Source: Thermoplasmata archaeon
GTDB taxonomy: Archaea; Thermoplasmatota; Thermoplasmata; Lutacidiplasmatales; UBA184
Assembly (NCBI GenBank): GCA_021798195.1
Contig: JAJZYH010000009.1
Coordinates: 56-64,055, forward strand
Direction of reading: 5' to 3'
Length of the DNA: 64,000 nucleotides
Part shown: piece after piece, positions 1 to 64,000 of the stretch
Layout: the number at the start of each line of letters is the position of its first letter
Numbering within the stretch: position 1 is the first letter of the stretch
Notes under the pieces: generated by a model
What the model was told of the DNA's origin: nothing
Databases searched by the model: none
The model's input: the letters and a program-made list of their open reading frames with translations, nothing else
Translations under genes and position numbers: made by a program

Positions 1-317
1 TGTCCTACCGAACCCCCCTACCGGAGGTGGCGATGTTCACTTTCCCCCTTTCCAAGGTCTCTGGAGAACCCCACTCTCCGGGTCCGTCCCTCTCCCACGA
101 ACCGCGGTGGAGGGTCCTGGTTGACGAGGGATGACACCGGAGCGTGTGGGGCGTGGGGTTGGCGTTGGTCCGGCGTCGGCCACAAGCAACGGACCAGTCC
201 CTTCCCGACGATAGTTTCATGGGGACGCCCATCCATCTATCTCCGCATGTTGGGGCGAGCCCTTCCTTCTCATCGGCCGTGGGGCCCTCTCTCACCGCGC
301 TGGCCGTGGTGATCTCC

Positions 318-944
318 ATGGAGGGGCGGGTGGAGGGAGAGCGGGGAGACCATCCATCGGCACCGGTGAGTGAACCCCCCAGTACCTCGGAAAGTCCCCG
401 GCGGCTCATCGCGAAGGTCATCCTCCTGGGAGATGGAGCCGTGGGGAAGACCAGCCTCATCTCCCGCTATGTGTTCTCCATGTTCGATCCGCACTACGTG
501 GAGACGCTGGGGACCAATGTCACGGCGCGACAGGAGCGGGTGGAGACCCCCGAAGGGACCCTCGATGTCCGGCTGCAGATATGGGACGTGATCGGCCAGG
601 AGCGCTTCGACTCCATCTATATGGCGTACTATCAGGAGGCGGACGGAGCCCTCCTGGTCTGCGATGGGACCCGAAGGGAGACCCTGGACGGGATCTCGGG
701 CTGGCTCCATTCCGCGGAGGTGATCCTGGGGAAGTTCCCGGCGGTGTTCGCCATCAACAAGAGCGACCTACCCCCTGCGTTCCTGGCAAAGGATGTGGAA
801 GGCCGCCTCCGGGAGATTTCCCACGGGCAGTTCGCGGGGAGCCCGGTCTACAGTGTGAGCGCACGGACCGGAGAGAATGTTCGAACTGTGTTCCAGGAAC
901 TCACCCGGGCCGTCCTGGAGAGGCGGGGCATCCGGCTGGTCTGA
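318..944 (+). CDS. Ras-superfamily small GTPase (Rab/Ras-like) with a short N-terminal extension
   Basis: G1 GDGAVGKTS, G3 WDVIGQERF, G4 NKSD and G5 SAR motifs are readable in the translation. An internal ATG at 318 (MEGRVEG...) is preferred over the ORF start at 144. Confidence 0.6.
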   Translation: MEGRVEGERGDHPSAPVSEPPSTSESPRRLIAKVILLGDGAVGKTSLISRYVFSMFDPHYVETLGTNVTARQERVETPEGTLDVRLQIWDVIGQERFDSIYMAYYQEADGALLVCDGTRRETLDGISGWLHSAEVILGKFPAVFAINKSDLPPAFLAKDVEGRLREISHGQFAGSPVYSVSARTGENVRTVFQELTRAVLERRGIRLV

Positions 945-975
945 GGCCTATCCGGGGGATCAGCCCCCCCGGCGA

Positions 976-1434
976 TCAGTTCCAGGACTTCGCCTTCTCC
1001 ACGTGCGGCTCCGGCTTGGAGTCATCCACCATGTGGACCACCCGCCCGTCCCGGTCGATGCCAAAGCTCACGCGGCGGGCGGTCCCGGACTCCTTCCAGA
1101 CCCCGTAGGCCCTCGCCACCTTGCCGTCGGGGTCGGAGAGCACCGGGAAGTCGAGATGGAGTTCCTGGCAGTACTTGCCCTGGGTCTCCGGCGGGTCCGC
1201 GGAGACCCCTACCACCGAGATCCCCCGGGCCGCGAGGGCGGCATGCGCCTTCTGGAACTCCCTGGCTTCCCGGTCGCAGCCGGGAGTGAAGGCCTTGGGA
1301 AAGAAGTACAGGACCACTCGCTCCTTTCCGCGGAAGGCCGAAAGGCGGACGGTTCCCCCCTTTCCACTGGGGGCCTCGAAATCCGGCGCGATGTCGCCTA
1401 CGTTGACCATGCGATGGGGAGGGGGACGGGCCAT
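976..1434 (-). CDS. bcp: Peroxiredoxin (Bcp/PrxQ, AhpC-TSA family)
   Basis: FTPGCDREAREF peroxidatic Cys motif and overall Bcp-like sequence. The real start is probably MVNVGDIAPDF (about 1410). Confidence 0.7.
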   Translation of the reverse strand: MARPPPHRMVNVGDIAPDFEAPSGKGGTVRLSAFRGKERVVLYFFPKAFTPGCDREAREFQKAHAALAARGISVVGVSADPPETQGKYCQELHLDFPVLSDPDGKVARAYGVWKESGTARRVSFGIDRDGRVVHMVDDSKPEPHVEKAKSWN

Positions 1435-1523
1435 TTAAGTCCTCAGGCGGGCACCCGCAACACCGGATGCGCCGAAGGTAGTTCCCAGTCGTTCCCCGAT
1501 CCTGTGGCTCCGCGGGCTCCGCC

Positions 1524-1901
1524 TCACACGTACTGCTGGTCGGTGACGCAGTACCATCGGTTGTACTGCCCCACCCACGTGGTGGGCCTGCCGCAACGCG
1601 GGCAATTGGGCGCTACCCCACCGGAGGGGATTGGCTGCGGGGGGGAGGAGGGTGCCCCCATGGAAGGTTGCATGGGAGGAGGCGACATTCCCGGTTGCAT
1701 GGAGCCCGCGGGCGCATAAGCTCCCCCCACCGGCATGCTGTACGTCTGGAATTCTTGGACCGGGACCTTGTCCCTTGTGAAATAATAGATGATCGCCGCC
1801 GGCCAACAGAACAGGATCAGGACGACCAGGACCCACAGGGTGTACTTCCGCTTGTACTGGACCGGACCTGGCGCCATGACAGGCTGGGTATACCCGCTCA
1901 T
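1524..1901 (-). CDS. Hypothetical membrane protein with a C-terminal CxxC pair (partial zinc-ribbon-like)
   Basis: One clear TM helix (YTLWVLVVLILFCWPAAIIYYF), natural amino-acid composition, CPRCG motif. The start at ATG 1901 lies 26 nt from the TATA island at 1924-1930, so it is likely leaderless. Confidence 0.45.
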   Translation of the reverse strand: MSGYTQPVMAPGPVQYKRKYTLWVLVVLILFCWPAAIIYYFTRDKVPVQEFQTYSMPVGGAYAPAGSMQPGMSPPPMQPSMGAPSSPPQPIPSGGVAPNCPRCGRPTTWVGQYNRWYCVTDQQYV

Positions 1902-1923
1902 CCAAGTCGCGATGGGCGTCCGA

Positions 1924-1930
1924 TTATATA
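1924..1930. promoter_or_regulatory. Isolated TATA-like island (TTATATA) flanked by divergent leaderless starts (1901 on the minus strand, 1954 on the plus strand)
   Basis: The only AT-rich heptamer for hundreds of bases. 24-27 nt from both candidate ATGs. Confidence 0.5.
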
Positions 1931-1953
1931 CTCTTGTTTGCGCATCCCGGCGC

Positions 1954-2484
1954 ATGAGCGGGGACCCCCCTCCGCCCTCGGGCCCCCCCGCATGGGAGTT
2001 CCTCCTCTCCCATCATCTCCCGGGCCGCCTCGACCGGACGTTCCCGATCCCGTTCCGCGGAGGGAAGGTTCACCTTTGCGCACGCTGCACGGGGGAGGCC
2101 GTGGGAATCCTCCTCTTCGTTGCGCTCCTTTTCCTCTCCCCTCTGCTGCCGTTCGCCTGGAGCGACCCCTTGGTCGAGGTTCTCTTCGCGTTGGGCCCGC
2201 TCCCCGCCGCAGTGGACTGGCTCACCCAGTCCCTGGGGCTGCGGGAGTCGTGGAATGGCCTTCGGTTGGTCTCGGGGACGCTCCTGGGGCTGTCCATCGC
2301 CTTTGCTCTTTCGCTTCTTGCCGAAGGGCGATGGACCTTGTTCGCCTTAAGCTTGGGGGTGGCTGCGCTCTATCTCGGGGCCGTCTCCACGGTTCTATTC
2401 AGGTCCGGGCGCTGGCGCGAGGTCGTCGAGGAACACTTTCCCGGGGTCATGGACGGGCCCCGCTCCCATCCCCCCTCGAAGTGA
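1954..2484 (+). CDS. Polytopic membrane protein (DUF2085-like; CxRC motif then 4-5 TM helices)
   Basis: HLCARCTGE motif followed by hydrophobic helices. ATG 1954 lies 27 nt downstream of the TTATATA island, so it is likely leaderless. Confidence 0.45.
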   Translation: MSGDPPPPSGPPAWEFLLSHHLPGRLDRTFPIPFRGGKVHLCARCTGEAVGILLFVALLFLSPLLPFAWSDPLVEVLFALGPLPAAVDWLTQSLGLRESWNGLRLVSGTLLGLSIAFALSLLAEGRWTLFALSLGVAALYLGAVSTVLFRSGRWREVVEEHFPGVMDGPRSHPPSK

Positions 2485-2505
2485 GTCCCCGGAAGGAGGG
2501 CGCCC

Positions 2506-2973
2506 TCAGCCCAGGACCTTGGCTTGGAGGATCTTCACCGGGGTCTTGGGGCGGTCCCCCGCCCCGGTGGGCGTTTTCCCGATCCTCTCGACCACATCCA
2601 TCCCGCCCACCACCTTCCCGAAGATGGCATGCTTGCCATCCAGCCAGGGTGTGGGTGCCAGGGTGATGAAGAACTGGCTCCCCCCCGTATTGGGCCCCGC
2701 GTTGGCCATGGAAAGGATCCCGGGGCGGTCATGCTTCAGTCCGGGGCCGAACTCGTCCCGGATGGTGTACCCCGGGCCTCCCGTGCCCGTCCCCTTGGGA
2801 CAGCCCCCCTGGATCATGAACCCGTCGATGACACGGTGGAAGATGAGTCCGTCATAGAACCGCTTCTCCACCAGGGTCCGGAAGTTCCCGGCGGTCACCG
2901 GTGCCTTGTCGGCGAACAGCTCGATCTCGACAGTCCCCAGGGATGTCTCCAGGGCCACGTGTGGATTGCTCAT
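2506..2973 (-). CDS. Peptidyl-prolyl cis-trans isomerase, cyclophilin type
   Basis: [15 protein letters not shown] / GTGGPGY / [16 protein letters not shown] cyclophilin signatures. Confidence 0.85.
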
Positions 2974-3023
2974 GGTCTCCTCGCGGCCCCTCCACCCTCC
3001 GCCCCGTTAAAGGGTGACGGGAT

Positions 3024-3722
3024 CTAGTTCAGGCGGACGGCGCCCTGCTCCAGGGTCGCCACCGCCGTGGGGGGAAGGGCCCGGGGGTCCAGGGAGATGA
3101 GCACCGAGCCCGACGTCTGGACGGCCAGGTCGCGGGAGACCTCGAGGAGGCGCCGGATGCTGGGCAACGAGGCGACCCCCTGGAAGGTCTCCACGTTGGG
3201 CAGGACCACCGCCGATGCATTCTGGGCCGTGAGGTGCTTCTCGATGAGGTCCCCGATCCGGTCCAGATCACCAGGCATCACCGAACCTTCCCCGCCCAGG
3301 GAGCTCAACCGGATGAACCGGGCCCCCTTGAGACCGAACCGGCTCTCGAGAGTGGCGGGGTCGTTCCGGGTGAATGCCAGGATCCGATCCTTGGGGATCG
3401 CGGATCGACGGACCAGGGGCCAGAGATCCTCCTCATTGGGGGTCTCCACCAGGCTGAGGGGGCTCGGGATCCACGGGCGGACCAGGGGCCCCTCTTGGGA
3501 ACTGGCCCCGGATCCCGAAACGTCCGCCTCCTGGCGGCGCCGTGGGCTCACGATGGCCCCCACCACGCCGAAGGCGACCCCGAAGGCCACGGCGGGGAGG
3601 ATGATGGCGGTGAGACCCACCAGGAAGTGGGGGTCCACATAGCCGTAGAAGAGCAGGAGGAAGCCGACGCAGAGACCGAACACGACCCCTGCGGCCGCCG
3701 CGGACCGGGCAGGGGTCGTCAT
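3024..3722 (-). CDS. DUF835-family protein (archaeal), N-terminal TM helices plus a cytoplasmic domain
   Basis: Start MTTPARS; two TM helices, then a DUF835-like C-terminal domain. The ATGA start/stop overlap with the upstream gene at 3719-3722 supports it. Confidence 0.5.
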   Translation of the reverse strand: MTTPARSAAAAGVVFGLCVGFLLLFYGYVDPHFLVGLTAIILPAVAFGVAFGVVGAIVSPRRRQEADVSGSGASSQEGPLVRPWIPSPLSLVETPNEEDLWPLVRRSAIPKDRILAFTRNDPATLESRFGLKGARFIRLSSLGGEGSVMPGDLDRIGDLIEKHLTAQNASAVVLPNVETFQGVASLPSIRRLLEVSRDLAVQTSGSVLISLDPRALPPTAVATLEQGAVRLN

Positions 3723-4549
3723 GGTCCCTTCCCCCCGGTCGGACCTGAGGGAGGCTCCGAACTCTTGGGCGGATTGCGCGCCCGTGCCTGCCGGCGAAGC
3801 TTTGCCGCCTCCCAGAGGGAATCCCCGAAGTTGTACACCTCGTAGATGGCGATGATGAGGAGGATGGCGGTGATGATGGTGACCGGATAGGAGGGGATCA
3901 GCTTGGCCAGGAACCACAGGCCCGCCGGGGTTCCCCCGGAGGCGTTGGTCACGGTAAAGGTGCCCACGGTGTCCCCCGAAAGGATCCACTGCTCCCCGCT
4001 CAGGTCGCTCACATCCAGGCTCACCGTTCGGGGGATGTACGGGCAGGCGGCATTGATCCCGGTGATCCCCCACGTGTGGAGGTTCACCCCCAGGAAGGCG
4101 AGGGAGAGCTGGACCGAGGTGAGCTCGTTGCTGGGATTCGTGGTGGGGTAGGTCGCCGAGCACCAGATGGTCACGTTGAAGCGGATCTGGGTCTGCGCCA
4201 ACGGGACCACCACGGGATCGTTCACCGACTGGTTCGAGTCCTGGATGAGTTCCGTCCCGGTGGTCGGGGTCCAGAGGGTAAAGGTGGCGTGGACCCCCGG
4301 CACGCTATCGGCCAAGGGATGCGCCGATACGGCGACTTCACCCGAGGGAGGCGCGCCCAGACCGAGGCCGGGCAGGATGACCATCCCCACAAGGACCGCC
4401 AGTGTGCCCACCGTGGCGATGGCCCGCGCGGGAAGCGAAGCCCGGGGCCTCCCCCCCCGGCGCAGGGCTCCCTCCGCCATCCTCTCTCCCATCACGGGGA
4501 TGGTCTTAAACGTTGGTCCGGGGGGTTGCGAAGGTCCCCGCGGAGCCAC
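3719..4549 (-). CDS. Secreted or membrane-anchored surface protein (signal/TM, Thr/Ser-rich ectodomain with N-glycosylation sequons, C-terminal TM anchor plus basic tail)
   Basis: N-terminal hydrophobic segment, NQS/NVT/NAS sequons, C-terminal TM (VTIITAILLIIAIY) followed by an RRQARAR tail. ATGA overlap coupling to the DUF835 gene. Confidence 0.45.
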   Translation of the reverse strand: MAPRGPSQPPGPTFKTIPVMGERMAEGALRRGGRPRASLPARAIATVGTLAVLVGMVILPGLGLGAPPSGEVAVSAHPLADSVPGVHATFTLWTPTTGTELIQDSNQSVNDPVVVPLAQTQIRFNVTIWCSATYPTTNPSNELTSVQLSLAFLGVNLHTWGITGINAACPYIPRTVSLDVSDLSGEQWILSGDTVGTFTVTNASGGTPAGLWFLAKLIPSYPVTIITAILLIIAIYEVYNFGDSLWEAAKLRRQARARNPPKSSEPPSGPTGGKGP

Positions 4550-4552
4550 GCA

Positions 4553-6055
4553 TCAATAGGTGGGCATCGAGGGGTCGACCCGTTGCGCCCAGGCGTCGAG
4601 CCCTCCCTTCAGGGTCCGGACCTTGGTGAACCCCATGGTCTGGAGGAACTTCACCGCGTCGGCGCTACGCCCTCCCACCTTGCAGTAGACCACCACGTCC
4701 TCCGACGTGGAGAGCTCCCCCAGGCGCTCGGCGAGGCTGTTCCGGGGGATCAGCTTGGAGCCGGGCAGGCGGCAGATCTCGTATTCGCCCGGCTCCCGGA
4801 CATCCACCAGGGTGATGGGGGCGCTCTGGTCCAGGAGCGACTTGAGGTCCTCGGGCTCGATCTCGAGCTCGGGGGGGAGGATCGTGGGGGTCCCGAGGCC
4901 GCAGAACTCCTGGTAGTCGACGAGGGACTTCTGCGTCGCATGGGGACCGCAGAGGACGCAGTCCGGGTCCTTCCGGATCTTGAGCTCCCGGAACGTCGTG
5001 CCCAGGGCATCCACCAGGAGGAGCCGCCCGATGAGGGGCTCCCCCTTCCCCAGGAGGAGCTTCACCACCTCGACGCCCTGGAGGGTTCCCACGAGCCCCG
5101 GGAGGAGGCCCAAGACCCCGCCCTCCGCGCAGGACGGTACCAGCCCGGGAGGCGGAGGCTGGGAGTAGAGGCACCGGTAGCAGGGTCCCCGGGAGGCATC
5201 GAAGACGCTCACCTGGCCTTCGAACCGGTAGATGGAGCCGTAGACGTTGGGCTTCTTCAGCAGGACGCAGGCGTCGTTCACCAGGTAGCGGGTGGGAAAG
5301 TTGTCCGTCCCGTCCACCACGACGTCGTACCGGGCGATGATGTCCAGGGCGTTCTCGCTGGAAAGGTGCACGTCATGCTTCACCACCTTCACATCCGGAT
5401 TGAGGTCCCGGATGCGCCGCTCCGCCGCCTCCAGCTTGGGGTGGCCCACGTCCGTCGTGCCGAAGAGCACCTGCCGCTGGAGGTTGCTCGCGTCCACCGT
5501 GTCAAAGTCCACGAGTCCCAGGGTCCCCACGCCTGCGGCGGCGAGGTACAGGGCGAGGGGAGAGCCGAGCCCTCCCGTTCCCACGAGGAGCACGCGGGAG
5601 GCGAGGAGCTTCCGCTGCCCGGCGAGGCCCACCTCGGGGAGGATCAGGTGGCGGCTGTAGCGGCGCATCTGCTCCGGGCTCAGCTTCTGGACGGTGGAGG
5701 TCGCGGTGCGGGGGGGCGCGGGGGAACGATGGAGAGCGGGGTACGCCACGGCCCCGGGGGACCCACCCGCGATGGAAGGGATGATGGTGATGACGTCTCC
5801 CGGCTTCACGGGGGTCGCCTCCCTCTGGAGGTATCGGACATCCTCGTCGTTCACGTAGACGATCACGAAGTTCCGGAGCCTCCCGTCCTCGGTGAAGAGG
5901 TGCCGCTGGATGGCCCCGTATTTCCGGGTGAGCTCGCTGAGGGCCTCTCCCACCGTGGCTCCGCTCGTCGCGACCTTCGCAGCTCCGCTGGTGAATCCCC
6001 GCAAGGGGGTCGGTATCCGTATCTCCACGCTCATGGTGCTCTCTCCTTCGTTCAT
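4553..6055 (-). CDS. Fusion protein: CysO/MoaD-like ubiquitin-fold sulfur-carrier domain (ends ...IIPSIAGG) + ThiF/MoeB-type E1 adenylyltransferase + C-terminal rhodanese (MoeZ-like)
   Basis: A roughly 91-aa N-terminal beta-grasp domain ending in GG, a linker, then E1 motifs (VLLVGTGGLGSP, CxxC pairs) and a rhodanese domain. Confidence 0.8.
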   Translation of the reverse strand: MNEGESTMSVEIRIPTPLRGFTSGAAKVATSGATVGEALSELTRKYGAIQRHLFTEDGRLRNFVIVYVNDEDVRYLQREATPVKPGDVITIIPSIAGGSPGAVAYPALHRSPAPPRTATSTVQKLSPEQMRRYSRHLILPEVGLAGQRKLLASRVLLVGTGGLGSPLALYLAAAGVGTLGLVDFDTVDASNLQRQVLFGTTDVGHPKLEAAERRIRDLNPDVKVVKHDVHLSSENALDIIARYDVVVDGTDNFPTRYLVNDACVLLKKPNVYGSIYRFEGQVSVFDASRGPCYRCLYSQPPPPGLVPSCAEGGVLGLLPGLVGTLQGVEVVKLLLGKGEPLIGRLLLVDALGTTFRELKIRKDPDCVLCGPHATQKSLVDYQEFCGLGTPTILPPELEIEPEDLKSLLDQSAPITLVDVREPGEYEICRLPGSKLIPRNSLAERLGELSTSEDVVVYCKVGGRSADAVKFLQTMGFTKVRTLKGGLDAWAQRVDPSMPTY

Positions 6056-6501
6056 GGGACTTCCGTATGGGATTGGACCTTGAGGGCGCGCTCCTCGAAC
6101 TTCATGCCGTCCGGGGTGAGTTCGAAGGCCCGGATCTCCCGGCCCTTCCCTCTCTCCACCCGCAGGACCAGGTAGGCGTACCAGGGCCAGGCATGGCCCC
6201 GGTCGAACTCGCTGGGATGGGCCGGATGGTCGGGGTGAGAGTGGTAGAACCCCAGGATCGTCCGGCCAGATCCCTCGAGCTCCTCCTCCGTCCTCCGGAT
6301 CTCCTCCGGGGCGATGACGTACCGACGGGATCGCTCCGCGGCCTGGACGTTGGTGGCCCGCCGGACCTCGTCCACCCGACGCGTCCCCCAGGGGGTGGTG
6401 GGCATGGGACCCAGGAGGAACCCGCAGGCCTCCTCGGGGTAGGTCTCCTCGGCGTGGCGGACGATCTCCTCAAGGTGTGCCTCCCGGAGGGTCACGTCCA
6501 T
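6052..6501 (-). CDS. JAMM/MPN+ metalloprotease (Mec+ / CysO-cleaving type)
   Basis: EEACGFLLG ... HSHPDHPAHPSEFD is an exact JAMM motif (E...HxHx7Sx2D). Start MDVTLREAH at 6501 is preferred. ATGA overlap with the E1 gene start. Confidence 0.8.
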   Translation of the reverse strand: MDVTLREAHLEEIVRHAEETYPEEACGFLLGPMPTTPWGTRRVDEVRRATNVQAAERSRRYVIAPEEIRRTEEELEGSGRTILGFYHSHPDHPAHPSEFDRGHAWPWYAYLVLRVERGKGREIRAFELTPDGMKFEERALKVQSHTEVP

Positions 6502-6538
6502 GGGGGGAGGGGCATCCGGAGCCTCCGCCCCGGGCACA

Positions 6539-7591
6539 TCAGCGATCCCCGTCGTTCCAATACTGTTCCCCAAGGTACCTGTCACCTCCATCGGGAAGAA
6601 GCGTCACGAGGACTCCCATCTCGAGGCCCGCCCCGAGCTTGAGGGCCGCATGGACCGCGGCGCCGGAAGAGGTCCCCACGAAGAGCCCCTCCTCCCGGGC
6701 GAGGCGGAGGGTCATGCGCTGCGCCTCATCGGTGCTCACCCGGCTCCAATCGTCGATGTAGCGATCGTCCAGGATCCCGGGGCGCAGAGAGGTCTCCAGG
6801 TGCTTCAGGCCCTCGATCCCATGGAGGGGGGAATCGGGAACGACCCCGGTCACCCGGATCTCCGGTCGGCGTTCCTTGAGGTAGCGCCCCACCCCGGTGA
6901 TGGTCCCTCCGGTGCCCACCCCCGCCACGAAGTGGGTCACGAGCCCCGCGGAGTCCCGCCAGATCTCGGGACCCGTGGTCCGGTAGTGGGCCATGACGTT
7001 GCAAGGGTTGTTGTACTGGTCGGGATAGAAATAGCGGTCCGGGTGGTCCTTCGCGAGCTCCTTCGCGAGCCTCTGGGCGCCGTCCGTCCCCTCGAGGGGG
7101 GACGAGAACCGGATCCGGGCCCCGTAGGCCAGGATCCTGCGCTGCCGTTCCATGGATGCGTTCTTGGGAAGGATGATCTCCACCGGGAAGCCCCAGAGCG
7201 CCCCCAGGAGGGCGTAGGCGATGCCGGTGTTCCCACTGGAGGCATCGAGGAGCGTCTTCCCCGGCGGCAGGCGTCCGTCGGCGAGGGCCGATCGGACCAT
7301 GGCAAGGGCGGCGCGGTCCTTCACCGACCCTCCGGGATTGAAGTGCTCGGCCTTGGCCCAGAGCTCCACCCCCCGGGGAAGGTCACGCCCTACCCGCGAC
7401 AGCCGGAGAAGGGGGGTCCCTCCGATCCGGGAGATCACGTCCGAGGGGGGTCCGGATCCGGAGGCACCCCGGGGACCGAGGCGTGGCGCGGACCCGGGAA
7501 CGGGTTCCCCGCACGCGGCGGGATCCCTGGGTCCCATGAGACTGTCGGGTTCCATGCCGTTTCCTCGCAGTTCCTCTTCGGGGGAGACCAT
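6539..7591 (-). CDS. cysM: Cysteine synthase, CysM/CysK family (PLP-dependent)
   Basis: GGTPLLRL, GGSVKDRAAL and SSGNTGIAYA motifs. The N-terminal roughly 50 aa of the ORF is probably not translated (start uncertain). Confidence 0.85.
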   Translation of the reverse strand: MVSPEEELRGNGMEPDSLMGPRDPAACGEPVPGSAPRLGPRGASGSGPPSDVISRIGGTPLLRLSRVGRDLPRGVELWAKAEHFNPGGSVKDRAALAMVRSALADGRLPPGKTLLDASSGNTGIAYALLGALWGFPVEIILPKNASMERQRRILAYGARIRFSSPLEGTDGAQRLAKELAKDHPDRYFYPDQYNNPCNVMAHYRTTGPEIWRDSAGLVTHFVAGVGTGGTITGVGRYLKERRPEIRVTGVVPDSPLHGIEGLKHLETSLRPGILDDRYIDDWSRVSTDEAQRMTLRLAREEGLFVGTSSGAAVHAALKLGAGLEMGVLVTLLPDGGDRYLGEQYWNDGDR

Positions 7592-7597
7592 GACGGG

Positions 7598-8257
7598 TCA
7601 GTGGGACCCCAACTGAATGAGATGGGTGCAGCTGTGCGCCCCCCGGGGGATGGAGTCCAGGAGGTCCACCCCGGCCTGGCCCAGGAGGTTCTCCAGGAAG
7701 TGCTGGTCGAAGACGTTGCAGAGGAGGTAGGCATGCTTCATCGCGGTGGCCCGGAACACGCAGTTCTTGCGCACCACCTGGAGGCGTTCCCCCTCCCGGT
7801 TGAGCTCCGCCCGCTGCCCCAGGTCGTTCAGGACCTTCACCACGGCCCTCAACCGGTCTTCCTTGGTGGTCTCCGGGGAGAAGGCCGGAAGCTTCTCCGC
7901 CACCTTCCGCGCGAATTCCTGGGCGGCCTGGACCATGAGGCTGGAGACGTACCCTTCCCCTTCCCGCTCCTCGAGGGCTCCGATGAGGGCGTCGAGGAGC
8001 ATCTCGTACCTTCGGGGGAAGATCTCCTGGCCGTCGGGGGTCAGGGAGAAGCGCTTGCGGGGCCGGCCCACACCCTGCCGGTGGAAGCTGGGCTGCACGA
8101 TACCGCGGTCCACCAGCCTTTCCAGATGGGTCCGGACGGCGGATTCCCGGATCCGGAGCACGCCGGCGAGTTCCTTCGCGGAGCGGGGGCCGGTCATCAA
8201 CTCTTCGAGGATCCTTCCCTTCGTCCCCTCCGCAGGGAGCAAGTCCACCATGTTCAT
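7598..8257 (-). CDS. ArsR/winged-HTH family transcriptional regulator (candidate SUF regulator)
   Basis: N-terminal HTH (GRILEELMTGPRSAKELAGVLRIRESAVRTHLERLVDRGIV) and a C-terminal Cys-containing domain. Divergent from sufC. Confidence 0.6.
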   Translation of the reverse strand: MNMVDLLPAEGTKGRILEELMTGPRSAKELAGVLRIRESAVRTHLERLVDRGIVQPSFHRQGVGRPRKRFSLTPDGQEIFPRRYEMLLDALIGALEEREGEGYVSSLMVQAAQEFARKVAEKLPAFSPETTKEDRLRAVVKVLNDLGQRAELNREGERLQVVRKNCVFRATAMKHAYLLCNVFDQHFLENLLGQAGVDLLDSIPRGAHSCTHLIQLGSH

Positions 8258-8362
8258 GCCGTCGGAACCAACCCAGAGGCCCGGGCGGTATAAGGGTTCG
8301 GGTTTTAGACACTTGCTGATGCTTATATACAGGCCGGGAATGGGCGGCCACGGAGAGGGGAG

Positions 8363-9145
8363 ATGACCGCGAACCCAGCCCACACGTTGACCGTGAAGAA
8401 CCTGCATGCCACCGTGGGTGGCAAGGAGATCCTCAAGGGGGTCACCCTGTCGCTCAAGTCCGGGGAACTGGTGGCCATGATGGGGCCCAACGGCTCCGGG
8501 AAGAGCACCCTCGCCAACGCGCTCATGGGGCATCCCAAGTACACCATCACGAAGGGGGAGGTCTACCTGGATGGCCAGAACCTTCTGGCCATGACCGTGG
8601 ACCAGCGGGCCCGGGCAGGCCTGTTCCTGGGCTTCCAGTACCCGGTGGAGGTTTCCGGGGTCTCCCTGTCCAAGTTCCTGTGGACCGCGTTCACCCAGAC
8701 CCGCAAGGCCGATGAGGTGGACACCGACGAGTTCCAGGCGGGCCTGGACCGGCACCTTGCCTACCTGGGACTGGACTCCTCGTTCCTGAAGCGCCCGTTG
8801 AACGAGGGGTTCTCCGGAGGGGAGAAGAAGCGGACCGAGGTCCTGCAGATGGCCACCCTGAAGCCTCGCTTCGCCATCCTCGACGAACCCGACAGCGGGT
8901 TGGACATCGACGCCGTGCGCTCGGTGGGCGAGACCGTGGACAAGCTGAGGAGCCCCGAGATCGGCATGCTGGTGGTCACGCACTACCAGAGGATCCTCAA
9001 GTTCCTGAAGCCCGACCGGGTCTACGTCATGGTGGACGGCGTGATCGCGCTGGAGGGCGGGGCCGAACTGGCCCAGGAGCTCGAGAGCCGGGGCTACGAC
9101 TGGGTGAAGGTGGGGGCGACGAACGCCCCCACGTCGGCCAGCTGA
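8363..9145 (+). CDS. sufC: Fe-S cluster assembly ATPase SufC
   Basis: Walker A GPNGSGKST, ABC signature FSGGEKKR, Walker B ILDEPDSGLD. GGAGAGGGGAG RBS before the ATG. Confidence 0.9.
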   Translation: MTANPAHTLTVKNLHATVGGKEILKGVTLSLKSGELVAMMGPNGSGKSTLANALMGHPKYTITKGEVYLDGQNLLAMTVDQRARAGLFLGFQYPVEVSGVSLSKFLWTAFTQTRKADEVDTDEFQAGLDRHLAYLGLDSSFLKRPLNEGFSGGEKKRTEVLQMATLKPRFAILDEPDSGLDIDAVRSVGETVDKLRSPEIGMLVVTHYQRILKFLKPDRVYVMVDGVIALEGGAELAQELESRGYDWVKVGATNAPTSAS

Positions 9146-9182
9146 ACCTTCCCGCGGGCTTTAACCCCCCGGCTCCGTATCG

Positions 9183-10442
9183 GTGGCGGCCATGCAAGAA
9201 CTCGAGGCGGGGGGAGCGGCGGGCTGCCGGAAGGATTTTCCCCTCCTCCGGCGCGTCTTCCACGGCCGTCCCCTCGTGTACCTCGACTCGGCGGCCACCT
9301 CGCAGAAGCCCGAGGAGGTCATCGCCGCCGAGGTGGAGTACTATAGCCGCCTCAATGCCAACGTCCACCGGGGGGTCTATGCCCTGAGCGAGGAGGCCAC
9401 CGACGCCTACGAAGCGGCGCGGGCCCGGGTGGCCCGATTCGTGGGGGCGAAGGACCCGGAGGAGATCGTGTTCGTCCGGGGGACCACCGAGGCGCTGAAC
9501 CTCCTCGCCACCTCCTGGGGTCGTCGGGAACTGAAGAAGGGGGACCGGGTGGTGGCCACGGAGATGGAGCATCACTCCAACATCGTTCCGTGGCACCTTC
9601 TCCGGGGCACGCCGGGGATCGACCTCGAGTTCGTCTCCATCACCGACGACGGGAAGCTGGACGGTCCGGACTTCGACCGGAAGGTGATCCGGGGCACGCG
9701 GGTCCTCACCATGACCCACGTCTCCAACGTCCTGGGGACCCTGAACCCTGTCCGGGAGCTCGCGGAAAAGGCGCATGACGCCGGGGCGATGGTGGTCCTC
9801 GACGCGGCGCAGTCCGCCCCGCACCTGCCCCTCGACGTGGAGAAGCTCGGGGTCGATTTCCTGGCCTTCTCGGGCCACAAGGTGCTGGGTCCCACCGGGA
9901 TCGGGGTCCTGTGGGGGCGCAAGGAGCTCCTGGGGAAGATGGAGCCGTACATGGGGGGCGGTGAGATGATCGTGGAAGTGGGCCCCCGGGAGATCACCTA
10001 CAAGGACCCGCCTTACCGGTTCGAAGCCGGTACGCCCAACGTGGCGGGAGCCGTGGTGCTCTCCCGGGCCCTGGACTACCTCGAGAAGGTGGGCTGGGAG
10101 GAGATCCAAGCGCATGAGAGGGACCTCATCCGGGACGGCTGGGAACAGCTCCGGGGGACCTTCGGGGACTCCATCCGGGTGTATGGGCCCCGCCCCTCCG
10201 ACGGGCACCATGCCGTGCTCTCGTTCACGTTCCCCCGCATCCACCCCCACGACGTGGCGAGCCTCCTGGACGCGGATGGAGTGGCGGTCCGGGCCGGCCA
10301 CCACTGCGCCCAGCTCATCATGAAGCGCTACGGCGTCCCCGCCATGACCCGGGCGAGCTACGGGATCTACAATACGCGGGAGGACACGAGGCAGCTCGTG
10401 GAATCCCTCCAGAAGGTCGTGCGGCTCCTGGGAACTCCCTGA
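9183..10442 (+). CDS. sufS: Cysteine desulfurase SufS (class II aminotransferase)
   Basis: LVYLDSAATSQKP, HHSNIVPW, SGHKVLGPTGIGVLWG, RAGHHCAQ motifs. Confidence 0.85.
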   Translation: MAAMQELEAGGAAGCRKDFPLLRRVFHGRPLVYLDSAATSQKPEEVIAAEVEYYSRLNANVHRGVYALSEEATDAYEAARARVARFVGAKDPEEIVFVRGTTEALNLLATSWGRRELKKGDRVVATEMEHHSNIVPWHLLRGTPGIDLEFVSITDDGKLDGPDFDRKVIRGTRVLTMTHVSNVLGTLNPVRELAEKAHDAGAMVVLDAAQSAPHLPLDVEKLGVDFLAFSGHKVLGPTGIGVLWGRKELLGKMEPYMGGGEMIVEVGPREITYKDPPYRFEAGTPNVAGAVVLSRALDYLEKVGWEEIQAHERDLIRDGWEQLRGTFGDSIRVYGPRPSDGHHAVLSFTFPRIHPHDVASLLDADGVAVRAGHHCAQLIMKRYGVPAMTRASYGIYNTREDTRQLVESLQKVVRLLGTP

Positions 10443-10462
10443 TCCGGCGGCTATCTCCCCGC

Positions 10463-10522
10463 GGAACCCCATTCCTGTGAATTTGTCAACAGGAATGTGA
10501 CCAAATGATTAAATACATTCCA
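10463..10522. promoter_or_regulatory. sufB promoter region: two inverted repeats with ATTCC/GGAAT half-sites flanking a TTAAATA box
   Basis: ATTCCTGT-N10-ACAGGAAT (10463-10488), TTAAATA, then ATTCCA-GTGG-TGGAAT. An AT-rich island immediately upstream of the sufB ATG. Confidence 0.45.
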
Positions 10523-10548
10523 GTGGTGGAATCGCCTGGAGGAGGAAG

Positions 10549-11961
10549 ATGGCACAGAACGCCGCCGAGCTCACCCCCTTGGACTACACTCGGTACGATT
10601 TCAAGAACCCCGAGACGTACAAGGTTCGGACGGCGAAGGGTCTTTCCGAAGAGATCGTCCGCCAGATCTCGAAGCTCAAGAGCGAGCCCCAGTGGATGCT
10701 GGACTACCGGCTCCGCGCCTACCAGCATTTCCTGGAGCGTCCCATGCCCGACTGGGGGCCCGATCTGTCCGAGATCGATTTCGATGCGTACACCTACTAT
10801 GCGAACCCCCTCGCCGAAGGGGACACCAAGAAGCGCTGGGAGGACCTTCCGGCCGACGTCCGGAACACCTTCGAGAAGCTGGGGATCCCCAAGGCGGAGC
10901 GGGAGTACTTCGGCGGGGTGGGGGCCCAGTACGACAGCGGCACGGTCTACCACAAGATCCGCGAGGACCTTTCCAAGAAGGGGGTCGTCTTCTGCGACAC
11001 CGACACCGCCGTGAAGGAGTACCCGGAGATCGTCCAGAAGTACTTCGGTAAGGTGGTCCCGTACAACGACAACAAGTTCAGCGCGCTCAATAGCGCCGTC
11101 TGGTCCGGCGGGAGCTTCGTCTACGTTCCTCCGGGGGTGGACGCCGGGATCCCCCTCCAGGCGTACTTCCGCATCAACGCGAAGAACGTGGGGCAGTTCG
11201 AGCGGACCCTCATCATCGCGGACAAGGACTCCAAGGTCCACTACATCGAGGGATGCACCGCCCCCATCTACTCCACCGATTCCCTCCACGCCGCCGTGGT
11301 GGAGGTGGTGGCGGAGCCCGGGGCCAAGGTCCGCTACACCACGGTCCAGAACTGGTCGAAGAACGTCTACAACCTGGTCACCAAGCGCGCCGTGGCCTAC
11401 GAGAACGCGCTGGTGGAATGGGTCGACGGGAACATGGGGAGCAAGATCACCATGAAGTACCCCTCCGTCTACCTCAAGGGGCGCGGGGCGCGCGCCGACA
11501 TCCTCTCGGTGGCCTTCGCCAGCGAGGGGCAGATCATCGATTCGGGGGCCAAGGCGGTCCACTCCGCCCCGGACACCTCGTCCAAGATCATCTCCAAGTC
11601 CATCGCCATCCGGGGGGGCCGGACCTCGTACCGGGGGCTCCTCCACGTGGCGAAGGGGGCCACCGGCGTCAAGGCGGCGGTCCGGTGCGATGCCCTCCTG
11701 CCCGACGCCGTGAGCCGGTCGGACACCTACCCCTACAACGAGATCCACGAGGAGGACGCCACCATCACCCACGAGGCGGTGGTGGGGAAGATCGGGGAGG
11801 AGCAGATCTTCTACCTCATGAGCCGCGGGCTCAAGGAGTCCGACGCCATCCACCTGATCCTCATGGGATTCCTCGCCGAGTTCGCGAAGGAGCTCCCCGT
11901 GGATTACGCCCTGGAGCTGAACCGCCTGATCCAGCTCGAGATGACCGGCGCGGTGGGATAG
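10549..11961 (+). CDS. sufB: Fe-S cluster assembly scaffold SufB
   Basis: Full-length SufB-like sequence (the conserved Cys in the IEGCTAPIYS region, C-terminal SufB/D fold). Confidence 0.9.
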   Translation: MAQNAAELTPLDYTRYDFKNPETYKVRTAKGLSEEIVRQISKLKSEPQWMLDYRLRAYQHFLERPMPDWGPDLSEIDFDAYTYYANPLAEGDTKKRWEDLPADVRNTFEKLGIPKAEREYFGGVGAQYDSGTVYHKIREDLSKKGVVFCDTDTAVKEYPEIVQKYFGKVVPYNDNKFSALNSAVWSGGSFVYVPPGVDAGIPLQAYFRINAKNVGQFERTLIIADKDSKVHYIEGCTAPIYSTDSLHAAVVEVVAEPGAKVRYTTVQNWSKNVYNLVTKRAVAYENALVEWVDGNMGSKITMKYPSVYLKGRGARADILSVAFASEGQIIDSGAKAVHSAPDTSSKIISKSIAIRGGRTSYRGLLHVAKGATGVKAAVRCDALLPDAVSRSDTYPYNEIHEEDATITHEAVVGKIGEEQIFYLMSRGLKESDAIHLILMGFLAEFAKELPVDYALELNRLIQLEMTGAVG

Positions 11962-12014
11962 GCCACGGTCCCGATCCCTTCCGCGGCCCCCCGGGAAGGG
12001 AGGCCCGCCTCTCC

Positions 12015-12338
12015 ATGAATGCACCCGAGGGATCGTTTCTGGTCCGCTGCGCCGCGCGGGACTGCTCCCACATCCTCGGGTTCATCGTGGACGTGGAGGA
12101 GAACCGCCTCCTTGCCTTCTGCGAGGAGCACACCCCCTCCTCGGGCACCGGATCCGTGCCCCCTCTCCGGAACGGCCTTGGGGACACGCCTCCCGCGGCT
12201 CCCGGGGCCTTCGAGGTCCGCGAGGTCATCTGCGCCGAACCCCGGTGCGACCGGAGCCTCTGGATCCAGGTGGACCCCTCCGCGGGGATCCTCCGGATCC
12301 ATTGTTCCCTCCATCGGCCCCGGACGGCGGCCCATTGA
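12015..12338 (+). CDS. Small protein with an internally duplicated C-x4-C...C-x2-H module (putative zinc-binding)
   Basis: Two repeats: FLVRCAARDCSHILGFIVDVEENRLLAFCEEH and EVREVICAEPRCDRSLWIQVDPSAGILRIHCSLH. Confidence 0.4.
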   Translation: MNAPEGSFLVRCAARDCSHILGFIVDVEENRLLAFCEEHTPSSGTGSVPPLRNGLGDTPPAAPGAFEVREVICAEPRCDRSLWIQVDPSAGILRIHCSLHRPRTAAH

Positions 12339-12384
12339 CGGGAGCGCCCCCCGGACTTATCTACGGACCGGGGCTCGCGGCCCC

Positions 12385-14799
12385 ATGAACCCCGAGAGTT
12401 ACGAGATCCAGCTGGAGATCGACTTTGAGACGGGTTCGTTCCGGGGTACGGTGCTGGTGCGGGGGTCTCCCGCGGATCCCACGGAGCGCTGGCACGCCGT
12501 AGGACTCGGCATCGACGAGGTCCGGGCGGACGGGCAGCTCGTTCGCTTCGAGCTGGACCCCGCCCACGAGTCGCTGGTCCTCCAGGGGGTCCCCCCGAGG
12601 GCCCAGGTCCTCTCCTTCCGCTTCCACGGGGCCGCGCAGGAAAAGGCCCTCACGGGCCTCTACTGGACCCGGTACGGGACCCAACGGGCGCTCACCACGC
12701 AATTCGCTCCGGTGTCGGCGCGTCGCCTGTTCCCCTGCCGGGACGAACCTGCGGCCAAGGCCCGGTTCCGCCTCGAGGTCGCGGTGGACCCGGGTCTCGA
12801 GGTGGTGTTCAACACCCCCCCGGAATCCGTGACCTCCCGGTCCGGGCGGAAGGTGATCCGGTTCCAGGAGACCCCCCGGATGTCCCCCTACCTCCTTTAC
12901 CTCGGCGTGGGCCGCTTCGAGCCGCTGGAGGGAAGGGCGGGGGACGTCCGGTTGCGGGTCCTCACGCCCCCGGGACGCAGCGCCTCGGGGGCCTGGGCCC
13001 TCGAGATCGCCCAGAAGGTCCTCCCCCTCTATGCGAGGTACTACGGGATCCGGTACCCCCTTCCCAAGCTGGACCTCCTCGCCATCCCGGACCTCTGGGC
13101 GGGGGCCATGGAGAACTGGGGGGCGATCTCCTTCCGGGAGGCCGACCTCCTGGCCGACCGGACCACCCCCACGCGGACCCGGATGGAGATCACGGACACC
13201 ATCGCCCACGAGATCGCCCACCAGTGGTTCGGGAACCTCGTCACCATGGAGTGGTGGGACGACATCTGGCTCAACGAGAGCTTCGCCACGTTCGTCTCCC
13301 ACGTGGCCGTGGCGGAGCTCTTCCCGGAGTGGGAGATGTGGGACAAGTTCGCCCGGGACTGGACGGGATGGGGCCTCGAGGGGGACTCCTACGCATGCAC
13401 CCACGCCATCGAGGTCCCGGTGAAGGACCCCGAGGAGATCGCCCAGATCTTCGACGAGATCAGCTACGGGAAGGGAGCGAGCGTCCTGAGGATGATCGAG
13501 ACCTTCCTGGGTCCGGAGACGTTCCGAACGGGGGTCTCCCGCTACCTGGCGGCCCACGCCTACGGGAACGCGAAGGGACACGAGCTCTGGACGAGCCTCT
13601 CCGAGGCGTCGGGCCAGCCCGTGGACCGGATCATGGAGACCTGGATCCGGGTCCCGGGGCATCCCGTGGTGTCCGCCTCCGTGGAGGGGCACCTGGTCCG
13701 CCTGCGCCAGGGGCGCTTCCGGTACCAGGGAACCTCCCCGGATGCCCCGTGGCCCATCCCCCTCCGCTTCCAGGACGGGGAAGGGATCCGCACCCTCCTC
13801 CTGGAGACCCCGGAGGCCGAGATCCGGCTGGACCGGCCCGAGAGGTTCTGGCTCGACCCCGACGGGAGCGGGTTCTACCGGGCCCAATACGATGCCGCCA
13901 CCTGCGAGCGGCTGCGGAGGGACTACCCGTCCCTGCCCCCCTCCGTCCGCCGGAACGTTCTCCGGGACCTGGGCGCCTTCCTCCTCTCCGGGGATGCCAC
14001 CCTCCCCCAGTACCTCGCCTTCGTGGAGGAGGCCCTCAAGACCCCGACCTCCACGGTCTCGCACGTCATCTCCGACACCCTCTCGAGACTCCACGGATGG
14101 GTCCCCGAAAGCCGGGTCCTCGCCGAGGCGCACCGGCGCTTCCACATCGCCGAGGGGGACCGCCTGGGCCTCGGGCACGCACCGGGGGAGCCTCCGGTGG
14201 TGGGCGCCCTCCGGGAGTCGATCCTCCTTCGGAGGGTCCGGGTGGACGATGCCTTCGCCGTGGAGGTGGCGGCGGAAGTGAGAGGGGACGAGGCATCCCA
14301 CGCGGATCCGGACGTCCGGTCCGTGGCCTGGGCGGCGTACGCCCGCACCCGCGGGGGTCCGGCCGTCCCGGAACTCCTGGAACGGATCGCGCACCCGCCC
14401 ACGGACCTGGATGCCTACCACGCGGCGGCCGCGCTGGGATATCTCCCGACCTCCGGAGAGCTCGCGGACGCCCTGGAGGGCATCACCCGGGGGACCATCC
14501 CCAGTGCCCTCGCCCCGCTCCTCCTGCGCTCGGTGATCCATAACCCCGCGGGAAAGGACGCGAGCTGGTCCTGGCTCGTCCAGAACCTCGATGCGTTGGC
14601 TCGCCTCTACACCGGAAGCGGTTTCATGTCGCGCATCCTCGAGGAAAGCCTCCCCGTCCTGGGCCGGGGGCGGCTGGAGGAGGTGCGGCGCACCTTCGAA
14701 GGGCGGGCGATCCCCGAGGGCTCCCGGGGCCTCCGCAAGGGCCTCGAGATGCTCCGCATCCTGGAAACGCGGGCGGCGTACCTCTCCGGTCCCCCGTGA
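12385..14799 (+). CDS. M1-family zinc aminopeptidase (aminopeptidase N / tricorn-interacting factor F3-like) with a C-terminal helical domain
   Basis: GAMENWG, HEIAHQWFGNLVTMEWWDDIWLNESFA (HExxH...E) motifs. ATG at 12385 chosen over the longer upstream ORF. Confidence 0.85.
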   Translation: MNPESYEIQLEIDFETGSFRGTVLVRGSPADPTERWHAVGLGIDEVRADGQLVRFELDPAHESLVLQGVPPRAQVLSFRFHGAAQEKALTGLYWTRYGTQRALTTQFAPVSARRLFPCRDEPAAKARFRLEVAVDPGLEVVFNTPPESVTSRSGRKVIRFQETPRMSPYLLYLGVGRFEPLEGRAGDVRLRVLTPPGRSASGAWALEIAQKVLPLYARYYGIRYPLPKLDLLAIPDLWAGAMENWGAISFREADLLADRTTPTRTRMEITDTIAHEIAHQWFGNLVTMEWWDDIWLNESFATFVSHVAVAELFPEWEMWDKFARDWTGWGLEGDSYACTHAIEVPVKDPEEIAQIFDEISYGKGASVLRMIETFLGPETFRTGVSRYLAAHAYGNAKGHELWTSLSEASGQPVDRIMETWIRVPGHPVVSASVEGHLVRLRQGRFRYQGTSPDAPWPIPLRFQDGEGIRTLLLETPEAEIRLDRPERFWLDPDGSGFYRAQYDAATCERLRRDYPSLPPSVRRNVLRDLGAFLLSGDATLPQYLAFVEEALKTPTSTVSHVISDTLSRLHGWVPESRVLAEAHRRFHIAEGDRLGLGHAPGEPPVVGALRESILLRRVRVDDAFAVEVAAEVRGDEASHADPDVRSVAWAAYARTRGGPAVPELLERIAHPPTDLDAYHAAAALGYLPTSGELADALEGITRGTIPSALAPLLLRSVIHNPAGKDASWSWLVQNLDALARLYTGSGFMSRILEESLPVLGRGRLEEVRRTFEGRAIPEGSRGLRKGLEMLRILETRAAYLSGPP

Positions 14800-14817
14800 A
14801 CACGGGATCCCCGGGGA

Positions 14818-16269
14818 TCAGGGGGATGGCTGGGACCGTCCTGCGGCGTCCCGGAGCTTCGTGTCCATCCTCCAGTCTCCCATGGTCCCCCAGCCTGCGA
14901 TCCGGAGCGGCGGGAGCGAAGGGAGGGCACCTTCCGCGGACCAGGTCACCGACGAACCGTTCCAGCGGAGGTCCAGCGGGGGGTAGAGGACCTCCCGGAG
15001 ACCTTCCACGGGCGCCCGGTCCAGCACATGGGCGAGGAAGCCCTCGGTGATCATCCGGGTCGCCTCGGGAGCGGGGATCCCCCGGCTCTCCAGGTAGAAC
15101 ACCCGTTCGGGATCGATGGGGGCGACGGAGGAGGAGTGCGTGGCCTTCACGTCCTGCGAGGAGAGGATCTCGAGGCCCGGGACGCTCTCGGACCGTGCCC
15201 CCTTGGAAAGGAGCATGGCATGCTCCGAGAGGTAGGAGACCACCTTCCGGGTCTGCGGTTGGATCCGCATCATGCCCCGGCTGGTCCCCCGGGCCCGGTC
15301 CTTGAAGACCCCCCGGGTGATGGATTGCCCCTTGGTGTCGTCCCCCGCGTGGGTGATCTCCACGTAGCTGTTGAACGCCTGGTCCTGGTCCCCGTAGATC
15401 GTCTGGAGGTCCTCCACCTCCCCCCCGGGGGCACCGATCACGGATTCGTTCCGGCTGATGGTCCGGAACCCGTCGAACCCGGCCCAGATCCATCCCACCT
15501 TGGCGTTCCGCGCGGTGGTGGTCCTCCGGTTAAAGAACGAGACCGCGGCGCCGTCCGGCGCATGGACGGTGAGGTAGACGGTGTCGGTGTCATCCGCGGG
15601 GAGGATGTCCACCGAGCTCGAATAGAGCCGCTGTCGCGGGGAGGGACCCGTGGAATAGACCTCCTCGCTGTAGAGGAGCTTCGTGTTCTGCCCCGGGCGC
15701 AGGAAGCGGCGCACCACGAGCCCTTCCGCGGGCTTCGAGAGGATGGAGATGTCCTGGACCCGGACCGGCGTCGGGAAGCGGTCGGGGACGCGCAGATAGA
15801 CGGCCCGGTTCACCAGCGCCGCGTTCAGGGACTGGAACTTCTCCGAGCGGAGGTAGGGGGCATCGAAGAAGTCGCGGGAGTCGGCATCGCCCCCGCGGAG
15901 CAGCTCCGGCAGGGTCCGGACCGTGATCCCGCCTTTCCGGAGCTCGTCGGGGAGGTATACCCGGGTCCCGCTCGCGTCGTGGACCAGAAGAATCTCTCCC
16001 GGGTGCACGGGAGGCATCCGGACCGGCGAGCCGGTGAGAGCCGGGTCGAGACCCCCCAGGTCGACGCCGGCGAAGTAGGCGTACTTGCGGTAGAGAGGGT
16101 TCAATTCGGCGGGAAGCTTCTGGTAGGCGGCGAACGCCTCCTCCCTCCGCCGACGGACGGGTTCGGGGTCGCCGAGGGCATCGGAGACTTCTCGAACCTG
16201 TTCCACCCGGAACCAAGTGTTGGGGGTCACGCTGGATACGGCCATGGGATCGACGTTCTCCAACGGCAC
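14818..16269 (-). CDS. sufD: Fe-S cluster assembly protein SufD (SufB/SufD family)
   Basis: C-terminal SufBD beta-helix region. Lacks the SufB-type Cys-rich insert. Confidence 0.7.
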   Translation of the reverse strand: MPLENVDPMAVSSVTPNTWFRVEQVREVSDALGDPEPVRRRREEAFAAYQKLPAELNPLYRKYAYFAGVDLGGLDPALTGSPVRMPPVHPGEILLVHDASGTRVYLPDELRKGGITVRTLPELLRGGDADSRDFFDAPYLRSEKFQSLNAALVNRAVYLRVPDRFPTPVRVQDISILSKPAEGLVVRRFLRPGQNTKLLYSEEVYSTGPSPRQRLYSSSVDILPADDTDTVYLTVHAPDGAAVSFFNRRTTTARNAKVGWIWAGFDGFRTISRNESVIGAPGGEVEDLQTIYGDQDQAFNSYVEITHAGDDTKGQSITRGVFKDRARGTSRGMMRIQPQTRKVVSYLSEHAMLLSKGARSESVPGLEILSSQDVKATHSSSVAPIDPERVFYLESRGIPAPEATRMITEGFLAHVLDRAPVEGLREVLYPPLDLRWNGSSVTWSAEGALPSLPPLRIAGWGTMGDWRMDTKLRDAAGRSQPSP

Positions 16270-16517
16270 CGGGGTATAAGCGTCATGTCGGGACCCTCAC
16301 GACAAGCGGTCCCGGGCCGTTGCGCCACCAAGCGGGCCGCTCCCGGGGAACGGTCCCGGCTCCGTGGGTCCCCAGAGACCTCTCCGTGGCGGTAAGGCCA
16401 TGTCCTCTTCGGGCCCCACGAAGGAAGGGGCCCCCCGCCCGGTTCGGCGCCCCCCGAACCGATTTATACAGACGCACGACATGCCCGTCTGCCGGGGTTT
16501 CCCCGGGGGAAGATGCC

Positions 16518-16949
16518 ATGGCCTACGACATGTACCAGGAGAAGATCCTGGACCACTACAAGCGCCCCCGGAACTTCGGACACCTGGAGCATCCGGACCT
16601 CGAGGGGGCCGAGAGCAACCCCTTGTGCGGGGACAAGATCCGGCTGGAGCTCCGTTTGGACCCCTCCCGGAAGACGGTGGACGACGTGCGGTTCTCCGGG
16701 GAGGGTTGTGCCATCTCGGTGGCGAGCGCTTCGATGCTCACGGCCCGGATCAAGGGGAAACCCCTCTCGGAGATCTCCCGGCTCCACCGGAAGGACGTGG
16801 AGGAGATGCTGGGTATCCCCCTGTCCCCCGTCCGGGTGAAGTGCGCCCTCACCTCCCTCAAGGCCCTCGCGGAAGCCCTGCTCCCCACCCCCACCCCTCT
16901 CGTGACGGAGGAGGAACCCCCTGTCCCGGCTTCCGGGACCGGCTCATGA
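16518..16949 (+). CDS. sufU: SufU/IscU-like (NifU N-terminal domain) sulfur-transfer/scaffold protein
   Basis: ILDHYKRPRNFG ... PLCGDKIRL ... GEGCAISVASASM ... KCALTS motifs match SufU closely. Confidence 0.8.
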   Translation: MAYDMYQEKILDHYKRPRNFGHLEHPDLEGAESNPLCGDKIRLELRLDPSRKTVDDVRFSGEGCAISVASASMLTARIKGKPLSEISRLHRKDVEEMLGIPLSPVRVKCALTSLKALAEALLPTPTPLVTEEEPPVPASGTGS

Positions 16950-17152
16950 TCCGGGTGGATCCCGAATCGTGCTGCCTCTGCGGGCTCTGCGTGGGGGTCT
17001 GCCCGCCCGACGCGCTGGATCTCACCCCCAGCGAGCTCCGGGTCCTCCCGCAGTGCACCGATTGCGGCTGGTGCGTCCCCTACTGCCCCGTGGGAGCCCT
17101 TTCCGGAGGCCGGATCCCCCGGGCCCAGACCCGACCTCCCTTCCTGCCCTGA
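16946..17152 (+). CDS. Small 4Fe-4S ferredoxin
   Basis: CCLCGLCVGVCP and CTDCGWCVPYCP motifs. ATGA overlap with the sufU stop. Confidence 0.6.
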   Translation: MIRVDPESCCLCGLCVGVCPPDALDLTPSELRVLPQCTDCGWCVPYCPVGALSGGRIPRAQTRPPFLP

Positions 17153-17212
17153 GACGTTTCGTCCCCGTCGCTTCAACTCCCTTTTAACCCTCGGGGGACT
17201 CATCCCCCCTCC

Positions 17213-18694
17213 ATGGATTCCGGCATCCGGCTGGCCTCCTCTGCGGTCCCCCGCGGTCCCCCGGTCCGGGTCCTTCTCGTGGACCCGTACCTGCGGCGGG
17301 AGGACCCCATGGAAAGGAAGGAAGTGGAACTCTACCCGTCCCTGGGCCTCCTTTCGCTGGCCTCCTACCTTCGGGCCCGGGGGCACGAGGTGGCCATCCA
17401 CGACCTCACCTTCCAACGGGGGCTGGGCGGCCTGAAACGGGCCGTCCACAGGATGCGACCCCACCTCGTAGGGGTGCATACCAAGACGCTCACGTTCCCC
17501 CGGTCGGTCCGGATCGCCCGGATCGCCCGGTCGGTGGGCGCCCTGGCCCTGGCTGGGGGACCGGATTCCAGCAGCCGCCCCCGCACCTACCTGGAGGCCG
17601 GTTTCCATGCGGTGGCCCTGGGTGAGGGAGAGGAGACGCTGGCCGAGGTGGCCCGACGCCAGGCCGAGGGTCGCCCCTACGCGGGAACCCCCGGCCTCGC
17701 CTGGAAGGAAGCCTCGGGGATCCGGTTCGGGCCCCCCCGTCCCCTCCTCCGGGACCTGGACTCCCTCCCCCTCCCGGCCTGGGATCTCGTGGACATGGAG
17801 CGATACCTCTCCCGCTGGGAACGGGCCACGGGAGACCGTCGGATGGCGATCCTCACCTCCCGCGGGTGCCCGTTCGATTGCTCCTGGTGCTCCAAGCCCT
17901 CGTTCGGACGGAGCTTCCGCCAACGCAGCGTGGAGAATGTCCTTTCCGAGGTGGACCGCCTCCGAGAGGAATACCGCGTGGACTACGTCCGGATCTGCGA
18001 TGACGTCTTCGGGATCCAGCGCCGCTGGACCGAGGCGTTCTTGGACGGGATGATCGCCCGGGGATCCCCCGTCCGGTTCGAATGCCTCTCTCGGGTGGAC
18101 CTCCTGAAGCCGGCCCTGCTCCCCCGGATGAAGAGGGCGGGCCTCTCCCGCGTCTTCCTGGGCGTGGAATCCGGCAGCCAGCGGATGCTGGACCTCATGA
18201 ACCGGGGCACCACGTTGACCCAGATCGAACGCGCGGCGAGCGCGCTCCGGGCCGAAGGGATCCGCCAGTACTGGTTCCTGATGCTGGGGTACCCGGGCGA
18301 GACCCTCTCCGACATCGAGGCGACGGTGGCGCTCTTCCGCCGGTTCGCCCCGGAGGAATATTCCGTTTCGGTGGCCGTCCCCCTCCCGGGAACCCGGTTC
18401 CATGACCTCCTGCGCCGGGACGGGCGTCCCACCCAGGGTGGCCACGTCGTCTACGAGGGGGTCTACCCGGCCTCCGTCTACCGGGTGACCCGCGCCCGCC
18501 TGCGGGTGGCCCGGAAGCTGGCGAAGGCGGATGGCCGGTTCTCCCCTTCGCTCCTCGCGCGGTTGCGGCAGGTGGAGGATGCCCTGGGGCGGGGGATCGT
18601 GGAGAAGGTCCTGATCCCCCAGGGCCGACCATCCGCTCCTGCCCGGGGAGCCCTGCCCACGACCCAGCCCGAGACGCGTTCGCCGGGTCTCTGA
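17213..18694 (+). CDS. B12-binding-domain radical SAM protein
   Basis: N-terminal B12-binding-like region, then CPFDCSWC (Cx3Cx2C). Confidence 0.75.
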   Translation: MDSGIRLASSAVPRGPPVRVLLVDPYLRREDPMERKEVELYPSLGLLSLASYLRARGHEVAIHDLTFQRGLGGLKRAVHRMRPHLVGVHTKTLTFPRSVRIARIARSVGALALAGGPDSSSRPRTYLEAGFHAVALGEGEETLAEVARRQAEGRPYAGTPGLAWKEASGIRFGPPRPLLRDLDSLPLPAWDLVDMERYLSRWERATGDRRMAILTSRGCPFDCSWCSKPSFGRSFRQRSVENVLSEVDRLREEYRVDYVRICDDVFGIQRRWTEAFLDGMIARGSPVRFECLSRVDLLKPALLPRMKRAGLSRVFLGVESGSQRMLDLMNRGTTLTQIERAASALRAEGIRQYWFLMLGYPGETLSDIEATVALFRRFAPEEYSVSVAVPLPGTRFHDLLRRDGRPTQGGHVVYEGVYPASVYRVTRARLRVARKLAKADGRFSPSLLARLRQVEDALGRGIVEKVLIPQGRPSAPARGALPTTQPETRSPGL

Positions 18695-18953
18695 GGCGGA
18701 TCACCGCCGGAGCGGCTCGGGAAGGGGCCTCCGGGGATGCGCGGGACAGGGGCGATGGAGGCGGCAGAGACGGCACTTGTCCGGCGGGACCGGCGGGATG
18801 GGCTTCTGCATGTGCCCGTACTTCCGGCGGGGCATGGTTCCCACCCTCTCCCCAGGGGGTCCCTCCCCAAAGCCTTGGTGGCGCCCCGGGAATCGCAACC
18901 GCTCACTTGATGAACTGGAGGGCCGTACTTCCGGACACCGTACGTGATCCAAG

Positions 18954-20054
18954 ATGGTCTCGGAGGTCCGGGGACATGCCACGGTCGCGGGGACGGCTCG
19001 ATATGCGGCCCGTGCCCAGGGGATCCCCCGATCCCATTTCCGTGACTTCCGGGAACTGACGTTCAGTTCCCTGGGAGTGGGGACGTACCTGGGGAACCCG
19101 GACGCGGAGACCGACCGTTCGGTGGAAGAAGCCCTGGTCCGTTCCGTCGCCTCGGGAGCCGTCAACGTGGTGGACACGGCCATCAATTATCGCCATCAGA
19201 AGGCGGAGCGGAGCGTGGGCCGGGCCCTCCGCCGGCTCATCCAGGAGAACCGGATCACCCGGGACGAGATCTTCCTGTGCACCAAGAACGGCTACCTGGC
19301 GCCCGACGGGGACGCGCCGGTCCCCCCCGCCGAGTGGATCCGCCAGGAGCTCGTGGCCACCCGGTCCCTGGACCCCAAGGAGATCGTGGATGGCGCCCAC
19401 GCCATGAGCGTCTCCTTCCTGCGCGATCAACTGGCCCGCAGCCTCCACAACCTGGGGGTGGAGGCCGTGGACCTCCTGTACCTTCACAATGCGGCGGATG
19501 CCCAGCTCGAGGCCGTGGGCCGCCGGGTGTTCATGGAGCGCCTGGCCGCCGCCTTTGAGTTCTACGAGGAGGCGCGGAAGAAGGGACGCCTCCTCTGGTA
19601 CGGGCTCGCCACGTGGGACACGTTTCGGCTGGCCCGGACGGAACCCGGGTACCTCTCCCTCCAGGATGTGGTGGAGGTGGCCCGCGCGGCGGGTGGAGAT
19701 GCCCACGGGTTCGCCTTCATCCAGTTCCCCTTCAACCTGGCGATGCCGGAAGCCGCCATGATCCGGAACCAGCCGGTGCGCGGGCAACGGGTGACCCTCT
19801 TCGAGGCGGCCCACCTCCTCCACGTGGGGACCTTCTCCTCGGTCCCCCTCATGCAGGGTCGGCTGGCCCAGTGGTCCGGTGCCTGGCCGGGTTGGACCGG
19901 TGCCCAGACCGCCCTCCAGTTTGCCCGCTCCGCCCCCCACCACCTTGCGCCCCTGGTGGGCCAGAAGGGTCTGGATCACGTGGAGGAGAACCTCAAAGTG
20001 GCGCGATCCCCGCCCCTCGATCCGGAGGAGTTCCACTCACTTCTCAAGAAGTGA
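18954..20054 (+). CDS. Aldo/keto reductase family oxidoreductase
   Basis: AKR-like N-terminus (GTYLGNPD...VNVVDTAINYR), and the length fits. Confidence 0.8.
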   Translation: MVSEVRGHATVAGTARYAARAQGIPRSHFRDFRELTFSSLGVGTYLGNPDAETDRSVEEALVRSVASGAVNVVDTAINYRHQKAERSVGRALRRLIQENRITRDEIFLCTKNGYLAPDGDAPVPPAEWIRQELVATRSLDPKEIVDGAHAMSVSFLRDQLARSLHNLGVEAVDLLYLHNAADAQLEAVGRRVFMERLAAAFEFYEEARKKGRLLWYGLATWDTFRLARTEPGYLSLQDVVEVARAAGGDAHGFAFIQFPFNLAMPEAAMIRNQPVRGQRVTLFEAAHLLHVGTFSSVPLMQGRLAQWSGAWPGWTGAQTALQFARSAPHHLAPLVGQKGLDHVEENLKVARSPPLDPEEFHSLLKK

Positions 20055-20104
20055 ACCGCAGGCGGTCCGGCCCCTTTGCTCGCGGATGGCGGGGGGGCCC
20101 TCGC

Positions 20105-22678
20105 TCATCCCGCCGCCGCGGGCAGGGATGCCAGGGGATCCTCGGGTCGCGGGTCCACCCGGAGCCGGCTCACCCCGTCCACCTTCTCCACCCGCACGAC
20201 CGTCGAGGCCACGCTGGCAAGCTCGGCTTCGTGGGAGATCAGGACGATCTGGGGGAGGTCCAGTGTCCGCAAGAGGTCCGCGAGCCTCTCCAGCTGCTCC
20301 CGAGAGAACCCGTCGGTGGGCTCGTCCAGGATCAATGTGGAGAGCTTGAGCCGCTCCTCGCGCCGGACCAGGCGCGCCAGGGCGAGGCGGAAGGAGAGCG
20401 CGAGGGCCGTCCGCTCTCCTCCGCTCAAGGCCTCCGGGGGGTCCCGGGAGCCCATGGTTTCCACGAACGGCGTGAACTCGGAGTCGATCCCGGCGCGGAG
20501 GGAGGAGTCCTCCATGAGGGATCCGAAGAACCGCCGGAACTCCTGGTCGAACATCCGTAGCCCCTGGGCCATCGTCTGCCGTTCCAACTCCATTGTACAC
20601 TCCCGGAACGGTCCGTTGAGCCATCGGGCGATCCGGGCCACGCGGTCCGCCTCCTGTTCGTACTGCCTCTTCCGGGCCAGTTCGCCTTCCAGCTCCCGAA
20701 TCCGGGATTCCCGTTCCTTCCGACGGGTCTCGGCCTCTGCCTTCCGGACCTTGAGTCCGTTCACCTCGCCCGCCAAGCGGTCGAACTCCGCCTCCACGGA
20801 AGCATCCCGGACCACGCTCCTCTCCAGTTCCTGTGCATCCCGGTCCAGGTCTTCTATCGCCTGCGCCAGGCCGGCTCCCTCCTGCGCCGATGCGTTGCGG
20901 GCCTCTTCCTGGCGTTGGATCGCCGAACCGAGCTGCTCCAGGGCCCGCTCCCGGCTCGCGAGGTCCTGGCGAGCCAGCTCCACGCGATGGAGCGCCTGCC
21001 GGGCCGCATCGAGATCCTGTCGGGCCTGTTGTTCGTCCGCCTCGCATCGGGCGAGGAGAGCGGGCGCCTCCGAGAGTTCTTCCTCCACCCGGCGCGCGGA
21101 CTCCCGCTCCTCGTCCCGGAGGGTACGCGAATCGGTGAGCCTCTGCAGTTGCTCCTCCAGCCTCTTCACGTCTCCCACGAGGTCCTCCACGCGCTTCCGT
21201 GCCTCCTCCCGCCGTGTCTCATCCTTCTCGAACTGGCTCCGGAGCTTCCGTTCCTCCTCCAGCCCTTGGAGCGCCTTGTGGAGGTCCGCCAGTGACCGTT
21301 CCAGTGCATGGACCCTCGCCTCCGCCTCGTCCCGATGGGTGCCGAACCGGCCGGGATCCACGGCCTGGTGGCACCGGGGGCAGGTGCCGGAGCGCAGGAG
21401 TTCCTCGATCTGATCGCGCTCCGCCCGGGCCGCTCCCCGCTCCCTCTCCACGCGGGAGATCTCTCCTTGGACCTTGGACAGGTCGGCCTGGATCGCCGCG
21501 CCCTCCCGGGGGAGCTTCCCGGGTTCGGGTTCCGGGGGCAGGTTCCCGCGGGTCTCTTCCAGTCGGCGCCTCTTCTCCGAGAGGGAACCCGAGGTCACCG
21601 TGATCTCCCGGTCCAGATCGGCGATCTGGCGGGAGATCTCCTCGGTCTTTCGATGCGCCTCCACCCATCTCTCGTGGCGCTCCCGGGCGGCCACCGTCGC
21701 TTCCTGGCGCCGGGAGAGCGAGAGCTCCAGCCGGGAGAGGTCCGGGGCGTCGGCCTGCCCCTTCTCCACCGCGCGCCGCGCCTCCTCCCGCGCCGTTACG
21801 TCCACGGAAAGCTGGTCGGTGAGTTCCCGCAGCCTCTTCTCCAGCCCCTGGTGCCGCTCTTCCCACGCCGAGAGGGAGCGCGCGATCTCCGCACGCCGCG
21901 AACGGAACGCTTCGAGACGCGTGCGGTCCGCCCGCAGTTTCTGGAGCGCCGCCTCCATCCGGCGGCGGCTCTCCTCCCGGGCCTCGAGTTCGGCGCCGAG
22001 CCGCCCCTCCTCCACTTCCAGTTGCCGCCTCTCCGCCTCGACAGTCCCCAGCTGGCTCTCGGGGTCCCCCAGGTTCCGGGAGCTCTCCCGGAGCATCTGC
22101 TCCATGTACCCGAGGCGCCGAGCGAGCTCCAGGGAGTTCTCCCGCGCCACGCGGAAGCGCTCCACGCCCAGGGCCTTGCGGACCGTCTCGAGACGGGCGT
22201 CCGGCTTGGAGAGGAAGACCTCCCGCATCTGCTCCTGCGGGATGTACACCGCCCAACGCCACAGGTCGCTGTGGGCGCGCGGGTTGGGATTGTCGGGGAA
22301 ACCCAGCATCTCGATCACCGCCCGCTTGAGCTCGGTGGCGCTCATGGAGGACCGCTGCCCGTTGCGGCCCAGGCTGCAGTCGGCCACGTCGAAGGTCTCC
22401 TGGCCCCGGCTCCTCCGCCGTCGGATCCGGCGGCGGAAGGAGAAGCGCTCCTCTCCCTCTCCGAAGGTGACTTCCACCTCGCCCGCAGAAGCCCCGTGGC
22501 GCAGGAGGAACTCGGGATGCACCTCGGAGGGCCCGAAGAGGGCCGTCTCCGCCGCCTGGAGAAGGGAGCTCTTCCCGGCCCCGACGTCGCCGGTGAGGAG
22601 GGTGACGCCCTCTCCCAGGTCCAGCTGGCCCTCCTCGTAGCTCCGGAGGTTCGTCACGCGGATGGATCGCAGGATCAC
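20105..22678 (-). CDS. rad50: DNA double-strand-break repair ATPase Rad50
   Basis: Walker A GDVGAGKSS, long coiled coil with a CPRC zinc hook, signature SGGERTALALSF, D-loop ILDEPTDG. GTG start overlaps the mre11 stop (GTGA). Confidence 0.8.
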   Translation of the reverse strand: MILRSIRVTNLRSYEEGQLDLGEGVTLLTGDVGAGKSSLLQAAETALFGPSEVHPEFLLRHGASAGEVEVTFGEGEERFSFRRRIRRRRSRGQETFDVADCSLGRNGQRSSMSATELKRAVIEMLGFPDNPNPRAHSDLWRWAVYIPQEQMREVFLSKPDARLETVRKALGVERFRVARENSLELARRLGYMEQMLRESSRNLGDPESQLGTVEAERRQLEVEEGRLGAELEAREESRRRMEAALQKLRADRTRLEAFRSRRAEIARSLSAWEERHQGLEKRLRELTDQLSVDVTAREEARRAVEKGQADAPDLSRLELSLSRRQEATVAARERHERWVEAHRKTEEISRQIADLDREITVTSGSLSEKRRRLEETRGNLPPEPEPGKLPREGAAIQADLSKVQGEISRVERERGAARAERDQIEELLRSGTCPRCHQAVDPGRFGTHRDEAEARVHALERSLADLHKALQGLEEERKLRSQFEKDETRREEARKRVEDLVGDVKRLEEQLQRLTDSRTLRDEERESARRVEEELSEAPALLARCEADEQQARQDLDAARQALHRVELARQDLASRERALEQLGSAIQRQEEARNASAQEGAGLAQAIEDLDRDAQELERSVVRDASVEAEFDRLAGEVNGLKVRKAEAETRRKERESRIRELEGELARKRQYEQEADRVARIARWLNGPFRECTMELERQTMAQGLRMFDQEFRRFFGSLMEDSSLRAGIDSEFTPFVETMGSRDPPEALSGGERTALALSFRLALARLVRREERLKLSTLILDEPTDGFSREQLERLADLLRTLDLPQIVLISHEAELASVASTVVRVEKVDGVSRLRVDPRPEDPLASLPAAAG

Positions 22679-24039
22679 GGGAGCCTCCCGCGACGGTGGG
22701 CCGGGGGGCTGTCCTCCGGGGAACGGAGAGCGTTGCCGGGGGAGCCCGCAGGGACCTCGATCCCCACCCATCGGAGGGCGATCTCCAGCCTCTTCTCCAC
22801 GTAGTCGGTGCGCGCTTCTCCCTCCGCGGGCGGGATCCCCAGGGAGACGAGGAGTTCCCGGGCCCGGGAGAGCCCCTTCTCCCCCTGGAACTCGGGAGGC
22901 ACGTCGGTCCCGGAGATGGCCCGGGTGAGCGCTTGGAGGATCCGCGCCTCCCCGTCGGTGGGAACCCCGGGGTCCTCGCCCGGGGCACCGGGTCCCTCGG
23001 AGGGCGTCGTGAGCTCGTTCACGTCAAAGCGCACCGATGTGGCTCCCTCCCGCCGTAGGTCCTTTTCCACGGAGCCCAGGTCCAGGTCCTGGAAGGTCCC
23101 CTGCCGCAGGAGCCCCCGGACCCGGGGCAGGAGGTGCGCCCCCTGGGGCCGGAGGTCCTCCATCTCGGTCCGGATGCGGGCCACCGCTTCGGAGGCGCTG
23201 AGGCCATCCACGTCGATGTCCATGACCCGGAACCGGTCGGCCCGCGTGGTCACGTGCCACCGGGGAACGGCGCGTCCGTCCACCACGTCGACGATCACCA
23301 CTCCGGCCCGTGTGCTCCCCTGAGCCACGTTGGCGAGGTCCGTGCGCGAGGTTCCGAAGACCGCCCCGGGGTTCACGAGGGGCCCGCCCCCCGGCCCCTT
23401 TCCCTCGTAGGTGACATGGATGTGACCTCCGGCGTAGTAGGCACAGCCCTCGGGGAGGAGGTCTTGGGGGACGCCGGGCACATAGCCCCGGAGGTGGGGA
23501 GGCAGGAACTCCTCCACCGCCGCGTGGAAGAGGAAGATGCGCGTCCCACGTTGGGCCGTGAAGTCCGACGGGTCCATGTCATCGAAGGCCCTGCGGTCCA
23601 GGCCCTGGGCGCGCCCCGAAACTCCCGCGAGGACGGCTCCTGTGGGTCCGTCGCGGAGGAACGGAAGGGTCCAGCGGGTCCCCTCCTGCGGGGGCTCTTC
23701 CCCGGCGACGCGCTGGAAGAGTCCCCCCTCGGAGAGCACATCGAGCCAGCTGGTCCTCCCGAAGAGATAGTCGTGCGATCCGAAGATCGCATAGATCCGG
23801 ATCCCGTCCGCCTGGAGCGACCGGAACGCACGGGCGAGGGGGGCGGCCTCGGAGGGGTCCGGGACCGGAGTGTGGAAGGTGTCCCCGGAGAGCAGGAGGA
23901 ACTCGCACCGTTCCCGGCGTACCGTCTCCAGAGCCTCCAGGACGGAGGTAAGCAGCCCGCGGCGGAGGCCGGGGTCGCGGGACCACGCTCCCACGTGCGC
24001 GTCCGCCATGTGGGCGAAACGGAACTGCCGGGCCGCCAT
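22675..24039 (-). CDS. mre11: DNA repair nuclease Mre11 (calcineurin-like phosphoesterase)
   Basis: FAHMADAHVG, LLLSGDTFH, GSHD, GGHIH phosphoesterase motifs. Confidence 0.85.
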   Translation of the reverse strand: MAARQFRFAHMADAHVGAWSRDPGLRRGLLTSVLEALETVRRERCEFLLLSGDTFHTPVPDPSEAAPLARAFRSLQADGIRIYAIFGSHDYLFGRTSWLDVLSEGGLFQRVAGEEPPQEGTRWTLPFLRDGPTGAVLAGVSGRAQGLDRRAFDDMDPSDFTAQRGTRIFLFHAAVEEFLPPHLRGYVPGVPQDLLPEGCAYYAGGHIHVTYEGKGPGGGPLVNPGAVFGTSRTDLANVAQGSTRAGVVIVDVVDGRAVPRWHVTTRADRFRVMDIDVDGLSASEAVARIRTEMEDLRPQGAHLLPRVRGLLRQGTFQDLDLGSVEKDLRREGATSVRFDVNELTTPSEGPGAPGEDPGVPTDGEARILQALTRAISGTDVPPEFQGEKGLSRARELLVSLGIPPAEGEARTDYVEKRLEIALRWVGIEVPAGSPGNALRSPEDSPPAHRRGRLP

Positions 24040-24129
24040 CAGCTGGGGGGACCTCCTTGCGCGGAACGGGACATGGACGCACCTCTTCAGGGTATCCGCA
24101 CCGGAACCCGGTCCCTCGGGGGGGGCAGG

Positions 24130-24495
24130 TCAGCGAGGGGAACCCGGACGCTTTGGGGTCGGCGCTGTGCCCGGGGCCGGTGGGGACCCCTCGAGGGACC
24201 TCTTCAGGATGGCCGCGAGGATCCCGCTCATGGCGCCCCCGAAGAGGATCCCCTCGTCCCAGGGGACCGTCCCCGAGGAGAGCGACCGGGGGGTCAACTC
24301 CACCACCACCTCCTCTCGGGGCTTGGGAGGGGGAGGAGGCGGCAGCACGGCCTTCTGCAGGTCCTCCACCTGGCGGGACATGAGGGCAAAGAGCTCCGTC
24401 GCCTCCTCCATGGTGATCTCCCGGTTCGCGAGCCGCTGGAGGAGGTAGGTCCTGCGGACCGTTTCGCGGGAAGGGGCGCCGGGAGGAGCCTGCAT
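24130..24495 (-). CDS. Hypothetical protein (Pro-rich middle)
   Basis: ORF with some natural composition. No recognisable domain. Confidence 0.3.
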   Translation of the reverse strand: MQAPPGAPSRETVRRTYLLQRLANREITMEEATELFALMSRQVEDLQKAVLPPPPPPKPREEVVVELTPRSLSSGTVPWDEGILFGGAMSGILAAILKRSLEGSPPAPGTAPTPKRPGSPR

Positions 24496-24605
24496 CTGGA
24501 AGGGGGAACCGGCCGTCTCTCATCAAGGCTTCGCGGAGCCGGAGCGCTCCGCCGTCCTCCCGCCATGGGCAGTCCTTATCTTCTTGGGGCGGGTCCGTGG
24601 GCCCG

Positions 24606-24968
24606 ATGGAACCGCGTCCGCCCGAGCAAGGGGACGAGCCTCACAAGCACCTTCACGTTCGCCTCACCGACGCGCGGGCTGCGGTCTACGAGTTCATCAC
24701 CGAGTACCTCCAGGTGGCCGGAAAGGCACCGGACTGGTACTGGCGCACGGTGGGCCGCCTGGAGGGCCAGGAAGTGGACAACATGGAGGAACTCCTCGCC
24801 TCGGCCTTCGAGGCGGGGGCGTACACCGCCCATGACCATCCCGAGACGTTGCGATTCCAGTGGGTCACGGAGAAGGAGTGCGAGAAGGAGCGACGGGCCG
24901 AGGAGAAGGCCGAGGGCCACGAGGATCCCCGGCAACGGGACCGGATGGCGATGAGCCATTATGCGTGA
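24606..24968 (+). CDS. Hypothetical protein
   Basis: Natural composition (EYLQVAGKAPDWYWRTVGRLEGQEVDNMEELLASAFEAGAYTAHDH). ATG 24606 lies about 26 nt from the CCTTATCTT island. Confidence 0.4.
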   Translation: MEPRPPEQGDEPHKHLHVRLTDARAAVYEFITEYLQVAGKAPDWYWRTVGRLEGQEVDNMEELLASAFEAGAYTAHDHPETLRFQWVTEKECEKERRAEEKAEGHEDPRQRDRMAMSHYA

Positions 24969-25168
24969 ACGGGGCGAGCTCCGGCCCGGGGATCCGGGCG
25001 ATCCTCCCCGACGGGGATGTCCCCTGGATTGTCGGGGCCGACGAGGCCTTCGCCTCCCCCGATGCAGCCGGCACCCTCCGACGCACCTCGATCGCCAGGA
25101 CCTGGGGTGCCGCTCCCGCGCCCGACCCAGATCCCGGCTACGGGCATGCTCGTTGGGAGGGTGAGGCG

Positions 25169-25501
25169 ATGGGTGAGCCGGTTCCCCTGACTCCGCGCGA
25201 CTTCGACGGGCTCAGCCTCCGGCGTCCCGGGCGGGTGGTGGCCCTGTTCGCCGCGCCCTGGTGCCCGTACTGCCGTGCGTTCCGGGCGAAGTATGTGAAG
25301 CTGGACCCCCCTTCGGGGGTGCTCCTCGCAGAGGTTCCCATGGACGATTACGAGGAACCCCTCCCCCTACGGTTCGACATCGAGGTCATCCCCACGGTGA
25401 TCGCCTTTGAGGACGGAAAGGTCGCCTGGCGCCACAATGGCATCGCCGGAGTGGGGCTGGGCGAACCTACCCTCCTCAAGATCCAACGCTGGACCGGGTG
25501 A
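25169..25501 (+). CDS. Thioredoxin-fold protein (WCPYC active site)
   Basis: VVALFAAPWCPYCRAF motif. The internal ATG 25169 is preferred because the upstream part of the ORF looks non-coding. Confidence 0.7.
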   Translation: MGEPVPLTPRDFDGLSLRRPGRVVALFAAPWCPYCRAFRAKYVKLDPPSGVLLAEVPMDDYEEPLPLRFDIEVIPTVIAFEDGKVAWRHNGIAGVGLGEPTLLKIQRWTG

Positions 25502-25552
25502 GGGATCCCCCCCGGTTCCGGAGGTCTCCGGAGAGCCGCGCGGCTGAGGTCC

Positions 25553-27166
25553 CTACCCGTCCTTGGGCCCGGGGGCCGGTTGGTTCCCGGTGGAGGTCGG
25601 GGGCGGCCCGTCCGCCTCCTCGAAGAGGAGGGGGTACGCCGTGGAGGCCCACCGGCCGTCGGGGTCCCGGAAGACGTGCTTCACCTCGGAAAATTCGTCG
25701 AGCGCCTCGGGACCCAGTTCCCGGCCGATCCCGGATTGCTTGAAGCCGCCGCGGGGGGCGTGGCACGAGAGCAGGTGGTAGCTGTTGATCCAGACCGTTC
25801 CCGCGCGCAGCCGGTCCGCGACGCGCCGCGCCTTGGAGACGTTCTCGCTCCAGACCGCCGCCGCGAGCCCGTACTCCGTCCCGTTGGCGATCTCCACCGC
25901 CTCGTCCACGCTCTCGTAGGTCAGGATGGACAGGACCGGTCCGAAGACCTCCTCCCGGGCGATGCGCATCGAGGGGGTGACGTCCGCGAAGATGGTGGGG
26001 CGCAGGTAGAAACCCCGACGGAGCTCGGGCGTGTCCGGCCGCTGGCCCCCCGCGAGGAGCTTTGCCCCGTCGGCGACCCCCGAATGGATGTAATCCTCCA
26101 CCCGCTTCCGCTGCTCCTCGCTGATGAGGGGGCCCACGTCGGTGGCAAAGGACCGGGGGAGTCCCACGCGGAGCCGGTGGGTCTTCTCCAGGAGGAGCTG
26201 GATCACGCGATCCCTCTGCCGGGCGGGAACCAGGAGGCGGCTACCGGACTCGCAGAGCTGTCCGGCGTGGAGGAAGATCCCGAAGATGGCACCATCGGTG
26301 GCGCGCTCCAAGTCCGCGTCCGGCAGGATCAGGTTCGCGCTCTTCCCCCCCAGCTCCAGGAGAGTCCTCTTGATGGTCCCCGCCGAACGGGCGAGGACCT
26401 CCCGGCCCACGCTGGTGGAACCGGTGAAGCTCACCAGGTCCACCCGGGGATCGGCAACCAGGAGGTTCCCCACGTCGGCGCCGGGTCCCGTCACCACCTG
26501 GAATGTCCCCTTGGGAAGTCCGGCCTCGTCGAGGATCCGCGCGAGCTCCAGAGAGGTGAAGGGGGTCAGCACCGAGGGCTTCAGGATCACGGTGTTGCCG
26601 GCGGCGAGCGCCGGCCCCACCTTCCACACCGCCATGAGGAGGGGGAGGTTCCAGGGGGCGATCCCCACGCACACCCCCACGGGCTCCCGGACGATGGTCC
26701 CCTCGCTCCCTTCCAGGTCCGGCTGCGCCACCCGTCGCCTCTGGGGACGGGCGGCAAGATCCCCGAAGTAGGAGAGATGCTCCGGTGCCAGGGCGAGGTC
26801 GAAGAACGTGGCCTGCCGGATGGGTTTCCCCGCGTTCCGGGATTCGAGCTGGGCAAGGACCTCGGCCCGTTCCGTGAGGAGCTGCGCGGCCCGGCGCAGG
26901 ACCTGCGCCCGATCCTTGGGCTTCCAGCGGGGCCACGGCCCCCGGTCGAAGGCCTCGCGCGCCGCGTCGACGGCGCGCTTCACGTCCTCGGGAGATGCAT
27001 GGGGGGCGTGTCCGAGGACCCGCCCGTCGGACGGGTCCAGCACCGGGGTGGCCCGTCCCTGGGAAGCGGAGACCCACTCCCCCGCGATCCACATCCTCCC
27101 CTCGATGAGCCCTCCCTCCGTCCCATCCGTTGCGCCCTGGAGCATGGTATCCCTCCTCCACCACAC
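25553..27166 (-). CDS. NAD(P)-dependent aldehyde dehydrogenase
   Basis: GSTSVGREV, ELGGKSANLI, catalytic Cys in FLHAGQLCESGSRL, EEVFGPV. Confidence 0.85.
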   Translation of the reverse strand: MWWRRDTMLQGATDGTEGGLIEGRMWIAGEWVSASQGRATPVLDPSDGRVLGHAPHASPEDVKRAVDAAREAFDRGPWPRWKPKDRAQVLRRAAQLLTERAEVLAQLESRNAGKPIRQATFFDLALAPEHLSYFGDLAARPQRRRVAQPDLEGSEGTIVREPVGVCVGIAPWNLPLLMAVWKVGPALAAGNTVILKPSVLTPFTSLELARILDEAGLPKGTFQVVTGPGADVGNLLVADPRVDLVSFTGSTSVGREVLARSAGTIKRTLLELGGKSANLILPDADLERATDGAIFGIFLHAGQLCESGSRLLVPARQRDRVIQLLLEKTHRLRVGLPRSFATDVGPLISEEQRKRVEDYIHSGVADGAKLLAGGQRPDTPELRRGFYLRPTIFADVTPSMRIAREEVFGPVLSILTYESVDEAVEIANGTEYGLAAAVWSENVSKARRVADRLRAGTVWINSYHLLSCHAPRGGFKQSGIGRELGPEALDEFSEVKHVFRDPDGRWASTAYPLLFEEADGPPPTSTGNQPAPGPKDG

Positions 27167-27169
27167 CCT

Positions 27170-28378
27170 TCAGAAGTCCACCCGTGTCCCGTTCCAGGCG
27201 GCCCGGAAGAGCCGTTCCAGCTCTGCCGTGGTGGGCACGCGAGGGTTGGAGGAGACGCAGGTGGACTGGTCCGCACGGGACACGAGATCGGGGAGGGCCT
27301 TCTCGAAATCGGGGGCGGAGATGGGGAGGGCCTGGGGGATGGTCCGGGACATCCCCACCTGATCCCACAATGTACGGATGCGGTCGGCCAGGGCATGGCC
27401 GCTCGCCACATGCGGCGCTCCCAGGGCGGAACGGAGCTTCTGGTACCTCTCCCGGGCCGCGTCGAAGTTGAATTCCACGGAGTAGGGAAGGAAGAGGCCG
27501 GACGCGCGCCCGTGGGGGACGGGAAACTTGGAGCCCAGGGCGTGCGCCATGGCGTGCGCGATGCCCACCTGCGCGTTCCCGAAGGCAAGTCCTCCCATGG
27601 TGGCCGCATAATGCAGCGATTCGCGGGTCGGGGAAGGGACCCCCTTGGCGCCGGTGGTCCGGGGCAGTTCCTCCATGAGGATCTCCACTGCCTGCTTCGC
27701 ATAGGCGTCCGAGAAGGGGTTCGACCAATCGGAGGCGATGGCCTCCACGGAGTGGCACAGCGCATCGGCCGCGGTGTCCGTGGTGACCTTCGGGGGCATG
27801 GTGGCCGCGAGGTCGGGGTCCAGGATCGCCCACCGTGGCACCAGTTCCCGGTGCGCCAGTTCCAGCTTGCGGCCTCCCTCTCCCTCGGTGAGCACCACCG
27901 CCCAGGTGGCTTCGCTCCCCGTGCCGCTCGTGGTGGGTATTCCCACGAGGATCGCCCTTTGCCCCAGGGTCATGTCGGTGAGCGGATGCAGGTCCATGAG
28001 GCCGAGGTCGGGCCGTTCGTAGAGCGCGTAGGTCGCCTTGGCCACATCGAGGGTGCTTCCTCCACCCAGACCCACGATGACGTCCGGTTGGAATTCCTTG
28101 GCCGCGGTGAGGGCCCGTTCCACGGTGGACACCTTGGGTTCCGGGTCCACCTCGGCAAAGAGGCGCACCTCGCCCCCGCCGGTGCGAAGGTGCTCCTCCA
28201 CGCGTGCGGGCACTCCCCGCCGGGCCAGCTCCCGGTCACAGATGAGGAGGGCGCGCCGAGCCTGCAGGGAGGCCAGGAACTCGATGGAGCCCGGCCCGAA
28301 CACCAGGCGAGGGGAGGTGAAGAACCACATGCCGCCCTTCCTGCCGGCCCGCCGAAGGCCTTGACCCAACGTGCGCAA
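27170..28378 (-). CDS. Iron-containing (group III) alcohol dehydrogenase
   Basis: GLGGGSTLDVAKA and Fe-ADH His motifs (HAMAHALG). Confidence 0.85.
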   Translation of the reverse strand: MRTLGQGLRRAGRKGGMWFFTSPRLVFGPGSIEFLASLQARRALLICDRELARRGVPARVEEHLRTGGGEVRLFAEVDPEPKVSTVERALTAAKEFQPDVIVGLGGGSTLDVAKATYALYERPDLGLMDLHPLTDMTLGQRAILVGIPTTSGTGSEATWAVVLTEGEGGRKLELAHRELVPRWAILDPDLAATMPPKVTTDTAADALCHSVEAIASDWSNPFSDAYAKQAVEILMEELPRTTGAKGVPSPTRESLHYAATMGGLAFGNAQVGIAHAMAHALGSKFPVPHGRASGLFLPYSVEFNFDAARERYQKLRSALGAPHVASGHALADRIRTLWDQVGMSRTIPQALPISAPDFEKALPDLVSRADQSTCVSSNPRVPTTAELERLFRAAWNGTRVDF

Positions 28379-28396
28379 CCACCGGGGAGCCGCCGC

Positions 28397-28801
28397 TCAC
28401 TGGAATTCGGTGGGGACGCGGGACGCCGTGTTCACCAGCTCCTTGGCGGCCCGTGTGTATCGCATGATCTTCATCATGTTTCCCTTGAGCTTGAATTGGC
28501 CCCCCATGAGCGCCTTCAGGGGGTCCAACTCCCCCTGGATCAGCCGCTTCCAGTTGGAGTAGGTTCCGGCGTAGGAGTACGCCGCGGACCGTTCCTCGGG
28601 GTTCGTGAGGAGCCGCGCCTCGCGGCACTTCCCATGGAACAGGTCGAGGTAAAAGGCCTGGCGCGACGCGATGGGCCCGTCCGGCTCCACCACGAAGATG
28701 AAGTCCCCCTCCCACGTCCGGGCCGAGTCCTCGTAGGCGGCGTTCTTGTTCAGTTCCTCTTGGAAGAGGGCGATCCATTCATGGGAGGGGAACTTCGCCA
28801 T
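28397..28801 (-). CDS. SCP2 (sterol-carrier-protein-2-like) domain protein
   Basis: SCP2-like sequence (MAKFPSHEWIALFQEELNKNAAYEDSARTWEGDFIFVVEP...KLKGNMMKIMRYTRA). Start taken at ATG 28801. Confidence 0.6.
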   Translation of the reverse strand: MAKFPSHEWIALFQEELNKNAAYEDSARTWEGDFIFVVEPDGPIASRQAFYLDLFHGKCREARLLTNPEERSAAYSYAGTYSNWKRLIQGELDPLKALMGGQFKLKGNMMKIMRYTRAAKELVNTASRVPTEFQ

Positions 28802-29297
28802 GGGCACGTCACCACCGGTCCCGCGAGGCCCCCGGGAGGATAAGGGTTTGTTCATGAGGGTCGGGCCCCCCTGGTTCGGACAACGGACGTCCTGCGGGGC
28901 GAGGACCAAGCCCCGAGCGGCGCAGGACTCCCACCGGGTGAGGAAGGAATGCCCGCCCCGTGGCTTCCAGATCCACCCTCTTCGAGCTCTTCAAGGCCGG
29001 TTCAAACGGACCTGCTGCGATGCGTTGCCCGAAGGAGTCCCAGGATGGCCCCGCGGCATCCGCAACGGAACGGACCTCAGCCGCCCTACCCATGGGAGGG
29101 GGAAAACCGATGGATGGAGGGCCTCCACCCTCCAGTGGACGTGAACTAGGAGAGAGGATCCATCTCGGGGAAGAGCACGAGGCTCATCCCCCGCATCCCG
29201 ATGAGCGCGCGCGCCGCCTCGGCGCAGGCGCGGTCGGCGGGTTGCGACGCATTCGGCCCGTTTGTCGGACGACCCAGGGGACTCACCTCGATGGTGA

Positions 29298-29390
29298 AGG
29301 GCGTCATACGTGATGACGTTTGTCAGACAAACCGTATATATTTGTCGGTCCGGAGGCGGAACGGCTTGTTCCGCCCCCATCGCATCCCCG
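29298..29390. promoter_or_regulatory. Palindrome-dense intergenic element with a TATATAT core
   Basis: CGTCAT-ACGTG-ATGACG, TTTGTC-A-GACAAA, TATATAT, GGCGGAAC-GGCTT-GTTCCGCC and CCCC-GGA-GGGG, all within about 95 nt. Confidence 0.35.
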
Positions 29391-29410
29391 GAGGGGTTCG
29401 AACCGCTGGT

Positions 29411-30388
29411 TCAGGTGTACTCGTAGAACCCGCGGCCGGTCTTCCGGCCGTAGTGCCCCGCGTCGACGAGCCTCCGCAGGCCCACCGCGGGGCGGTACTT
29501 GGGGTCGCCGTATTCCCGATGAAGGATCTCGGCCACCTCGAGGGCCACGTCGAGGCCGATCATGTCGGCGAGCTCCAGCGGACCCATGGGCATGCCCGCG
29601 CCGGCCTTGAGCGCCTGATCCATGTCCCGGGCCGACGCCACGCCCTCATCCAGCGCGAAGCAGGCCTCGTTGAGCATGGGGATGAGAAGGCGGTTCACGA
29701 GGAAGCCAGGGACCTCCTTCACCCGGATGGGGACCAGGGGATACCGGTGGTTCCGCAAACCCTGCAGGAACTCGATCACGTCGGTCACGGTATCCTCCCG
29801 GGTGTCCACGCCCGGGACCACCTCGACCAGGGGAAGGGTGTAGGGAGGGTTGAAGAAGTGGGCGATGAGCGTGTTGGAGACGTGGTGGAGCCCCTTCGCG
29901 AGCCGCGTGATGGAGAGCGAGGATGTGTTGCTCGCGAGGATGGCATGCTCGGGGAGGACCTTGTCGAGATCCTCGAAGACCTGCCGCTTCACGTCCGCCC
30001 GTTCGAAGGCGGCCTCGATCACGAGGTCCACGTCCGAGAAATCGGAGTAGTCCGTGGTGCCGTGCACCCGGGCCTTCAGGGCCTCTCCCATGGCCGGCGT
30101 GAATCGGGGCTTGAGGCGGTTCTCGATGGCCTTCTTCTGCTCCTGCGTCAACTGGACCCCCAGATCCTCGATCCGGGCGATCTCCTTCGGCGCCCTCCCG
30201 GCGTGGAACGCCACGAGCTCGTCGACGATGGACTTCACCTTGGAGAGCCCCCGTTCCACCAGGGGAGGGGAGACATCCTTCAGCACCACCGGGATCTCGT
30301 TGAGCGCCAGGACTTCCGCGATGGCTGCCCCCATGGTACCGGCCCCCACGACACCCGCCTTGCGCACGTAGATCATCGACCCACCCAC
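29411..30388 (-). CDS. 3-hydroxyacyl-CoA (3-hydroxybutyryl-CoA) dehydrogenase
   Basis: VGAGTMGAAIA Rossmann motif and HBD family body. Confidence 0.85.
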   Translation of the reverse strand: MGGSMIYVRKAGVVGAGTMGAAIAEVLALNEIPVVLKDVSPPLVERGLSKVKSIVDELVAFHAGRAPKEIARIEDLGVQLTQEQKKAIENRLKPRFTPAMGEALKARVHGTTDYSDFSDVDLVIEAAFERADVKRQVFEDLDKVLPEHAILASNTSSLSITRLAKGLHHVSNTLIAHFFNPPYTLPLVEVVPGVDTREDTVTDVIEFLQGLRNHRYPLVPIRVKEVPGFLVNRLLIPMLNEACFALDEGVASARDMDQALKAGAGMPMGPLELADMIGLDVALEVAEILHREYGDPKYRPAVGLRRLVDAGHYGRKTGRGFYEYT

Positions 30389-30476
30389 ACTGCCCGGACC
30401 CTTCCCCCGTAATTAACCATCGCCAGCGGGGGTTCCCGGAGGGGTTAAATTCTCACCCTCAGTCGCGCCCCCCCGC

Positions 30477-30592
30477 GCGGGGATGGCCCAGCCCGGTAAG
30501 GCGCGGGATTGCTAATCCCGTGGTGCTCGCACCTCGGGGGTTCAAAGATGGGGAGGAAAGGCTCCTCCCCATGGAAATTCCCCCTCCCCGCG
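30477..30592 (+). tRNA. tRNA-Ser (anticodon GCU) with a roughly 32-nt non-canonical intron in the T-loop; no encoded CCA
   Basis: Hand fold: acceptor GCGGGGA/TCCCCGC, D-stem GCC/GGC with a long D-loop, anticodon stem CGGGA/TCCCG with loop TTGCTAA, long variable arm GGTGC/GCACC, T-stem GGGGG ... CCCCC separated by TTCAAA plus an inserted hairpin ATGGGGAGG-AAAGGCT-CCTCCCCAT (30548-30572). Confidence 0.65.
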
Positions 30593-30595
30593 TCC

Positions 30596-30946
30596 TCATC
30601 CGGAACCCGAAACAGAGTGGCCCCCTCGAGACGTGGGGGAGTTCGGCGGCTCCCGCCGCCAACGCCATATCCCATCATCTCCCGGTTCCACAAACCCGCG
30701 CTCCCCGGCTTCCGGTGGAGGGTGAGGGAACAGGACCAGGACGCGGCCCCCCTCCTCCAGATCCACCCATCCCAGGGCATGGGGCGCCTTCCAGGGCGGG
30801 GGTGGGACCTCAAGTTCCGTGACCGCCACGGTGCGCCCCTGCCCGTGAAGCGTCTCCTCCCGTGTCGCCGTCCCGCACAGAGGGCAGCGCACCCGGGAAG
30901 GCACGAAGGTCCTTCCGCAGGGATCACAGCGGGAGACGCGGATCAC
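30596..30946 (-). CDS. DUF35-family protein (C4 zinc ribbon + OB fold; thiolase partner)
   Basis: CDPCGRTFVPSRVRCPLCG zinc ribbon followed by an OB-like region. GTG start immediately after the thiolase stop, GGAGG RBS. Confidence 0.6.
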   Translation of the reverse strand: MIRVSRCDPCGRTFVPSRVRCPLCGTATREETLHGQGRTVAVTELEVPPPPWKAPHALGWVDLEEGGRVLVLFPHPPPEAGERGFVEPGDDGIWRWRREPPNSPTSRGGHSVSGSG

Positions 30947-32082
30947 GGCCCCTCCTCCCGGCCCAGGAGGGTCACGAAGTTGTGCGATCCCAGGCCCCCC
31001 ACCGACTGGGTGAGGCCCATTCGGGGATGACCCGCCTGCAGAGGGCCGGCTTCCTGGGAGAGCTGACGGGCCACCTCCACGATCTGCGCCAGTCCCGAGG
31101 CCCCCACCGGATGTCCTCGGCCCAGGAGCCCTCCGGAAGGGTTGATGGGTAGGGACCCTCCGGGGGCTCCGTTCCCGTTCCGCATCCAGGTGAGGGCTTC
31201 CCCGGGACCGCAGAAGCCCACGTCCTCCAGATCGACGAGCTGGAAGGGGGCGAACGCGTCGTGCAGTTCCGCCACATCCACCTCTCGGGGGGAAGAGCGG
31301 GCCATCTCGTAGGCGCGTCGGGCCGCCGTCCGGGTCGCCTCGAATCGCGTGGGGTCCGGGCGGGAGGCCACCTCCAGCACGTCGGTCCCCTGTCCCCACC
31401 CGCGCACGCGTACGGGTCCCGGCCGGTGCTCCAGCAGGATGCCCGCTGCCCCGTCACTGATGGCCGAGACGTGGAGGAGGCGGAGGGGTCTCGCGATCAC
31501 CCGGCTCCGGTTCACCTCCTCCAGGGTGACCGGGGTCCGGAATTGGGCATTGGGATTCTTCACGGCATTTTCCCGGTTCTGCACGGACACCTCGCCCAGC
31601 TCCTCCCAGGGGATCCGGTGGCGCGTCAGGTACTCCTGCGCCACGAGAGCCGCCAGGGCTGGCATCGTGGCCCCGTGCCGGATCTCGTGGGGGGAGAGGG
31701 ACCGGGCGAGGGCACCGGTGACCGCCTCCGTGGGGGCTCCCGTCATCTTCTCCCCGGCCAGCACCAGGGCGGACTCGTACCGGCCTCCGGAGACGAGTTC
31801 GCACGCGATGTGGAAGACGCCGGCTCCGCTGGCCGACGCGGTGTCCACGTGATACCCGTCCACGCCGGTGAGCCCCAGACGGTCCGCCATGCGGGGGACA
31901 AGGTTTTCGAGTCCTCCCAGGACGGCGGGGGCCATGCTGCCCACGAGCAGGAGTCCGGGCCGGCGCGACGCGGGGGGCGCGCGCTCCAGGGCCTCGCGGG
32001 CCGCCTCTTCCAAGAGCTCTTCGAGCCCTTCCTTCCGCCGGCCGAACCGGCCGATCCCGGTCCCGGATATGGAAAGGGTCAC
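30943..32082 (-). CDS. Thiolase-like protein (archaeal acetyl-CoA acetyltransferase / SCP-x-type thiolase)
   Basis: Thiolase body with C-terminal GHPVGASGLAQIVE. GTG start at 32082 overlaps the hjc stop (GTGA); the ORF upstream of that looks non-coding. Confidence 0.75.
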   Translation of the reverse strand: MTLSISGTGIGRFGRRKEGLEELLEEAAREALERAPPASRRPGLLLVGSMAPAVLGGLENLVPRMADRLGLTGVDGYHVDTASASGAGVFHIACELVSGGRYESALVLAGEKMTGAPTEAVTGALARSLSPHEIRHGATMPALAALVAQEYLTRHRIPWEELGEVSVQNRENAVKNPNAQFRTPVTLEEVNRSRVIARPLRLLHVSAISDGAAGILLEHRPGPVRVRGWGQGTDVLEVASRPDPTRFEATRTAARRAYEMARSSPREVDVAELHDAFAPFQLVDLEDVGFCGPGEALTWMRNGNGAPGGSLPINPSGGLLGRGHPVGASGLAQIVEVARQLSQEAGPLQAGHPRMGLTQSVGGLGSHNFVTLLGREEGP

Positions 32083-32621
32083 GACAGGCCCCCCAGGATG
32101 GCCATGGCGTGCCCCAGGAGGTCCAGCAGGGGCCGTCCCCGGTCCCAGCGGAGGACCTGGTTCCCGTGAGGGGTGTTCTCCACCCGGGGGGTTCGTCGGG
32201 CCAGGAGGCGGGCGAATCCCGTGGGGGGCCCCTCGTCGGCGGCGAAGATCCGCCAGGGATCGTCCTCCCCGCTGCCGATCCACCGGAAGGCGTACAGGAG
32301 GACGAGGTTCGCCTTCCGCGTCTGGTCCCGGAGGCTTTCGAACTGCTCCCGGGCACGGCCGGAGGCCGCGGCAAAATGGATCACGGGCTGCGCCGAGGTC
32401 TTCACCTCGACGGGGAGGATGAGCCCATCCCGGAGCGCCACGAGGTCGAACCCATGGGAACCAGCGGCGCGCACCACCAGGAAGGGGTTCTTCGTCAACT
32501 GGTCGAGGAGCCTGAGCTCGTCGACCGTGTGGGCGTACCGGCGATATCGTCTCAGGGCTCCCTCCTCCCCTTGCAGGACCCCTTTGAGCTCCCGTTCGTA
32601 GGAGGAGCCGGACCGGTTCAC
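32079..32621 (-). CDS. hjc: Holliday-junction resolvase Hjc-like PD-(D/E)xK nuclease with a C-terminal extension
   Basis: SSYERELKGVL ... FLVVRAAGSHGFDLVALRDGLILPVEVKTS matches Hjc catalytic E/D/E-V-K spacing. GTG 32621 lies about 26 nt from the TATA at 32644-32652. Confidence 0.6.
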   Translation of the reverse strand: MNRSGSSYERELKGVLQGEEGALRRYRRYAHTVDELRLLDQLTKNPFLVVRAAGSHGFDLVALRDGLILPVEVKTSAQPVIHFAAASGRAREQFESLRDQTRKANLVLLYAFRWIGSGEDDPWRIFAADEGPPTGFARLLARRTPRVENTPHGNQVLRWDRGRPLLDLLGHAMAILGGLS

Positions 32622-32643
32622 GGGACGCCCCACATTCCCTCGG

Positions 32644-32652
32644 TTTAATAAT
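32644..32652. promoter_or_regulatory. Isolated AT-rich TATA-like box (TTTAATAAT) between divergent leaderless starts (hjc GTG 32621; ATPase TTG 32674)
   Basis: The only AT-rich 9-mer in a GC-rich stretch, with roughly equal spacing (about 24-26 nt) to both start codons. Confidence 0.5.
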
Positions 32653-32673
32653 CCACGGGCCCCCTCCCCGCGC

Positions 32674-34146
32674 TTGGGACGTGGCCCGTTGCGAGCTCCC
32701 CCGGCGACGTTGGATCTGGAGGACGAGGACCTGCCGGTGGCCGAGGCCATCGCGAACCTCCTGGAGACCGCCCGACGGCGCCGGGAGGTCCGGGGGATCT
32801 CCTCCGGCCGTCCCGCGTTCCGCCTCTCGGAGCTACGGCAGGAGCTCCTGCGGGGAAGGGTCTTCGAGGACCCGGCCCGTCTCCTGGCCCGCCTCCGACG
32901 TCGGGGACTTCTGGAGGAGGCGACCTCGGGTCGCGGCGACCGCCTCTACGTGGCCCCGGCCGCGGAGGAGCTCCTGGGGCTCCTGCACCGGGCCACCCTT
33001 GCGGAGCCTCCCGTGCCGGCCCCGACCCCCGGTCCCATGGCGCCGGACGAGGCGGCGGAGATCCAGGACATGGATGCCGCGTTCTTCGTGTACCTCCGCG
33101 ACCTCCTGGAGAATCGGCGGGAGGAGGCGCTGGAGTTCGCCCGGGGGTTCCACCTCGAGGCGCTCCTCGAGTACACCCGGGAACTCTTCGGGGAGGATCT
33201 CTACCTGGACCTTGCCCTCTCGCTCCTGCAGCAATACGCCCTCGCCGACGTGCCGCTCCTCGCGCCCAACGGCCGCACCACCGGCACCACGGGTTTCCAC
33301 CTGGCCCTGTTCGGGCCCCCCGGGACCGGGAAGAGCTTCGCCATCGACGACCTCATCCGGGGGAATCCCAAGTCGGGCGTCCCGCCCCACGGGCTGCCGG
33401 GGCGGAACCGCTACTGCGGTGGGATCACCCCGGCGCAGTTCCTGCGGGTGGGTTCCTACTACCGGGGACGCACGTTCAACTTCATCGTCCCGGAGTTCAA
33501 TGACTGGTTCAAGTACCGGGGCATGGTGGAACCCCTCAAGCTCGTCATGGAACAGCGGGAGGTCAAATGGGAGACGACCTTCGGGACCGTGGGACCGTAC
33601 ACGTTCCGCTCCTACTTCTCGGTGAACTACAACGTCCGGGTGGCGGGAGGGAGCGACTACTGGACCACCATCGCGGACCCCAACTTCGCGGCATTGGAGG
33701 ATCGCATGCTGCTGCGCTTCCATCTCATGACCCGGGACCGCTTCCGGGCGGTGGAAGAGAGCGCCCAGCGCCTGGAGCTGGGGGAGATCGACTTTTCGTT
33801 GGCCGAGCGGATCCGGGACCATCTCACCTTGGTCTACGCCATCCAGACGAGGCACCCCCTGGTCTCCCGGTGGAACCTCCGCCCCGTGGCGCTGAGCCGC
33901 CGTCTTTACGACCGTCTGGGGGAGGTCTCCCAGAAGGCCCTCGCACGGACCGAACATCCCAAGTTCTCCCCCCGGCTCAAGGGGAGAGCGGTGAAGCTGG
34001 CCGCGGCGGGCGCGCTGGTGGGGTATTTTGCCCATGAGGAGGAGAAAGGGGCCCTTCCGGTGGGAAGGGCGGAAGAGGAGCTCGCCCGCCGGTTCTACGC
34101 CGAGGAGATCGAGGCCCGGGAAGGGCGCCGGTTCGGGTCCGCCTGA
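32674..34146 (+). CDS. Uncharacterised P-loop NTPase (AAA+-like; Walker A GPPGTGKS) with a roughly 200-aa N-terminal helical domain
   Basis: FHLALFGPPGTGKSFAIDDL Walker A; the putative Walker B NFIVPEF is atypical. No confident family assignment. Confidence 0.55.
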   Translation: MGRGPLRAPPATLDLEDEDLPVAEAIANLLETARRRREVRGISSGRPAFRLSELRQELLRGRVFEDPARLLARLRRRGLLEEATSGRGDRLYVAPAAEELLGLLHRATLAEPPVPAPTPGPMAPDEAAEIQDMDAAFFVYLRDLLENRREEALEFARGFHLEALLEYTRELFGEDLYLDLALSLLQQYALADVPLLAPNGRTTGTTGFHLALFGPPGTGKSFAIDDLIRGNPKSGVPPHGLPGRNRYCGGITPAQFLRVGSYYRGRTFNFIVPEFNDWFKYRGMVEPLKLVMEQREVKWETTFGTVGPYTFRSYFSVNYNVRVAGGSDYWTTIADPNFAALEDRMLLRFHLMTRDRFRAVEESAQRLELGEIDFSLAERIRDHLTLVYAIQTRHPLVSRWNLRPVALSRRLYDRLGEVSQKALARTEHPKFSPRLKGRAVKLAAAGALVGYFAHEEEKGALPVGRAEEELARRFYAEEIEAREGRRFGSA

Positions 34147-34276
34147 TGCCCCGGGCGCCGCCCCCTCCCTGGAGCCGGGAGGCGGGCCCGCCTACCGGAT
34201 CCCCCCCGCGGACCTGGTGGCGTCCCTCGCGCAGCGGGAGCTTCGCGCCGCTCGCAAGGAAGCCCCGACCCAGGCG

Positions 34277-34585
34277 ATGATCCACCGCTCGGTGGAGGCC
34301 CGGCTCCGCGAGGAGGATCCCACCTTCCGGCTGGGCCCCGCGCGCCTGCGCTCCATCCTCCTCCGGTCTCCCCGGGTCTCGGTCCGGATCCAGTATGCCC
34401 AGAGGGCGGGCCGAAGGCCACTGCAATCGTGCCCGGTCTGCGGGGAGGAGATCCGCCCCTTGAGGAACCAAACCCTCGAGGGCGATACCGTCATCCTGGG
34501 CTGGCGGTGCACCCGATGCCCCTTCTGGACGCCCGTCCGCCGGCGCGTCCCGGCCCGCTACGCCTTCCGGTGGGTGGGGCGGTGA
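34277..34585 (+). CDS. Small basic protein with a C-terminal C4 zinc ribbon
   Basis: CPVCGEEIRPL...WRCTRCPFW. The start is uncertain (ATG 34277, or GTG 34217). Confidence 0.35.
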   Translation: MIHRSVEARLREEDPTFRLGPARLRSILLRSPRVSVRIQYAQRAGRRPLQSCPVCGEEIRPLRNQTLEGDTVILGWRCTRCPFWTPVRRRVPARYAFRWVGR

Positions 34586-34633
34586 CGGGCCCGGGACCAT
34601 CCAGGCCCCCCGGGGAGACGCGCGAGTCTCCCC

Positions 34634-35617
34634 TCACTGGACCGAGTTCATCACGGCCATGCGGTTCGCATCCACGAGGAGGATCGTCTGGGCGCCCTTC
34701 CGGTCGAACGTGAAGTACCAGATGGGGACGTGCAGGAGCTCCCCGTCGGTCGCCTGGAGCTGGGTCTGGATCTGCTCGATCATCCGGTGCTGCTGGTGCG
34801 CCTTCTCCGCCTGGATCTGGGTCACGTAGTTCTTGGCCGCGTACTGCGCGGCATCCTCGCCCACGTCGCCGTTGAGCACGGGGGCATTGGGGGGAAGGCG
34901 TCGCTTGTCGAAGAGTTGGCGGCTCCCCAGGTCGAACTGGTAGTCGTGGGGCTGGTACTTCTGCAGCCCCTGGATGGCGATCACGGGGTACTCGTACTGG
35001 CCGGCGAGCTCCGCCGCGCGCTGGGCGCTCTGCCCCCCGCCTCCCATCCCCATGCCCATTCCCATGGCCATGGGCATCATGAGGAAGCCGCCGCCCCGGC
35101 GCCCGCCCCCCAGCATGCCCCCCACCAGCGCCACCGCGGCGAGGCTTCCTCCCACCTCGGCCGCCTGGACCGCCACGTCATTGTAGACGTAGTGGGTCAC
35201 CGCCGAGACGGGGATCACCCAGAAGGGGACCACCGACATCTTGGCCTCCACGAGCTTCGACTCCTCGTACACGTGCCGGTGGAGGAGTCCCTGGTCCATC
35301 CAGTGCTGACAGACCGAGAGGGCCTGGGCCTGGTCCGGGATCTTGGGGACCAGCATGGAGTGGTTCTGGATCGCCTTCCAGGCGCCCTGGGATAGGGCCA
35401 CCGGCGTCCCGCAGTACTCGCAGGTCACCACCATCTCCCCGGGTTGCGGGGTGAGCGGAGCGCCACAGGACTGGCACTTGAGGTCCCGTGGGGGGGTGGC
35501 GGCGGGAGGGGCCGGGCTCTGGGACCGGCCCGGAACCGGCGTGCCGCACTTGTAGCAGAACTGGGCGCCCGGCGGCAACGACGTTCCGCAACGGATGCAG
35601 AAGGTGGCTCCCGACAT
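34634..35617 (-). CDS. Double-zinc-ribbon protein with a C-terminal uncharacterised domain (YdjG-like)
   Basis: CIRCGTSLPPGAQFCYKCGTPV and CQSCGAPL...CEYCGTPV ribbons, a Gly/Met-rich low-complexity linker, then a conserved-looking C-terminal domain. Confidence 0.5.
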   Translation of the reverse strand: MSGATFCIRCGTSLPPGAQFCYKCGTPVPGRSQSPAPPAATPPRDLKCQSCGAPLTPQPGEMVVTCEYCGTPVALSQGAWKAIQNHSMLVPKIPDQAQALSVCQHWMDQGLLHRHVYEESKLVEAKMSVVPFWVIPVSAVTHYVYNDVAVQAAEVGGSLAAVALVGGMLGGGRRGGGFLMMPMAMGMGMGMGGGGQSAQRAAELAGQYEYPVIAIQGLQKYQPHDYQFDLGSRQLFDKRRLPPNAPVLNGDVGEDAAQYAAKNYVTQIQAEKAHQQHRMIEQIQTQLQATDGELLHVPIWYFTFDRKGAQTILLVDANRMAVMNSVQ

Positions 35618-35623
35618 TTCGGT

Positions 35624-36802
35624 TCAGGTGACGGGCGCCCCGCAGTTGGGGCAGAATTTCACGTTGGGGGGGATGGGAGCCTGGCATTTGGCGCATGCCC
35701 GGGGAGCCGGCGGAGGCGGCGGGGCCGCCATGGGGTTCCCGCAGTTGGGGCAGAACTTGGCCCCCGCGGCGACCGGTGTCCCGCATTTGGGGCACGGGAC
35801 CGCTCCTCCCGCCGCGGCCGGCGGAGGCGCCGGAGCATCCTGGGGGGAACCGCACGCCGGGCAGAACCGGCTGCCGGCCGGGACGAGAGCGCCACACCGT
35901 ACGCAGGGTCGGGACCCGCCGGCGTACTGCTGCGGGCCCATCTGCCCCATCATGCCGTATCCCATGGACATCCCCGCCCCCAGCCCCACGCCGAGGCCGG
36001 CCACGGAGCCCGCGCCTCCTGGATTCGTGGCGGCGTCCACCATCGCCTGTCCCGCCTGGTACTGCATGTAGTTCACCCCCAGTACGCCCATGCTGGACCG
36101 GGTGTCCACCGCCTTCTGCACGTTATCGGGGAGGTTGATGGACAGCCCCTGCAACCGGTTGATCTCGATGCCGTAAGCGTTGAAGAAGTCCGGGGCCTTC
36201 GCCAGCACCATCTGCTCGAGGGTGGGGAGCTTCGCGGCGAGGTCGGTCACCCGCAGGCCCTGGTCCTTCGCCTGTCCCAGGGCGGCGTACACCAGGAGGA
36301 CCATCTGGTCCCGGAGGCGGTCGTCCACATCCGCCGTGGCCTCCGCCCCGAAGGTCCCGATGAACTGGGTGATGAAGTTGTCCGGATGGGAGACGCGCCA
36401 CCGGTAATCCCCGAACACCCGGAGGCTCACGATGCCGAAATCCGGGTCCCGGAACGTGTACGGCTCCTTGGACCCGAACTTCCCGTCGAAGAACCGGCGC
36501 TGGATGTAGTAGACCTCGGCCTGCTGCTGGACCCCGCTCAGGGCCTGGACCAGCTTCCCCACGACGGGGGCGTTGAGGGACGTGAGCGCATACCGGTCCG
36601 GTCGGTCGATGTAGGCGAGCACCTTCCCGTCGCGGAAGAACACCGCGTATTCGTCCTCCCGGACGACGATGTTGTCGTTGAGACGGATGTTGCGGGGCAC
36701 CCGCCACATCACGTTGGGGCCCTTGTAGGCGTCCTCCCAGATGATGGTGGTCGCTCCGCCGAAGATGCTTCCCTTCCCCACGCCCTGAACTCGACCCGCC
36801 AT
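35624..36802 (-). CDS. SPFH/Band-7-like protein of the YdjI (PF13421-like) type with three C-terminal zinc ribbons
   Basis: An N-terminal region resembling the YdjI SPFH-like domain, then CVRCGALVPAGSRFCPACG, CPKCGTPVAAGAKFCPNCG and CAKCQAPIPPNVKFCPNCG. Confidence 0.65.
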   Translation of the reverse strand: MAGRVQGVGKGSIFGGATTIIWEDAYKGPNVMWRVPRNIRLNDNIVVREDEYAVFFRDGKVLAYIDRPDRYALTSLNAPVVGKLVQALSGVQQQAEVYYIQRRFFDGKFGSKEPYTFRDPDFGIVSLRVFGDYRWRVSHPDNFITQFIGTFGAEATADVDDRLRDQMVLLVYAALGQAKDQGLRVTDLAAKLPTLEQMVLAKAPDFFNAYGIEINRLQGLSINLPDNVQKAVDTRSSMGVLGVNYMQYQAGQAMVDAATNPGGAGSVAGLGVGLGAGMSMGYGMMGQMGPQQYAGGSRPCVRCGALVPAGSRFCPACGSPQDAPAPPPAAAGGAVPCPKCGTPVAAGAKFCPNCGNPMAAPPPPPAPRACAKCQAPIPPNVKFCPNCGAPVT

Positions 36803-36826
36803 GGTTCCCGATCTCTCCTTCGCCGT

Positions 36827-37513
36827 CTACTGCAGGATCCCTTCCACCGCCCGCACGCGGTCGGAGAAGCTCGACTCCAGGGTCCGGAGAGCATCGCGGA
36901 GGGTTCCCAGGGCCGTGGTCACCCCGGCGTTGTCCCGGGCCTGTTCCGCGGTCATCAGGGGACCCAGAGCGGAGACGATCCCGTCGGCCGATGCGAGGAA
37001 CGTATAGTCCAGTTCATACAGGCGGTCCAGCGTCGAGGGGCTGATGCGGATCGCGGGGGAAAGGCCCGTGTATCCCTGCTCCGCATGCCGGATCTGCCCC
37101 TCGAGGCGCTGGATCAAGCTTCGGATGCCGCCCAAGGCCTCGAGCCCATTGATCATGCCGTTCTGGACCATGTCCGAACGGAGGTCGTCCACCTTCTGCA
37201 TGGCCTTCACCAGGCGGTCGGCCACCTGAAGGCGGAGCATGGCGTCCGCGGCCCGGATGTCATCGCCTTGACGGTAGGCGCGGAAGCCCGGGATCATGAG
37301 CTGGAGCTTCTTGAGGAACCCCCGGTCCTGATCCACGCTCTCGCGGATGTCCGGGGGGGCTCGGGCCGCGGGAGCCGGGGAGATGAGCGCGGCCCCGCAA
37401 TTCCCGCAGAAACGCTCCCCCGGGGTCACGGGCTGGTGGCACGAGGGGCACACCGCGGCGGCAGGCCCCGCCGGAGGGGCGGCGGGGCCCGGGGGGGTGG
37501 GAGCCATCGCCAT
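36827..37513 (-). CDS. N-terminal zinc-ribbon protein with a roughly 185-aa alpha-helical domain
   Basis: CPSCHQPVTPGERFCGNCG, then a helical region. A 24-nt gap to the SPFH gene downstream. Confidence 0.5.
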   Translation of the reverse strand: MAMAPTPPGPAAPPAGPAAAVCPSCHQPVTPGERFCGNCGAALISPAPAARAPPDIRESVDQDRGFLKKLQLMIPGFRAYRQGDDIRAADAMLRLQVADRLVKAMQKVDDLRSDMVQNGMINGLEALGGIRSLIQRLEGQIRHAEQGYTGLSPAIRISPSTLDRLYELDYTFLASADGIVSALGPLMTAEQARDNAGVTTALGTLRDALRTLESSFSDRVRAVEGILQ

Positions 37514-37514
37514 C

Positions 37515-38084
37515 TCAATGGCCTCCGCTGGAGGGTGGGGTACTGGGTCCCTGGGGATTCGCGGGAGAGGAAGGGGCCGAGACGCTGGGATTGCCCAGGG
37601 CGCCGCGCTCCGCGGCGACCTTGTGCCGCCATTGCGCGCGGAGGTCTTCCCTCGCTTCCGTGGACCTGCGCCCGGACTGCGCGAACATCACGAAGGCGAG
37701 GCTGATGAGCAGGACGATGAGGATCGCCACCAGGGCGAGGACGCGGCCCGGAAGGAGGCTCAGCTGGCTGGGGGAACCTCCGAACGCGGAATCAGGGACC
37801 AATAGCGTGGAGCTCACAAGGGTGACAAAGGCGAAGGCCAGGAGGCCGTAGGCCGCCGGGCGGATCACCCGGAAGGCGTTCCGCGCCGCGGTGGCGATGA
37901 ACGACGCGATGGACAGGACAAAGGCCAGGATCCCGATCCACACCAGCGCCAGGTAGTGGTCATTGGCCGAGAGGGAAGGGACCAGATAGATGCCGTACCC
38001 CACCAGGGCGAAGATCACTACGAGAACGACGCCGGCGAGGATCGCCGGAAAAGATCCTCCGGCGGACCGTGGTTCGGTGGACAT
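37515..38084 (-). CDS. Four-TM membrane protein, first gene of the SPFH operon
   Basis: Four hydrophobic helices. The stop abuts the start of the next gene. Start taken at MSTEPRS. Confidence 0.45.
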   Translation of the reverse strand: MSTEPRSAGGSFPAILAGVVLVVIFALVGYGIYLVPSLSANDHYLALVWIGILAFVLSIASFIATAARNAFRVIRPAAYGLLAFAFVTLVSSTLLVPDSAFGGSPSQLSLLPGRVLALVAILIVLLISLAFVMFAQSGRRSTEAREDLRAQWRHKVAAERGALGNPSVSAPSSPANPQGPSTPPSSGGH

Positions 38085-38157
38085 GGGACCGCTCACCTGG
38101 AAACGGGACCTCTCTCCCTTCCTAAAAGGGCTTCCCTCATAACCATGCTGACGCACG

Positions 38158-39150
38158 TCATCGGGGATGCGCCTCCCCCGAAGTAGACCCCGCAGGGGGA
38201 CCCTGGTCCCCACGGTTTCCGGGGCGTGCCACCCTCTTCCACCAGGTCTCCGACTCGGTCACCAGGACGGCTCCCAGAGATTCCAGCTCCTTCTCCCAGA
38301 ACGACTGGGAGGAGAGGACCAACACCAGGGATTCCCCGGGATTCCCGGACCTTCCGAAGCCATGCGCTTCCCGCACCAGCCGGGCCAGGACCCCGGGAGG
38401 AGGCGCCTCCCGGGCCGCGGGGAAGAGGAAGCGGATCGGGTTCCCCCGGTTCTGGATGATCCGCGTGGCCGCGACGGGAGTCCCCCCGGGACCTACGGCC
38501 AGGTCTTCGCGGATCCAGCGGGGGCCAGCGGCGACCACTTCGGAGGGGTGGAGGCAGGAGGGAGGAAAGTCAAAGGGAAGGGAATCCGCGAGATGGGAAC
38601 GGATGCCGGCCAGCTCCGGGAACGGGGCAATGCGGGGGACGGCCCAGCTGGGTCCCGGGGGGTCCGGGGACGCGGAGGAGACGGGGCCCGCAAGGCGCCA
38701 CCAGCGGACGTGGGGTCCTTCGGTCCATCCCTCGCGGGCGTAGAGCCGGCGAGCTGTGGAATTCGACGAGTACACGTCGAGCACGAGGAACGGGATCCGG
38801 CGCTCCCGGGACAGGAGTTCGGCCCGGGCCAACAGCTGGGTCGCGATCCCCCTCCTCCGGTAGCCGGGGTCGACCCCCACTGCCGCCACGTACGTCCCGG
38901 GCGGGCGGAAGATGGCCACGGTGGTCCCCACGAGCTTCCCCCCCTCCTCGGCCACCAAGAGGTGGACCGGGCTGCGATGCAGGATGGCGAAGAGGCGCAA
39001 CAGGGCGAACGGGACCCATCCGAAGGCGCCCCGGATCTCCCGCACGGAGGAATCGAGCAGGTGGAGCGACCGATCCTCATCGCTGGCCTGAGCCGCGATG
39101 AGCTCGATGTAGCGGTCCCGTTCCCGGCGACGGACCTCTCGGACGATCAC
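38158..39150 (-). CDS. GNAT-family N-acetyltransferase (two-domain)
   Basis: RRGIATQLLARAE acetyl-CoA-binding motif. Confidence 0.7.
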   Translation of the reverse strand: MIVREVRRRERDRYIELIAAQASDEDRSLHLLDSSVREIRGAFGWVPFALLRLFAILHRSPVHLLVAEEGGKLVGTTVAIFRPPGTYVAAVGVDPGYRRRGIATQLLARAELLSRERRIPFLVLDVYSSNSTARRLYAREGWTEGPHVRWWRLAGPVSSASPDPPGPSWAVPRIAPFPELAGIRSHLADSLPFDFPPSCLHPSEVVAAGPRWIREDLAVGPGGTPVAATRIIQNRGNPIRFLFPAAREAPPPGVLARLVREAHGFGRSGNPGESLVLVLSSQSFWEKELESLGAVLVTESETWWKRVARPGNRGDQGPPAGSTSGEAHPR

Positions 39151-39285
39151 CTTCCCCCACCGTCCCCATGGGAGGCCCGGATCGACGCGCGGAAGCGCGG
39201 AACGGCGGCCCCCACGGCATCCCGCGGCTCCGATCTCACAGGCACTCCTCAGTCCCTTCCGGCGGTTCCGAGAGGTATAAGGCCC

Positions 39286-42200
39286 CTAGAGCCGCGCCTC
39301 GTCCCTCGGCTTGGGAAGGCGGACCCTCTGGAGGCCGGGGCTCTGGATCCGCCGGCCGGAAGTCTTGATCGGCTCCGGGGGAGCCGCCTGGAACCAACCC
39401 GGTTCCGGAGGGCTCAGGGGAAGGGAGCACCGGGGGCAGGTGTGGAACTGCACGATGCAGCTGTGACAGATGGTGGCGCCGCACCGGTGCAGGTATTGCG
39501 CCACCCCGCCGCAGCTCTGGCATCGGAATCCTTCCGGGGCGGTGGTGAGCCCGTCCGGTGTGGTCCGGGGGGTGGGCCGGGGCAACTCTCCGGCCGAGCC
39601 CTCCCGGAGGCTTGCCTCCGCCCCGTCCGGTGGGCTCCCGGAGGCTCGAGAGTCCGGATCCTGTTCCTCCGCAAGAGCAGGCTCCGCGGAAGACGTCCCG
39701 GAAGGAGGGCGCCGGGGTTCGGGAGGCACCCGCGTATCAGGGGGGTTCTCGGACAAGGGGATGGTGGGGGATTCTCCCAGCGCCTCCATGCCGCCCAGGG
39801 ATTCCACGGCCTTGAGGACCCGCGCCTTGTAGATCCCCACCCGTAAGTTCCGGACCAGGCGGAAGAGGGTGCGCTCGGAGGACGGGAGCGAGAGGGCCTG
39901 GCGGGCGAGGTCCTCCATCTCCGGGGTCAACGAAAGGTTCTCGGGCCTGAGGTCCATCTTCAGAACGGCCCGCATGTACCCGAAGACCTTCTGCATCTGG
40001 GCGAGAGTGGTGCCGGGGGGGCTCAAGGCCGCCACGTCGGAGAGGGAGAGACCCTTCTTCTCCAGGGCATCGGCCCTCTGGTCCAGGGCGGCCAGGATGA
40101 GATGGTAGCTCAGGTCCTCGAGCTCCTCCATCTCCCCCTCGTTCAGGTCGGGGACGTGGACATCGGGGGTCCGGCCCACGCTGCGGGTCACCGCGTCCAG
40201 GAGGTCGAAGGGGACATGGAGGGTCATGAAGAGGTCGTTCTTGGTGATGGGCCGGTTGAGCTTGGCTTCCAGGAGGAGCGCCTCCTTGCCCAGGGCCTGG
40301 ATGCGGAGGTCCCGCTCCTTCTCCTGGGACTGCCTTTTCCCCTCCCGCGCCGCTTCGAAAGCGGGGTCCAGCTTGAGCGCGTGGTCGAATGCCTCCGCGG
40401 CCTTCTCCGGCTGGTCCAGGGCGAGCAGCATGCGGCCCCTCTGGACGTGCGCCTCCTTGAGGAGGGGATCGATCTGCACGGCCCGGTCGTACGCGCTCAG
40501 GGCCTCGTGGATGTGCCCCAGCTTCTCCCGGACCTCTCCGGCCCGGAGGTACAGCTGGGGGTCGTTCGCCTCGATGGCCAGCGCCCGGCTGTACGCGTCG
40601 GCCGCCTCCTTCCAGCGCTCTAGCCGCGTCTCGAGCTCCGCCCGGCGCAGGAGAAGGGGAAGCGAAGTGGAGTGGATCCCCAGCCCGTGCTCACAGACCT
40701 CCACGGCCAGCTCCAGGGAACCGGCGCCCGCCTCGGCCTCGGCCAGGTAGAGGTAGGCGGCGGGAGACCCCGTGAGGTTGGGCAGCACTTCCCGCAGGAA
40801 GTCGCGGGCCGTGGCGTGGCGTCCCAGGGCGAGGAGGGTCCGGGCGTACCAGATCGCCACCGTCCGGTCGGAGGGTCGGGCCTTCACCAGGGCCTCGAAG
40901 ATCTGGAGCGACTTGTCGAACTCTTCGAGGTTGAAATGGATGCTCCCCCGCAACGTGCTCGCCCGGAACGCGAGGTCCTCCCCCATCGAGGGGGGAAAGG
41001 GAGGGGTGCCCAGGGCTTCCATGGCCGCGAGGGCCTCCCGGAACCGCTGCAGCCGGGAGAGCGCGAGGGCCTTCCGGTACGCCACTTCCGGGGCGAGCCC
41101 GGGTTTCGTCCGGACGGCCCGGTCGTACGACTCCAGGGCCACCTCCACCTTCCCCAGTTCCGCGGCGAGGTCCCCGTGCTCGAGCCAGAGCTCTCCTGAG
41201 TCGGAGGAGGCCCCGGGGTTCTCCAGGAGCGAGGAGAGGGTCTCGAAGGCATCCACCTTCTCCCCCCGGGCGACGTGCAGCCGGTACTTCTCGCGCCAGG
41301 CCCCCGCGTCGTTGGGCTCCAGGAGGAGGATGGCCCGGAGCGAGTAGAGCACCTCCGTGTCCCGCTCCAGGGCCTTGTAGATCTGGGCCCGGAGGCGCCA
41401 GGCCGCGGGGTCGCGGGTGTCCTGGCGGATGAGAGGGTCCAGGTAGGCGGCCGCGTCATTGGGACGTCCCGCCCTCAGGAGCGTCTCGCAGAACTCCAGC
41501 GTGGCGTGCTTGTCCTTGGGGTTGAGCTGGAGACCTCGCTGGAAATAGCCCAGGGCGTCCTGGTAGGCCCCCATCTCCTTGAGCGCCTCCGCCACTTCCC
41601 AGTACGCCTGGGGATCCCGCTCCCCGGCGCTCAGGGTGGCCTTGAGGGCCTGGACCCCTTCCGTGGGCCGTCCCATCTTGAGGAGCACCCGGCCCCTGCG
41701 CCGGAGGTAGAGAGGGTTCCGGGGATCCTTCTGGAGGAGCTGGTCCAGGTAGCCCAGGGCCCGGGCATCCTGCCCCAGCGCCAGGAGGGTCTCGGCAAGG
41801 CCCCAGAGGAGGTCGGCCTCCTCCCTCCCGAGTTCCACGGCGCGGGAGTAGGCTGCCTCGGCCTCGGAAAGGTTGCCGGCTTCGCGAAGGGTGTGGCCCA
41901 GTTCCTTGTAGATGTCTCCCCGGGCCGCGTTGGCCGGGTCGGCGAGGAAGGCCCGGAAGTTCTCCACCGCCCGGGGGAGGTCCTGAAGGAGCTTCGCCGC
42001 CCGGGCGGTCCCCAGGGAACTGGGGTTGCGCAGTTCGTCGGAGAGGCTGGACCGCTCGTAGCTGCGGAGCGCCTCGGTGATCCAGTGGCTCCGTTCCGGG
42101 GAGCCCTCAGGGGTCCGGTAGGCACGGGAGAGGGCGAGGTTCCCCCGCTCCAGGGCCACGTCATACCTGGAGGGGTCCTTCTCGAAGATCCGGTCCAGGA

Positions 42201-43623
42201 TCGCGGGGATCTGATCCACCTTCCCCAGGGCCTGCAGGAGGCCCTTCTTCTGCAGGAGGAGGGCCACATCGTCAGGGTTCCGGGAGAGGAGGTCGTCGTA
42301 GATGCGGAGCGCCTCTTCCCGCTGCGCCGTGGCCCCCAGCCCCTCGGCGAGGTCCCGGAGCGCCGGGGGGTCTCCCGGGACCTGGGCCAGGACGGCCCGG
42401 GCCAGAACGACCTCCACGGCCCACCGGCGGTTCTCCTGGGCCAATCGGAGCCCCTTGCGGATCTCCTCCGTCTCGGAGGGGTGGAGGTGGGCGATCTCCT
42501 GGTACACCTTGAGCGCGGGATCCACCTGGCCGGTCTCCGCGAGGAGGGTCCCCAGCATCTTCTCCGCGTCCAGGTTCCCGGGCGAGACCGCGAGCAGGGC
42601 GCGGCATGCCTCGATGGCGACATCCTTGCGGTCCAGGCGGAGACCCAGGTCCCTCAGGGACTGGAGGTTCGCGAGATTGCGGGGGTCCAGGGACATGACG
42701 CGCCGCCGGACCTCGAGGGCGAGGCCCGACTCGGACGGGGACCCCTCGAGGGTCCCCGCCACCTGCTGGAGCGCCACGGGATCGAGGGGGCTTCCCTGTT
42801 CCAGGAGCTCCTTCACGATGGGGGCGGCCTCCGGGAACCGGCCCAGGTCCAGGAGAAGGCGCGCCTGGAGGAACCGGTACCGGGGTTCTCCCGGAAGGAG
42901 TTCCGCGGCACGCCCCGCCTCCACGAGGGCCTTCTCGGGCTCCTTCCCCGCCTGGTGGATCTGCGCCCGGATGAAATGGAGCTCGGGGTCGTTGGGGCTC
43001 CCCTGGAGGAGCTGATCGGCGAGATCGGTGGCCACCTTCGCGTTCCCCAGGGAGAGGGCCACCGCGAGCTTGAGCCGGAGTGCCTTGGGATGGCCCGGGA
43101 CCAGTTTGAGCGCCCGGTCCACGTAGAGCGTGCTCGACGGTTCCAGCTGCTGGGCATGGAGATAGCTTTCCACCGCCTCCTGGGGCCGTCCCAGGATCTT
43201 GAGCGCATCCCCCCGGCTCGCCCAGATCGACTTGTCGCGGGGATCGAGGGTCAGGGCTCGGTCCAGGAGGCCCAGGACCTTGTCCACCTCCAGGTTCATG
43301 GAGAGCAGGATGACGGCCTTGTGCTGGAGGGCGCTGGGAAGGTCGGGGGCGAACCGGAGGGCCTCCTCCACCGCCTCCCGGGCCTCGTTGCCCAGGGAGA
43401 GGCGGTACAGGTCGAATGCGGCCTGGTCCAGGATGCGCCCCACCGCGGGGGCGTCGGGCATGAGGGCCTCCCGGTTCTCCCGGACCGATCCCAGGAGGGC
43501 CCGGAGCCGTTCCGCCTGGCGGTCGAAGAGCTGCGCCTGCCCGGCCTCCTCGGCCTCCTGGGCCAGCCCCTGGATCCGTTCCAGGATGGGCGAGGAGGGC
43601 CGGCCGTCCGATTGAGATGCCAT
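39286..43623 (-). CDS. Giant tetratricopeptide-repeat (TPR) protein (1445 aa) with a C-terminal Cys/His zinc-finger module
   Basis: Dozens of TPR-like A/L/Y-rich repeats. C-terminus CQSCGG...HRCGATICHSC...HTCPRC. Confidence 0.7.
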   Translation of the reverse strand: MASQSDGRPSSPILERIQGLAQEAEEAGQAQLFDRQAERLRALLGSVRENREALMPDAPAVGRILDQAAFDLYRLSLGNEAREAVEEALRFAPDLPSALQHKAVILLSMNLEVDKVLGLLDRALTLDPRDKSIWASRGDALKILGRPQEAVESYLHAQQLEPSSTLYVDRALKLVPGHPKALRLKLAVALSLGNAKVATDLADQLLQGSPNDPELHFIRAQIHQAGKEPEKALVEAGRAAELLPGEPRYRFLQARLLLDLGRFPEAAPIVKELLEQGSPLDPVALQQVAGTLEGSPSESGLALEVRRRVMSLDPRNLANLQSLRDLGLRLDRKDVAIEACRALLAVSPGNLDAEKMLGTLLAETGQVDPALKVYQEIAHLHPSETEEIRKGLRLAQENRRWAVEVVLARAVLAQVPGDPPALRDLAEGLGATAQREEALRIYDDLLSRNPDDVALLLQKKGLLQALGKVDQIPAILDRIFEKDPSRYDVALERGNLALSRAYRTPEGSPERSHWITEALRSYERSSLSDELRNPSSLGTARAAKLLQDLPRAVENFRAFLADPANAARGDIYKELGHTLREAGNLSEAEAAYSRAVELGREEADLLWGLAETLLALGQDARALGYLDQLLQKDPRNPLYLRRRGRVLLKMGRPTEGVQALKATLSAGERDPQAYWEVAEALKEMGAYQDALGYFQRGLQLNPKDKHATLEFCETLLRAGRPNDAAAYLDPLIRQDTRDPAAWRLRAQIYKALERDTEVLYSLRAILLLEPNDAGAWREKYRLHVARGEKVDAFETLSSLLENPGASSDSGELWLEHGDLAAELGKVEVALESYDRAVRTKPGLAPEVAYRKALALSRLQRFREALAAMEALGTPPFPPSMGEDLAFRASTLRGSIHFNLEEFDKSLQIFEALVKARPSDRTVAIWYARTLLALGRHATARDFLREVLPNLTGSPAAYLYLAEAEAGAGSLELAVEVCEHGLGIHSTSLPLLLRRAELETRLERWKEAADAYSRALAIEANDPQLYLRAGEVREKLGHIHEALSAYDRAVQIDPLLKEAHVQRGRMLLALDQPEKAAEAFDHALKLDPAFEAAREGKRQSQEKERDLRIQALGKEALLLEAKLNRPITKNDLFMTLHVPFDLLDAVTRSVGRTPDVHVPDLNEGEMEELEDLSYHLILAALDQRADALEKKGLSLSDVAALSPPGTTLAQMQKVFGYMRAVLKMDLRPENLSLTPEMEDLARQALSLPSSERTLFRLVRNLRVGIYKARVLKAVESLGGMEALGESPTIPLSENPPDTRVPPEPRRPPSGTSSAEPALAEEQDPDSRASGSPPDGAEASLREGSAGELPRPTPRTTPDGLTTAPEGFRCQSCGGVAQYLHRCGATICHSCIVQFHTCPRCSLPLSPPEPGWFQAAPPEPIKTSGRRIQSPGLQRVRLPKPRDEARL

Positions 43624-43772
43624 GATGTTGGGCAGAATGGCAGTTCCCCGGAGGATTATCTAAGCTTCGGAGCCGGCGGGGGAGCGGGGGTGGCCCATCG
43701 CCGCCCCGGTGCGGGATCCCACATCCTCGGGCGACCGCAGGGTTCTTCCCCGAGGCGCATAGTGGCGGTCCC

Positions 43773-45059
43773 ATGCCCTCCCGCCGGAAGTACATCTACG
43801 ACCCGGTCCACGGGTCCATCTCCCTCGTGGGCGCGTCGCTCGAACTCGTGAGCCACCCGCTGGTCCAGAGGCTCTGGGGGATCCGCCAGACGGGCATGGC
43901 CCACCTGGTCTTCCCGGGCGCGGGGCACAGCCGTCTGGAGCATTCCCTGGGGGTCCTGTGGGTGGCCCGGGCCATGGCGCACAACCTGGGGTTGAGCCCC
44001 GAAGAGACCCTTGCGGTGGAACTCGCGGGTTTCCTCCACGACCTGGGGCACACCCCGTTCTCCCACACCCTGGAGGGGGCCCTCTGGGAATGCCAGCGGC
44101 AGACCCACGAGGACGTGACGCAGCGGCTGATCCTGGGCGATGTTCCCGAGGCGTTCGGCCGGTACGGGCGGGGGATCCGGGACTTCCATCCGCGGTCCAT
44201 CCCGGACGTGCTGGCCCGGCATGGGGTCGACGCGAAGGAGGTGGCCCGCCTCCTCCGGTCCCGCCGTCCCCACAACCGGCCGTACCTCGCCGAGATGCTC
44301 CATGGCTCCATCGACGCGGACCGGCTGGACTACCTCCAGCGGGACGCGCATTACACGGGGGTGGCCCACGGAGCCATCGACGCGAACCGACTCCTGGAGA
44401 CCATGGGCCGGGATCGGGGGCACGTGGTGTTCGCCGAGAAGGGACGGGCGGCGGTGGAGGGATTCCTCGTGGCCCGCTCGCTGATGTACGCCTCGGTCTA
44501 CTACAACAAGACGGTCCGGATCGCCGAGGTGATGCTCCAGTCGGCGCTGGAACGCCTGCCGGGCTACCCCGAGAGGGGCGCCCCGCTCCTCGCCCTCACC
44601 GATGCCGAGCTCCTGGGGAAGCTGGAGAGCGAGGGGGGCCGCGCCGCGGAGATCACCCGGCGGCTTCAGGTCCGGCAATTGTTCAAGAGGGCGGCCACGC
44701 TCCCGCAGGAGGAGGTCCCGGCCGCTCGGAAGGGGCTCCTTCGTCTCCTGCGCGCGCCCGCCCAGCGGCGGTATGCGGAGGATGCCCTGGCGGAGCAGCT
44801 CGGCGGGGAGCCCGGGGACGTCCTCCTGGACCTCGCGGGGATCGAGCCCATCCATCCCCCGGACCCCACGGGCCCTTTGCCCGACGGGGTCCGGATCCGC
44901 GAAGGGACCCGGGTCCAGGACCTCCTGAGGTCCCATCCCGTCTGGGCCACGCTCCTCTCCCGCCCTCCCACGCCCTGGGCCGTTGCGGTCTACACCCTGC
45001 CCAAGCTCCGGGAGGAGGCGGAACGGCGGGGGCTCCGGCTCCTGGAGCGCTACCTTTAG
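43773..45059 (+). CDS. HD-domain phosphohydrolase (dGTPase/SAMHD1-like family)
   Basis: HSRLEHSLGV ... FLHDLGHTPFSHT ... DADRLDYLQRD HD motifs. Confidence 0.75.
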   Translation: MPSRRKYIYDPVHGSISLVGASLELVSHPLVQRLWGIRQTGMAHLVFPGAGHSRLEHSLGVLWVARAMAHNLGLSPEETLAVELAGFLHDLGHTPFSHTLEGALWECQRQTHEDVTQRLILGDVPEAFGRYGRGIRDFHPRSIPDVLARHGVDAKEVARLLRSRRPHNRPYLAEMLHGSIDADRLDYLQRDAHYTGVAHGAIDANRLLETMGRDRGHVVFAEKGRAAVEGFLVARSLMYASVYYNKTVRIAEVMLQSALERLPGYPERGAPLLALTDAELLGKLESEGGRAAEITRRLQVRQLFKRAATLPQEEVPAARKGLLRLLRAPAQRRYAEDALAEQLGGEPGDVLLDLAGIEPIHPPDPTGPLPDGVRIREGTRVQDLLRSHPVWATLLSRPPTPWAVAVYTLPKLREEAERRGLRLLERYL

Positions 45060-45490
45060 GTGGGAGGGGTCGGGCCCAGGTCCAGGGCCCTCAGCCCCGG
45101 GGAGATCTCCGGCCGGCCGAACGTCCTTCCCGGGAACGTCTCGAGGAGGATCTCGTTGAGGATCTCCACCCGGGCCCGGAAGAGATGGCCCCCCACCAGG
45201 CGGTGGTCCGGCCCGGCGAGGCCGGCGTGGAGATGCAGGCTGGGGGCCTCCTCCACGCGGGCGATGGACCCGTGCAGGGCCACCAGTTCGTGGGGCTCCC
45301 GGAATTCCCGCCGCTGGTAGGTGGAACCATCGTAGTAGCCCAGTTCCAGGTCGCGGAGCATCCCGATCCCGGACACGACGATCCCGGCCCCGATCCGTTC
45401 CGCCCGGGAGATCTCCACAAGCCGCGCAAACAGGTCATCCCCGGAATCGAGGCGGACCACCAGGGTGGTCCCTTGCCGTGCCACCTGCAT
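45056..45490 (-). CDS. DUF296 / PPC-domain protein
   Basis: PPC-like sequence (GIGMLRDLELGYYD...HLHAGLAGPDHRLVGGHL). The stop overlaps the convergent HD gene by 4 nt. Confidence 0.5.
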   Translation of the reverse strand: MQVARQGTTLVVRLDSGDDLFARLVEISRAERIGAGIVVSGIGMLRDLELGYYDGSTYQRREFREPHELVALHGSIARVEEAPSLHLHAGLAGPDHRLVGGHLFRARVEILNEILLETFPGRTFGRPEISPGLRALDLGPTPPT

Positions 45491-45515
45491 GCGGGGGGAG
45501 AGGCCCGTCCGCCAT

Positions 45516-47264
45516 TTATCCCCGCGGGGTGGGCGCCCCGGGCGACTCCCCCGGGGCCCGGGACGCCACGGCCACCTCCTCCCGCAGGCGCATCCGTCGC
45601 CGCGTCCGGTGATAGGTGACCGCGAACCGGTGGGCCTCGTCCCGGACGCGGCGGAGGAGGAGCACCGCCGGGGAGTTCTTGTGGGCGGGGACCGGCTCCG
45701 GACGTCCGGGAAGGAACAGCTCCTCCTCCCGCTTCGCGAGCCCCACGAGGGGAAGGTCCTCCGCCCCGAGGGCATGGAGGGCCTCCCGCGCGTGGGAGAC
45801 CTGACCCTTCCCGCCGTCGATGAGGAGGAGGTCGGGGAGCGGTTCCTCCTCGGCGAGGAGACGGTGGATCCGGCGCGAGACCACCTCGCGGATCATGGCG
45901 AAGTCGTCGGTCCCCTCCACGGTCCGGATCCGGTACCGCCGGTATTCGGACGGGGAGGGCTCCCCGTTGCGGAAGACCACCGAGGACCCCACGGCCTCCG
46001 CGCCCTGGAAGAGGGAGATGTCCACGCCCTCGATGTGGCGGGGAAGGCGGGGAAGCCTGAGGAGGGTCATGAGGCTCCGGAGCGCCGAGCCATGCGCCTC
46101 TTCGGGAACGGAGTACTGACGGGCTCCGGCGAGCTTTTGGGCCAGGCGGGCGACGCCCGGGGACCGGGTAGGACGTCCCACGTGGAGGCGAATCCCCCGC
46201 TGCTCCTGGAGGAACCGTGCCACTTCCCTTTGCCCCAGAGGGGGCACGGGGACCCAGAGGTCCCTCGGGGGGTCCGGGTGCGCGGGATAGTATTGCAGGA
46301 GGAAGCTCCGGAGGGCTCTTCCCCGGCTCGCGGCGCCCTCCGGAGGGAGGGTGAGCCGGTGCGGTTCGGCGCCCACCACGTTCCCCGCCCGGACCCGGAT
46401 GAGCCCGACGGTCGCCGAGGCGGGGCGGGGTCCCGGGGGCCAGGCGAGATCGAGGACGTCGGTCCGTGCCCCGGGGGTGTCCACGACGCTCTGGCGTTCC
46501 CGCAGGCTCTCCAGGGCGAGGAGCGCGTCGCGGAGGACGGCCGCCCTCTCGAAGTCCTGGTGGAGCGCCGCCGTGCGCATCTCCTCCCGGAGCTGGGGGA
46601 GGACGTCGGCGGCGCGCCCCCGCAGGACCTGGAGCGCCCCGTCCACGCGCTCCCGATACGCGGCGGGGTCCACGGCCCCGATACAGGGCGCGGAGCAGGT
46701 CCCCAGGTGGTAATAGAGGCAGGCGCGGGCGGGGAGTCTCGTGCACCGGCGCAGTTGGAACGCCTCGGAGAGCACGGTGGCGAGGCGGCGCGCCTCCCGG
46801 GCACTGGTGTACGGCCCGAAGATGGCCCATCCCTCTCTCCGGGATGGACGGCGGACGAAGAGGATCCGGGGAACGGGGTCCCCCAGGGTCATGGCCAGGT
46901 AGGGGAAGCTCTTGTCGTCCTTGAGCAGGACGTTGTACCGGGGCTGGTGCTGCCGGACCAGGGTGGCCTCCAGGAGGAGCGCCTCCCGCTCCGTCTGCGT
47001 GGGGATGAATTCCACGGCCCCCAGCCTTCGCTGGATGAAGCGGTCCTTCTCGTCCCGGAGGCGCAGGTGATCCTGGATCCGCCGGTGGAGGTTCCGGGAC
47101 TTCCCCACGTAGATCACCTCCCCCCGGGGGTCCTTGAAGAGATAGACTCCCGGCCCCCGGGGATGCTCGGTGGAGTCTCGCGGAGGATCGGGGGCCGGCG
47201 AACCAGCCGCGGGGGGGCTCTCGGGAGGGTGGGGAGCCCGGGGAACGGGGAGCCTCGCCGCCAT
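45516..47264 (-). CDS. uvrC: Excinuclease ABC subunit C (UvrC)
   Basis: GIY-YIG (PGVYLFKDPRGEVIYVGKSRNL), UvrBC-interaction and endonuclease V-like domains, C-terminal HhH. Start moved to ATG 47264, downstream of the uvrA stop. Confidence 0.85.
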   Translation of the reverse strand: MAARLPVPRAPHPPESPPAAGSPAPDPPRDSTEHPRGPGVYLFKDPRGEVIYVGKSRNLHRRIQDHLRLRDEKDRFIQRRLGAVEFIPTQTEREALLLEATLVRQHQPRYNVLLKDDKSFPYLAMTLGDPVPRILFVRRPSRREGWAIFGPYTSAREARRLATVLSEAFQLRRCTRLPARACLYYHLGTCSAPCIGAVDPAAYRERVDGALQVLRGRAADVLPQLREEMRTAALHQDFERAAVLRDALLALESLRERQSVVDTPGARTDVLDLAWPPGPRPASATVGLIRVRAGNVVGAEPHRLTLPPEGAASRGRALRSFLLQYYPAHPDPPRDLWVPVPPLGQREVARFLQEQRGIRLHVGRPTRSPGVARLAQKLAGARQYSVPEEAHGSALRSLMTLLRLPRLPRHIEGVDISLFQGAEAVGSSVVFRNGEPSPSEYRRYRIRTVEGTDDFAMIREVVSRRIHRLLAEEEPLPDLLLIDGGKGQVSHAREALHALGAEDLPLVGLAKREEELFLPGRPEPVPAHKNSPAVLLLRRVRDEAHRFAVTYHRTRRRMRLREEVAVASRAPGESPGAPTPRG

Positions 47265-47275
47265 GGCCCGATCAC

Positions 47276-50125
47276 CTAGGATTCCGGGATCGTGGGGGCC
47301 GCGGGAGCCTCCGGGTTCATCGCGGGCTCCCGGCTGCGTGCGAGGAGGGGGCGCAGGAACTGGCCGGTGTAGGAACGGCGGTTCCGGGCCACCTCCTCGG
47401 GGGTTCCCTCGGCCACCACCTCGCCGCCCCGGTCGCCCCCTTCGGGTCCCAGGTCGATGAGCCAATCGGCGCACTTCAGGACGTCCAGGTTGTGCTCGAT
47501 GACCACCACGGTGTTCCCCCCGGAGCGCAACCGGTAGAGGACCTCCAGGAGGCGGCGCACATCCTCGAAATGGAGGCCCGTGGTGGGCTCATCCAGGAGG
47601 TAGAGGGTGCGGCCCGTGGGAACCTTCGCGAGCTCGTAGGCGATCTTGATCCGCTGCGCCTCCCCTCCCGAGAGCGTCGTGGAGCTCTGGCCCAGCTTCA
47701 CGTAGCCCAGGCCCACGTCGGAGAGCAGGGCGAGGCGGCTCTCGATGCGCCGGTGCGACGCGAAGAACGCCCGGGCCTCGTCGACGGTCATGTCCAGCAC
47801 GTCGGCGATGCTCTTGTCCTTGAACTTCACCGCGAGGGTTTCCCGGTTGAACCGGCGTCCCTTGCAGGTCTCGCACGCGACGTAGACGTCGGGCAGGAAG
47901 TGCATCTCGTACCGGAGGATCCCCTCCCCCTCGCACTCCTCGCATCTCCCTCCCCGGACGTTGAAGGAGAACCGTCCGGGGCCGAACCCCCGGGCGCGCG
48001 CCTCGGGGAGCTGGCTGTAGAGTTCCCGGATGGGGGTGAAGAGACCCGTATAGGTGGCCGGGTTGGACCGTGGGGTCCGCCCGATGGGGGACTGGTCGAT
48101 GAGGAGCACCCGGTCCAGTTCGTCCACGCCCTTCAGGAACTCGTGCTTTCCCGGAACCGCCGTCCCCGTCCGGAAATGCCGGCGGAGCGCCTTGTAGAGG
48201 ATCTCCTCCACGAGGGTGCTCTTGCCGCTCCCCGAGACGCCGCTCACGCACGTGAGGGTCCCCAGGGGGATGCGCACGGTGATGCCCTTCAGGTTGTTCT
48301 CCGCGGCCCCGTGAACCTCGAGCCAGGATCCCCGTCCCCGCTCCCGGCGGGGAGAGATGGGGATGGCCCGCCGACCGGTGAGGTAATCGGCCGTGAGGGA
48401 GCGGGGGGCCCCGCCGATCCTTCCCGCCGGGCCGTTATAGAGCACCTCGCCCCCGTGGATCCCCGCTCCCGGCCCCAGGTCCACGATCCAGTCCGCGGCC
48501 CTCATGGTGGCCTCGTCGTGCTCCACCACGAGGACGGTGTTCCCCAGGTCCCGGAGCGTCTTCAGGGTCCGGAGCAACCGGTCGTGGTCCCGGGGGTGCA
48601 GCCCGATGGAAGGCTCGTCCAGGATGTAGAGGACCCCCACGAGCCCGCTCCCGATCTGCGTGGCCAGGGCGATCCGTTCCGCCTCCCCCCCCGACAGGGT
48701 GGCGCTGGAGCGGTCCAGGGAGAGGTAGGAGAGTCCCACGCTCTCGAGGAATCCCAGGCGGGCCAGGATCTCCTTCACCACCTCCCCCACGATCTCCCGT
48801 TCCCGGTCGGTGAGCGAGAGGCCCCGGAAGAACGCGAGCGCCTCCTCGATGGTCATGGCGCTCACGTCGGCGATGGAGCGGTCCCGGACGGTGACCGCGA
48901 GGATCTCCGGCTTGAGGCGCCGGCCCTGGCACTCCCGGCAGGGGGTGAACGTGAGGAATCCCATGTAGTAGTCCTTCATCCCGGGGCTCTGGGTCTCCCG
49001 GAACCTGCGTTCCACGAGGGGGAGGAGCCCCTCCTGGAACCATGCGTCCTGCCAGTGCCGTTCCGCCGCACCGGGGGAGGTCCCGTAGAGGAGCGCCTGG
49101 AGGGCCTTCTCCGGGATCTCCGACACCGGTGCGGCGGGGTCGAAGCGGAACATGCGGGCGAACCGGCGCACCGAATCCGCCGACGGGAAGATCCCTCCCA
49201 CCGCGATGGCCCCCTTGCCCAGGGGACGGTCCCGGTGGGGGAGGACGAGGTCCGGGTCGGCATGGAGGGTCGCTCCGATGCCGGAGCAGGCCTTGCAGGC
49301 CCCGAACGGGTTGTTGAAGGAGAACATCCGGGGCTGGAGCTCCTCCAGGGAGAAGCCGCACGCGGGGCAGGCCCGCGCCGAGGAAAAGAGGGTCCGCTTC
49401 CCTTCTTGGGTCCGGACCACCACGAGGCCCTGGGAAAGGCGCTCGCAGAGTTCCACGCCCTCGGCGAGGCGGCTATGGTTCTCCTCCCGGACCACCAGGG
49501 AGTCCACCACCACCTCCAGCGTGTGCTTCTTGTTCTTCTCCAGATGGACCGAGGACCCGGGGAGCCGGACCTCCACCCCATCCACCAGCAGGCGCCGGAA
49601 CCCCTTGCGGGAAAGCTCGTCGAGCACCTCCCGGTGCTCGCCCTTCTTCGCCCGGACCACGGGGGCGATCAGCTGGATGGTCTCGCCGGACAGGGAGCCC
49701 CGGATGGTGGAGAGGATCCGGTCGATCCCCTGCGCGGAGATCTCGAGGCCATGGGTGGGACAATGCGGGACGCCGATCCGGGCGAAGAGCAGGCGCAGGT
49801 AGTCATGGATCTCCGTGGTGGTCCCCACGGTGGATCGGGGGTTGCGGCTTCCCGCCCTCTGCTGGATGGCGATGGCCGGGGAGAGCCCCTCGATGGAATC
49901 CACCTCGGGCTTGTCCATCTGGCCCAGGAACTGCCGCGCGTACGACGAGAGGCTCTCGATGTAGCGCCGCTGCCCCTCGGCGTACAGGGTGTCGAAGGCG
50001 AGGGAGCTCTTCCCCGACCCGCTCACCCCCGTCACCACCACGAAGAGGTTGCGGGGGATCTCCAGGGTCACGTTCTTCAGGTTGTGCTGCCGGGCCCCCC
50101 GGATCCGGATGACGGAATCGGACAT
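47276..50125 (-). CDS. uvrA: Excinuclease ABC subunit A (UvrA)
   Basis: Tandem ABC ATPase modules with zinc fingers. [18 protein letters not shown] start. Confidence 0.9.
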
Positions 50126-50149
50126 GGAGACTGTGGCCCACCCTCCGGT

Positions 50150-50893
50150 TCACGGGGACGGCAGCGCCGCCCGGATGTGCTCCACGAGGCGGTCCAGGAC
50201 GTAGGCCTGGATGCGCCGACCCACCTCCGGGGTGGCATTCGCCGGATCGCCCATGACGCTCTCGGGCCAGGCGTCGCGCGGGAATGGGTGCACCAGGAAG
50301 CGGGGGACCCGGTACTCCCCGGCGGGCCGGGAACTCCCCACGAGCTCCGGCGCGAGGGCGAGGACCCGCGAGGTTTCCAGGAAACCCGCGTGCCCGTCGC
50401 TCTCCGGTGCCTCGGTCCCCCGGAGCTCGTAGACGAGCTCGTAGTCGCACAGGACCGCCACGCGCAGATCGGGGAAGGTCTGGCCGGCCCGGAAGGCGGC
50501 CTCGCGGAGCGCGGCCATGTGCGTGGACGCCCCATGTCCCGAGAGCACGAGGATCCGACGGAAGCCCGAGCGATGGAACTCCCCCAGGAGATCCTCCACC
50601 ATCCGGGCCAGTGTCTCCATGGGGAGGGACACGGTCCCCGGGAACTCCCGGGTCTGGGGGCAGACCCCGTAGGGGAGACCGGGGGCCACGAGGGCCCCCA
50701 GCCGCTCCGCGAGCGCATGGGCGGTCTCCTCCGCCTGGATCAGGTCGCTCCCCAGGGGAAGGTGGGGGCCATGGGCCTCCAACGCCCCCACCGGAAGGAT
50801 GAGGAGGGGGCGCCCTCGCGCCCGCTCTTCCAGGGAACGGGAGTCCATGAGGTGAATCCGGTGCGGATCGGCGGGCACGGGGACCTGAGGCAC
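50150..50893 (-). CDS. Creatininase-family amidohydrolase (archaeal ArfB/MptA-like)
   Basis: LLILPVGALEAHGPHLPLGSD...GHGAS creatininase-fold motifs. Confidence 0.65.
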   Translation of the reverse strand: MPQVPVPADPHRIHLMDSRSLEERARGRPLLILPVGALEAHGPHLPLGSDLIQAEETAHALAERLGALVAPGLPYGVCPQTREFPGTVSLPMETLARMVEDLLGEFHRSGFRRILVLSGHGASTHMAALREAAFRAGQTFPDLRVAVLCDYELVYELRGTEAPESDGHAGFLETSRVLALAPELVGSSRPAGEYRVPRFLVHPFPRDAWPESVMGDPANATPEVGRRIQAYVLDRLVEHIRAALPSP

Positions 50894-50944
50894 GACTCTC
50901 TATTTCACGATTCACGACGGCCCGCCGGGGCGGGCCGGCCCGAT

Positions 50945-51319
50945 TCACGGGGAAGGAGCCCCGGGGCGGGGAGGGAAACGGCCCCGGAAGGTCCGGAGCT
51001 CCGCGCCGAAGGGCCCCAGTTCTTCCTGGAGGACCGGGGCGCCCGACAGGTCCGGGGTGGCGAGGCGCTCCCGGATGGATCGAAGACGGCTCGCGAGCTC
51101 CCGCTCCTCCTCGGGAGTGGGGGAACGATCGAGCTCGGCCAGGCGGTGCAGGGATCGTCTCAGGGACCGGAGCTCCATGGCACAGTCCAGGGCCTCGAGC
51201 TCCCTCTGGATGGTCCGGAGCTGCGACCTCTGGTCCGGAGGGGCCGTGCGGGCGGCTTCCTGGAGGGACGGCATGTTCCGCTCCAGGAACTTCCGGAGCG
51301 AATCGTGGGCCTCGGTCAC
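50945..51319 (-). CDS. Hypothetical helical protein
   Basis: Helical-looking composition. The AGATAAA island at 51344-51350 sits about 26 nt upstream of ATG 51319. Confidence 0.35.
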   Translation of the reverse strand: MTEAHDSLRKFLERNMPSLQEAARTAPPDQRSQLRTIQRELEALDCAMELRSLRRSLHRLAELDRSPTPEEERELASRLRSIRERLATPDLSGAPVLQEELGPFGAELRTFRGRFPPRPGAPSP

Positions 51320-51359
51320 AGGCGGGAAACCTCACGACGCCCAGATAAACATTGCTGTG

Positions 51360-53885
51360 TTAAACATCGGGAGGTGTCTCCACCTCGCGGGCGGGGGTCC
51401 GGGCCCCCGGGGGCGTCCTCCTTCCCCGACCTCGGGGGGCGGGCTTCCCGGTCGTCGCGGCCCGTCTCCGGGGGGCGGGAGCGGGGGCGGCCGTCTCGCC
51501 CGGTGGCGGAGACGCTGGAGGAACGGACGAGCGGCGGGGGGCGCGGGGCCTGGGGGTGCTGGAGGCGGTGGTGGCGGGGGCCTTCTTGGGCCCTCCGGTG
51601 GCCCGGGTGGGGCACTCGGGGTTGATGCAGAGGGTCCAGGGAGGCCGTCCCTTCTCCAGGATGGTCACCACCGGGGCGCGGCAGACGTCGCAGGGGGCAT
51701 GCCCGCGCTCGATCCCCCCCCGCTGGGGAAGGGGGTAGGTCACGCGGCATTTGGGATACGCGGTACAGCCCACGAAACGGTTCCCCTTCATGGAGTAGCG
51801 GAGGTGCAGGGGGGATCCACAGGACGGGCAGGGGCCCATCTGGTAGGCCTTCTGGTGCTCCTCGCAGAGGGGGTTGATGCAGAAGACCCCGGGGCGCTGT
51901 CCCCGGTAGGTGATCCGGACCTTGGGGACCTTGCAGAGGGCGCAGAGCTCTCCGGTGGGCTCGATGAACCCGGCCGAGGGGAGCGAGAAGCTCACGGTGC
52001 AGCTCCGGGGATTGTTGGCGCACTGGACCCAGCGGAACCCCCGGGGGGAGCGCATCATCCGGAGGGCGCCGCCGCAGGAGGGGCAGGGCCCCACGAAGTG
52101 CTGCCGGTCGAGGGCCCCCTGCAACGTGTCCCGGACCCCCTCGGAGTTCTTCTGGAGGACCTCGTAGACCTCCCGGAGCATGTCCCGGGACTCCTCGATG
52201 ATCTCGGTGAGGCGGCGCTGTCCCTGGGCGATGGCATCCATGTCCGCCTCGAGCCGGCTCGTCATCTCGGGCTTCGTCACCAGCCCGGCGTTGGCCTGCA
52301 GCGCCTCGATGACCGCGATCCCGCTCGTGGTGGGCTCGAGGCCCCGCTGCGTGGCGTAGTGCCGGTCGAAGAGCTTCTGGATGATCTCGTGCCGCGTGGA
52401 CTTGGTGCCCAGTCCCAGGCGCTCCATCTCCTGGAGGAGCGAGCCCTGGGTGTACCGACGGGGCGGCTGGGTCCTGTCCTCCTCGAGCCGGATCTCCCGG
52501 ACCGGGATGGACTCCCCGGGCGTGAGGGCGGGGAGGTCGCTCTGGCGCGCCTCGGAGTAGGGGTAGACCGAGTACCAACCGGGATCGGTGAGACGGAACC
52601 CTTGGGCCGCGAATGGCTCCCCCCGGATGTCCAGGGTGACCTTCCGGGTGGTTCCCACGGCGTCGGGAGCCACGGTGGCCAGGAAGCGGCGCACCACGAG
52701 CTCGTAGATGGTGCGACGGTCGGCCCGCAGCTTCCGCGGATCGACGTTCCCGGTGGGATAGATGGGGGGGTGGTCCGTGGTCTCCGTCCGCCCCCGTGTG
52801 GCCCGGATCTTCTCCTGGGAGAGGCAGTAGGCAGCCTCCTTGGCGAAGGCTCCTCCCTGGAGCATCTCCAGGACCGTGGCCACCCGGAGGCTCGGCGGGT
52901 AGACCGTGTTGTCCGTCCGGGGGTAGCTGATGAGACCCTGGGTATAGAGATCCTCGGCGATCCGCATCACCTGGGAGGCGCCGAAGCCCAGCTTCGTGGC
53001 CTCCGAGACGAAGAGGGTCGTGTTGAACGGGACGGGGGGACGCACGCGCGTCTCCTCCTCCTGGAACTCCCGGACGGCGCCCTCCGTGGCCCCCACGAGC
53101 TTCTGGTGGATCGCCTCCACCTCCTTGCGGTCGAACCAGCTCCCGTGGAGGTGCCGGGCGCGGAACGTCGTCCCACCCTTCTCCAGGGTGGCGTAGAGGT
53201 CCCAGAACGGCTGGGGGACGAAGGATCGGATCTCCCGGTCCCGTTCCACCAGGAGACCCAGGGTGGGCGTCTGGACGCGGCCCACGGAGAGGAACCCGCC
53301 GGAATCGCGACGGGCCCGGGACCCGTCGCGGGAGGCGAGGGTGAGGTAGCGGGTGAGGAGGGCCCCCCACATGAGGTCCACGCTCTGGCGGGCGAGCCCG
53401 GCGTTGGCGAGATTTGTGTCCAGTTCCTTGAGGTTCGCGAACGAACGGGAGATCTCGCTCCGGGTGAGCGCGCTGTACTGCGCCCGCTGGACCGTGAGCC
53501 GAGGGTTCACCTCGTGCAGGATCCCCAGGCACTCCGCGGCGATGACCTCCCCTTCCCGGTCCCAATCGGTGGCCAGGATCACGCGGTCGAAGTCCGGGGC
53601 GAGGGCACGAAGGGCCGCCACGATGGCGGGTTCGGTCACCACCCGGCGCGGCTCGGCCTCGATGAGCTTGGGCAGGGTCGATAGGTCCCACGCCTTGAGG
53701 TCGTCGGAGTAGTCCAGCTCCACGATGTGGCCGCGCAAGCCCACCACCGTGAAATCCCCCTCGGGGGTGGAGAAGCGGAAGAGCGCCACCGGCCCGTGCC
53801 GGGCGCGCGTCATCTTTCCGTCGGAGAGGACCACCGCGATGCGGAGGGCGGTGTTGAACTTCTCGGTGACCACCAGGGTGCGCAT
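51360..53885 (-). CDS. topA: DNA topoisomerase I (type IA, bacterial TopA-like) with C-terminal zinc ribbons and a basic tail
   Basis: Toprim N-terminus (MRTLVVTEK...), topo IA body, several C4 zinc ribbons (CPSCGG..., CALCK..., CPSCGSPL...), then a Lys/Arg/Pro-rich C-terminus. Confidence 0.9.
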   Translation of the reverse strand: MRTLVVTEKFNTALRIAVVLSDGKMTRARHGPVALFRFSTPEGDFTVVGLRGHIVELDYSDDLKAWDLSTLPKLIEAEPRRVVTEPAIVAALRALAPDFDRVILATDWDREGEVIAAECLGILHEVNPRLTVQRAQYSALTRSEISRSFANLKELDTNLANAGLARQSVDLMWGALLTRYLTLASRDGSRARRDSGGFLSVGRVQTPTLGLLVERDREIRSFVPQPFWDLYATLEKGGTTFRARHLHGSWFDRKEVEAIHQKLVGATEGAVREFQEEETRVRPPVPFNTTLFVSEATKLGFGASQVMRIAEDLYTQGLISYPRTDNTVYPPSLRVATVLEMLQGGAFAKEAAYCLSQEKIRATRGRTETTDHPPIYPTGNVDPRKLRADRRTIYELVVRRFLATVAPDAVGTTRKVTLDIRGEPFAAQGFRLTDPGWYSVYPYSEARQSDLPALTPGESIPVREIRLEEDRTQPPRRYTQGSLLQEMERLGLGTKSTRHEIIQKLFDRHYATQRGLEPTTSGIAVIEALQANAGLVTKPEMTSRLEADMDAIAQGQRRLTEIIEESRDMLREVYEVLQKNSEGVRDTLQGALDRQHFVGPCPSCGGALRMMRSPRGFRWVQCANNPRSCTVSFSLPSAGFIEPTGELCALCKVPKVRITYRGQRPGVFCINPLCEEHQKAYQMGPCPSCGSPLHLRYSMKGNRFVGCTAYPKCRVTYPLPQRGGIERGHAPCDVCRAPVVTILEKGRPPWTLCINPECPTRATGGPKKAPATTASSTPRPRAPRRSSVPPASPPPGETAAPAPAPRRRAATTGKPAPRGRGRRTPPGARTPAREVETPPDV

Positions 53886-54065
53886 GGGAAGGCCCCGAGG
53901 CCGGGTCCCCTATTAGAGGGTGGCCGAAGGGGAGGCGTGGGCCGAAGGCACCTCCCGTCCTCTACGCGCGCGCTGGCGCGTTCGGAAGAGGGGAAGTCCC
54001 CCCGGGGCTCCGAACCCCGCTCGCCCGGAGGTTCGGGCTTCCCAAGAAGCCGTCCGGCCCTGGGC

Positions 54066-55478
54066 TCAGCCGTCCGCCGGGTCCTCCTCGGCCTCGGGGG
54101 GAAGCCACAGCGAAAGGGGAGGTGGGCGGTTCTCCGTCTCCGGAGCCCTGCGGGTGGCCCCGATGTCCGAGACGTACCGCCGCGCGCCGATGGGGGAGAT
54201 GAAGGTGGTGACCAGGCCCACACCAGCCACGATGGTGAAGAGCTCCGTGTTGAAGATGCCGTCCTGGAGCAGGATCACGGCCATGGCGAGTTCCACTGCC
54301 CCCCGGCTGGTCAGGAGGTAGCCGGCGCAGAGGGATTCCGGTCCGGACCAGCCCAGCAGGCGGGCGACGCCTCCGCCGGCAAGCACTTTGGAACCCAGGG
54401 CGTAGAGCGACAGGATCGAGAACGCCACCAGGGCAGCCACGGAGGTGTCCAGCGTGCGGAGGTTCATCCCGAATCCCACGAGGGCGAAGAAGAGCGGGAT
54501 GAAGAACCCCCACGTGATGGCGTCGAAGACCAGGCTGATGTTCCGGTGCTCCCGGGGTCCCGCGCTCTCCGGGGTGACGAGGAGACCCGCGTAGAACGCG
54601 CCCACGAGGAAGGTGAGCCCCAGGTATTGCGAGTAGAGGGCCGCCCCCAGGCCCATCACCATGAGGAGCGCGAAGCCGGCCTCCCGGGAATGCCAGGTGG
54701 CCCGGAAGCGTTCCACGAAGCGGTCCCAGATGCGGACCGTCCGGAGGGAGCGCAGGGTCATGTGGACCGCAAGGACCGAGACCAGGAACAGGCCCACGGT
54801 CACCACGGCCTCGGTCCCCACGATCCATTCCTGCCCCGAGGAAGTGTGGGCCGGCAGGCGCAATAGGATCGCAAAGGCGGTGACGGCCGCGAGCTCGTTG
54901 ATCACCGAGCCGTTGAGGAGGAAGGTCCCGAACCGCGTGGTGGTGAGTCCGAACTCCCGGAGCATCACCCCCAGGACCGGGAGCGCCGTGATGGAAATGG
55001 TGAGGGCGATGAAGAGCGCCGTGTCCAGGGGAAGGTGCGGGTAGAGCAGCCGGACCACCCCGATCCCTCCGAAGAAGGGGCCCAGGAAGACCGCGAGCCC
55101 CAGGAGCGCCGCGGGCAGTCCGGTCTTCCAGATCTGCTCGGGGCTCACGGCCAGGCCCGACATGAGCAGGATGAAGAACGTGGCCAAGAACTGCAGGCCC
55201 GAGAGCTCCGAGGAGAGTTGGGTGAGGCCCAGGTAGGGCGCGAGAAGGGTCGGCCCCAGGATCACCCCCACCAACAGCTGGCCCACCAGGGCCGCCTGGC
55301 CCAGCTGGCTGAAGAGCTCCCCCACCAGGACCGAGGAGGCGATGAGGAGGAAGAGGGCCACGATCAGGAGGGTCGTGGTATCGGTCATCGCCCGGAGGGT
55401 CCGCGGGCCGCCCCCGGGCAGGAAGGACCCCGCATCCCTCCCGGTTCGGAACTGCCTTTCCGCGTCCGGGCGTTCCAT
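54066..55478 (-). CDS. Monovalent cation:proton antiporter (CPA1/CPA2, Kef/NhaP-like)
   Basis: About 12 TM helices with a sodium/hydrogen-exchanger-like N-terminus. Confidence 0.75.
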   Translation of the reverse strand: MERPDAERQFRTGRDAGSFLPGGGPRTLRAMTDTTTLLIVALFLLIASSVLVGELFSQLGQAALVGQLLVGVILGPTLLAPYLGLTQLSSELSGLQFLATFFILLMSGLAVSPEQIWKTGLPAALLGLAVFLGPFFGGIGVVRLLYPHLPLDTALFIALTISITALPVLGVMLREFGLTTTRFGTFLLNGSVINELAAVTAFAILLRLPAHTSSGQEWIVGTEAVVTVGLFLVSVLAVHMTLRSLRTVRIWDRFVERFRATWHSREAGFALLMVMGLGAALYSQYLGLTFLVGAFYAGLLVTPESAGPREHRNISLVFDAITWGFFIPLFFALVGFGMNLRTLDTSVAALVAFSILSLYALGSKVLAGGGVARLLGWSGPESLCAGYLLTSRGAVELAMAVILLQDGIFNTELFTIVAGVGLVTTFISPIGARRYVSDIGATRRAPETENRPPPLSLWLPPEAEEDPADG

Positions 55479-55611
55479 CCGTCTTCCGGCATAACTACCC
55501 TTTGTCCCGGATGCGGCGGGGGAGCTTCCCGGGCCCCCCCGGGCGCCGGGAGAGAGAAGGTGCGGGCACCGCTCTTATGTAGGGCCCAACGTGTGGCGCG
55601 GAAGGGAAGGC

Positions 55612-55684
<73 letters not shown>

Positions 55685-56042
55685 CTTCTCGTCCGCTTCC
55701 TCGGGTCCATGAGATCTCCCATTCCATGGGATGGGATCCGGAACGGGACGTTCCTCCCCGGAGATCCGGCCCCCCCTCCGGCGGATGGTGGCATCGCATC
55801 GGGGCCATCCCCCGTGGTGGGGGGAAGCCAGCGATTGGGTGCTCCGGGTCGCCGCGGATGACCCTGCGTAGATCCCCTCCGTCCGTCATCCGTCGATGGA
55901 AGCCGCTTGTCGACCCCTCGGGCTCGTGAGCGGGTTCGAGGGGGTCGGTCCTTCGGAGAGGTGTGGCCCCAACGGGAGTCCGGGTGAAGGGAGCGCCCCC
56001 GGAGGAGGCGCTCCAGCATCACCCCGGGATCCCTTGCGCCTT

Positions 56043-56582
56043 CTACTTCTTGAGCGAGCCCGGGGCGGGCACGAACCAGAGATCGGTGATGGAGTAGGAG
56101 GGCTCCTGGGCGAAGCGGGCCTCGATGGGCATCCCCACGTAGATGTCCTCTTCCCCGCAATCCTTGAGCCGGGAGAGAAGGAGGCTCTTCGCCCCCTCGA
56201 ACTCCACCAGGACCAGGTTGTACGGCGTCTCCTTCAGGAAGGCCTCGGACCCGTAGTGGCACGTGGTCCAGGCGTGCACCTTGCCCTTGGTGGGCAGGTC
56301 GACCCATTGGGTCGGCTCGCCGCAGAACTGGCAGTGCCCTCGCGGAGTGGCGAAGGTGTACTGGCAGGCGGTGCATCGCGTGCCCCGGATCCGTCCCTCG
56401 GCGAGGCCCAGGAAGAACGGGGAATCCTCCGCGTAGCTGTGGATGTACTGGATCGTGTAGGGGGAACGGATGTAGAGGTTCTCCGAACCCTCCTTGTCCA
56501 CGAACAGGGCCGCCCCGGTCCTCTCGAGTTCCGCCTGGACCTCCGTGAACCGGGAGGTCTTCTTGAGCTCCTTGGCGCACAT
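56043..56582 (-). CDS. DUF35-family protein (zinc ribbon + OB fold), thiolase partner
   Basis: CTACQYTFATPRGHCQFCG ribbon followed by an OB-fold region. Confidence 0.7.
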   Translation of the reverse strand: MCAKELKKTSRFTEVQAELERTGAALFVDKEGSENLYIRSPYTIQYIHSYAEDSPFFLGLAEGRIRGTRCTACQYTFATPRGHCQFCGEPTQWVDLPTKGKVHAWTTCHYGSEAFLKETPYNLVLVEFEGAKSLLLSRLKDCGEEDIYVGMPIEARFAQEPSYSITDLWFVPAPGSLKK

Positions 56583-56583
56583 C

Positions 56584-57912
56584 TTACTTCCCCTCCATGA
56601 TGGTCACGGTCACCGAGGATCCGGTGCCCGCGTGACTGTGGATGGCGCCCCGCTTGGCCTTGGGGATCTGCAGCCGGTCGCTCCCGAAGTGCTTCCCGAT
56701 GGTCCCCTGGAGCTGCCAGAAGGCGAAGACCGCCTGCATGAGCCCCGTGGCTCCCACGGGGTGTCCGCAGGCGATGAGGCCGCCGGAAGGGTTCACCGGG
56801 ATGGTCCCGGCGCGGGGGACGGGGAACCCGTAGTCGATGTTGGGAAGGAACGCATCGCCCCGCTCCACGAAATCGTACCCCTCGCCGTACTTGCACAGTC
56901 CCAGGTCCTCGTAGGTCTGGATCTCGCTGGAGGAGTAGGCGTCGTGGAGCTCGATGAAATCGAGGTCCTTCCCGGGGTTCTCGATGCCCGCGTGCCGGTA
57001 AGCTTCGAGCCCGGCGGAACGGCCCGCCCGGAACGAATGGACCCCCGGATACTCCAGATGGGCGTAGTCGGAAGGCTTTTCGTGCGGCATCAGGAGGACC
57101 TTCCCGAACGGCCGGTCGGCGAGCCGCATGGTATCGGTCCCGCATCCCACCCCCTTGATGAGGATGGGGTGGTCCGTGAGCTCCTTCGCCCGCTCCTCGG
57201 TGCAGAGGATCGCGGCGGCGGCGCCATCGGACATGGTGCAGATCTGCTCCCGGGTGAGGGGGTAACTCACCATGTCCGATCCCAGGACGCCCGCCACGTC
57301 GATGTTCTTGGGATACTGGGCGTAGGGGTTGTAGAGTGCGTTCCGGTGGTTCTTCACCGACACCTTGGCCATCACACGGGTGCCGTACTCGATGGCCTTG
57401 CGCTGGGCCTCCCGCTCGTCGGAAATGTGGGAGAACTTGGCCCGGCGCACGTACTCAAAGAGGTGCCGCATCACCATGAGGGCGTAGTACCCCGTGTAGA
57501 ACCCGCCCAGAGGGAAGTCGAAGTTGGTGTCGCTCGCGAGGGCGATGAACTCGTTTCCCTTCCAGGTGGCCACCCGGCTCATGGTCTCGAACCCGATGGC
57601 GAGGCAGGTGTCCATGCGCCCCGAGGCCACGGCCTCGTAGGCGGCCTGGAAGCACTCGCCGCCCGTGGCGCCTCCCCATTCGATCCGGACGGAGCCCCGA
57701 GGGTTGAGGCCCAGGTAGTCCTGGACCATGCTCGCGGCCTTGAGCTGGCGGGTGAAGTGGTCCGAGAAGTACGAGATCCGGGTCCCGTCGATCCCGTCGA
57801 GACGCAGGTTGGGCACCTCGGCGCGCGCGCGGTCGAACGCGTTCTTGCACATCAGGCGGAAGTCCATCTCGGGGTGGGCCTTCGCGAACTTCGTGACCCC
57901 GCCGGATACCAT
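56584..57912 (-). CDS. Thiolase (archaeal acetyl-CoA acetyltransferase / SCP-x-like)
   Basis: Thiolase body with catalytic Cys context (GGATGGECF), C-terminal GHPVGATGLMQ. Start taken at MVSGGV (57912). Confidence 0.75.
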   Translation of the reverse strand: MVSGGVTKFAKAHPEMDFRLMCKNAFDRARAEVPNLRLDGIDGTRISYFSDHFTRQLKAASMVQDYLGLNPRGSVRIEWGGATGGECFQAAYEAVASGRMDTCLAIGFETMSRVATWKGNEFIALASDTNFDFPLGGFYTGYYALMVMRHLFEYVRRAKFSHISDEREAQRKAIEYGTRVMAKVSVKNHRNALYNPYAQYPKNIDVAGVLGSDMVSYPLTREQICTMSDGAAAAILCTEERAKELTDHPILIKGVGCGTDTMRLADRPFGKVLLMPHEKPSDYAHLEYPGVHSFRAGRSAGLEAYRHAGIENPGKDLDFIELHDAYSSSEIQTYEDLGLCKYGEGYDFVERGDAFLPNIDYGFPVPRAGTIPVNPSGGLIACGHPVGATGLMQAVFAFWQLQGTIGKHFGSDRLQIPKAKRGAIHSHAGTGSSVTVTIMEGK

Positions 57913-58045
57913 GTAGACGCGCCGTCCCCCCCGTCGGGGGGACGACGGCGTCGGAGTTCCGGAAAAGACATCTCGGGGGCCTTCTCCCTTCTTGCTCTGC
58001 GGCATCGGGTTTCGTCTCCTGCCCCTTTGGGAAAGGGAGGGAGTC

Positions 58046-59218
58046 TTAACCTTTGGCGACGTCAGACGCCGTTCGAGGCGCTGGGACTTCTTCCACGGAG
58101 CCGTCCTCGCCTCTCGGGGCGGCTTCCTGCGGGAATTCCAGGAGGAACCTCCGGTAGACCGCATGGCATCGCTCCAGGGAACCAAGGTCCACCCATTCGT
58201 CGTCCGCGTGGGCCCCTTCCCCGGAGGGTCCGAAGACCACGGTGGGAGCCCGGCTCCCGAACACGTTGAAGTCGCCCACGGCGGGCATGTGGAAGCGCCT
58301 CACCCGTCCCAGCTCCACCTTCGCAGCCCGAAGGAACCGCTGGACCCAGGCGTCCTTGGGATCCCCCTCGAACGCCGGTAGCCAGGGGGTGGTACGCGGG
58401 GCCGGCTCCACGTCCCAGCGCAGGGAGGAGTCCGCGCGGGACCCTCCCCGGGTGAGCCGCAGGAGTTCGTCCCGGTCGGCGGCGGAGTCGCGTCCGGGCG
58501 GGAGCGCGTGGTCCAGGCGGACCCGGACCCTTCGCGGGAGGGTGACCTCCCCCTCAGCCTCCGAGTGGATCGAGAGGGGGACGAAGTCCCCGGGGAGGGA
58601 CCCCACGAAGCGGGACATGGCGAGCACGGGGTTGGGAGGTGCCTTCGTGGCCCGGAGTTCCTCGCCATGACCTCCCGTGCCCCGGACCGAGACCTGCCAG
58701 ACGATCCGCCCGTTCGCGGAGACGGCGCAGCGCTCCCACGTGGGTTCCGGGACGAGGACGACGCTGGGGTCCTGGGGGAGATGGCGAAGGACCTCCCAGG
58801 CGCCCGCGGATTCCGCCTCCTCGTCGGTGGTCACCACGAGCCCCAGGTTGAACCGCGGGTCGTCCCGGAACTCCTCCAGGAGGAGCAGGGAGATGGCGAG
58901 TCCGCCTTTCATGTCCAGTGCCCCTCGCCCGTACATCTTCCCCCCCGCCACCTCGCCGGCGGGGTGGCTGGGTTCCTCGCCCGGAGGGACCGTGTCCGCG
59001 TGCGTGGCCCACAGGACCGTGGGCCGACGCGGGTCCGGGGGATGCCCCGCCACCAGGACGGGCGCGAACCCCGGTCCCGTGAGCCGGTCCGTGGGGATGC
59101 GCGCGGCGGAAAGGAACTTCTCCAGCCGGACCAGAAGCGTGTCGCAGTCTCCGGTGGGGCTCGCAATCTTCACGAGGGTCTCGCTGAGGGCCCGGAGGCG
59201 GTCGGGAACGGGAGCCAT
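58046..59218 (-). CDS. M20-family metallopeptidase/deacylase (ArgE/DapE/LysK-like)
   Basis: M20 motifs (HADTVPPG, GRGALDMKGG, TDEEAESAG). Divergent from argF. Confidence 0.7.
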   Translation of the reverse strand: MAPVPDRLRALSETLVKIASPTGDCDTLLVRLEKFLSAARIPTDRLTGPGFAPVLVAGHPPDPRRPTVLWATHADTVPPGEEPSHPAGEVAGGKMYGRGALDMKGGLAISLLLLEEFRDDPRFNLGLVVTTDEEAESAGAWEVLRHLPQDPSVVLVPEPTWERCAVSANGRIVWQVSVRGTGGHGEELRATKAPPNPVLAMSRFVGSLPGDFVPLSIHSEAEGEVTLPRRVRVRLDHALPPGRDSAADRDELLRLTRGGSRADSSLRWDVEPAPRTTPWLPAFEGDPKDAWVQRFLRAAKVELGRVRRFHMPAVGDFNVFGSRAPTVVFGPSGEGAHADDEWVDLGSLERCHAVYRRFLLEFPQEAAPRGEDGSVEEVPAPRTASDVAKG

Positions 59219-59323
59219 TCCCCATGCCAAGGGGGGGGATGAGATAGCCGTTTCTCGTGGGACCTTGGGTCCGCGGAGGGGGACGCGGCCAAGCTTAAAT
59301 CCGGGAGACCCTTCCGCCGCCCC

Positions 59324-60328
59324 ATGGCGAACCCCCCGAAGCGGGACCTCCTCTCCATCGCCGACATCGCGTCGGATCTTCCGGAGATCGTGGAACGGGC
59401 CCATCAGTGGAAGCAGTGGCGCCGACGGGGGACCCTCCGTCAACCGTTGCGGGGAAAGAACCTCGCGATGATCTTCGAGAAGCCGTCGACCCGCACCCGC
59501 AGTTCGTTCGAGATCGCCATGACCGACCTCGGCGGGCATGCGGTCTATCTCTCCCCGCGGGACATGCAGCTGGGCCGGGGGGAGACCATCCCCGACACCG
59601 CCCGCGTCCTTTCCCGCTACTACGACGGGATCGTCTACCGCGCCTTCCGCTGGCAGGACGAGGCGACCCTGGCCCAGTGGGCCACGGTCCCGGTGGTGAA
59701 CGCCCTGGACGACCGGGAGCATCCGTGCCAGATCGTGGCCGACCTCCTCACCCTGTACGAGGCCTGGGGGGGGAAGTTCGCCGGGCGACGCCTCGCCTAC
59801 ATCGGCGACGGCAACAATGTGCTGAACTCGCTCCTCCAGGGGGCGGCGATCATGGGGATCTCCTTCGTGGCGGCCATCCCCGAGAAATACCGCCCCGCCG
59901 CCGACCTTGTGGCCCGGGCCGAGGGATGGGCCAAGGCCTCCGGCGCCACCGTGCGCCTGGTGACCGCCCCCGCCGAGGCGGCGCGGGACGCCGATGCCAT
60001 CTACACGGACGTGTGGGTCTCCATGGGGGACGAATCCGAGGAGGCCCGGCGCACGCAGGACTTCCAGGGGTACCAGATCAACGACGCCCTCCTCGACCTG
60101 GGACGGCCGGGCTGCTTTGCCCTCCACGACCTCCCGGCCCACCGGGGGCTGGAGATCACCGACGCGGTGATGGACGGGGAGCGGCAGCGGATCTGGGACC
60201 AGGCGGAGAACCGCCTGCACGCCCAGAAGGCGATCCTGGAGCGCCTCCTGTCGCCGGGCTCCGGGAACCGGCCCCGGGGGAGCCGGCCCCTCACGCGGCG
60301 GGTTCGCTCGCGCGGATCCGGATCTTGA
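59324..60328 (+). CDS. argF: Ornithine carbamoyltransferase
   Basis: STRTRSSFE, DVWVSMGDE, HDLPAHRGLE (OTC-type LPAxRG motif). Confidence 0.8.
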   Translation: MANPPKRDLLSIADIASDLPEIVERAHQWKQWRRRGTLRQPLRGKNLAMIFEKPSTRTRSSFEIAMTDLGGHAVYLSPRDMQLGRGETIPDTARVLSRYYDGIVYRAFRWQDEATLAQWATVPVVNALDDREHPCQIVADLLTLYEAWGGKFAGRRLAYIGDGNNVLNSLLQGAAIMGISFVAAIPEKYRPAADLVARAEGWAKASGATVRLVTAPAEAARDADAIYTDVWVSMGDESEEARRTQDFQGYQINDALLDLGRPGCFALHDLPAHRGLEITDAVMDGERQRIWDQAENRLHAQKAILERLLSPGSGNRPRGSRPLTRRVRSRGSGS

Positions 60329-60734
60329 GCGTCCGCTCGATCTTCCGGACGAGGGCGTCGGGCGGGGTCATGGACCCCGCCTCGAGCTTGTGGATCACCG
60401 AGGTCTTCTCGTTGAGGAGCTGGCCGAACTTCTCCTGGGAGAGCCCCATCCGTTCCCGCGCCGACCGGATGCGCCGGGGCCAGTCCGGCGCGAGCTCCAT
60501 CTCGGGGAGCTCGGCGAACAGGTCGCGCTCGGTCCTCCGCGTCGTCCGGTCCGCGAGCCGCGTCTCCACCACTTCCCGGGCCGCGGGGCCCTTGGGAAGT
60601 GGCGCGGTGGAGGTCCGGGAGGTGTCCAGCACCTTCCCGAACCGGCTGCAGGCGGTGCAGACCTTGAGCACCGACCCCTCCACCGAGATGGTCACCAGTG
60701 TCGTCTCGTCCTTCCCGCACATCTCACACCGCAT
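60291..60734 (-). CDS. Archaeal multiprotein-bridging-factor-1-like regulator (aMBF1: N-terminal zinc ribbon + C-terminal XRE-type HTH)
   Basis: MRCEMCGKD...VCTACSRFG ribbon, then the MGLSQEKFGQLLNEKTSVIHKLEAG HTH. Confidence 0.65.
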   Translation of the reverse strand: MRCEMCGKDETTLVTISVEGSVLKVCTACSRFGKVLDTSRTSTAPLPKGPAAREVVETRLADRTTRRTERDLFAELPEMELAPDWPRRIRSARERMGLSQEKFGQLLNEKTSVIHKLEAGSMTPPDALVRKIERTLKIRIRASEPAA

Positions 60735-61326
60735 CGTCGGAACCTCCCGAAGCCTCCGGTCCTTCCCTGGCCCGCGGGGGCGCGTGCCCCACGATCCTCT
60801 CGAGGGCCCCCGGAAGGGCTTCGAACGCATCGATGGATAGGGTGGGCTCCTCCCGGGTTCCCCGGGGGACCCGGGGATAGCGGGGGCTCCAGCGGAGGAA
60901 GATGGTGCGGAGGCCCGCGCGCCGTGCACCGGCCACGTCGACCGCGAGGTTGTTCCCCACCATCACGGTGGTCCCGGGGCGGGTCCCCAGGGCCGTCCAG
61001 CCCGCCTCGAAGGCGACGCGGTCCGGCTTTTCCCAGCCCAGGTCCGCGCTGGACAGGATGGCGGAGAAGAACCCGCCGATGCCCCATGCATCGAGGTGTC
61101 CCGAGAGCGTCGTGCGGTCGTGGACGCTGTTGGTGAGGATTCCCAGGCGATAGCGGGAGGCGAGCCGGGGCAGCGTCCCGCGGACGCCGGGGACGAGGGG
61201 CTCCGGATCGCGGAAGGCACGGCCCTCGTCGAGGAGGGTGTCCCCCAGGTCGAAGAGCACCCCTTCCACGGGGTATCCCGCTCGCCGAGGCGCCTTCGAG
61301 GGTCCGGTGGGTCCGTGCTCCGTCAT
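60724..61326 (-). CDS. HAD-superfamily hydrolase
   Basis: FDLGDTLLD (DxD motif I) and GNNLAVDVAGARRAG (motif IV). Confidence 0.6.
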   Translation of the reverse strand: MTEHGPTGPSKAPRRAGYPVEGVLFDLGDTLLDEGRAFRDPEPLVPGVRGTLPRLASRYRLGILTNSVHDRTTLSGHLDAWGIGGFFSAILSSADLGWEKPDRVAFEAGWTALGTRPGTTVMVGNNLAVDVAGARRAGLRTIFLRWSPRYPRVPRGTREEPTLSIDAFEALPGALERIVGHAPPRAREGPEASGGSDDAV

Positions 61327-61829
61327 GGGGAGCCCCCTCCCGTGGGGCGCCGGGCCTTCCGTTCCTCTGCGCGCCGGCGCCCCTCCTCGAGGAGGCGGCG
61401 CTCTTCCGGGGTCTCCGCAAGGATGGGGGGCACCGGGACGGGCCTCCCGTCCGGCCCGATGGCCACCATGGTGACGTAGGCATTCCCCACGGTCCGACGG
61501 GAGGTCCCGTGGAGGTCCTCTGCCTCGATGTGAATGGACACCTCGAGAGAAGTGTGGCCCACGTGGGTGACCTGTCCCGTGAAGTGGACCACGTCGCTCA
61601 GGTGGACCGGTGCGAGGAAATCCATCCGGTCCACCGAGGCGGTGACCATGTTCTGCCGGGCGTGGCGGCTCCCCACGACGTAGGCGATCTCGTCGAGGAC
61701 CTTGAGGAGCGAACCGCCGAACACGTTCCCCGCGAAGTTCACGTCGGTGGGGAGCATGAGCCGGACGAGGGTGATCCGGCTCCGGGAGAACGGAACACCT
61801 TCGAGGGTCTCGGAAGAGGACAAGAACAT
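61323..61829 (-). CDS. Hotdog-fold acyl-CoA thioesterase (YciA/4HBT-like)
   Basis: PTDVNFAGNVFGGSLLKVLDEIAYVVGSRHA hotdog-fold signature. ATGA overlap with the HAD gene. Confidence 0.65.
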   Translation of the reverse strand: MFLSSSETLEGVPFSRSRITLVRLMLPTDVNFAGNVFGGSLLKVLDEIAYVVGSRHARQNMVTASVDRMDFLAPVHLSDVVHFTGQVTHVGHTSLEVSIHIEAEDLHGTSRRTVGNAYVTMVAIGPDGRPVPVPPILAETPEERRLLEEGRRRAEERKARRPTGGGSP

Positions 61830-61920
61830 CACCGTCCACGGGGGGGGCGGTCCGTGGAGGGAGCGGAACCCGGAGCGGGTCAAATAACCTTGCCCGCCCC
61901 ACGGTCCGGGGGGACTCCCG

Positions 61921-63960
61921 CTAGTCCCGGCGGAGTCCGGAGGCTCCCCCGTGGGTCGCCGGGGGCGTCGGGGAGGCGAGGAGGGGGACGGAAGGGGCCC
62001 GCGCGTCGGGACGGGGCGGTGCGCGGGGGCGCACCATGGGGAGGCGAGCCCCCCGGGCCGGACCCGGGGGAAGCCCCAGGCGTTCCCGGACCCAGTGCCG
62101 GACGTCATGGATGTAGAGGTTCCCGTAGGGGCAGGCCTCCATGCAATCCCCCACGCCACAGCACTTGGAGCTCCGGAACTCGCCTTCCCTCCGGAAGTGG
62201 CCGGGCATGTCCAGGAGACCCACGGGGCAGCTCTTGGCGCAGTCGAGCGTGGTGCACCGCTTGCAGACCTCCCGGTCCCGGACCTTGAGCTTGAAGAAGC
62301 CGATCTTGTGGAAGGCCTGGGCGATGGTCCCCGTGTAGCACCAGCCCATGGTGACGCAGTTGTAGTTGCCCATGTACGGGATGGTGACGAACATCACGTA
62401 CCACAGGACCCCGAAGTAGAGGTCGTAGAGGAAGATGGTGGGGTCCACGCCCCCCACGGTGATCCGGGCGATCCCGGCCTGGTCCAGGTAGGAGAGGGCC
62501 GAGGCTCCCAGGAGGGAGGTCATGACCACGCCCATGGTCACCGAATAGGCGGTGGAGAGCCGGCTGGAGAGGAACTTCCGGGCGAGGGGGGAGGACCGGT
62601 TGAAGGATTTCATGGCGTCGATGGTGGTCCCCTGGAACATGAGCGGGGCGGTGCAGAAGACCGAGCAGATGGCCCGACGCCCGAAGAGGATCGTGAGCGC
62701 CCCCGTGGCGACGTAGGTGAGGAGCACCGCGCCGAAGACCGACACCGCGAGGGGGGCGGAGCCGATCCCCATGCTCCAGCCCAGGAGGGGGACGGCGGGG
62801 CCCGAAGGGGCCCCGGGAAAGGCCCACGAGTAGTACAGGCTCGGATAGAACACCGCGAAGGCGCCGTAGGACCCCATCATGAGGGCGAGGCGGATGCGGG
62901 TCTCCCAGTACCGGCTCTCGCGGAGCTTGAAGACCACGAGGGCCCCCATCTCGATCCCCATCATGGCGAGGAACCAGGTGGACCCCGTCACGGCGGACAG
63001 GAACCAGAACCCTCCCAGGACGGCATGCAGGACCAGGGTGGGGCCTGTCCCCACGAGGGGAGGGATGGAGAGGACCGCCCCGTAGGCGGCGGGTTCCAGG
63101 ACAAGGTCCAGGAGGGCGCCCATGAAGACCTCGGCCACGAAGATCGCGGCCATGACGCCCACGGTCCAGCGGGGGCGGGCGAGCCAGGGGACCGGTTCGT
63201 GGTCCCTCCAGCGTTCCGGGAGGATCACGAGGTCGAAGAAGAGGACCATCTCGGCCAGGACCGAAGCGGCGAAGAGGAGGCCGGAGCCCTCGGCCCACCA
63301 GAGGTAGGTCCCCGCCATCATGGCGGCATAGACCCCGAGGAGGCCCAGCGTGTAGGCAAGGGCCACCGGCGGCAGTTGCCGGTGCCGGTAGAGGGTCTCC
63401 ATGACGTAGATGACGACGCCGATCATGAGGGCGCTCCCGGCGACCACGACGGGGCCCGCGAGGAAGTGGGGGAAGGCGGGGGGAGAAAGGGCCATGAGGG
63501 CCGCCTGCGCCCCCAGGAGGGCTACCCAGGGGGACGGCAGGGTCCGCCGGAGGAGGAACGTGCTGAGCCCCATCTCCCCGGCCATGGGGAGCAGGAACCA
63601 GGGGGAGTTCACCCCGAGGACGAGGATCTGGGACCAGGATCCGGCCATCCCTGGGGACAGGGTGCCCGCGGCCAGCTGGAACGTCCACCCCATGAGGAAC
63701 TCGTTGAGCACCACCAGGGTGAGGACGGCCAGGGCGAAGAGGGGTCTCCCGCGGAAGGGCGCGGGGACGTGACCGGAGCCCCCCCGGATCCGTGCCTGGG
63801 TCTCCCGGAGGAAGACCAGGAAGAGGGGGAACGCGCTCGCGGACATGACCCCGCTCGCGAGCCAGAGAGCCTCCACGAGGCGGGAGGGGCCAGGGGAAGC
63901 GACGTAGAGGAGCGCCGCCCCCAGCATGGAGACCATCATGACGAAGAGGAAGAGGTTCAC
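61921..63960 (-). CDS. Polytopic membrane protein (about 14 TM) with a C-terminal 2x[4Fe-4S] ferredoxin-like domain
   Basis: Long hydrophobic N-terminal part. C-terminal CKRCTTLDCAKSCP and CCGVGDCMEACP cluster motifs. Confidence 0.55.
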   Translation of the reverse strand: MNLFLFVMMVSMLGAALLYVASPGPSRLVEALWLASGVMSASAFPLFLVFLRETQARIRGGSGHVPAPFRGRPLFALAVLTLVVLNEFLMGWTFQLAAGTLSPGMAGSWSQILVLGVNSPWFLLPMAGEMGLSTFLLRRTLPSPWVALLGAQAALMALSPPAFPHFLAGPVVVAGSALMIGVVIYVMETLYRHRQLPPVALAYTLGLLGVYAAMMAGTYLWWAEGSGLLFAASVLAEMVLFFDLVILPERWRDHEPVPWLARPRWTVGVMAAIFVAEVFMGALLDLVLEPAAYGAVLSIPPLVGTGPTLVLHAVLGGFWFLSAVTGSTWFLAMMGIEMGALVVFKLRESRYWETRIRLALMMGSYGAFAVFYPSLYYSWAFPGAPSGPAVPLLGWSMGIGSAPLAVSVFGAVLLTYVATGALTILFGRRAICSVFCTAPLMFQGTTIDAMKSFNRSSPLARKFLSSRLSTAYSVTMGVVMTSLLGASALSYLDQAGIARITVGGVDPTIFLYDLYFGVLWYVMFVTIPYMGNYNCVTMGWCYTGTIAQAFHKIGFFKLKVRDREVCKRCTTLDCAKSCPVGLLDMPGHFRREGEFRSSKCCGVGDCMEACPYGNLYIHDVRHWVRERLGLPPGPARGARLPMVRPRAPPRPDARAPSVPLLASPTPPATHGGASGLRRD

Positions 63961-64000
63961 GGCGGCGGCGGTCCGTGTCCGCGCCTCCGAGGCCCATTTC

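Follow-up and report, generated by a model that had tools for sequence, protein, structure and literature searches.

Within the 64-kb stretch of DNA from a Thermoplasmata archaeon that was analysed here (the window), one ORF encodes a CysO-like sulfur carrier in the same chain as its own E1 enzyme, which raises the question of how such a carrier could work. The Gly-Gly of the carrier is internal rather than terminal, with 402 residues coming after G91 in the same ORF, and a maturation step is therefore implied. Most likely, the protease and the cysteine synthase encoded by the adjoining genes cut the carrier free and use it for making cysteine, although we infer both the cleavage and the synthesis.

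All features of the cluster were called on the minus strand of the 64-kb window, where four genes in the same orientation code for a regulator of the ArsR type, a CysM-like PLP enzyme, a JAMM peptidase and the carrier-E1 fusion. The first gene, for an ArsR/PadR-type winged-helix regulator of 219 aa (7598..8257, minus strand; Pfam HTH_5, E = 1.5e-7) with a C-terminal half rich in Cys/His, has its stop 6 nt ahead of the cysM ATG, and sufC-sufS-sufB are divergent from it. A homologous HTH gene is located at the same place in three other Thermoplasmata loci (L002, L016 and L038). The CysM-like PLP-dependent sulfhydrylase (6539..7591, minus strand; PALP, E = 3e-71) has a longest ORF of 350 aa, of which the initial ~45 residues are low-complexity, and its true start may be further in. 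It is followed by a JAMM/MPN+ zinc metallopeptidase of 179 aa when read from the ATG at 6591 (6052..6591, minus strand; Prok-JAB, E = 3e-24), which overlaps the 3' end of cysM by 53 nt; an alternative ATG at 6501 would give 149 aa. The JAMM motif is exact and intact (E..HSHPDHPAHPSEFD, of the form HSHx7SxxD), as the earlier note had read it, and the best structure match is 2kcq (E = 2.7e-25), presumably a Salinibacter protein.

For the fusion gene, the longest ORF is 4553..6055 on the minus strand (500 aa), and on this ORF an ATGA overlap with the JAMM gene had been proposed. However, the real start is likely to be the ATG at 6034, giving 493 aa: GGAGAG sits 7-8 nt upstream of it, a database protein 100% identical to the fusion (P0001) begins there, and alignments with homologues begin there too. 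With the start taken at 6034, there is a 17-nt spacer to the JAMM stop instead, so that the overlap holds for the longest ORF only.

Pfam recognised all three parts of the fusion in one continuous frame, namely ThiS at residues 13-98 (E = 6e-14), ThiF at 133-366 (E = 1e-82) and Rhodanese at 401-491 (E = 2.5e-19) in the 500-aa numbering, in agreement with the earlier note. The CysO-like beta-grasp sulfur-carrier domain (5762..6034, minus strand; ThiS, PF02597) is 91 aa long and ends in IIPSIAGG, the GG codons being 5762..5767. Among solved structures it matches CysO of M. tuberculosis best, over the full length (3dwg_C, E = 5e-17), and it was modelled at pLDDT 80-93 with beta-grasp secondary structure, so both the family and the fold that had been assigned to the N-terminus are upheld. 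Between the GG and the E1 domain lies a linker of 23 aa (5693..5761, minus strand), with the predicted scissile bond between G91 and S92. The GG and the linker are predicted to be disordered (pLDDT <50 at residues 89-113) and are flanked by confidently folded domains.

The MoeB/ThiF/MoeZ-type E1 adenylation domain (4925..5692, minus strand) contains the CxxC pairs CYRC and CVLC, as had been noticed before, and a crossover-loop Cys in VPSCAEGG; the structures of Uba4, ThiF and MoeB match it at E = 1e-58 and TM 0.93-0.96. The C-terminal rhodanese domain (4553..4855, minus strand, with the stop codon at 4553..4555) has its active-site Cys in VVYCKVGGRS and can be aligned with the rhodanese domain of Uba4. 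The CxxC pairs, the crossover-loop Cys and the rhodanese Cys are invariant across 35 aligned fusions. The ThiF and rhodanese domains and the invariant cysteines of this E1 would fit a MoeZ type, but the score against the NF005902 MoeZ model was 479 bits, below the cut-off of 647; PRK08762 'MoeB' was the only E1 model over its cut-off (472 vs 449).

Of the 120 best protein clusters, 119 contain the uninterrupted fusion, as do 61 of the 80 top-ranking species-level genomes of GTDB and 63 of the 82 loci examined. The same continuous frame in 119 independent clusters and 63 loci, from different species and different assemblers, effectively refutes an artefactual joining of two genes by frameshift, missed stop or misassembly. 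A near-identical contig without the UBL part (L001, 97.5% identical in nucleotides from where the E1 starts) could be taken to support such an artefact, but its divergence begins 238 nt from the contig end, which looks chimeric. The fused loci span at least 8 bacterial phyla as well as Thermoplasmata and Nitrososphaerales, with a bacterial majority (Acidobacteriota, Gemmatimonadota and others), so the architecture is widespread and not peculiar to archaea. Based on the E1 tree, the fused and split states changed into one another at least 9 times.

At the GG-linker junction, the comparative data support cleavage after the GG. The motif [IVL][IV]P[SA][IV]AGG was present in 119/119 fused clusters and in 82/82 loci, with the AGG invariant, and is followed by a hypervariable linker that ranges from 11 to 82 residues across relatives (GG to the RYSRH motif). 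The residue directly after the GG (P1') was Ala, Ser or Thr in 110 of 118 clusters (93%) and 53 of 63 loci (84%), compared with a linker background of 31-32%, in statistics that count related sequences as independent. In short tails, P1' was Cys in 13 of 93. Small, Cys-like side chains would be expected at this position because of the S1' pocket of the peptidase, if that pocket was built for the CysO-Cys product. All of the unfused relatives (19 of the 82 loci) have 1-27 residues beyond the GG, and none of the 19 ends at the GG.

The same junction bears on the possibility that the beta-grasp domain stays attached for good and serves the E1 for docking or regulation, as was proposed for the Ub-like domain of Campylobacter-type ThiF, the real carrier being encoded elsewhere. 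The visible genome is 64 kb, which leaves room for this, and in the Campylobacter-type Ubl-ThiF the fused Ub-like domain probably has a different role and co-occurs with a solo ThiS (PMC1779556). We regard a permanently attached domain as very improbable here, however. The domain truly belongs to the ThiS/CysO family, and the invariance of its AGG would be unexplained, because the glycines would stay unexposed. In close relatives, this domain is encoded by a gene of its own in the same position, the linker is disordered and unconserved, and no solo carrier was found in the conserved operon of related loci, nor a second CysO-like carrier within the 64-kb window.

Two other groups of E1 fusions, the Campylobacter-type Ubl-ThiF and the Ubl-E1-TBP fusion of Thaumarchaeota (Makarova & Koonin 2010), also have an N-terminal beta-grasp domain joined to a MoeB/ThiF-type E1. 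In the former the Ubl is not a ThiS and the solo ThiS is kept in the operon. It was rejected as the type of the window protein, which has a ThiS/CysO-family domain with GG and cysM and JAMM neighbours rather than thiamine genes. The thaumarchaeal protein differs in having a TBP-like C-terminus instead of a rhodanese, with no JAMM/CysM context reported.

If the carrier is matured by a cut after the GG, the next question is which enzyme makes it. Archaeal Jab genes are seldom linked to Ubl genes (Makarova & Koonin). In the present family, the gene order CysM-JAMM-fusion was retained in ~90% of related loci: among the 75 loci having sufficient upstream DNA, 72 had the JAMM gene upstream of the carrier on the same strand, at most 300 nt away in 69, the co-occurrence that the earlier note had proposed to survey, and 68 had a CysM homologue upstream on the same strand. 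The JAMM motif was intact in 79 of 80 related loci. The adjacency alone is no proof of precursor processing, because hydrolysis of CysO-Cys would already call for a JAMM enzyme in the operon.

It could therefore be argued that the JAMM enzyme hydrolyses CysO-Cys only, its Mec+ role already accounting for its position, while the carrier is freed by autoproteolysis or by another protease or carboxypeptidase. In two of the fused loci, L051 and L086, no JAMM gene lies within 4 kb, and for the MoaX fusion of M. tuberculosis cleavage is reported to be necessary (PMC4326299). Against this, JAMM enzymes are known to cut linear Ubl fusions: HvJAMM1 cuts a linear SAMP1-MoaE fusion exactly after the GG, which is needed for activity in vivo (PMC4443979), and DRJAMM cuts the MoaD-MoaE fusion DR2607 (PMC8832034). 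The small, Cys-like P1' residues also fit a pocket shaped for CysO-Cys, and no autoprocessing motif was evident in the hypervariable linker of the aligned fusions. Release by a different protease thus seems quite improbable. The Ubl-MoaE fusions resemble the window protein in placing the carrier and a pathway partner in one chain, with an internal GG that needs exposing, but their partner is the sulfur-accepting MoaE of molybdopterin synthesis and not an activating E1.

The pro-protein reading of the earlier note was borne out in each of its sequence-level predictions that the analysis covered. Taken together, sequence, structure models and analogy indicate that the cluster is probably a thiocarboxylate route to cysteine of the CysO/CysM/Mec+/MoeZ type, in which the carrier is fused to its own E1. 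The 493-aa polyprotein, comprising the CysO-like domain, the disordered linker of ~23 aa, the E1 and the rhodanese, would be translated first. The neighbouring JAMM enzyme would then cut behind Gly91 (AGG/S) and free the C-terminal carboxylate of the carrier, a cut that is needed because a free carboxylate is chemically required for adenylation. The E1 would adenylate Gly91, and the persulfide of the rhodanese Cys would turn the carrier into CysO-COSH. The CysM-like enzyme would make aminoacrylate from O-phosphoserine (or O-acetylserine) and add the thiocarboxylate, and an S-to-N acyl shift would give CysO-Cys. Finally, the same JAMM enzyme would hydrolyse GG/Cys at the same bond position, giving cysteine and a recycled carrier.

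Thiocarboxylate-dependent cysteine biosynthesis in M. tuberculosis was reportedly described by Burns et al. in 2005. There, CysO is a separate 93-aa protein that ends exactly at the GG, and moeZ is unlinked. The window shares with that pathway a beta-grasp carrier with GG, an E1 with a C-terminal rhodanese, a JAMM enzyme and a CysM-type PLP enzyme; it differs in that the carrier makes up the N-terminus of the E1 chain and needs a maturation cut, and in its Thermoplasmata host. The CysM-type synthase was correctly recognised as a neighbour, but it scored 342 bits against TIGR01138 cysM, under the 394-bit cut-off, and among solved structures its best match is CysM of E. coli/Salmonella (237 bits), with CysM of M. 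tuberculosis, which uses O-phosphoserine, further off at 196 bits. E. coli CysM is a sulfide/thiosulfate enzyme. As a variant of the M. tuberculosis pathway, for which Mec+, CysO, CysM and MoeZR are the known components (PMC3227635), the fusion is widespread and could largely have been predicted.

The module could instead serve chiefly in protein conjugation (SAMPylation- or urmylation-like) or in relaying sulfur more generally, for tRNA thiolation and molybdopterin, with the JAMM enzyme as a deconjugase and the CysM linkage as secondary. Mycobacterial MoeZR serves both CysO and MoaD (PMC3227635), conjugation was proposed for JAB-linked operons by Iyer et al. 2006 (PMC1779556), and in one related locus (L068) a MetB/MetY-type enzyme takes the place of CysM, so that other acceptors are possible for the carrier module. 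The SAMP-activating E1, SAMP1 and desampylase were also among the best NCBIfam names. All three models, however, remained under their curated cut-offs (SAMP1 NF041918, 48.5 vs 60; UbaA NF047750, 335 vs 450; desampylase NF041370, 87 vs 130), and the SAMP/UbaA/HvJAMM1 system was rejected as the identity of the cluster. The E1 of the window has a rhodanese domain, which UbaA-type E1s are not known to have. CysM adjoins in 68/75 loci, the closest solved relative of the carrier is CysO, and the cluster contains neither E2/E3-like genes nor target genes. The CysM linkage dominates, and SAMP-style conjugation, which had been put forward as equally likely, appears unlikely as the main function.

Returning to the cysteine route with a JAMM-processed carrier, its processing step can be compared with that of the eukaryotic ubiquitin precursors (polyubiquitin and Ub-ribosomal protein fusions), in which a blocked GG is exposed by DUBs. 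In both, translation yields a Ubl whose C-terminal GG is blocked and has to be exposed by an enzyme of a deubiquitinase family. Here, however, the Ubl is joined to its E1 and serves as a sulfur carrier, and the peptidase would also act in each catalytic cycle. Other pro-forms of such carriers have short tails, the form that the unfused relatives of the window gene take with their 1-27 aa. HcyS (GG-A) with HcyD is one such pair of carrier and JAMM enzyme. In QbsE (GG-CF)/QbsD and CxnE (GG+10 aa)/CxnF, the blocked carrier is trimmed by the JAMM enzyme of the cluster before MoeZ-type activation (PMC5925218). The tails of these pro-carriers are short peptides and not a 400-aa enzyme, and their pathways make a siderophore, an antibiotic or homocysteine, but two of their features, residues after the GG and a cluster-encoded JAMM enzyme, are found in the window.

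The processing principle was already known, having been predicted in 2006 (PMC1779556) and demonstrated for MoaD-MoaE fusions (PMC4443979, PMC8832034). Iyer, Burroughs & Aravind 2006 described an operon type 4c with ThiS/MoaD, E1-rhodanese, JAB and cysteine synthase, and predicted that JAB frees ThiS/MoaD fused to other proteins (PMC1779556). The gene set and the predicted role are the same as here, and the listed Solibacter, Rubrobacter and Salinibacter overlap with the taxa that we found, but in type 4c the carrier is a separate gene and the E1 has only the rhodanese as its fusion partner, and the paper describes neither a carrier-E1 fusion nor how common it is (PMC1779556). A search of the literature found no paper on a carrier-E1-rhodanese fusion of the present type. 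What is new here is the comparative support for a cut after the GG, consisting of the invariant AGG ahead of a hypervariable linker, the restriction of P1' to Ala/Ser/Thr, the tails in all unfused relatives and the repeated changes between the fused and split states.

As a peptidase that cuts after the GG in each cycle would already be part of the pathway, any C-terminal extension, from 1 residue to a whole E1, could be removed cost-free, and fusion, fission and short tails could therefore freely interconvert. Alternatively, selection rather than neutral accident could account for the blocked C-terminus, which would then work as a safety interlock or zymogen switch, a reading that we consider rather unlikely. 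If it were true, the carrier would not be adenylated, thiocarboxylated or mis-conjugated before an active recycling peptidase is present, and translation as a single chain would also set carrier and E1 at 1:1.

The linker opens with 11 residues (5729..5761, SPGAVAYPALH) whose motif is peculiar to the Thermoplasmata subclade of the window. This post-GG motif (xPGAVAYPSLS) is 82% identical within the subclade, compared with 31% for the remainder of the linker, and is better conserved than any domain of the fusion protein. It may add regulation, either as a recognition site on the P' side or as a regulatory element. Cys-rich tails occur after the GG in unfused relatives, and these could couple carrier maturation or the translation of the downstream E1 to the cysteine supply.

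The carrier domain is encoded here in one chain with its E1. Pfam ThiS (E 6e-14), ThiF (E 1e-82) and Rhodanese (E 2.5e-19) domains were found in a single fusion protein, the gene of which is one of four co-directional, closely packed genes on the minus strand. These encode an ArsR/PadR-type winged-helix regulator of 219 aa (7598..8257, minus; HTH_5 E 1.5e-7), a CysM-like PLP enzyme (6539..7591, minus; PALP E 3e-71), a JAMM/MPN+ peptidase (6052..6591, minus; start alternatively at 6501; Prok-JAB E 3e-24) in which the motif HSHPDHPAHPSEFD is exact, and the fusion, whose longest ORF covers 500 aa (4553..6055, minus). The JAMM gene next to the fusion and the cysteine synthase in the same cluster, both proposed in the earlier note, were thus confirmed. 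The more likely start of the fusion is the ATG at 6034 (493 aa), because a Shine-Dalgarno-like GGAGAG is located 7-8 nt upstream, the database protein P0001 (100% identity) starts there and the homologues all align from it. The ATGA overlap described previously for the JAMM and fusion genes is found with the longest ORF only and disappears with the ATG at 6034. The longest JAMM ORF includes an N-terminal extension of ~30 residues (6501..6591, minus) that shares 53 nt with the 3' end of cysM. This extension could be aligned in the closest relative, the Thermoplasmata locus L002, but in most homologues the start lies close to the internal ATG 6501.

The 91-residue N-terminal domain matched M. 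tuberculosis CysO from end to end (3dwg_C, E 5e-17), and a second CysO structure was also matched (4n6e_B, E 3e-15). In an AlphaFold2 model made from a 35-sequence alignment (mean pLDDT 83.9, pTM 0.73), this domain was predicted as a confident beta-grasp (pLDDT 80-93), and the E1 and rhodanese domains were also confident. The E1 part matched the Uba4, ThiF and MoeB structures at ~1e-58, and its predicted structure superposed on ThiF/MoeB with a TM of 0.93-0.96. A fold search with the whole model was dominated by the E1 domain (Uba4, ThiF, MoeB, MccB) and was uninformative on docking of the ubiquitin-like (UBL) domain. Two CxxC pairs, the crossover-loop Cys (VPSCAEGG) and the rhodanese Cys (VVYCKVGGRS) were invariant in the 35 aligned fusions. 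The best structure match of the JAMM protein was 2kcq (E 2.7e-25).

The ThiS+ThiF+Rhodanese architecture was present in 119 of the 120 best protein clusters (59-73% identity), whose named sources were Thermoplasmata or Euryarchaeota MAGs and one Thermoanaerobaculia. The reading frame is continuous in these 119 clusters and in 63 genomic loci, which rules out a frameshift or assembly artefact and establishes the UBL-E1 fusion as one uninterrupted ORF. The sole exception was P0011, a close relative of 388 aa without ThiS, from contig L001. This metagenome contig shares 97.5% identity with the window exactly from the E1 start onward, and its end (L001:1-240 compared with window 5685..6034) has 238 nt of unrelated, non-coding-looking sequence with no carrier domain. 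P0011 was set aside as a counter-example, as the L001 end is probably chimeric; the alternative is a real population variant without the fused carrier.

At least 600 relatives were found when one genome per species was scanned. Among the best 80 of these, full-length matches (residues 1-493) were found in Acidobacteriota (Terriglobia, Bryobacterales, Thermoanaerobaculia, Vicinamibacteria and Blastocatellia), Gemmatimonadota, Bacteroidota, Armatimonadota, Cyanobacteriota, Heliobacteriaceae/Clostridia, Rubrobacteraceae and Eisenbacteria, and the archaeal matches came from Thermoplasmata and one Nitrososphaerales MAG. On the taxa of these best 80, the architecture is therefore widespread and mainly bacterial, and not peculiar to archaea. 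Archaeal copies were located at more than one position on the E1 tree, which suggests lateral transfer of the fusion involving them. With the UBL domain as query in a 50%-identity representative library, the top matches were mostly fragments and frameshifted calls and gave no clean ratio of fused to unfused copies. JGI-type product names list all three functions and NCBI names say only MoeB; hundreds of genes labelled just 'MoeB' actually encode a carrier and an E1, and hunts for 'missing' CysO, ThiS or MoaD carriers fail when fused domains are ignored.

The CysO/CysM/Mec+/MoeZ route to cysteine is established for M. tuberculosis (PMC3227635), and the gene set corresponds to operon type 4c of Iyer, Burroughs and Aravind 2006 (PMC1779556). 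As the equivalog cut-offs of the NCBIfam models were missed for MoeZ (479 bits vs 647), cysM (342 vs 394), SAMP-activating E1 (335 vs 450), SAMP1 (48.5 vs 60) and desampylase (87 vs 130), the cluster proteins are, on these scores, superfamily members rather than close orthologues of the mycobacterial or haloarchaeal proteins that have been characterised. Against E. coli/Salmonella CysM the window CysM scored 237 bits, and against the M. tuberculosis enzyme 196 bits, which places it nearer to the former; it has Lys-His opposite Arg210-Arg211 of E. coli CysM in an alignment read by eye, which does not separate O-phosphoserine from O-acetylserine. No other CysO-like carrier was found in the 64-kb window when all six-frame ORFs were searched with a UBL-domain HMM, which returned only the fusion.

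JAMM, CysM and domain sequences taken from the window served as queries for the genomic context of the 75 loci that had 1.6 kb or more of upstream DNA. A JAMM gene was located upstream on the same strand in 72/75 loci, 300 nt or less away in 69; the JAMM motif was intact in 79/80, and a CysM homologue was upstream of JAMM in 68/75. In two fused loci, L051 and L086, no JAMM was found within 4 kb. Release of the carrier by a protease other than the adjacent JAMM is unlikely. A mainly conjugating, SAMP-like system had been considered equally likely; this is less supported, as the SAMP-system models scored below their cut-offs, the E1 carries a rhodanese domain and linkage to CysM dominates. By analogy with mycobacterial MoeZR, a dual role is possible.

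The motif [IVL][IV]P[SA][IV]AGG was conserved in 119/119 fused clusters and 82/82 loci, and the stretch from GG to the E1 RYSRH motif was hypervariable, with a length of 11-82 residues. Residues 89-113 of the model, GG included, had a pLDDT below 50, which is what would be expected of an exposed cleavage site. The residue directly after GG (P1') was Ala, Ser or Thr in 110/118 clusters and 53/63 species loci, compared with a linker background of 31-32%; the binomial p values are tiny but nominal, with related sequences counted as independent. A small, Cys-like P1' would be expected if the peptidase pocket was built for carrier-Cys, the substrate of the catalytic cycle. Three comparative patterns favour a cut behind GG: this P1' bias, the tails kept by unfused carriers and the lack of another CysO-like carrier in the 64-kb window. 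The domain could instead be a regulatory Ubl permanently attached to the E1, as in the Campylobacter ThiF type, and this is unlikely given that AGG is invariant and close relatives encode the same domain as a separate gene.

In the window subclade (Thermoplasmata, 20 clusters), residues 92-102 of the 493-aa protein, directly after GG (5729..5761, minus), read x-P-G-A-V-A-Y/F-P-S/A-L/M-S. The mean identity of this 11-residue motif was 82%, compared with 62% for the UBL, 76% for the E1, 65% for the rhodanese and 31% for the other linker, and the motif was absent from the other clades. Possible roles are P'-side recognition or a new N-terminus of the E1.

In the chemistry of MoeB/ThiF-type E1 enzymes, adenylation needs a free carrier Gly carboxylate, and one tied up in a peptide bond is not a substrate. 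If the domain acts as a carrier, its Gly carboxylate is blocked, and therefore a release step would be obligatory. The adjacent JAMM would cut G91|S92 and free the carrier, which the E1-rhodanese part would convert to carrier-COSH. The CysM-like enzyme would add carrier-COSH to aminoacrylate from O-phosphoserine or O-acetylserine, and the JAMM that freed the carrier would also hydrolyse carrier-Cys. We infer these catalytic steps as the most economical reading of the domain identities, junction anatomy and comparative patterns, which were observed directly, and every sequence-level test run supported the interpretation offered in the earlier note. As the cycle itself would include a GG-specific peptidase, a C-terminal extension could be of any length and still be tolerated, which would explain frequent fusion and fission.

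Of the 82 loci, 63 were fused; in the other 19, a stop comes soon after GG and the E1 has its own gene downstream. Each of these 19 carriers extends 1-27 residues past GG (GG-terminal, 0/19), with tails that include MY, V, R, AA, ARDRV and CCPCGCCCCPR. With tails in 19/19 separate carriers and 63 fusions, a blocked C-terminus is therefore always made in this operon family. At least nine changes between fused and split states were counted by parsimony on a neighbour-joining E1 tree. By comparison of the sequences, short QbsE/CxnE-type tails and the fusion grade into each other, with the fusion at one extreme. The blocked C-terminus as a selected interlock is a possibility. That none ends at GG was rejected as proof of selection, because chance alone, with ~9 fissions and random stops across a linker of 20-40 codons, predicts zero exact GG stops.

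Cys-rich tails were frequent in the unfused carriers, such as GG-CCPCGCCCCPR, GG-CCCCCCL and GG-CARRCICR (loci L050, L062, L079, L057, L045, L023 and L042; proteins P0185, P0152, P0159, P0140, P0204 and P0210). Cys was at P1' in 13/93 short tails and made up 7.3% of tail residues, compared with 1.6% in the fusion proteins and 0/3520 in fused linkers; some tails from the representative library are possibly frameshift artefacts. Possible roles of the Cys-rich tails are mimicry of the carrier-Cys adduct or coupling of expression to cysteine supply. By sequence only, further architectures among the closest CysO-like domains were a tandem, polyubiquitin-like double beta-grasp (P0121, P0141, P0195) and carriers with a TusA/SirA-like CPxP segment (P0253, P0201) or an HCxxGxxR phosphatase/rhodanese-like segment (P0123) behind them.

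It was predicted by Iyer et al. 2006 that JAB peptidases release ThiS/MoaD domains joined to other proteins (PMC1779556). HvJAMM1 cuts linear SAMP1-MoaE (PMC4443979) and DRJAMM cuts MoaD-MoaE (PMC8832034) exactly after GG, and in both the cleavage is needed for activity. JAMM trimming of a short-tailed pro-carrier is described for QbsE/QbsD and has been suggested for CxnE/CxnF (PMC5925218). Known Ubl-E1 fusions are the Campylobacter-type ThiF and Ubl-E1-TBP in Thaumarchaeota. As archaeal Jab genes are seldom linked to Ubl genes (Makarova and Koonin), the Thermoplasmata JAMM-Ubl-E1 operon adds to this picture. The principle, release of a fused carrier, was already predicted in 2006 and shown for MoaD-MoaE, nothing is overturned, and a specialist would find it neat and expected. 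No published description of the CysO-E1-rhodanese fusion, its prevalence or its P1' and tail patterns was found in the literature compared, with Burroughs et al. 2009 (PMC2732565) outside the comparison. Still new are the post-GG motif of the window subclade, the Cys-rich tails of unfused relatives and the possible selected interlock. If the proposed cycle is true, a prokaryotic Ubl is made joined to its own E1 and freed by a deubiquitinase-family enzyme that also works in every catalytic cycle. This would provide a compact, tractable system for the co-evolution of precursor processing, E1 activation and JAMM specificity before eukaryotic ubiquitin, and a sulfide-independent cysteine route would be missed by metabolic models of Thermoplasmata, Acidobacteriota, Gemmatimonadota and others.

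In a Chloracidobacterium MAG (L068:2281-3465), CysM is replaced, upstream of JAMM and the fused carrier-E1, by a PLP enzyme assigned by eye to the MetB/MetY type. This replacement is reminiscent of the HcyS/HcyD/MetY homocysteine route and suggests that the carrier-E1-JAMM module could also feed homocysteine/methionine synthesis.

The cysM-JAMM-fusion cluster is divergent from sufC-sufS-sufB (8363..11961, plus), with the regulator (7598..8257, minus) back to back with the suf genes. The C-terminal half of this regulator is rich in Cys and His (..NCVF..LLCNVFDQHF..GAHSCTH..). Possibly it senses Fe-S or redox state in the manner of SufR and controls the two clusters together. The regulator and suf arrangement was also present in L002, an HTH gene was found in the Thermoplasmata loci L016 and L038, and both were absent from the bacterial loci. 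Further away, a Ras/Roc/Arf-like small GTPase (144..944, plus; Ras E 3.5e-29) carries an N-terminal extension of ~90 residues, and a homologue of 181 aa is located in the syntenic position of L002.

Follow-up and report, generated by a model that had tools for sequence, protein, structure and literature searches.

Non-canonical introns bounded by bulge-helix-bulge (BHB) motifs were reportedly described in Crenarchaeota by Marck and Grosjean in 2003 and by Sugahara et al. in 2008. The splicing endonuclease EndA cuts such motifs after the second bulge nucleotide. Based on published definitions, a BHB comprises two 3-nt bulges and a helix of four positions, with the splice sites located within the bulges (PMC6379350), and the helices h and h' must close the bulges with two or more Watson-Crick pairs (PMC7714728).

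The published list of non-canonical intron sites includes the junction between tRNA positions 59 and 60 (PMC4090602). At this site, ARMAN-2 carries introns in tRNA-Cys (hBH type) and in tRNA-Pro (strict BHB) (PMC3239211). Reviews tie non-canonical positions to broad-specificity endonucleases of the (alpha-beta)2 and epsilon2 types (PMC4090602, PMC4033280). They restrict the introns of Euryarchaeota that use an alpha4 or alpha'2 EndA to the canonical position (PMC4090602, PMC4033280) and name K. cryptofilum as the only archaeon with an alpha2 EndA that has non-canonical introns (PMC4033280). 'Cluster II' Euryarchaeota, to which Thermoplasmata belong, are described as encoding alpha'2 exclusively (PMC5829648), and the EndA of T. 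acidophilum is listed as an alpha'2 enzyme of narrow specificity (PMC6379350). We found no report of non-canonical introns in Thermoplasmata in the literature; with incomplete coverage, this is weak evidence.

Here, we analysed a stretch of 64,000 nucleotides (the window) and read one locus as a functional gene for tRNA-Ser(GCU) from a Thermoplasmata archaeon of high GC content, with a 32-nt BHB intron at 59/60 whose splicing we infer from sequence. We put the probability of this reading at roughly 0.88. While this kind of element is already known, its occurrence in the Thermoplasmata lineage is unexpected.

As in ARMAN-2, the intron lies at 59/60, T-loop nucleotides 54-57 pair with the 3' end of the intron and the T-stem forms the exonic outer helix (PMC3239211). 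Unlike ARMAN-2, a member of DPANN, the host belongs to Thermoplasmatota, a different tRNA is interrupted and the central helix contains a conserved A.G. ARMAN-2 also has a broad-specificity epsilon2 EndA and around 56% disrupted tRNA genes (PMC3239211), whereas the other tRNA gene of the window, tRNA-Phe, is uninterrupted. The intron resembles the non-canonical introns of Crenarchaeota (Thermoproteales, Aeropyrum pernix) in being short, BHB-bounded, located outside 37/38 and free to vary in its interior (PMC4090602). [quoted passage not shown] With the 37/38 introns of Euryarchaeota (Haloferax volcanii tRNA-Trp and tRNA-Met; PMC7714728) it shares the predicted recognition element (two 3-nt bulges around a helix of four positions, with outer helices) and, presumably, processing by EndA and RtcB, but it is found in the T-loop instead of the anticodon loop. 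Those 37/38 introns are cut by alpha'2 EndA, the class of enzyme described for Thermoplasmatales.

The gene and its parts are located as follows:

30445-30450, plus strand: hexamer TTAAAT, resembling a TATA box, at 27-32 nt before the mature 5' end
30477-30546, plus strand: 5' exon, 70 nt (5' half of the acceptor stem, D-arm, anticodon arm, variable arm, 5' half of the T-stem and T-loop nucleotides 54-59, TTCAAA)
30477-30483 and 30585-30591, plus strand: acceptor stem GCGGGGA/TCCCCGC, 7 perfect pairs
Within the 5' exon, plus strand: D-stem GCC/GGC, 3 bp, with an 11-nt loop containing A14, G18G19 and A21
30509-30515, plus strand: anticodon loop TTGCTAA
30511-30513, plus strand: anticodon GCT, for AGY serine codons (ARAGORN call on the spliced sequence)
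30547-30578, plus strand: intron, 32 nt, between tRNA positions 59 and 60
30579-30592, plus strand: 3' exon, 14 nt (T60, 3' half of the T-stem, 3' half of the acceptor stem and discriminator G73)
30592, plus strand: discriminator G73, read in the sequence

With ^ marking the splice sites, the gene (30477-30592, plus strand) reads GCGGGGA UG GCC CAGCCCGGUAA GGC G CGGGA UUGCUAA UCCCG U GGUG CUCG CACC UC GGGGG UUCAAA ^ GAUGGGGAGGAAAGGCUCCUCCCCAUGGAAAU ^ U CCCCC UCCCCGC G. Once 30547-30578 is removed the cloverleaf is complete, with the 7-bp acceptor stem, the D-arm, a 5-bp anticodon stem with a 7-nt loop, and a 5-bp T-stem with a 7-nt T-loop. The tertiary nucleotides U8, A14, G18G19, A21 and G53-C61 are all readable, and the spliced T-loop UUCAAAU fits UUCRANY. 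The variable arm is 15 nt long and contains a 4-bp helix (GGTG/CACC, loop CUCG) that covaries (G-C to U-A).

A long variable arm, a 3-bp D-stem and discriminator G73 are serine identity elements, and all three of these class-II tRNA-Ser features are present. An initial annotation of the window, made from sequence alone, had already proposed a class-II tRNA-Ser(GCU) gene at 30477-30592 with an insert of about 32 nt inside the T-loop. Our analysis agrees on the identity of the gene, on the insert, the removal of which restores the T-loop TTCAAAT, and on the coordinates of the acceptor stem, D-stem, anticodon loop, T-stem halves and TTCAAA plus hairpin. It departs from that annotation in the variable-arm helix, for which 5 bp had been given: a fifth pair would leave a loop of 2 nt. 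The end of the 3' exon (30579-30592) does not encode CCA. AGY codons make up 25% of the serine codons in 32 genes of the window, so this isoacceptor is needed.

Standard tRNA finders do not report the gene. ARAGORN with intron search, which the initial annotation had put forward as a check, does not call the unspliced locus: with and without the intron option, its only call in the window is tRNA-Phe-GAA (55612-55685, plus strand, 70.1 bits), which is uninterrupted. Rfam at the gathering threshold likewise finds this single tRNA and leaves the tRNA-Ser locus uncalled. In a low-threshold local scan, the 5' two-thirds of the unspliced gene (30477-30531) align to the tRNA model RF00005, skipping the T-arm, with 27.1 bits (E = 8.6e-4) compared to a gathering score of 29 bits; the same low-threshold scan of the whole window reveals no additional partial tRNA. 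Such failure is expected for a gene with a T-loop intron and is not evidence against it. The 84-nt sequence left after deleting the 32 nt at 30547-30578 is called by ARAGORN as tRNA-Ser(gct), with a full class-II cloverleaf, a long variable arm and G73. Rfam gives 57.7-58.5 bits to intron-less tRNA-Ser(GCU) genes whose T-arm and acceptor 3' half are identical, and it finds none of the T-loop-interrupted versions. The minimum free energy (MFE) fold of the unspliced 116 nt is a cloverleaf with an extra hairpin (-64.4 kcal/mol, z = -3.79), and none of 200 shuffles folds as well.

The exon-intron junctions form a BHB with the following parts:

30536-30540 and 30580-30584, plus strand: outer helix h, which is the T-stem, GGGGG/CCCCC, 5 bp
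30541-30544 and 30573-30576, plus strand: central helix H, UUCA (U54 U55 C56 A57) with GGAA, pairing as U-A, U-A, C-G and A.G
30545-30547, plus strand: 5' bulge AA^G, predicted cleavage after 30546
30577-30579, plus strand: 3' bulge AU^U, predicted cleavage after 30578
30548-30557 and 30563-30572, plus strand: inner helix h', which is the intron hairpin (30548-30572), 10 bp, loop AAGGC

The two 3-nt bulges are found on opposite strands, four positions apart, in all six distinct versions of the gene that we recovered (below), and H consists of three standard pairs plus the conserved A.G. Helix h has 5 bp; h' has 10 bp in the window and at least 4-5 bp in the relatives, with compensatory changes. 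The MFE fold gives the same 10 bp and 5-nt loop for the intron hairpin, which corrects the 9 bp of the initial annotation. That annotation was right to predict a BHB at the junctions but expected a relaxed one (hBH or HBh'), whereas the motif is near-strict: we classify it from its sequence as hBHBh'-type with one non-standard A57.G in H, and hence not as a textbook-strict BHB. The mismatch occupies the fourth position of H (30544 and 30573 in the window) and is conserved in 6 of 6 clade versions.

Shape alone would be poor grounds for this assignment. A scan of the window for BHB shapes (minimum lengths of 5 bp for h and 4 bp for h', with three or more of the four positions of H paired) returned 299 matches in this 69%-GC sequence, against 227-291 in shuffles, and the shape by itself thus carries no weight, although the match at 30541 has the longest h' of all 299. 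The case accordingly rests on the register of the cut and on comparative data. The T-loop UUCAAAU results from just one of the registers that are possible, the one cut after A59 and before U60. A pattern scan of metagenomes in which the insert was optional found 74 loci, nearly all of them intron-less tRNA-Ser(GCU) genes reading GGGGG TTCAAAT CCCCC TCCCCGC G. The T-arm and acceptor 3' half of the predicted spliced product are identical to those of dozens of such intron-less relatives, and the same T-arm is found in a tRNA-Ser(GCU) gene of another Thermoplasmatota genome (L009, below).

Other kinds of insert were also considered. A box C/D sRNA within the intron is rejected: the 32 nt contain neither a C box (RUGAUGA) nor a D box (CUGA), and no Rfam snoRNA scores above threshold. 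Group I and group II self-splicing introns have a structured ribozyme core of several hundred nucleotides; the insert is just 32 nt long and no Rfam intron family matches it.

Six public contigs of the host species (L001-L006) with an identical 3-hydroxyacyl-CoA dehydrogenase (3HCDH) gene contain an identical tRNA, with no gene called in the gap. Five further versions are found on syntenic contigs on which 3HCDH is 71-78% identical and the order thiolase / DUF35 / tRNA / 3HCDH is kept. In every one of them, 59/60 is interrupted by an insert of 31-33 nt. The insert-bearing loci are L060 and L093 (identical to each other), L087/L088, L089/L090, L094 and L096, making six distinct versions with the window. 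Syntenic look-ups for P0030, P0039 and P0115 found no adjacent tRNA, synteny being lost at those loci, and a scan of public genome contigs with AGGCGNGGGATTGCTAATCCC gave 4 loci, none from the host species. The inserts compare as follows (bulge nucleotide, two sides of h', GGAR strand of H and 3' bulge):

Window: G AUGGGGAGG..CCUCCCCAU GGAA AU^U
L060: G GCGG..CUGC GGAG GU^U
L088: G GCGG..CCGC GGAA CA^U
L090: A GCCGC..GCGGC GGAA CA^U
L094: G GCCG..CGGC GGAA GA^U
L096: A GAGGG..CCCUC GGAG AC^U

The 5' bulge is AAG or AAA throughout, and the 3' bulge always follows NN^T, its first two nucleotides being AT, GT, CA, CA, GA and AC. A single BHB candidate is common to all versions and yields the same 84-nt product every time. 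Across the six versions, the mean pairwise identity is 0.93 for exon 1 and 1.00 for exon 2, compared to 0.61 for the intron, 0.58 for the upstream 50 nt and 0.53 for the downstream 30 nt.

Pairing is conserved despite this drift. For the cloverleaf, H and the outer 4 pairs of h' (31 pairs in six versions, alignment A1), standard pairs occupy 186 of 186 cells, and sliding the partners by 1-3 columns lowers this to 51-65%. Double-sided compensatory changes occur in 5 pairs: 3 in h', 1 in the anticodon stem (G-C / A-U / U-A) and 1 in the variable stem. Of the 4 outer pairs of h', which can be aligned across versions, 3 show compensatory double changes. H retains its three standard pairs in all six, with a single change, from U-A to U.G. 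Covariation scores 0.187 compared to 0.064 ± 0.020 in shuffles (0 of 500 as high), figures that, coming from six related sequences, are supportive and not formal probabilities. Frozen exons and a drifting intron sequence, with intron length, bulges and pairing kept, are the pattern predicted for a spliced BHB intron.

This pattern bears directly on the possibility that the locus is a tRNA pseudogene whose T-loop was inactivated by a palindromic element or hairpin, with another, intact tRNA-Ser(GCU) gene doing the work. In its favour, standard tRNA finders reject the locus, and hairpins and BHB-like shapes abound in this GC-rich genome. Nonetheless, the exons are 93-100% identical while flanks and intron are 53-61% identical, across lineages in which the neighbouring protein is 71-78% identical. 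The intron helix and the stems of the anticodon and variable arms show compensatory changes, and none of the six versions departs from the insert length of 31-33 nt, the two 3-nt bulges or the GGAR strand. The TATA-like box is conserved as well: an A/T-rich hexamer (TTAAAT, TTTATG or TTATTG) stands at -32 to -26 in 6 of 6 clade versions, within flanks of around 70% GC that are around 58% identical. A dead gene would not show such a pattern, and we consider a pseudogene very unlikely. The conserved hexamer fits an archaeal TATA box and is probably the promoter. Downstream of the tRNA-Ser gene, no obvious oligo-T terminator is found.

A further alternative is a hairpin that stays in place, giving a mature tRNA-like RNA with an expanded T-loop arm, or processing by an activity other than EndA. 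The conserved A.G mismatch in the central helix and the reportedly narrow specificity of the Thermoplasma-type EndA (PMC6379350) speak for such an outcome. Against it stand the exact BHB geometry (two 3-nt bulges four positions apart, closing helices of at least 4 bp) and the hairpin sequence, which varies freely as expected for a discarded spacer. Moreover, the predicted cut gives a T-loop identical to that of intron-less relatives. The tertiary contact between T-loop and D-loop needs an uninterrupted T-loop. We hold this alternative to be very improbable.

Under the preferred reading of a spliced BHB intron, transcription would start from the TATA-type promoter around 30 nt upstream. In the precursor, U54-A57 of the T-loop would pair with the last GGAA of the intron, with the T-stem on one side and the 10-bp intron hairpin on the other. 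EndA would cut within each bulge, after A59 and before U60, and an RtcB-type ligase would join the exons into an 84-nt class-II tRNA with the T-loop UUCAAAU and the predicted junction ...GGUUCAAA^UCCCCC.... The 32-nt intron would probably be circular after ligation, and CCA would be added post-transcriptionally. In principle, any archaeal EndA should accept a near-strict hBHBh' motif, wherever it occurs in the tRNA, and so no new mechanism would be required. Neither EndA nor RtcB is encoded among the around 45 genes of the window.

The protein-coding surroundings of the tRNA gene are:

29411-30376, minus strand: 3-hydroxyacyl-CoA dehydrogenase (3HCDH)
30596-30949, minus strand: DUF35/ChsH2-type gene with zinc ribbon and OB-fold, 117 aa (Pfam OB_ChsH2_C E = 3.5e-4, zf-ChsH2 E = 5e-3)
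30943-32082, on the opposite side of the tRNA from 3HCDH: thiolase

The DUF35-type gene is convergent with the tRNA, its stop codon lying 4 nt from the tRNA 3' end, and its start overlaps the stop of the thiolase gene. It is 49% identical at the amino acid level in the syntenic L060 and is called in L089, L093 and L094, but it is uncalled in the six public assemblies of the host species.

An ORF of 160 aa also exists on the minus strand across the tRNA gene (30445-30927), and its existence is what would favour minus-strand coding here, with the tRNA-like fold a coincidence. The initial annotation had dismissed this ORF as spurious, and rightly so: its GC content is flat by codon position (0.63, 0.68 and 0.74 for GC1, GC2 and GC3), compared to a GC3 of 0.85-0.93 in real genes, it has no Pfam match and it is uncalled in the six public assemblies. 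The true neighbouring frame is a different one, that of the DUF35-type gene ending at 30596, and the tRNA features are conserved with covariation. We give minus-strand coding next to no credence.

A second interrupted tRNA-Ser(GCU) gene is found at 5002-5113 (plus strand) of L009, contig JAUVCJ010000151.1 of the metagenome-assembled genome (MAG) Thermoplasmatota archaeon CSMAG_268. Its T-arm is intact and a 28-nt insert lies in the D-loop, with the bulges GT^T and AA^A, a central helix of 4 perfect pairs (CTCG/CGAG) and an h' of 7 bp (CCAAGGT/ACCTTGG). From its sequence the insert appears HBh'-like, the exonic helix not being directly adjacent. Cutting after the second bulge nucleotide leaves an 11-nt D-loop, CAGCTCGGTAA, matching the CAGCCCGGTAA of the window. 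The same cut rule thus yields the orthologous T-loop in the window and an 11-nt D-loop in L009, and is corroborated by these two predicted products. ARAGORN misses the L009 gene and Rfam detects its 3' part only (33.3 bits).

Two AT-rich metagenome contigs, Ga0209609_10006535 (L046; 1534-1722, plus strand) and Ga0172365_10052129 (L061; 2525 to the contig end, which it runs off, plus strand), contain tRNA-Ser(GCU) genes that an insert of around 105 nt interrupts at 59/60, as in the window; the central helix, UUCA/UGAA, is perfect. Their 3' exon sits 105 nt downstream and reads T CCCCC CCTCGGC G. Exon 1 is common to both, while the insert interiors differ, and the insert contains repeated CAGCTGG...GCACGCAAA-like units. 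The L046 intron, which is unrelated, has a Watson-Crick A-U pair where the clade versions have A57.G. In the MAG Thaumarchaeota archaeon COS1_bin_11 (L008; 7082-7170, minus strand), an ARAGORN call of 'tRNA-???', its anticodon having four bases (aggc), may be an artefact or an intron-containing tRNA.

The archaeal origin of the window, for which the initial annotation had used the intron as main evidence, has independent support. The window encodes Hjc, adjoining the thiolase gene, an archaeal-type TopA and Rad50, all of which point to Archaea. It also encodes UvrA and SufB, and its GC content is 65-72% (69% overall). Homologues of SufB (in a cluster at 90% identity) and of 3HCDH carry the NCBI names 'Thermoplasmata archaeon', 'Candidatus Thermoplasmatota archaeon' and 'Euryarchaeota archaeon'. 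Based on these names, we assign the host to a high-GC Thermoplasmata MAG lineage (for example GCA_027378535.1) and not to a crenarchaeon. The intron is therefore not diagnostic of Crenarchaeota, Nanoarchaeota or ARMAN, the lineages classically rich in introns. Nor are non-canonical introns strictly confined to Archaea, as had been assumed: nucleomorphs and C. merolae have them too (PMC4090602).

The gene escapes default tRNA finders, and in the six public assemblies of the host species the gap is left empty. Genomes annotated in this way would seem to be without a decoder of AGY serine codons. We tentatively suggest, at slightly under even odds, that a Thermoplasmata clade stably keeps non-canonical tRNA introns, in which case either alpha'2 EndA processes such BHBs in vivo, including the A.G in H, or a broader EndA has been acquired. 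If true, either outcome would revise the published rule that EndA type and intron position co-evolve. The predicted D-loop intron of L009, a Thermoplasmatota MAG not placed relative to the window clade, would be a separate case in the same isoacceptor. Together with the conserved 59/60 intron, it provides natural test cases for the rule, and the six orthologous versions offer covariation data on a T-loop BHB that are few but clean.

The window also contains a second thiolase and DUF35 (OB_ChsH2_C / zf-ChsH2) pair (56043-58185, minus strand), which adjoins tRNA-Phe and echoes the surroundings of tRNA-Ser. A Ras/Roc-family small GTPase with an N-terminal extension of around 90 aa is encoded at 144-944 (plus strand; Pfam Ras E = 3.5e-29). 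A ubiquitin-like modifier cluster at 4553-6591 (minus strand) comprises a 500-aa E1-like MoeB/UbaA protein, which has a SAMP/MoaD-like domain at its N-terminus and a rhodanese domain at its C-terminus, and after it a JAB/MPN deubiquitinase-like gene. Finally, a protein of 1445 aa that consists mostly of TPR repeats is encoded at 39286-43623 (minus strand), and a full-length bacterial-type UvrA (1359 bits) at 47276-50125 (minus strand).

Follow-up and report, generated by a model that had tools for sequence, protein, structure and literature searches.

Four genes in the 64-kb stretch of DNA analysed here (hereafter, the window) form a real, conserved operon of Thermoplasmata archaea. By analogy with Bacillus, we consider it fairly probable that their products build a sub-membrane SPFH scaffold complex, as a variant of the YdjG/H/I module that has neither PspA nor a TPM domain. 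This function is inferred by guilt by association, from the genomic context.

Operon organization and conservation

All four ORFs were found on the minus strand, with intergenic gaps of 1, 24 and 6 nt (Table 1), as an earlier note on this DNA had described (co-directional genes, gaps of 24 nt or less). Public gene calls on six MAG/assembly contigs of identical sequence gave the same genes of 189, 228, 392 and 327 aa. The gene order was kept in the Thermoplasmata loci L007-L009, where the helical protein was 44-47% and the 4-TM protein 27-29% identical, and was also present on an archaeal contig with 38% GC (L098). Because the order recurs in the divergent loci L007-L009, the arrangement is more than chance; the neighbours, whose order in related archaea had been proposed as a check, stay together in these loci and in L098. 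The flanking synteny was likewise conserved (HD, TPR, module, Hjc, thiolase), and GC content was even across the window.

A total of six C4 ribbons, corresponding to 12 CxxC motifs, was counted in the operon, all in the three soluble proteins, and not the "seven or more" first reported. Outside the operon, the upstream TPR protein ends in a seventh Cys-rich finger.

The transcript may end at the perfect hairpin that begins directly after the gene 4 stop codon; no T-run follows this hairpin and a terminator scan found nothing. Upstream of gene 1, CTTTTAGGAA and GGTGA are candidate archaeal TATA-like and Shine-Dalgarno-like elements, respectively.

Table 1. Features of the operon and its borders (positions in the window).
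Feature	Position	Strand	Evidence
Gene 1: 4-TM protein, 189 aa	37515..38084	-	ORF
Gene 2: C4 zinc ribbon and helical domain, 228 aa	36827..37513	-	ORF
Gene 3: soluble Band_7_1/YdjI-family SPFH protein, 392 aa	35624..36802	-	ORF
Gene 4: YdjG-like double-zinc-ribbon protein, 327 aa	34634..35617	-	ORF
Gene 2 zinc ribbon, residues 22-40, CPSC...CGNC	37394..37450	-	Pfam Zn_Ribbon_1, E 7.5e-07; CxxC positions
Gene 2 helical domain, residues 55-228	36830..37351	-	NCBIfam NF047596, E 7e-10, below cut-off
Gene 3 Band_7_1 SPFH domain, residues 34-240	36083..36703	-	PF13421, E 1.1e-36, 126.9 bits, cut-off 24
Gene 3 three tandem C4 ribbons	35639..35905	-	Pfam DZR and Zn_Ribbon_1, three stretches each; CxxC
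Gene 4 two zinc ribbons, residues 7-25 and 48-70	35408..35599	-	Zn_Ribbon_1, E 1.4e-10; DZR, E 7e-10; CxxC
Perfect 8-bp hairpin, GGGGAGAC-tcgcgc-GTCTCCCC	34612..34633	-	Read from sequence
73-nt spacer upstream of gene 1	38085..38157	-	Read from sequence
A/T-rich CTTTTAGGAA, ~38 nt before gene 1 ATG	38119-38128	-	Read from sequence
GGTGA, 9 nt before gene 1 ATG	38093-38097	-	Read from sequence

SPFH, YdjG-like and membrane proteins

By profile and sequence similarity, the 392-aa protein is a YdjI-type Band_7_1 SPFH protein. In addition to the Band_7_1 match, BLASTP aligned it with Bacillus stercoris YdjI (E 7e-14) over the full length, including the C-terminal ribbon and the G/M-rich linker; the initial description of a YdjI-like protein with three ribbons was thus upheld. 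The match to Band_7 (PF01145) was weak (E 2.5e-4), and no hydrophobic segment was found (KD maximum 1.17). The ribbons, located at residues 300-318, 337-355 and 370-388, were all kept in the orthologues of L007-L009, whereas Bacillus YdjI carries one.

The 327-aa protein is YdjG-like according to profile comparison, in agreement with the earlier reading of the last gene as a YdjG relative with two ribbons. Its residues 2-146 aligned with residues 4-144 of Bacillus YdjG (hhalign 97%, E 1.2e-10), and a phmmer search using Bacillus YdjG as the query retrieved it at E 3.9e-6. Over all collected loci, the only matches of this query beyond the Bacillus loci were archaeal orthologues of gene 4. A C-terminal P(I/V)W...G.V motif was weakly conserved and colinear between the two proteins. 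The alpha/beta domain of gene 4 is split by a Gly/Met-rich, marginally hydrophobic segment (residues ~148-195; KD 1.6), modelled with low confidence (AF2 pLDDT 79.8 for the protein; below 50 at residues 151-195).

The 189-aa protein was the sole integral membrane protein among the four products and is likely the membrane anchor of the module. It has four hydrophobic segments and a C-terminal tail rich in Pro and Ser, and contains no Cys. It matched no Pfam, NCBIfam, PADLOC or PHROG family, although orthologues occupied the same slot in L007-L009 and in L098 (HMM E 9e-10). It was also considered as a YdjH-like protein and rejected, as Pfam detected no TPM domain.

The helical protein and its bacterial neighbours

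In the 228-aa protein, a Pro/Ala linker joins an N-terminal C4 ribbon to a helical domain of ~175 residues with the invariant motifs PGxRxYR..D.R.AD, RxAExGYxG and DxLYxxDxxF. The ribbon was missing in the archaeal homologue of L098 and in the listed bacterial homologues, most of which (171-181 aa) consist of the helical domain alone; this ribbon is therefore accessory. Profile evidence places the helical domain in a large family without characterised function, LIMLP_15305-like, and not among the PspA relatives. The NCBIfam profile of this family matched 1282 cluster representatives, and the archaeal and bacterial groups aligned with each other at 100% (hhalign, E 7e-42).

In bacteria and archaea alike, genes of the helical family are almost always found as the upstream neighbours of Band_7_1 genes. 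Among the bacterial metagenomic loci with enough downstream DNA, the helical gene was directly followed in 59 out of 61 by a Band_7_1-type ORF of the same strand, at a median distance of 67 nt, and Pfam confirmed Band_7_1 in 6 out of 6 sampled bacterial loci and in three NCBI MAG loci. Bacterial loci of this kind, with or without pspA, came from Chloroflexota/Anaerolineae, Aminicenantales and unassigned metagenome contigs. The order helical-PspA-Band_7_1 was observed in three distinct bacterial loci on four contigs (L097, L099-L101), as helical(-DUF4178)-PspA-Band_7_1 or tmz-DUF2207-helical-PspA-Band_7_1. The helical domain was also found fused N-terminally to DUF4178, and pspA followed the fusion gene in both loci examined. 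No description of the helical-Band_7_1 dyads or the helical-PspA-Band_7_1 triads was found in the literature searched.

The upstream slot of the bacterial loci held small multi-TM (YccF-like) or 2TM-wHTH-ZnR proteins, and the bacterial Band_7_1 partners ended in a double zinc ribbon or in HTH_17 (L015 included). The presence of HTH_17, a DNA-binding fold, at the end of many of these partners hints at something other than a purely scaffolding role.

Comparison with known systems

The B. subtilis pspA-ydjGHI operon was compared as described by Scholz et al. 2021 (PMC8581546) and Ravi et al. 2024 (PMC11237479). YdjI, a soluble SPFH protein, depends on YdjG and YdjH to localise to the membrane, and PspA foci require YdjI (PMC8581546); the domains of YdjG, YdjH and YdjI have been described (PMC11237479). 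Both operons are tight. In each, the Band_7_1 SPFH protein is soluble and has a C-terminal zinc ribbon as well as a G/M-rich linker; it is encoded together with a membrane protein and with a partner (YdjG in Bacillus) that combines two ribbons at the N-terminus with an alpha/beta domain. However, Pfam and hhalign detected no PspA, ESCRT-III or YdjH/TPM-like gene among the four archaeal genes, where a non-homologous 4-TM protein and the LIMLP_15305-like helical protein fill the places of pspA and ydjH. As first noticed, no canonical PspA accompanies the YdjI/YdjG-like genes, either in the operon or among the neighbours in the window. The archaeal order (TM, helical, YdjI-like, YdjG-like) also differs, three ribbons stand in the SPFH protein against the single one of YdjI, and the YdjG-like protein has an internal Gly/Met-rich segment but not the C-terminal TM of YdjG. 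No gene of the helical family was found in the Bacillus loci. Since PspA and the TPM-type YdjH, two of the four Bacillus components, are absent, the analogy may not carry over.

The bacterial dyads share with the archaeal operon a homologous helical gene directly upstream of the Band_7_1 gene; further upstream, a small protein with several TM segments and a protein with ribbons are encoded. In contrast to gene 2, the bacterial helical proteins were seen without an N-terminal ribbon; their SPFH partners carry one double ribbon or HTH_17 rather than three ribbons; and their membrane partners (YccF-like, DUF2207 or 2TM-wHTH-ZnR) have no homology to the 4-TM protein of the archaeal operon, as seen for the YccF-like protein in the equivalent slot. 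No YdjG-type domain was detected in these bacterial loci, some of which carry an inserted pspA, unlike the archaeal operon. The beta-rich DUF4178 has already been tied to pspA in PspA-CesT/Tir-polyamine operons (Ravi et al. 2024), whereas genes for DUF4178, CesT/Tir or polyamine metabolism are missing from the archaeal operon.

By domain content, the archaeal SPFH protein with zinc ribbon resembles the SPFH-coiled-coil-zinc-ribbon proteins of the 'Meth_adaptin' archaeal ESCRT loci; these loci encode Vps4, ESCRT-III and adaptin-like proteins, none of which is present here, and an ancient link of SPFH to ESCRT-III/PspA has been proposed (Makarova et al. 2024, PMC11188069). HflK/C-FtsH, stomatin/QmcA-NfeD and flotillin FloT/FloA-NfeD share the SPFH domain, and an oligomeric membrane-associated scaffold would be expected in each case; however, the operon SPFH protein belongs to another family (PF13421) and has no TM or hairpin anchor, NfeD or protease.

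Alternative readings

The module is unlikely to be a membrane-sequestered nucleic-acid-binding or regulatory switch, in which the ribbons (HTH_17 in bacteria) of the SPFH protein and its partners would bind DNA, RNA or a transcription factor and membrane status would control release, in the manner of PspF control by PspA. Such a switch would fit the double ribbon or HTH_17 of the bacterial Band_7_1 partners, the 2TM-wHTH-ZnR protein, the match of the first YdjG ribbon to the TFIIB-type Zn_Ribbon_TF model and the regulatory role suggested by Popp et al. However, the operon ribbons match the generic Zn_Ribbon_1 and DZR models, Pfam and NCBIfam detected no DNA-binding domain in any of the four archaeal proteins, and B. 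subtilis YdjI works in PspA localisation, not transcription. In our reading, ribbons of the Zn_Ribbon_1/DZR type more often mediate protein contacts, which also counts against a switch.

We consider it very unlikely that the 228-aa protein replaces the missing PspA as a strongly diverged polymer of the PspA/ESCRT-III type that remodels membranes. It is all-helical in the AF2 model (pLDDT 78.6), its gene sits in a YdjI/YdjG operon without PspA, and the association of its family with Band_7_1 is about as tight as that of PspA in Firmicutes. However, the pattern of the five helices (18, 41, 19, 33 and 33 residues) is not that of the long alpha1-alpha2/3 hairpin, for which a structure prediction had been suggested, and hhalign showed no similarity to Bacillus PspA (0.2%) or YdjH (0.1%). 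The earlier candidacy as a PspA/ESCRT-III- or YdjH-like component found no support. The helical domain had no Pfam match even at E ≤ 10, where Bacillus PspA scored E 2e-41 in the same library, and a profile search of PDB sequences gave ribbon matches only. Foldseek against the PDB placed no PspA, Vipp1 or ESCRT-III structure among the best 50 of 771 matches, none of which reached E ≤ 0.001 (best 0.047). Moreover, the helical gene adjoins a true pspA in L097 and L099-L101, which argues for different roles and against a stand-in for PspA.

A role in antiviral defence or conflict, with the SPFH scaffold as a sensor of membrane perturbation by infection, appears scarcely probable. PspA first came to notice as a protein induced by phage, one bacterial module (L016) contains an inserted HEPN-nucleotidyltransferase pair, NERD genes lie near the modules of L014 and L015, and there are ribbon-only PHROG matches; nevertheless, no PADLOC family was found for the four proteins or two neighbours, the module lies in conserved chromosomal synteny of uniform GC content and not in a variable island, and no nuclease, protease or NTPase effector was detected in the operon (Pfam, NCBIfam). 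Very unlikely, too, is a unit for proteolysis or quality control under SPFH governance, as in HflK/C-FtsH or stomatin-NfeD: many prokaryotic SPFH genes are paired with NfeD or a protease, and an Rce1-like CAAX protease gene lies directly downstream in one bacterial locus (L033), but neither the operon nor its conserved neighbours contain NfeD, FtsH or another protease domain, and Band_7_1 proteins are devoid of the TM anchor of HflK/C and stomatin.

Proposed role

In the favoured reading, a sub-membrane scaffold complex, the SPFH protein would, like others of its kind, form oligomers at the cytoplasmic side of the membrane and would be tethered there by the 4-TM and YdjG-like proteins, the latter contributing its Gly/Met-rich hydrophobic loop. 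The helical protein would be a dedicated partner bound by the SPFH protein, as a regulator, cap or adaptor. The three soluble proteins carry between them six ribbons of a single Pfam type, which would serve as accessory interaction modules; bacterial homologues were observed without these ribbons, or with HTH_17 instead. The link to the PSP network suggested earlier gained independent support from the bacterial relatives of the helical protein in helical-PspA-Band_7_1 operons, and the complex may recruit an effector of the ESCRT-III/PspA type whose gene would lie elsewhere in the genome. If the analogy with B. subtilis YdjI carries over, the complex would help to keep the membrane organised or protected during envelope stress.

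Organization and conservation of the operon

The operon consists of four co-directional genes on the minus strand, as the earlier note had described, with inter-gene spacers of 1, 24 and 6 nt according to the ORF coordinates, in a window with a G+C content of about 70% throughout. In order of transcription, the genes encode a four-transmembrane (4-TM) protein, a protein carrying a C4 zinc ribbon and a helical domain (the helical protein), an SPFH protein, and a YdjG-like protein. The 392-aa product was found to be identical on 24 public contigs, and the same four gene calls were made on six of those contigs displayed, from Thermoplasmata-type MAGs such as GCA_027378575.1. The named homologues of the operon proteins likewise come from "Thermoplasmata archaeon" MAGs. 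A total of six ribbons was counted in the operon, and not the seven or more first claimed; a seventh cysteine-rich finger is located at the C-terminus of an upstream 1445-aa TPR protein.

Location of the operon genes and of associated features (positions in the window, unless a locus is named)
Feature	Location	Strand	Description
189-aa ORF	37515-38084	-	No Cys, four hydrophobic segments
228-aa ORF	36827-37513	-	Single C4 ribbon followed by a ~175-residue helical region
392-aa ORF	35624-36802	-	Band_7_1, G/M-rich linker, three C4 ribbons
Gly/Met-rich stretch, SPFH protein	35933-36019	-	Residues 262-290, low complexity
327-aa ORF	34634-35617	-	Two C4 ribbons, then ~250 further residues
Gly/Met-rich stretch, YdjG-like protein	35033-35176	-	Residues ~165-195, low complexity
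Convergent ORF, 3' of operon	34028-34585	+	Called 102-122 aa across assemblies; no family match
490-aa protein	32674-34146	+	Walker-A-like GPPGTGKS; no Pfam or NCBIfam match
GNAT acetyltransferase, 330 aa	38158-39150	-	Between TPR gene and operon
TPR protein, 1445 aa	39286-43623	-	5' of operon
TPR protein, divergent Thermoplasmata loci	L007:2784-5348; L008:862-5379; L009:682-5235		Gene directly adjoins operon
Small GTPase domain, Ras/Roc type	135-944	+	Pfam Ras, E = 3.6e-29
172-aa protein, bacterial MAG loci	L014:5458-5976; L015:5406-5924; L016:4114-4632		Two N-terminal TM segments, winged-helix-like middle, C-terminal ribbon
HEPN and nucleotidyltransferase pair, bacterial MAG locus	L016:5231-5956		Toxin-antitoxin type; between membrane-protein genes and helical gene
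Helical-DUF4178 fusions, bacterial contigs (P0366, P0300)	L097:345-1361; L099:702-1721		Next gene pspA

Three divergent Thermoplasmata loci (L007-L009), selected by means of homologues of the helical protein (44-47% identity), each presented the same succession of genes, encoding a small TM protein, a ribbon/helical protein, a Band_7_1 protein with ribbons, and a double-ribbon protein. The SPFH proteins of the window and of these loci shared 68-73% identity, and the TM proteins merely 27-29%. The same four genes were also present on an archaeal contig of 38% G+C (L098), where the helical protein is devoid of a ribbon. The four-gene cluster can thus be regarded as a conserved unit, gene order having been kept across these archaea, and the ribbon of the helical protein as accessory.

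The 73-nt spacer 5' of the 189-aa gene contains an A/T-rich CTTTTAGGAA and GGTGA, and a perfect 8-bp hairpin lies just 3' of the stop codon of the 327-aa gene; both elements were read from the sequence, and their roles are putative. A scan for sigma-70 promoters and intrinsic terminators was uninformative, the host being an archaeon.

Among the surrounding genes, the one encoding the TPR protein was found upstream of the operon, and in the same orientation, in all the Thermoplasmata loci examined. Two elements of this protein are conserved: a C-terminal Cys-rich finger, CxxC-x14-CxxC-x6-CxxC, which spans residues 1368-1399 in the window, and a tail at the very C-terminus, D-E-(A/P)-R-L. The protein may have a functional link with the module, but bacterial versions of the module occur without it. 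The GNAT gene was specific to the lineage of the window and absent from L007-L009. An Hjc resolvase gene was identified by Pfam near the operon, which, together with the named homologues, makes an archaeal origin a reasonable assignment. In eight of the archaeal loci compared (L001-L007 and L009), the place of the 490-aa protein between the operon and this resolvase gene is taken by proteins of 484-491 aa that likewise have no Pfam match; the 490-aa protein may be an unclassified P-loop NTPase.

The SPFH and YdjG-like proteins

The 392-aa protein matched PF13421 (Band_7_1) with an E-value of 1.1e-36 and a score of 126.9 bits (cut-off 24) over residues 34-240 (profile positions 3-211 of 211), while Bacillus YdjI scored E = 2.3e-43 against the same library. 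A BLASTP alignment with Bacillus YdjI (E = 7e-14, 23% identity over 337 columns, residues 17-345 versus 9-323) spanned the SPFH domain, the G/M-rich linker and the C-terminal zinc ribbon. Its identification as a YdjI-type protein with three ribbons is therefore confirmed, whereas Bacillus YdjI has only one. The highest Kyte-Doolittle mean over 19 residues was 1.17, with no stretch reaching 1.6, and the protein is thus predicted to be soluble and to lack a transmembrane anchor. No solved Band_7_1 relative was retrieved by a sequence search of the PDB, in which the sole match, 9sfa, concerned a ribbon only. A tblastn search of plasmids returned only bacterial SPFH genes of about 30% identity, with poor annotation.

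The 327-aa protein contains CxxC motifs at residues 7, 21, 48 and 66, which form two N-terminal C4 ribbons (Pfam Zn_Ribbon_1 and DZR), and both were aligned by hhalign with the two ribbons of Bacillus YdjG. The match between the family profile and YdjG (97%, E = 1.2e-10) ended at residue 146 and so took in both ribbons and the initial ~75 residues of the domain after them. The post-ribbon domain alone gave a weaker, colinear match (E = 3e-4, residues 91-138 versus 98-146), and a weak match of the C-terminal PxW motif (E = 0.005-0.008) was colinear with it. In a phmmer search of all loci compared, YdjG matched, outside the Bacillus loci, archaeal orthologues only (E = 3.9e-6). The post-ribbon alpha/beta domain is a candidate homologue of the corresponding YdjG domain. 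A fold search of the PDB with the YdjG-like domain yielded no match, YpeB appearing merely at E = 7.4.

Bacillus YdjG ends in a TM helix, ...WFSGIAGGTFLALKLVSLMMGGGF, whereas hydropathy analysis revealed no C-terminal hydrophobic segment in the archaeal protein. Its sole TM candidate is internal and marginally hydrophobic (residues 148-166, Kyte-Doolittle mean 1.60), within a Gly/Met-rich stretch modelled with low confidence by AF2. The N-terminus of this gene was called variably between assemblies (266, 314, 318 or 327 aa); among these variants, the 327-aa form alone retains the first ribbon and agrees with the orthologues.

The Gly/Met-rich stretch of the YdjG-like protein (...GMGMGMGMGGGG) and that of the SPFH protein resemble those found in the linker of Bacillus YdjI and at the C-termini of YdjG and YdjH. 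Such stretches look like a feature common to the YdjGHI-type system.

Comparison with the Bacillus pspA-ydjGHI operon

The pspA-ydjGHI locus of Bacillus stercoris, retrieved through an exact match to a published ydjG primer, was used as the reference, and its PspA, YdjH (TPM) and YdjI proteins were all detected by Pfam as positive controls. PF04012 (PspA_IM30) matched none of the four operon proteins, five neighbours and ten other small proteins of the window. Moreover, pspA was not among the gene calls up to 10 kb on either side of the operon, and a phmmer search of the six-frame translated window with Bacillus PspA returned nothing, in agreement with the earlier note, which had reported no canonical PspA. 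PF04536 (TPM) matched no protein of the operon, its neighbours or the ten other small window proteins but gave E = 1e-23 with Bacillus YdjH, and phmmer with YdjH found nothing outside the Bacillus loci. The 189-aa protein was also ruled out as a YdjH by Pfam and phmmer. On the basis of these profile and homology searches, YdjI and YdjG of the Bacillus system are represented in the operon, and PspA and YdjH are missing from it. In B. subtilis, membrane localization of YdjI requires YdjG and YdjH, and YdjI is required for the formation of PspA foci (PMC8581546).

Identity of the helical protein

The AF2 model of the 228-aa protein (pLDDT 78.6) comprises five helices. This protein had been put forward as the missing PspA/ESCRT-III-like or YdjH-like component, a proposal that was not borne out. 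No Pfam family matched the helical domain at E ≤ 10, the hhalign probability was 0.2% against Bacillus PspA and 0.1% against YdjH, a sequence profile search of the PDB yielded ribbon matches only, and the best Foldseek match in the PDB had an E-value of 0.047, with no ESCRT-III/PspA fold among the 50 matches listed. We therefore rank lower the explanation that the helical protein is a diverged PspA.

A match was obtained with NCBIfam NF047596 ("LIMLP_15305 family protein"; E = 7e-10, 39 bits, residues 64-219 versus profile positions 19-169 of 175). As this score is far under the equivalog cut-off of 210 bits, the 228-aa protein is a distant superfamily member and not an equivalog. Bacterial relatives scored E = 1e-8 to 1e-17 against the same profile, and the archaeal and bacterial groups, which have motifs in common, were aligned by hhalign over 173 columns (100%, E = 7.4e-42). 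A search with the helical-domain profile against 1.84 billion cluster representatives (50% clustering) retrieved 1282 representatives at E ≤ 1e-3, of which 681 reached E ≤ 1e-10; among the matches listed, stand-alone proteins of 171-181 aa were in the majority. The named bacterial members belong to Anaerolineae/Chloroflexota and Aminicenantales MAGs. In the literature, Leptospira LIMLP_15305 is named only as the flank of a small RNA, in a transcriptome table; neither that table nor the comparative-genomics papers on PSP, the only sources found, describe the family as a Band_7_1 neighbour.

Genomic neighbourhoods of the helical family

The helical gene lies upstream of the SPFH gene in the window, with a 24-nt gap, and likewise upstream of Band_7_1 in L007-L009 and L098. 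It was also directly 5' of a Band_7_1 gene in three bacterial MAG loci (L014-L016). This adjacency is a feature defined here. A metagenome scan with a closer set of helical homologues provided 80 loci, 61 of them with at least 400 nt downstream. A Band_7_1-type ORF followed directly on the same strand in 59 of these 61 loci (median distance 67 nt), and all six downstream ORFs that were sampled matched PF13421 (E = 1e-55 to 1e-60), each ending in HTH_17 or a double ribbon. Overall, the helical family is large and uncharacterized, and in the loci sampled it is the most constant genomic neighbour of Band_7_1 genes. The HTH_17 variants prompted the alternative of a membrane-sequestered nucleic-acid-binding switch, which we also rank lower than an SPFH-based membrane function.

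Upstream of the helical gene, a 2TM-wHTH-ribbon protein was encoded in 27 of 55 loci, and genes for YccF-like 4-TM proteins and DUF2207 proteins were also present in bacterial loci. Homology between the archaeal 4-TM protein and the YccF-like protein at the same position was rejected (hhalign 0.15%), leaving them as positional analogues only. In the longer members of the family, the helical domain is fused to DUF4178, a domain linked to pspA operons (PMC11237479). In both fusion loci examined, the fusion gene was followed by pspA and then by Band_7_1, which is a partial ORF at the contig end in L097. The fusion is a domain-fusion link between two uncharacterized PSP-associated modules. A further pair of contigs had the order 2TM-wHTH-ribbon, DUF2207, helical, PspA, Band_7_1. 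From the loci combining helical, pspA and Band_7_1 genes, it follows that the helical family recurs as a third member of PspA/Band_7_1 neighbourhoods, beside PspA and not replacing it.

The 172-aa protein of L014-L016 showed weak PCI and TrmB matches in its middle part, and its ribbon, CPNCGG...GKGVV.CPYCG, is similar to ribbon 2 of the YdjG-like protein; the 172-aa protein may be a counterpart of YdjG. In L014 and L015, NERD-domain genes were observed 3' of the module.

Proposed role of the operon

The operon is real and its YdjI/YdjG reading correct, while a PspA-like identity for the helical protein is unsupported. To our knowledge, the YdjI type is the least understood SPFH class, with functional data from one Bacillus operon only, in which YdjI connects PspA to the membrane. 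The function proposed here for the operon is inferred entirely from genomic context, namely an operon in which the gene for a soluble SPFH protein is accompanied by those for a single integral membrane protein, a homologue of YdjG and a family-specific helical partner. SPFH proteins build large membrane-associated oligomers, as cited in PMC11188069, and a minimal ESCRT system is present in some Thermoplasmata (PMC11188069). The 4-TM and YdjG-like proteins would hold an SPFH oligomer against the cytoplasmic side of the membrane, where the helical protein could bind it as a regulator, cap or adaptor, with the zinc ribbons as accessory contact modules. Such a complex might organize the membrane or protect it under stress, perhaps in concert with an ESCRT-III/PspA protein whose gene lies outside the operon.

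Two other explanations are ranked lower than this membrane role. As regards a defence system, PADLOC gave 0 families at E ≤ 0.01 for the four operon proteins and for two neighbouring ones, and PHROG matches were confined to the ribbons. An SPFH-protease unit is at odds with the lack of a protease in the operon, NfeD and protease partner domains being absent from the operon and its neighbours according to Pfam and gene calls.

A broader reading, which we consider rather unlikely, is that the helical domain is an unrecognized core component of an ancient SPFH membrane-maintenance machine of bacteria and archaea, acting as a dedicated adaptor or effector of the YdjI-type SPFH ring, coupled to PspA/ESCRT-III where present and otherwise autonomous. 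If this were true, the archaeal four-gene operon would be a self-contained, PspA-independent system of membrane repair or remodelling.

Taken as a whole, the analysis shows that YdjI and YdjG occur together in a conserved operon of Thermoplasmata as well, without PspA or a TPM protein. These results provide a concrete, testable hypothesis on the binding partner of soluble SPFH scaffolds, as well as a functional handle on a family so far labelled "LIMLP_15305 family protein" or "hypothetical". Comparative-genomic throughout, they also add a data point for the proposed ancient link between SPFH and ESCRT-III/PspA in archaea.
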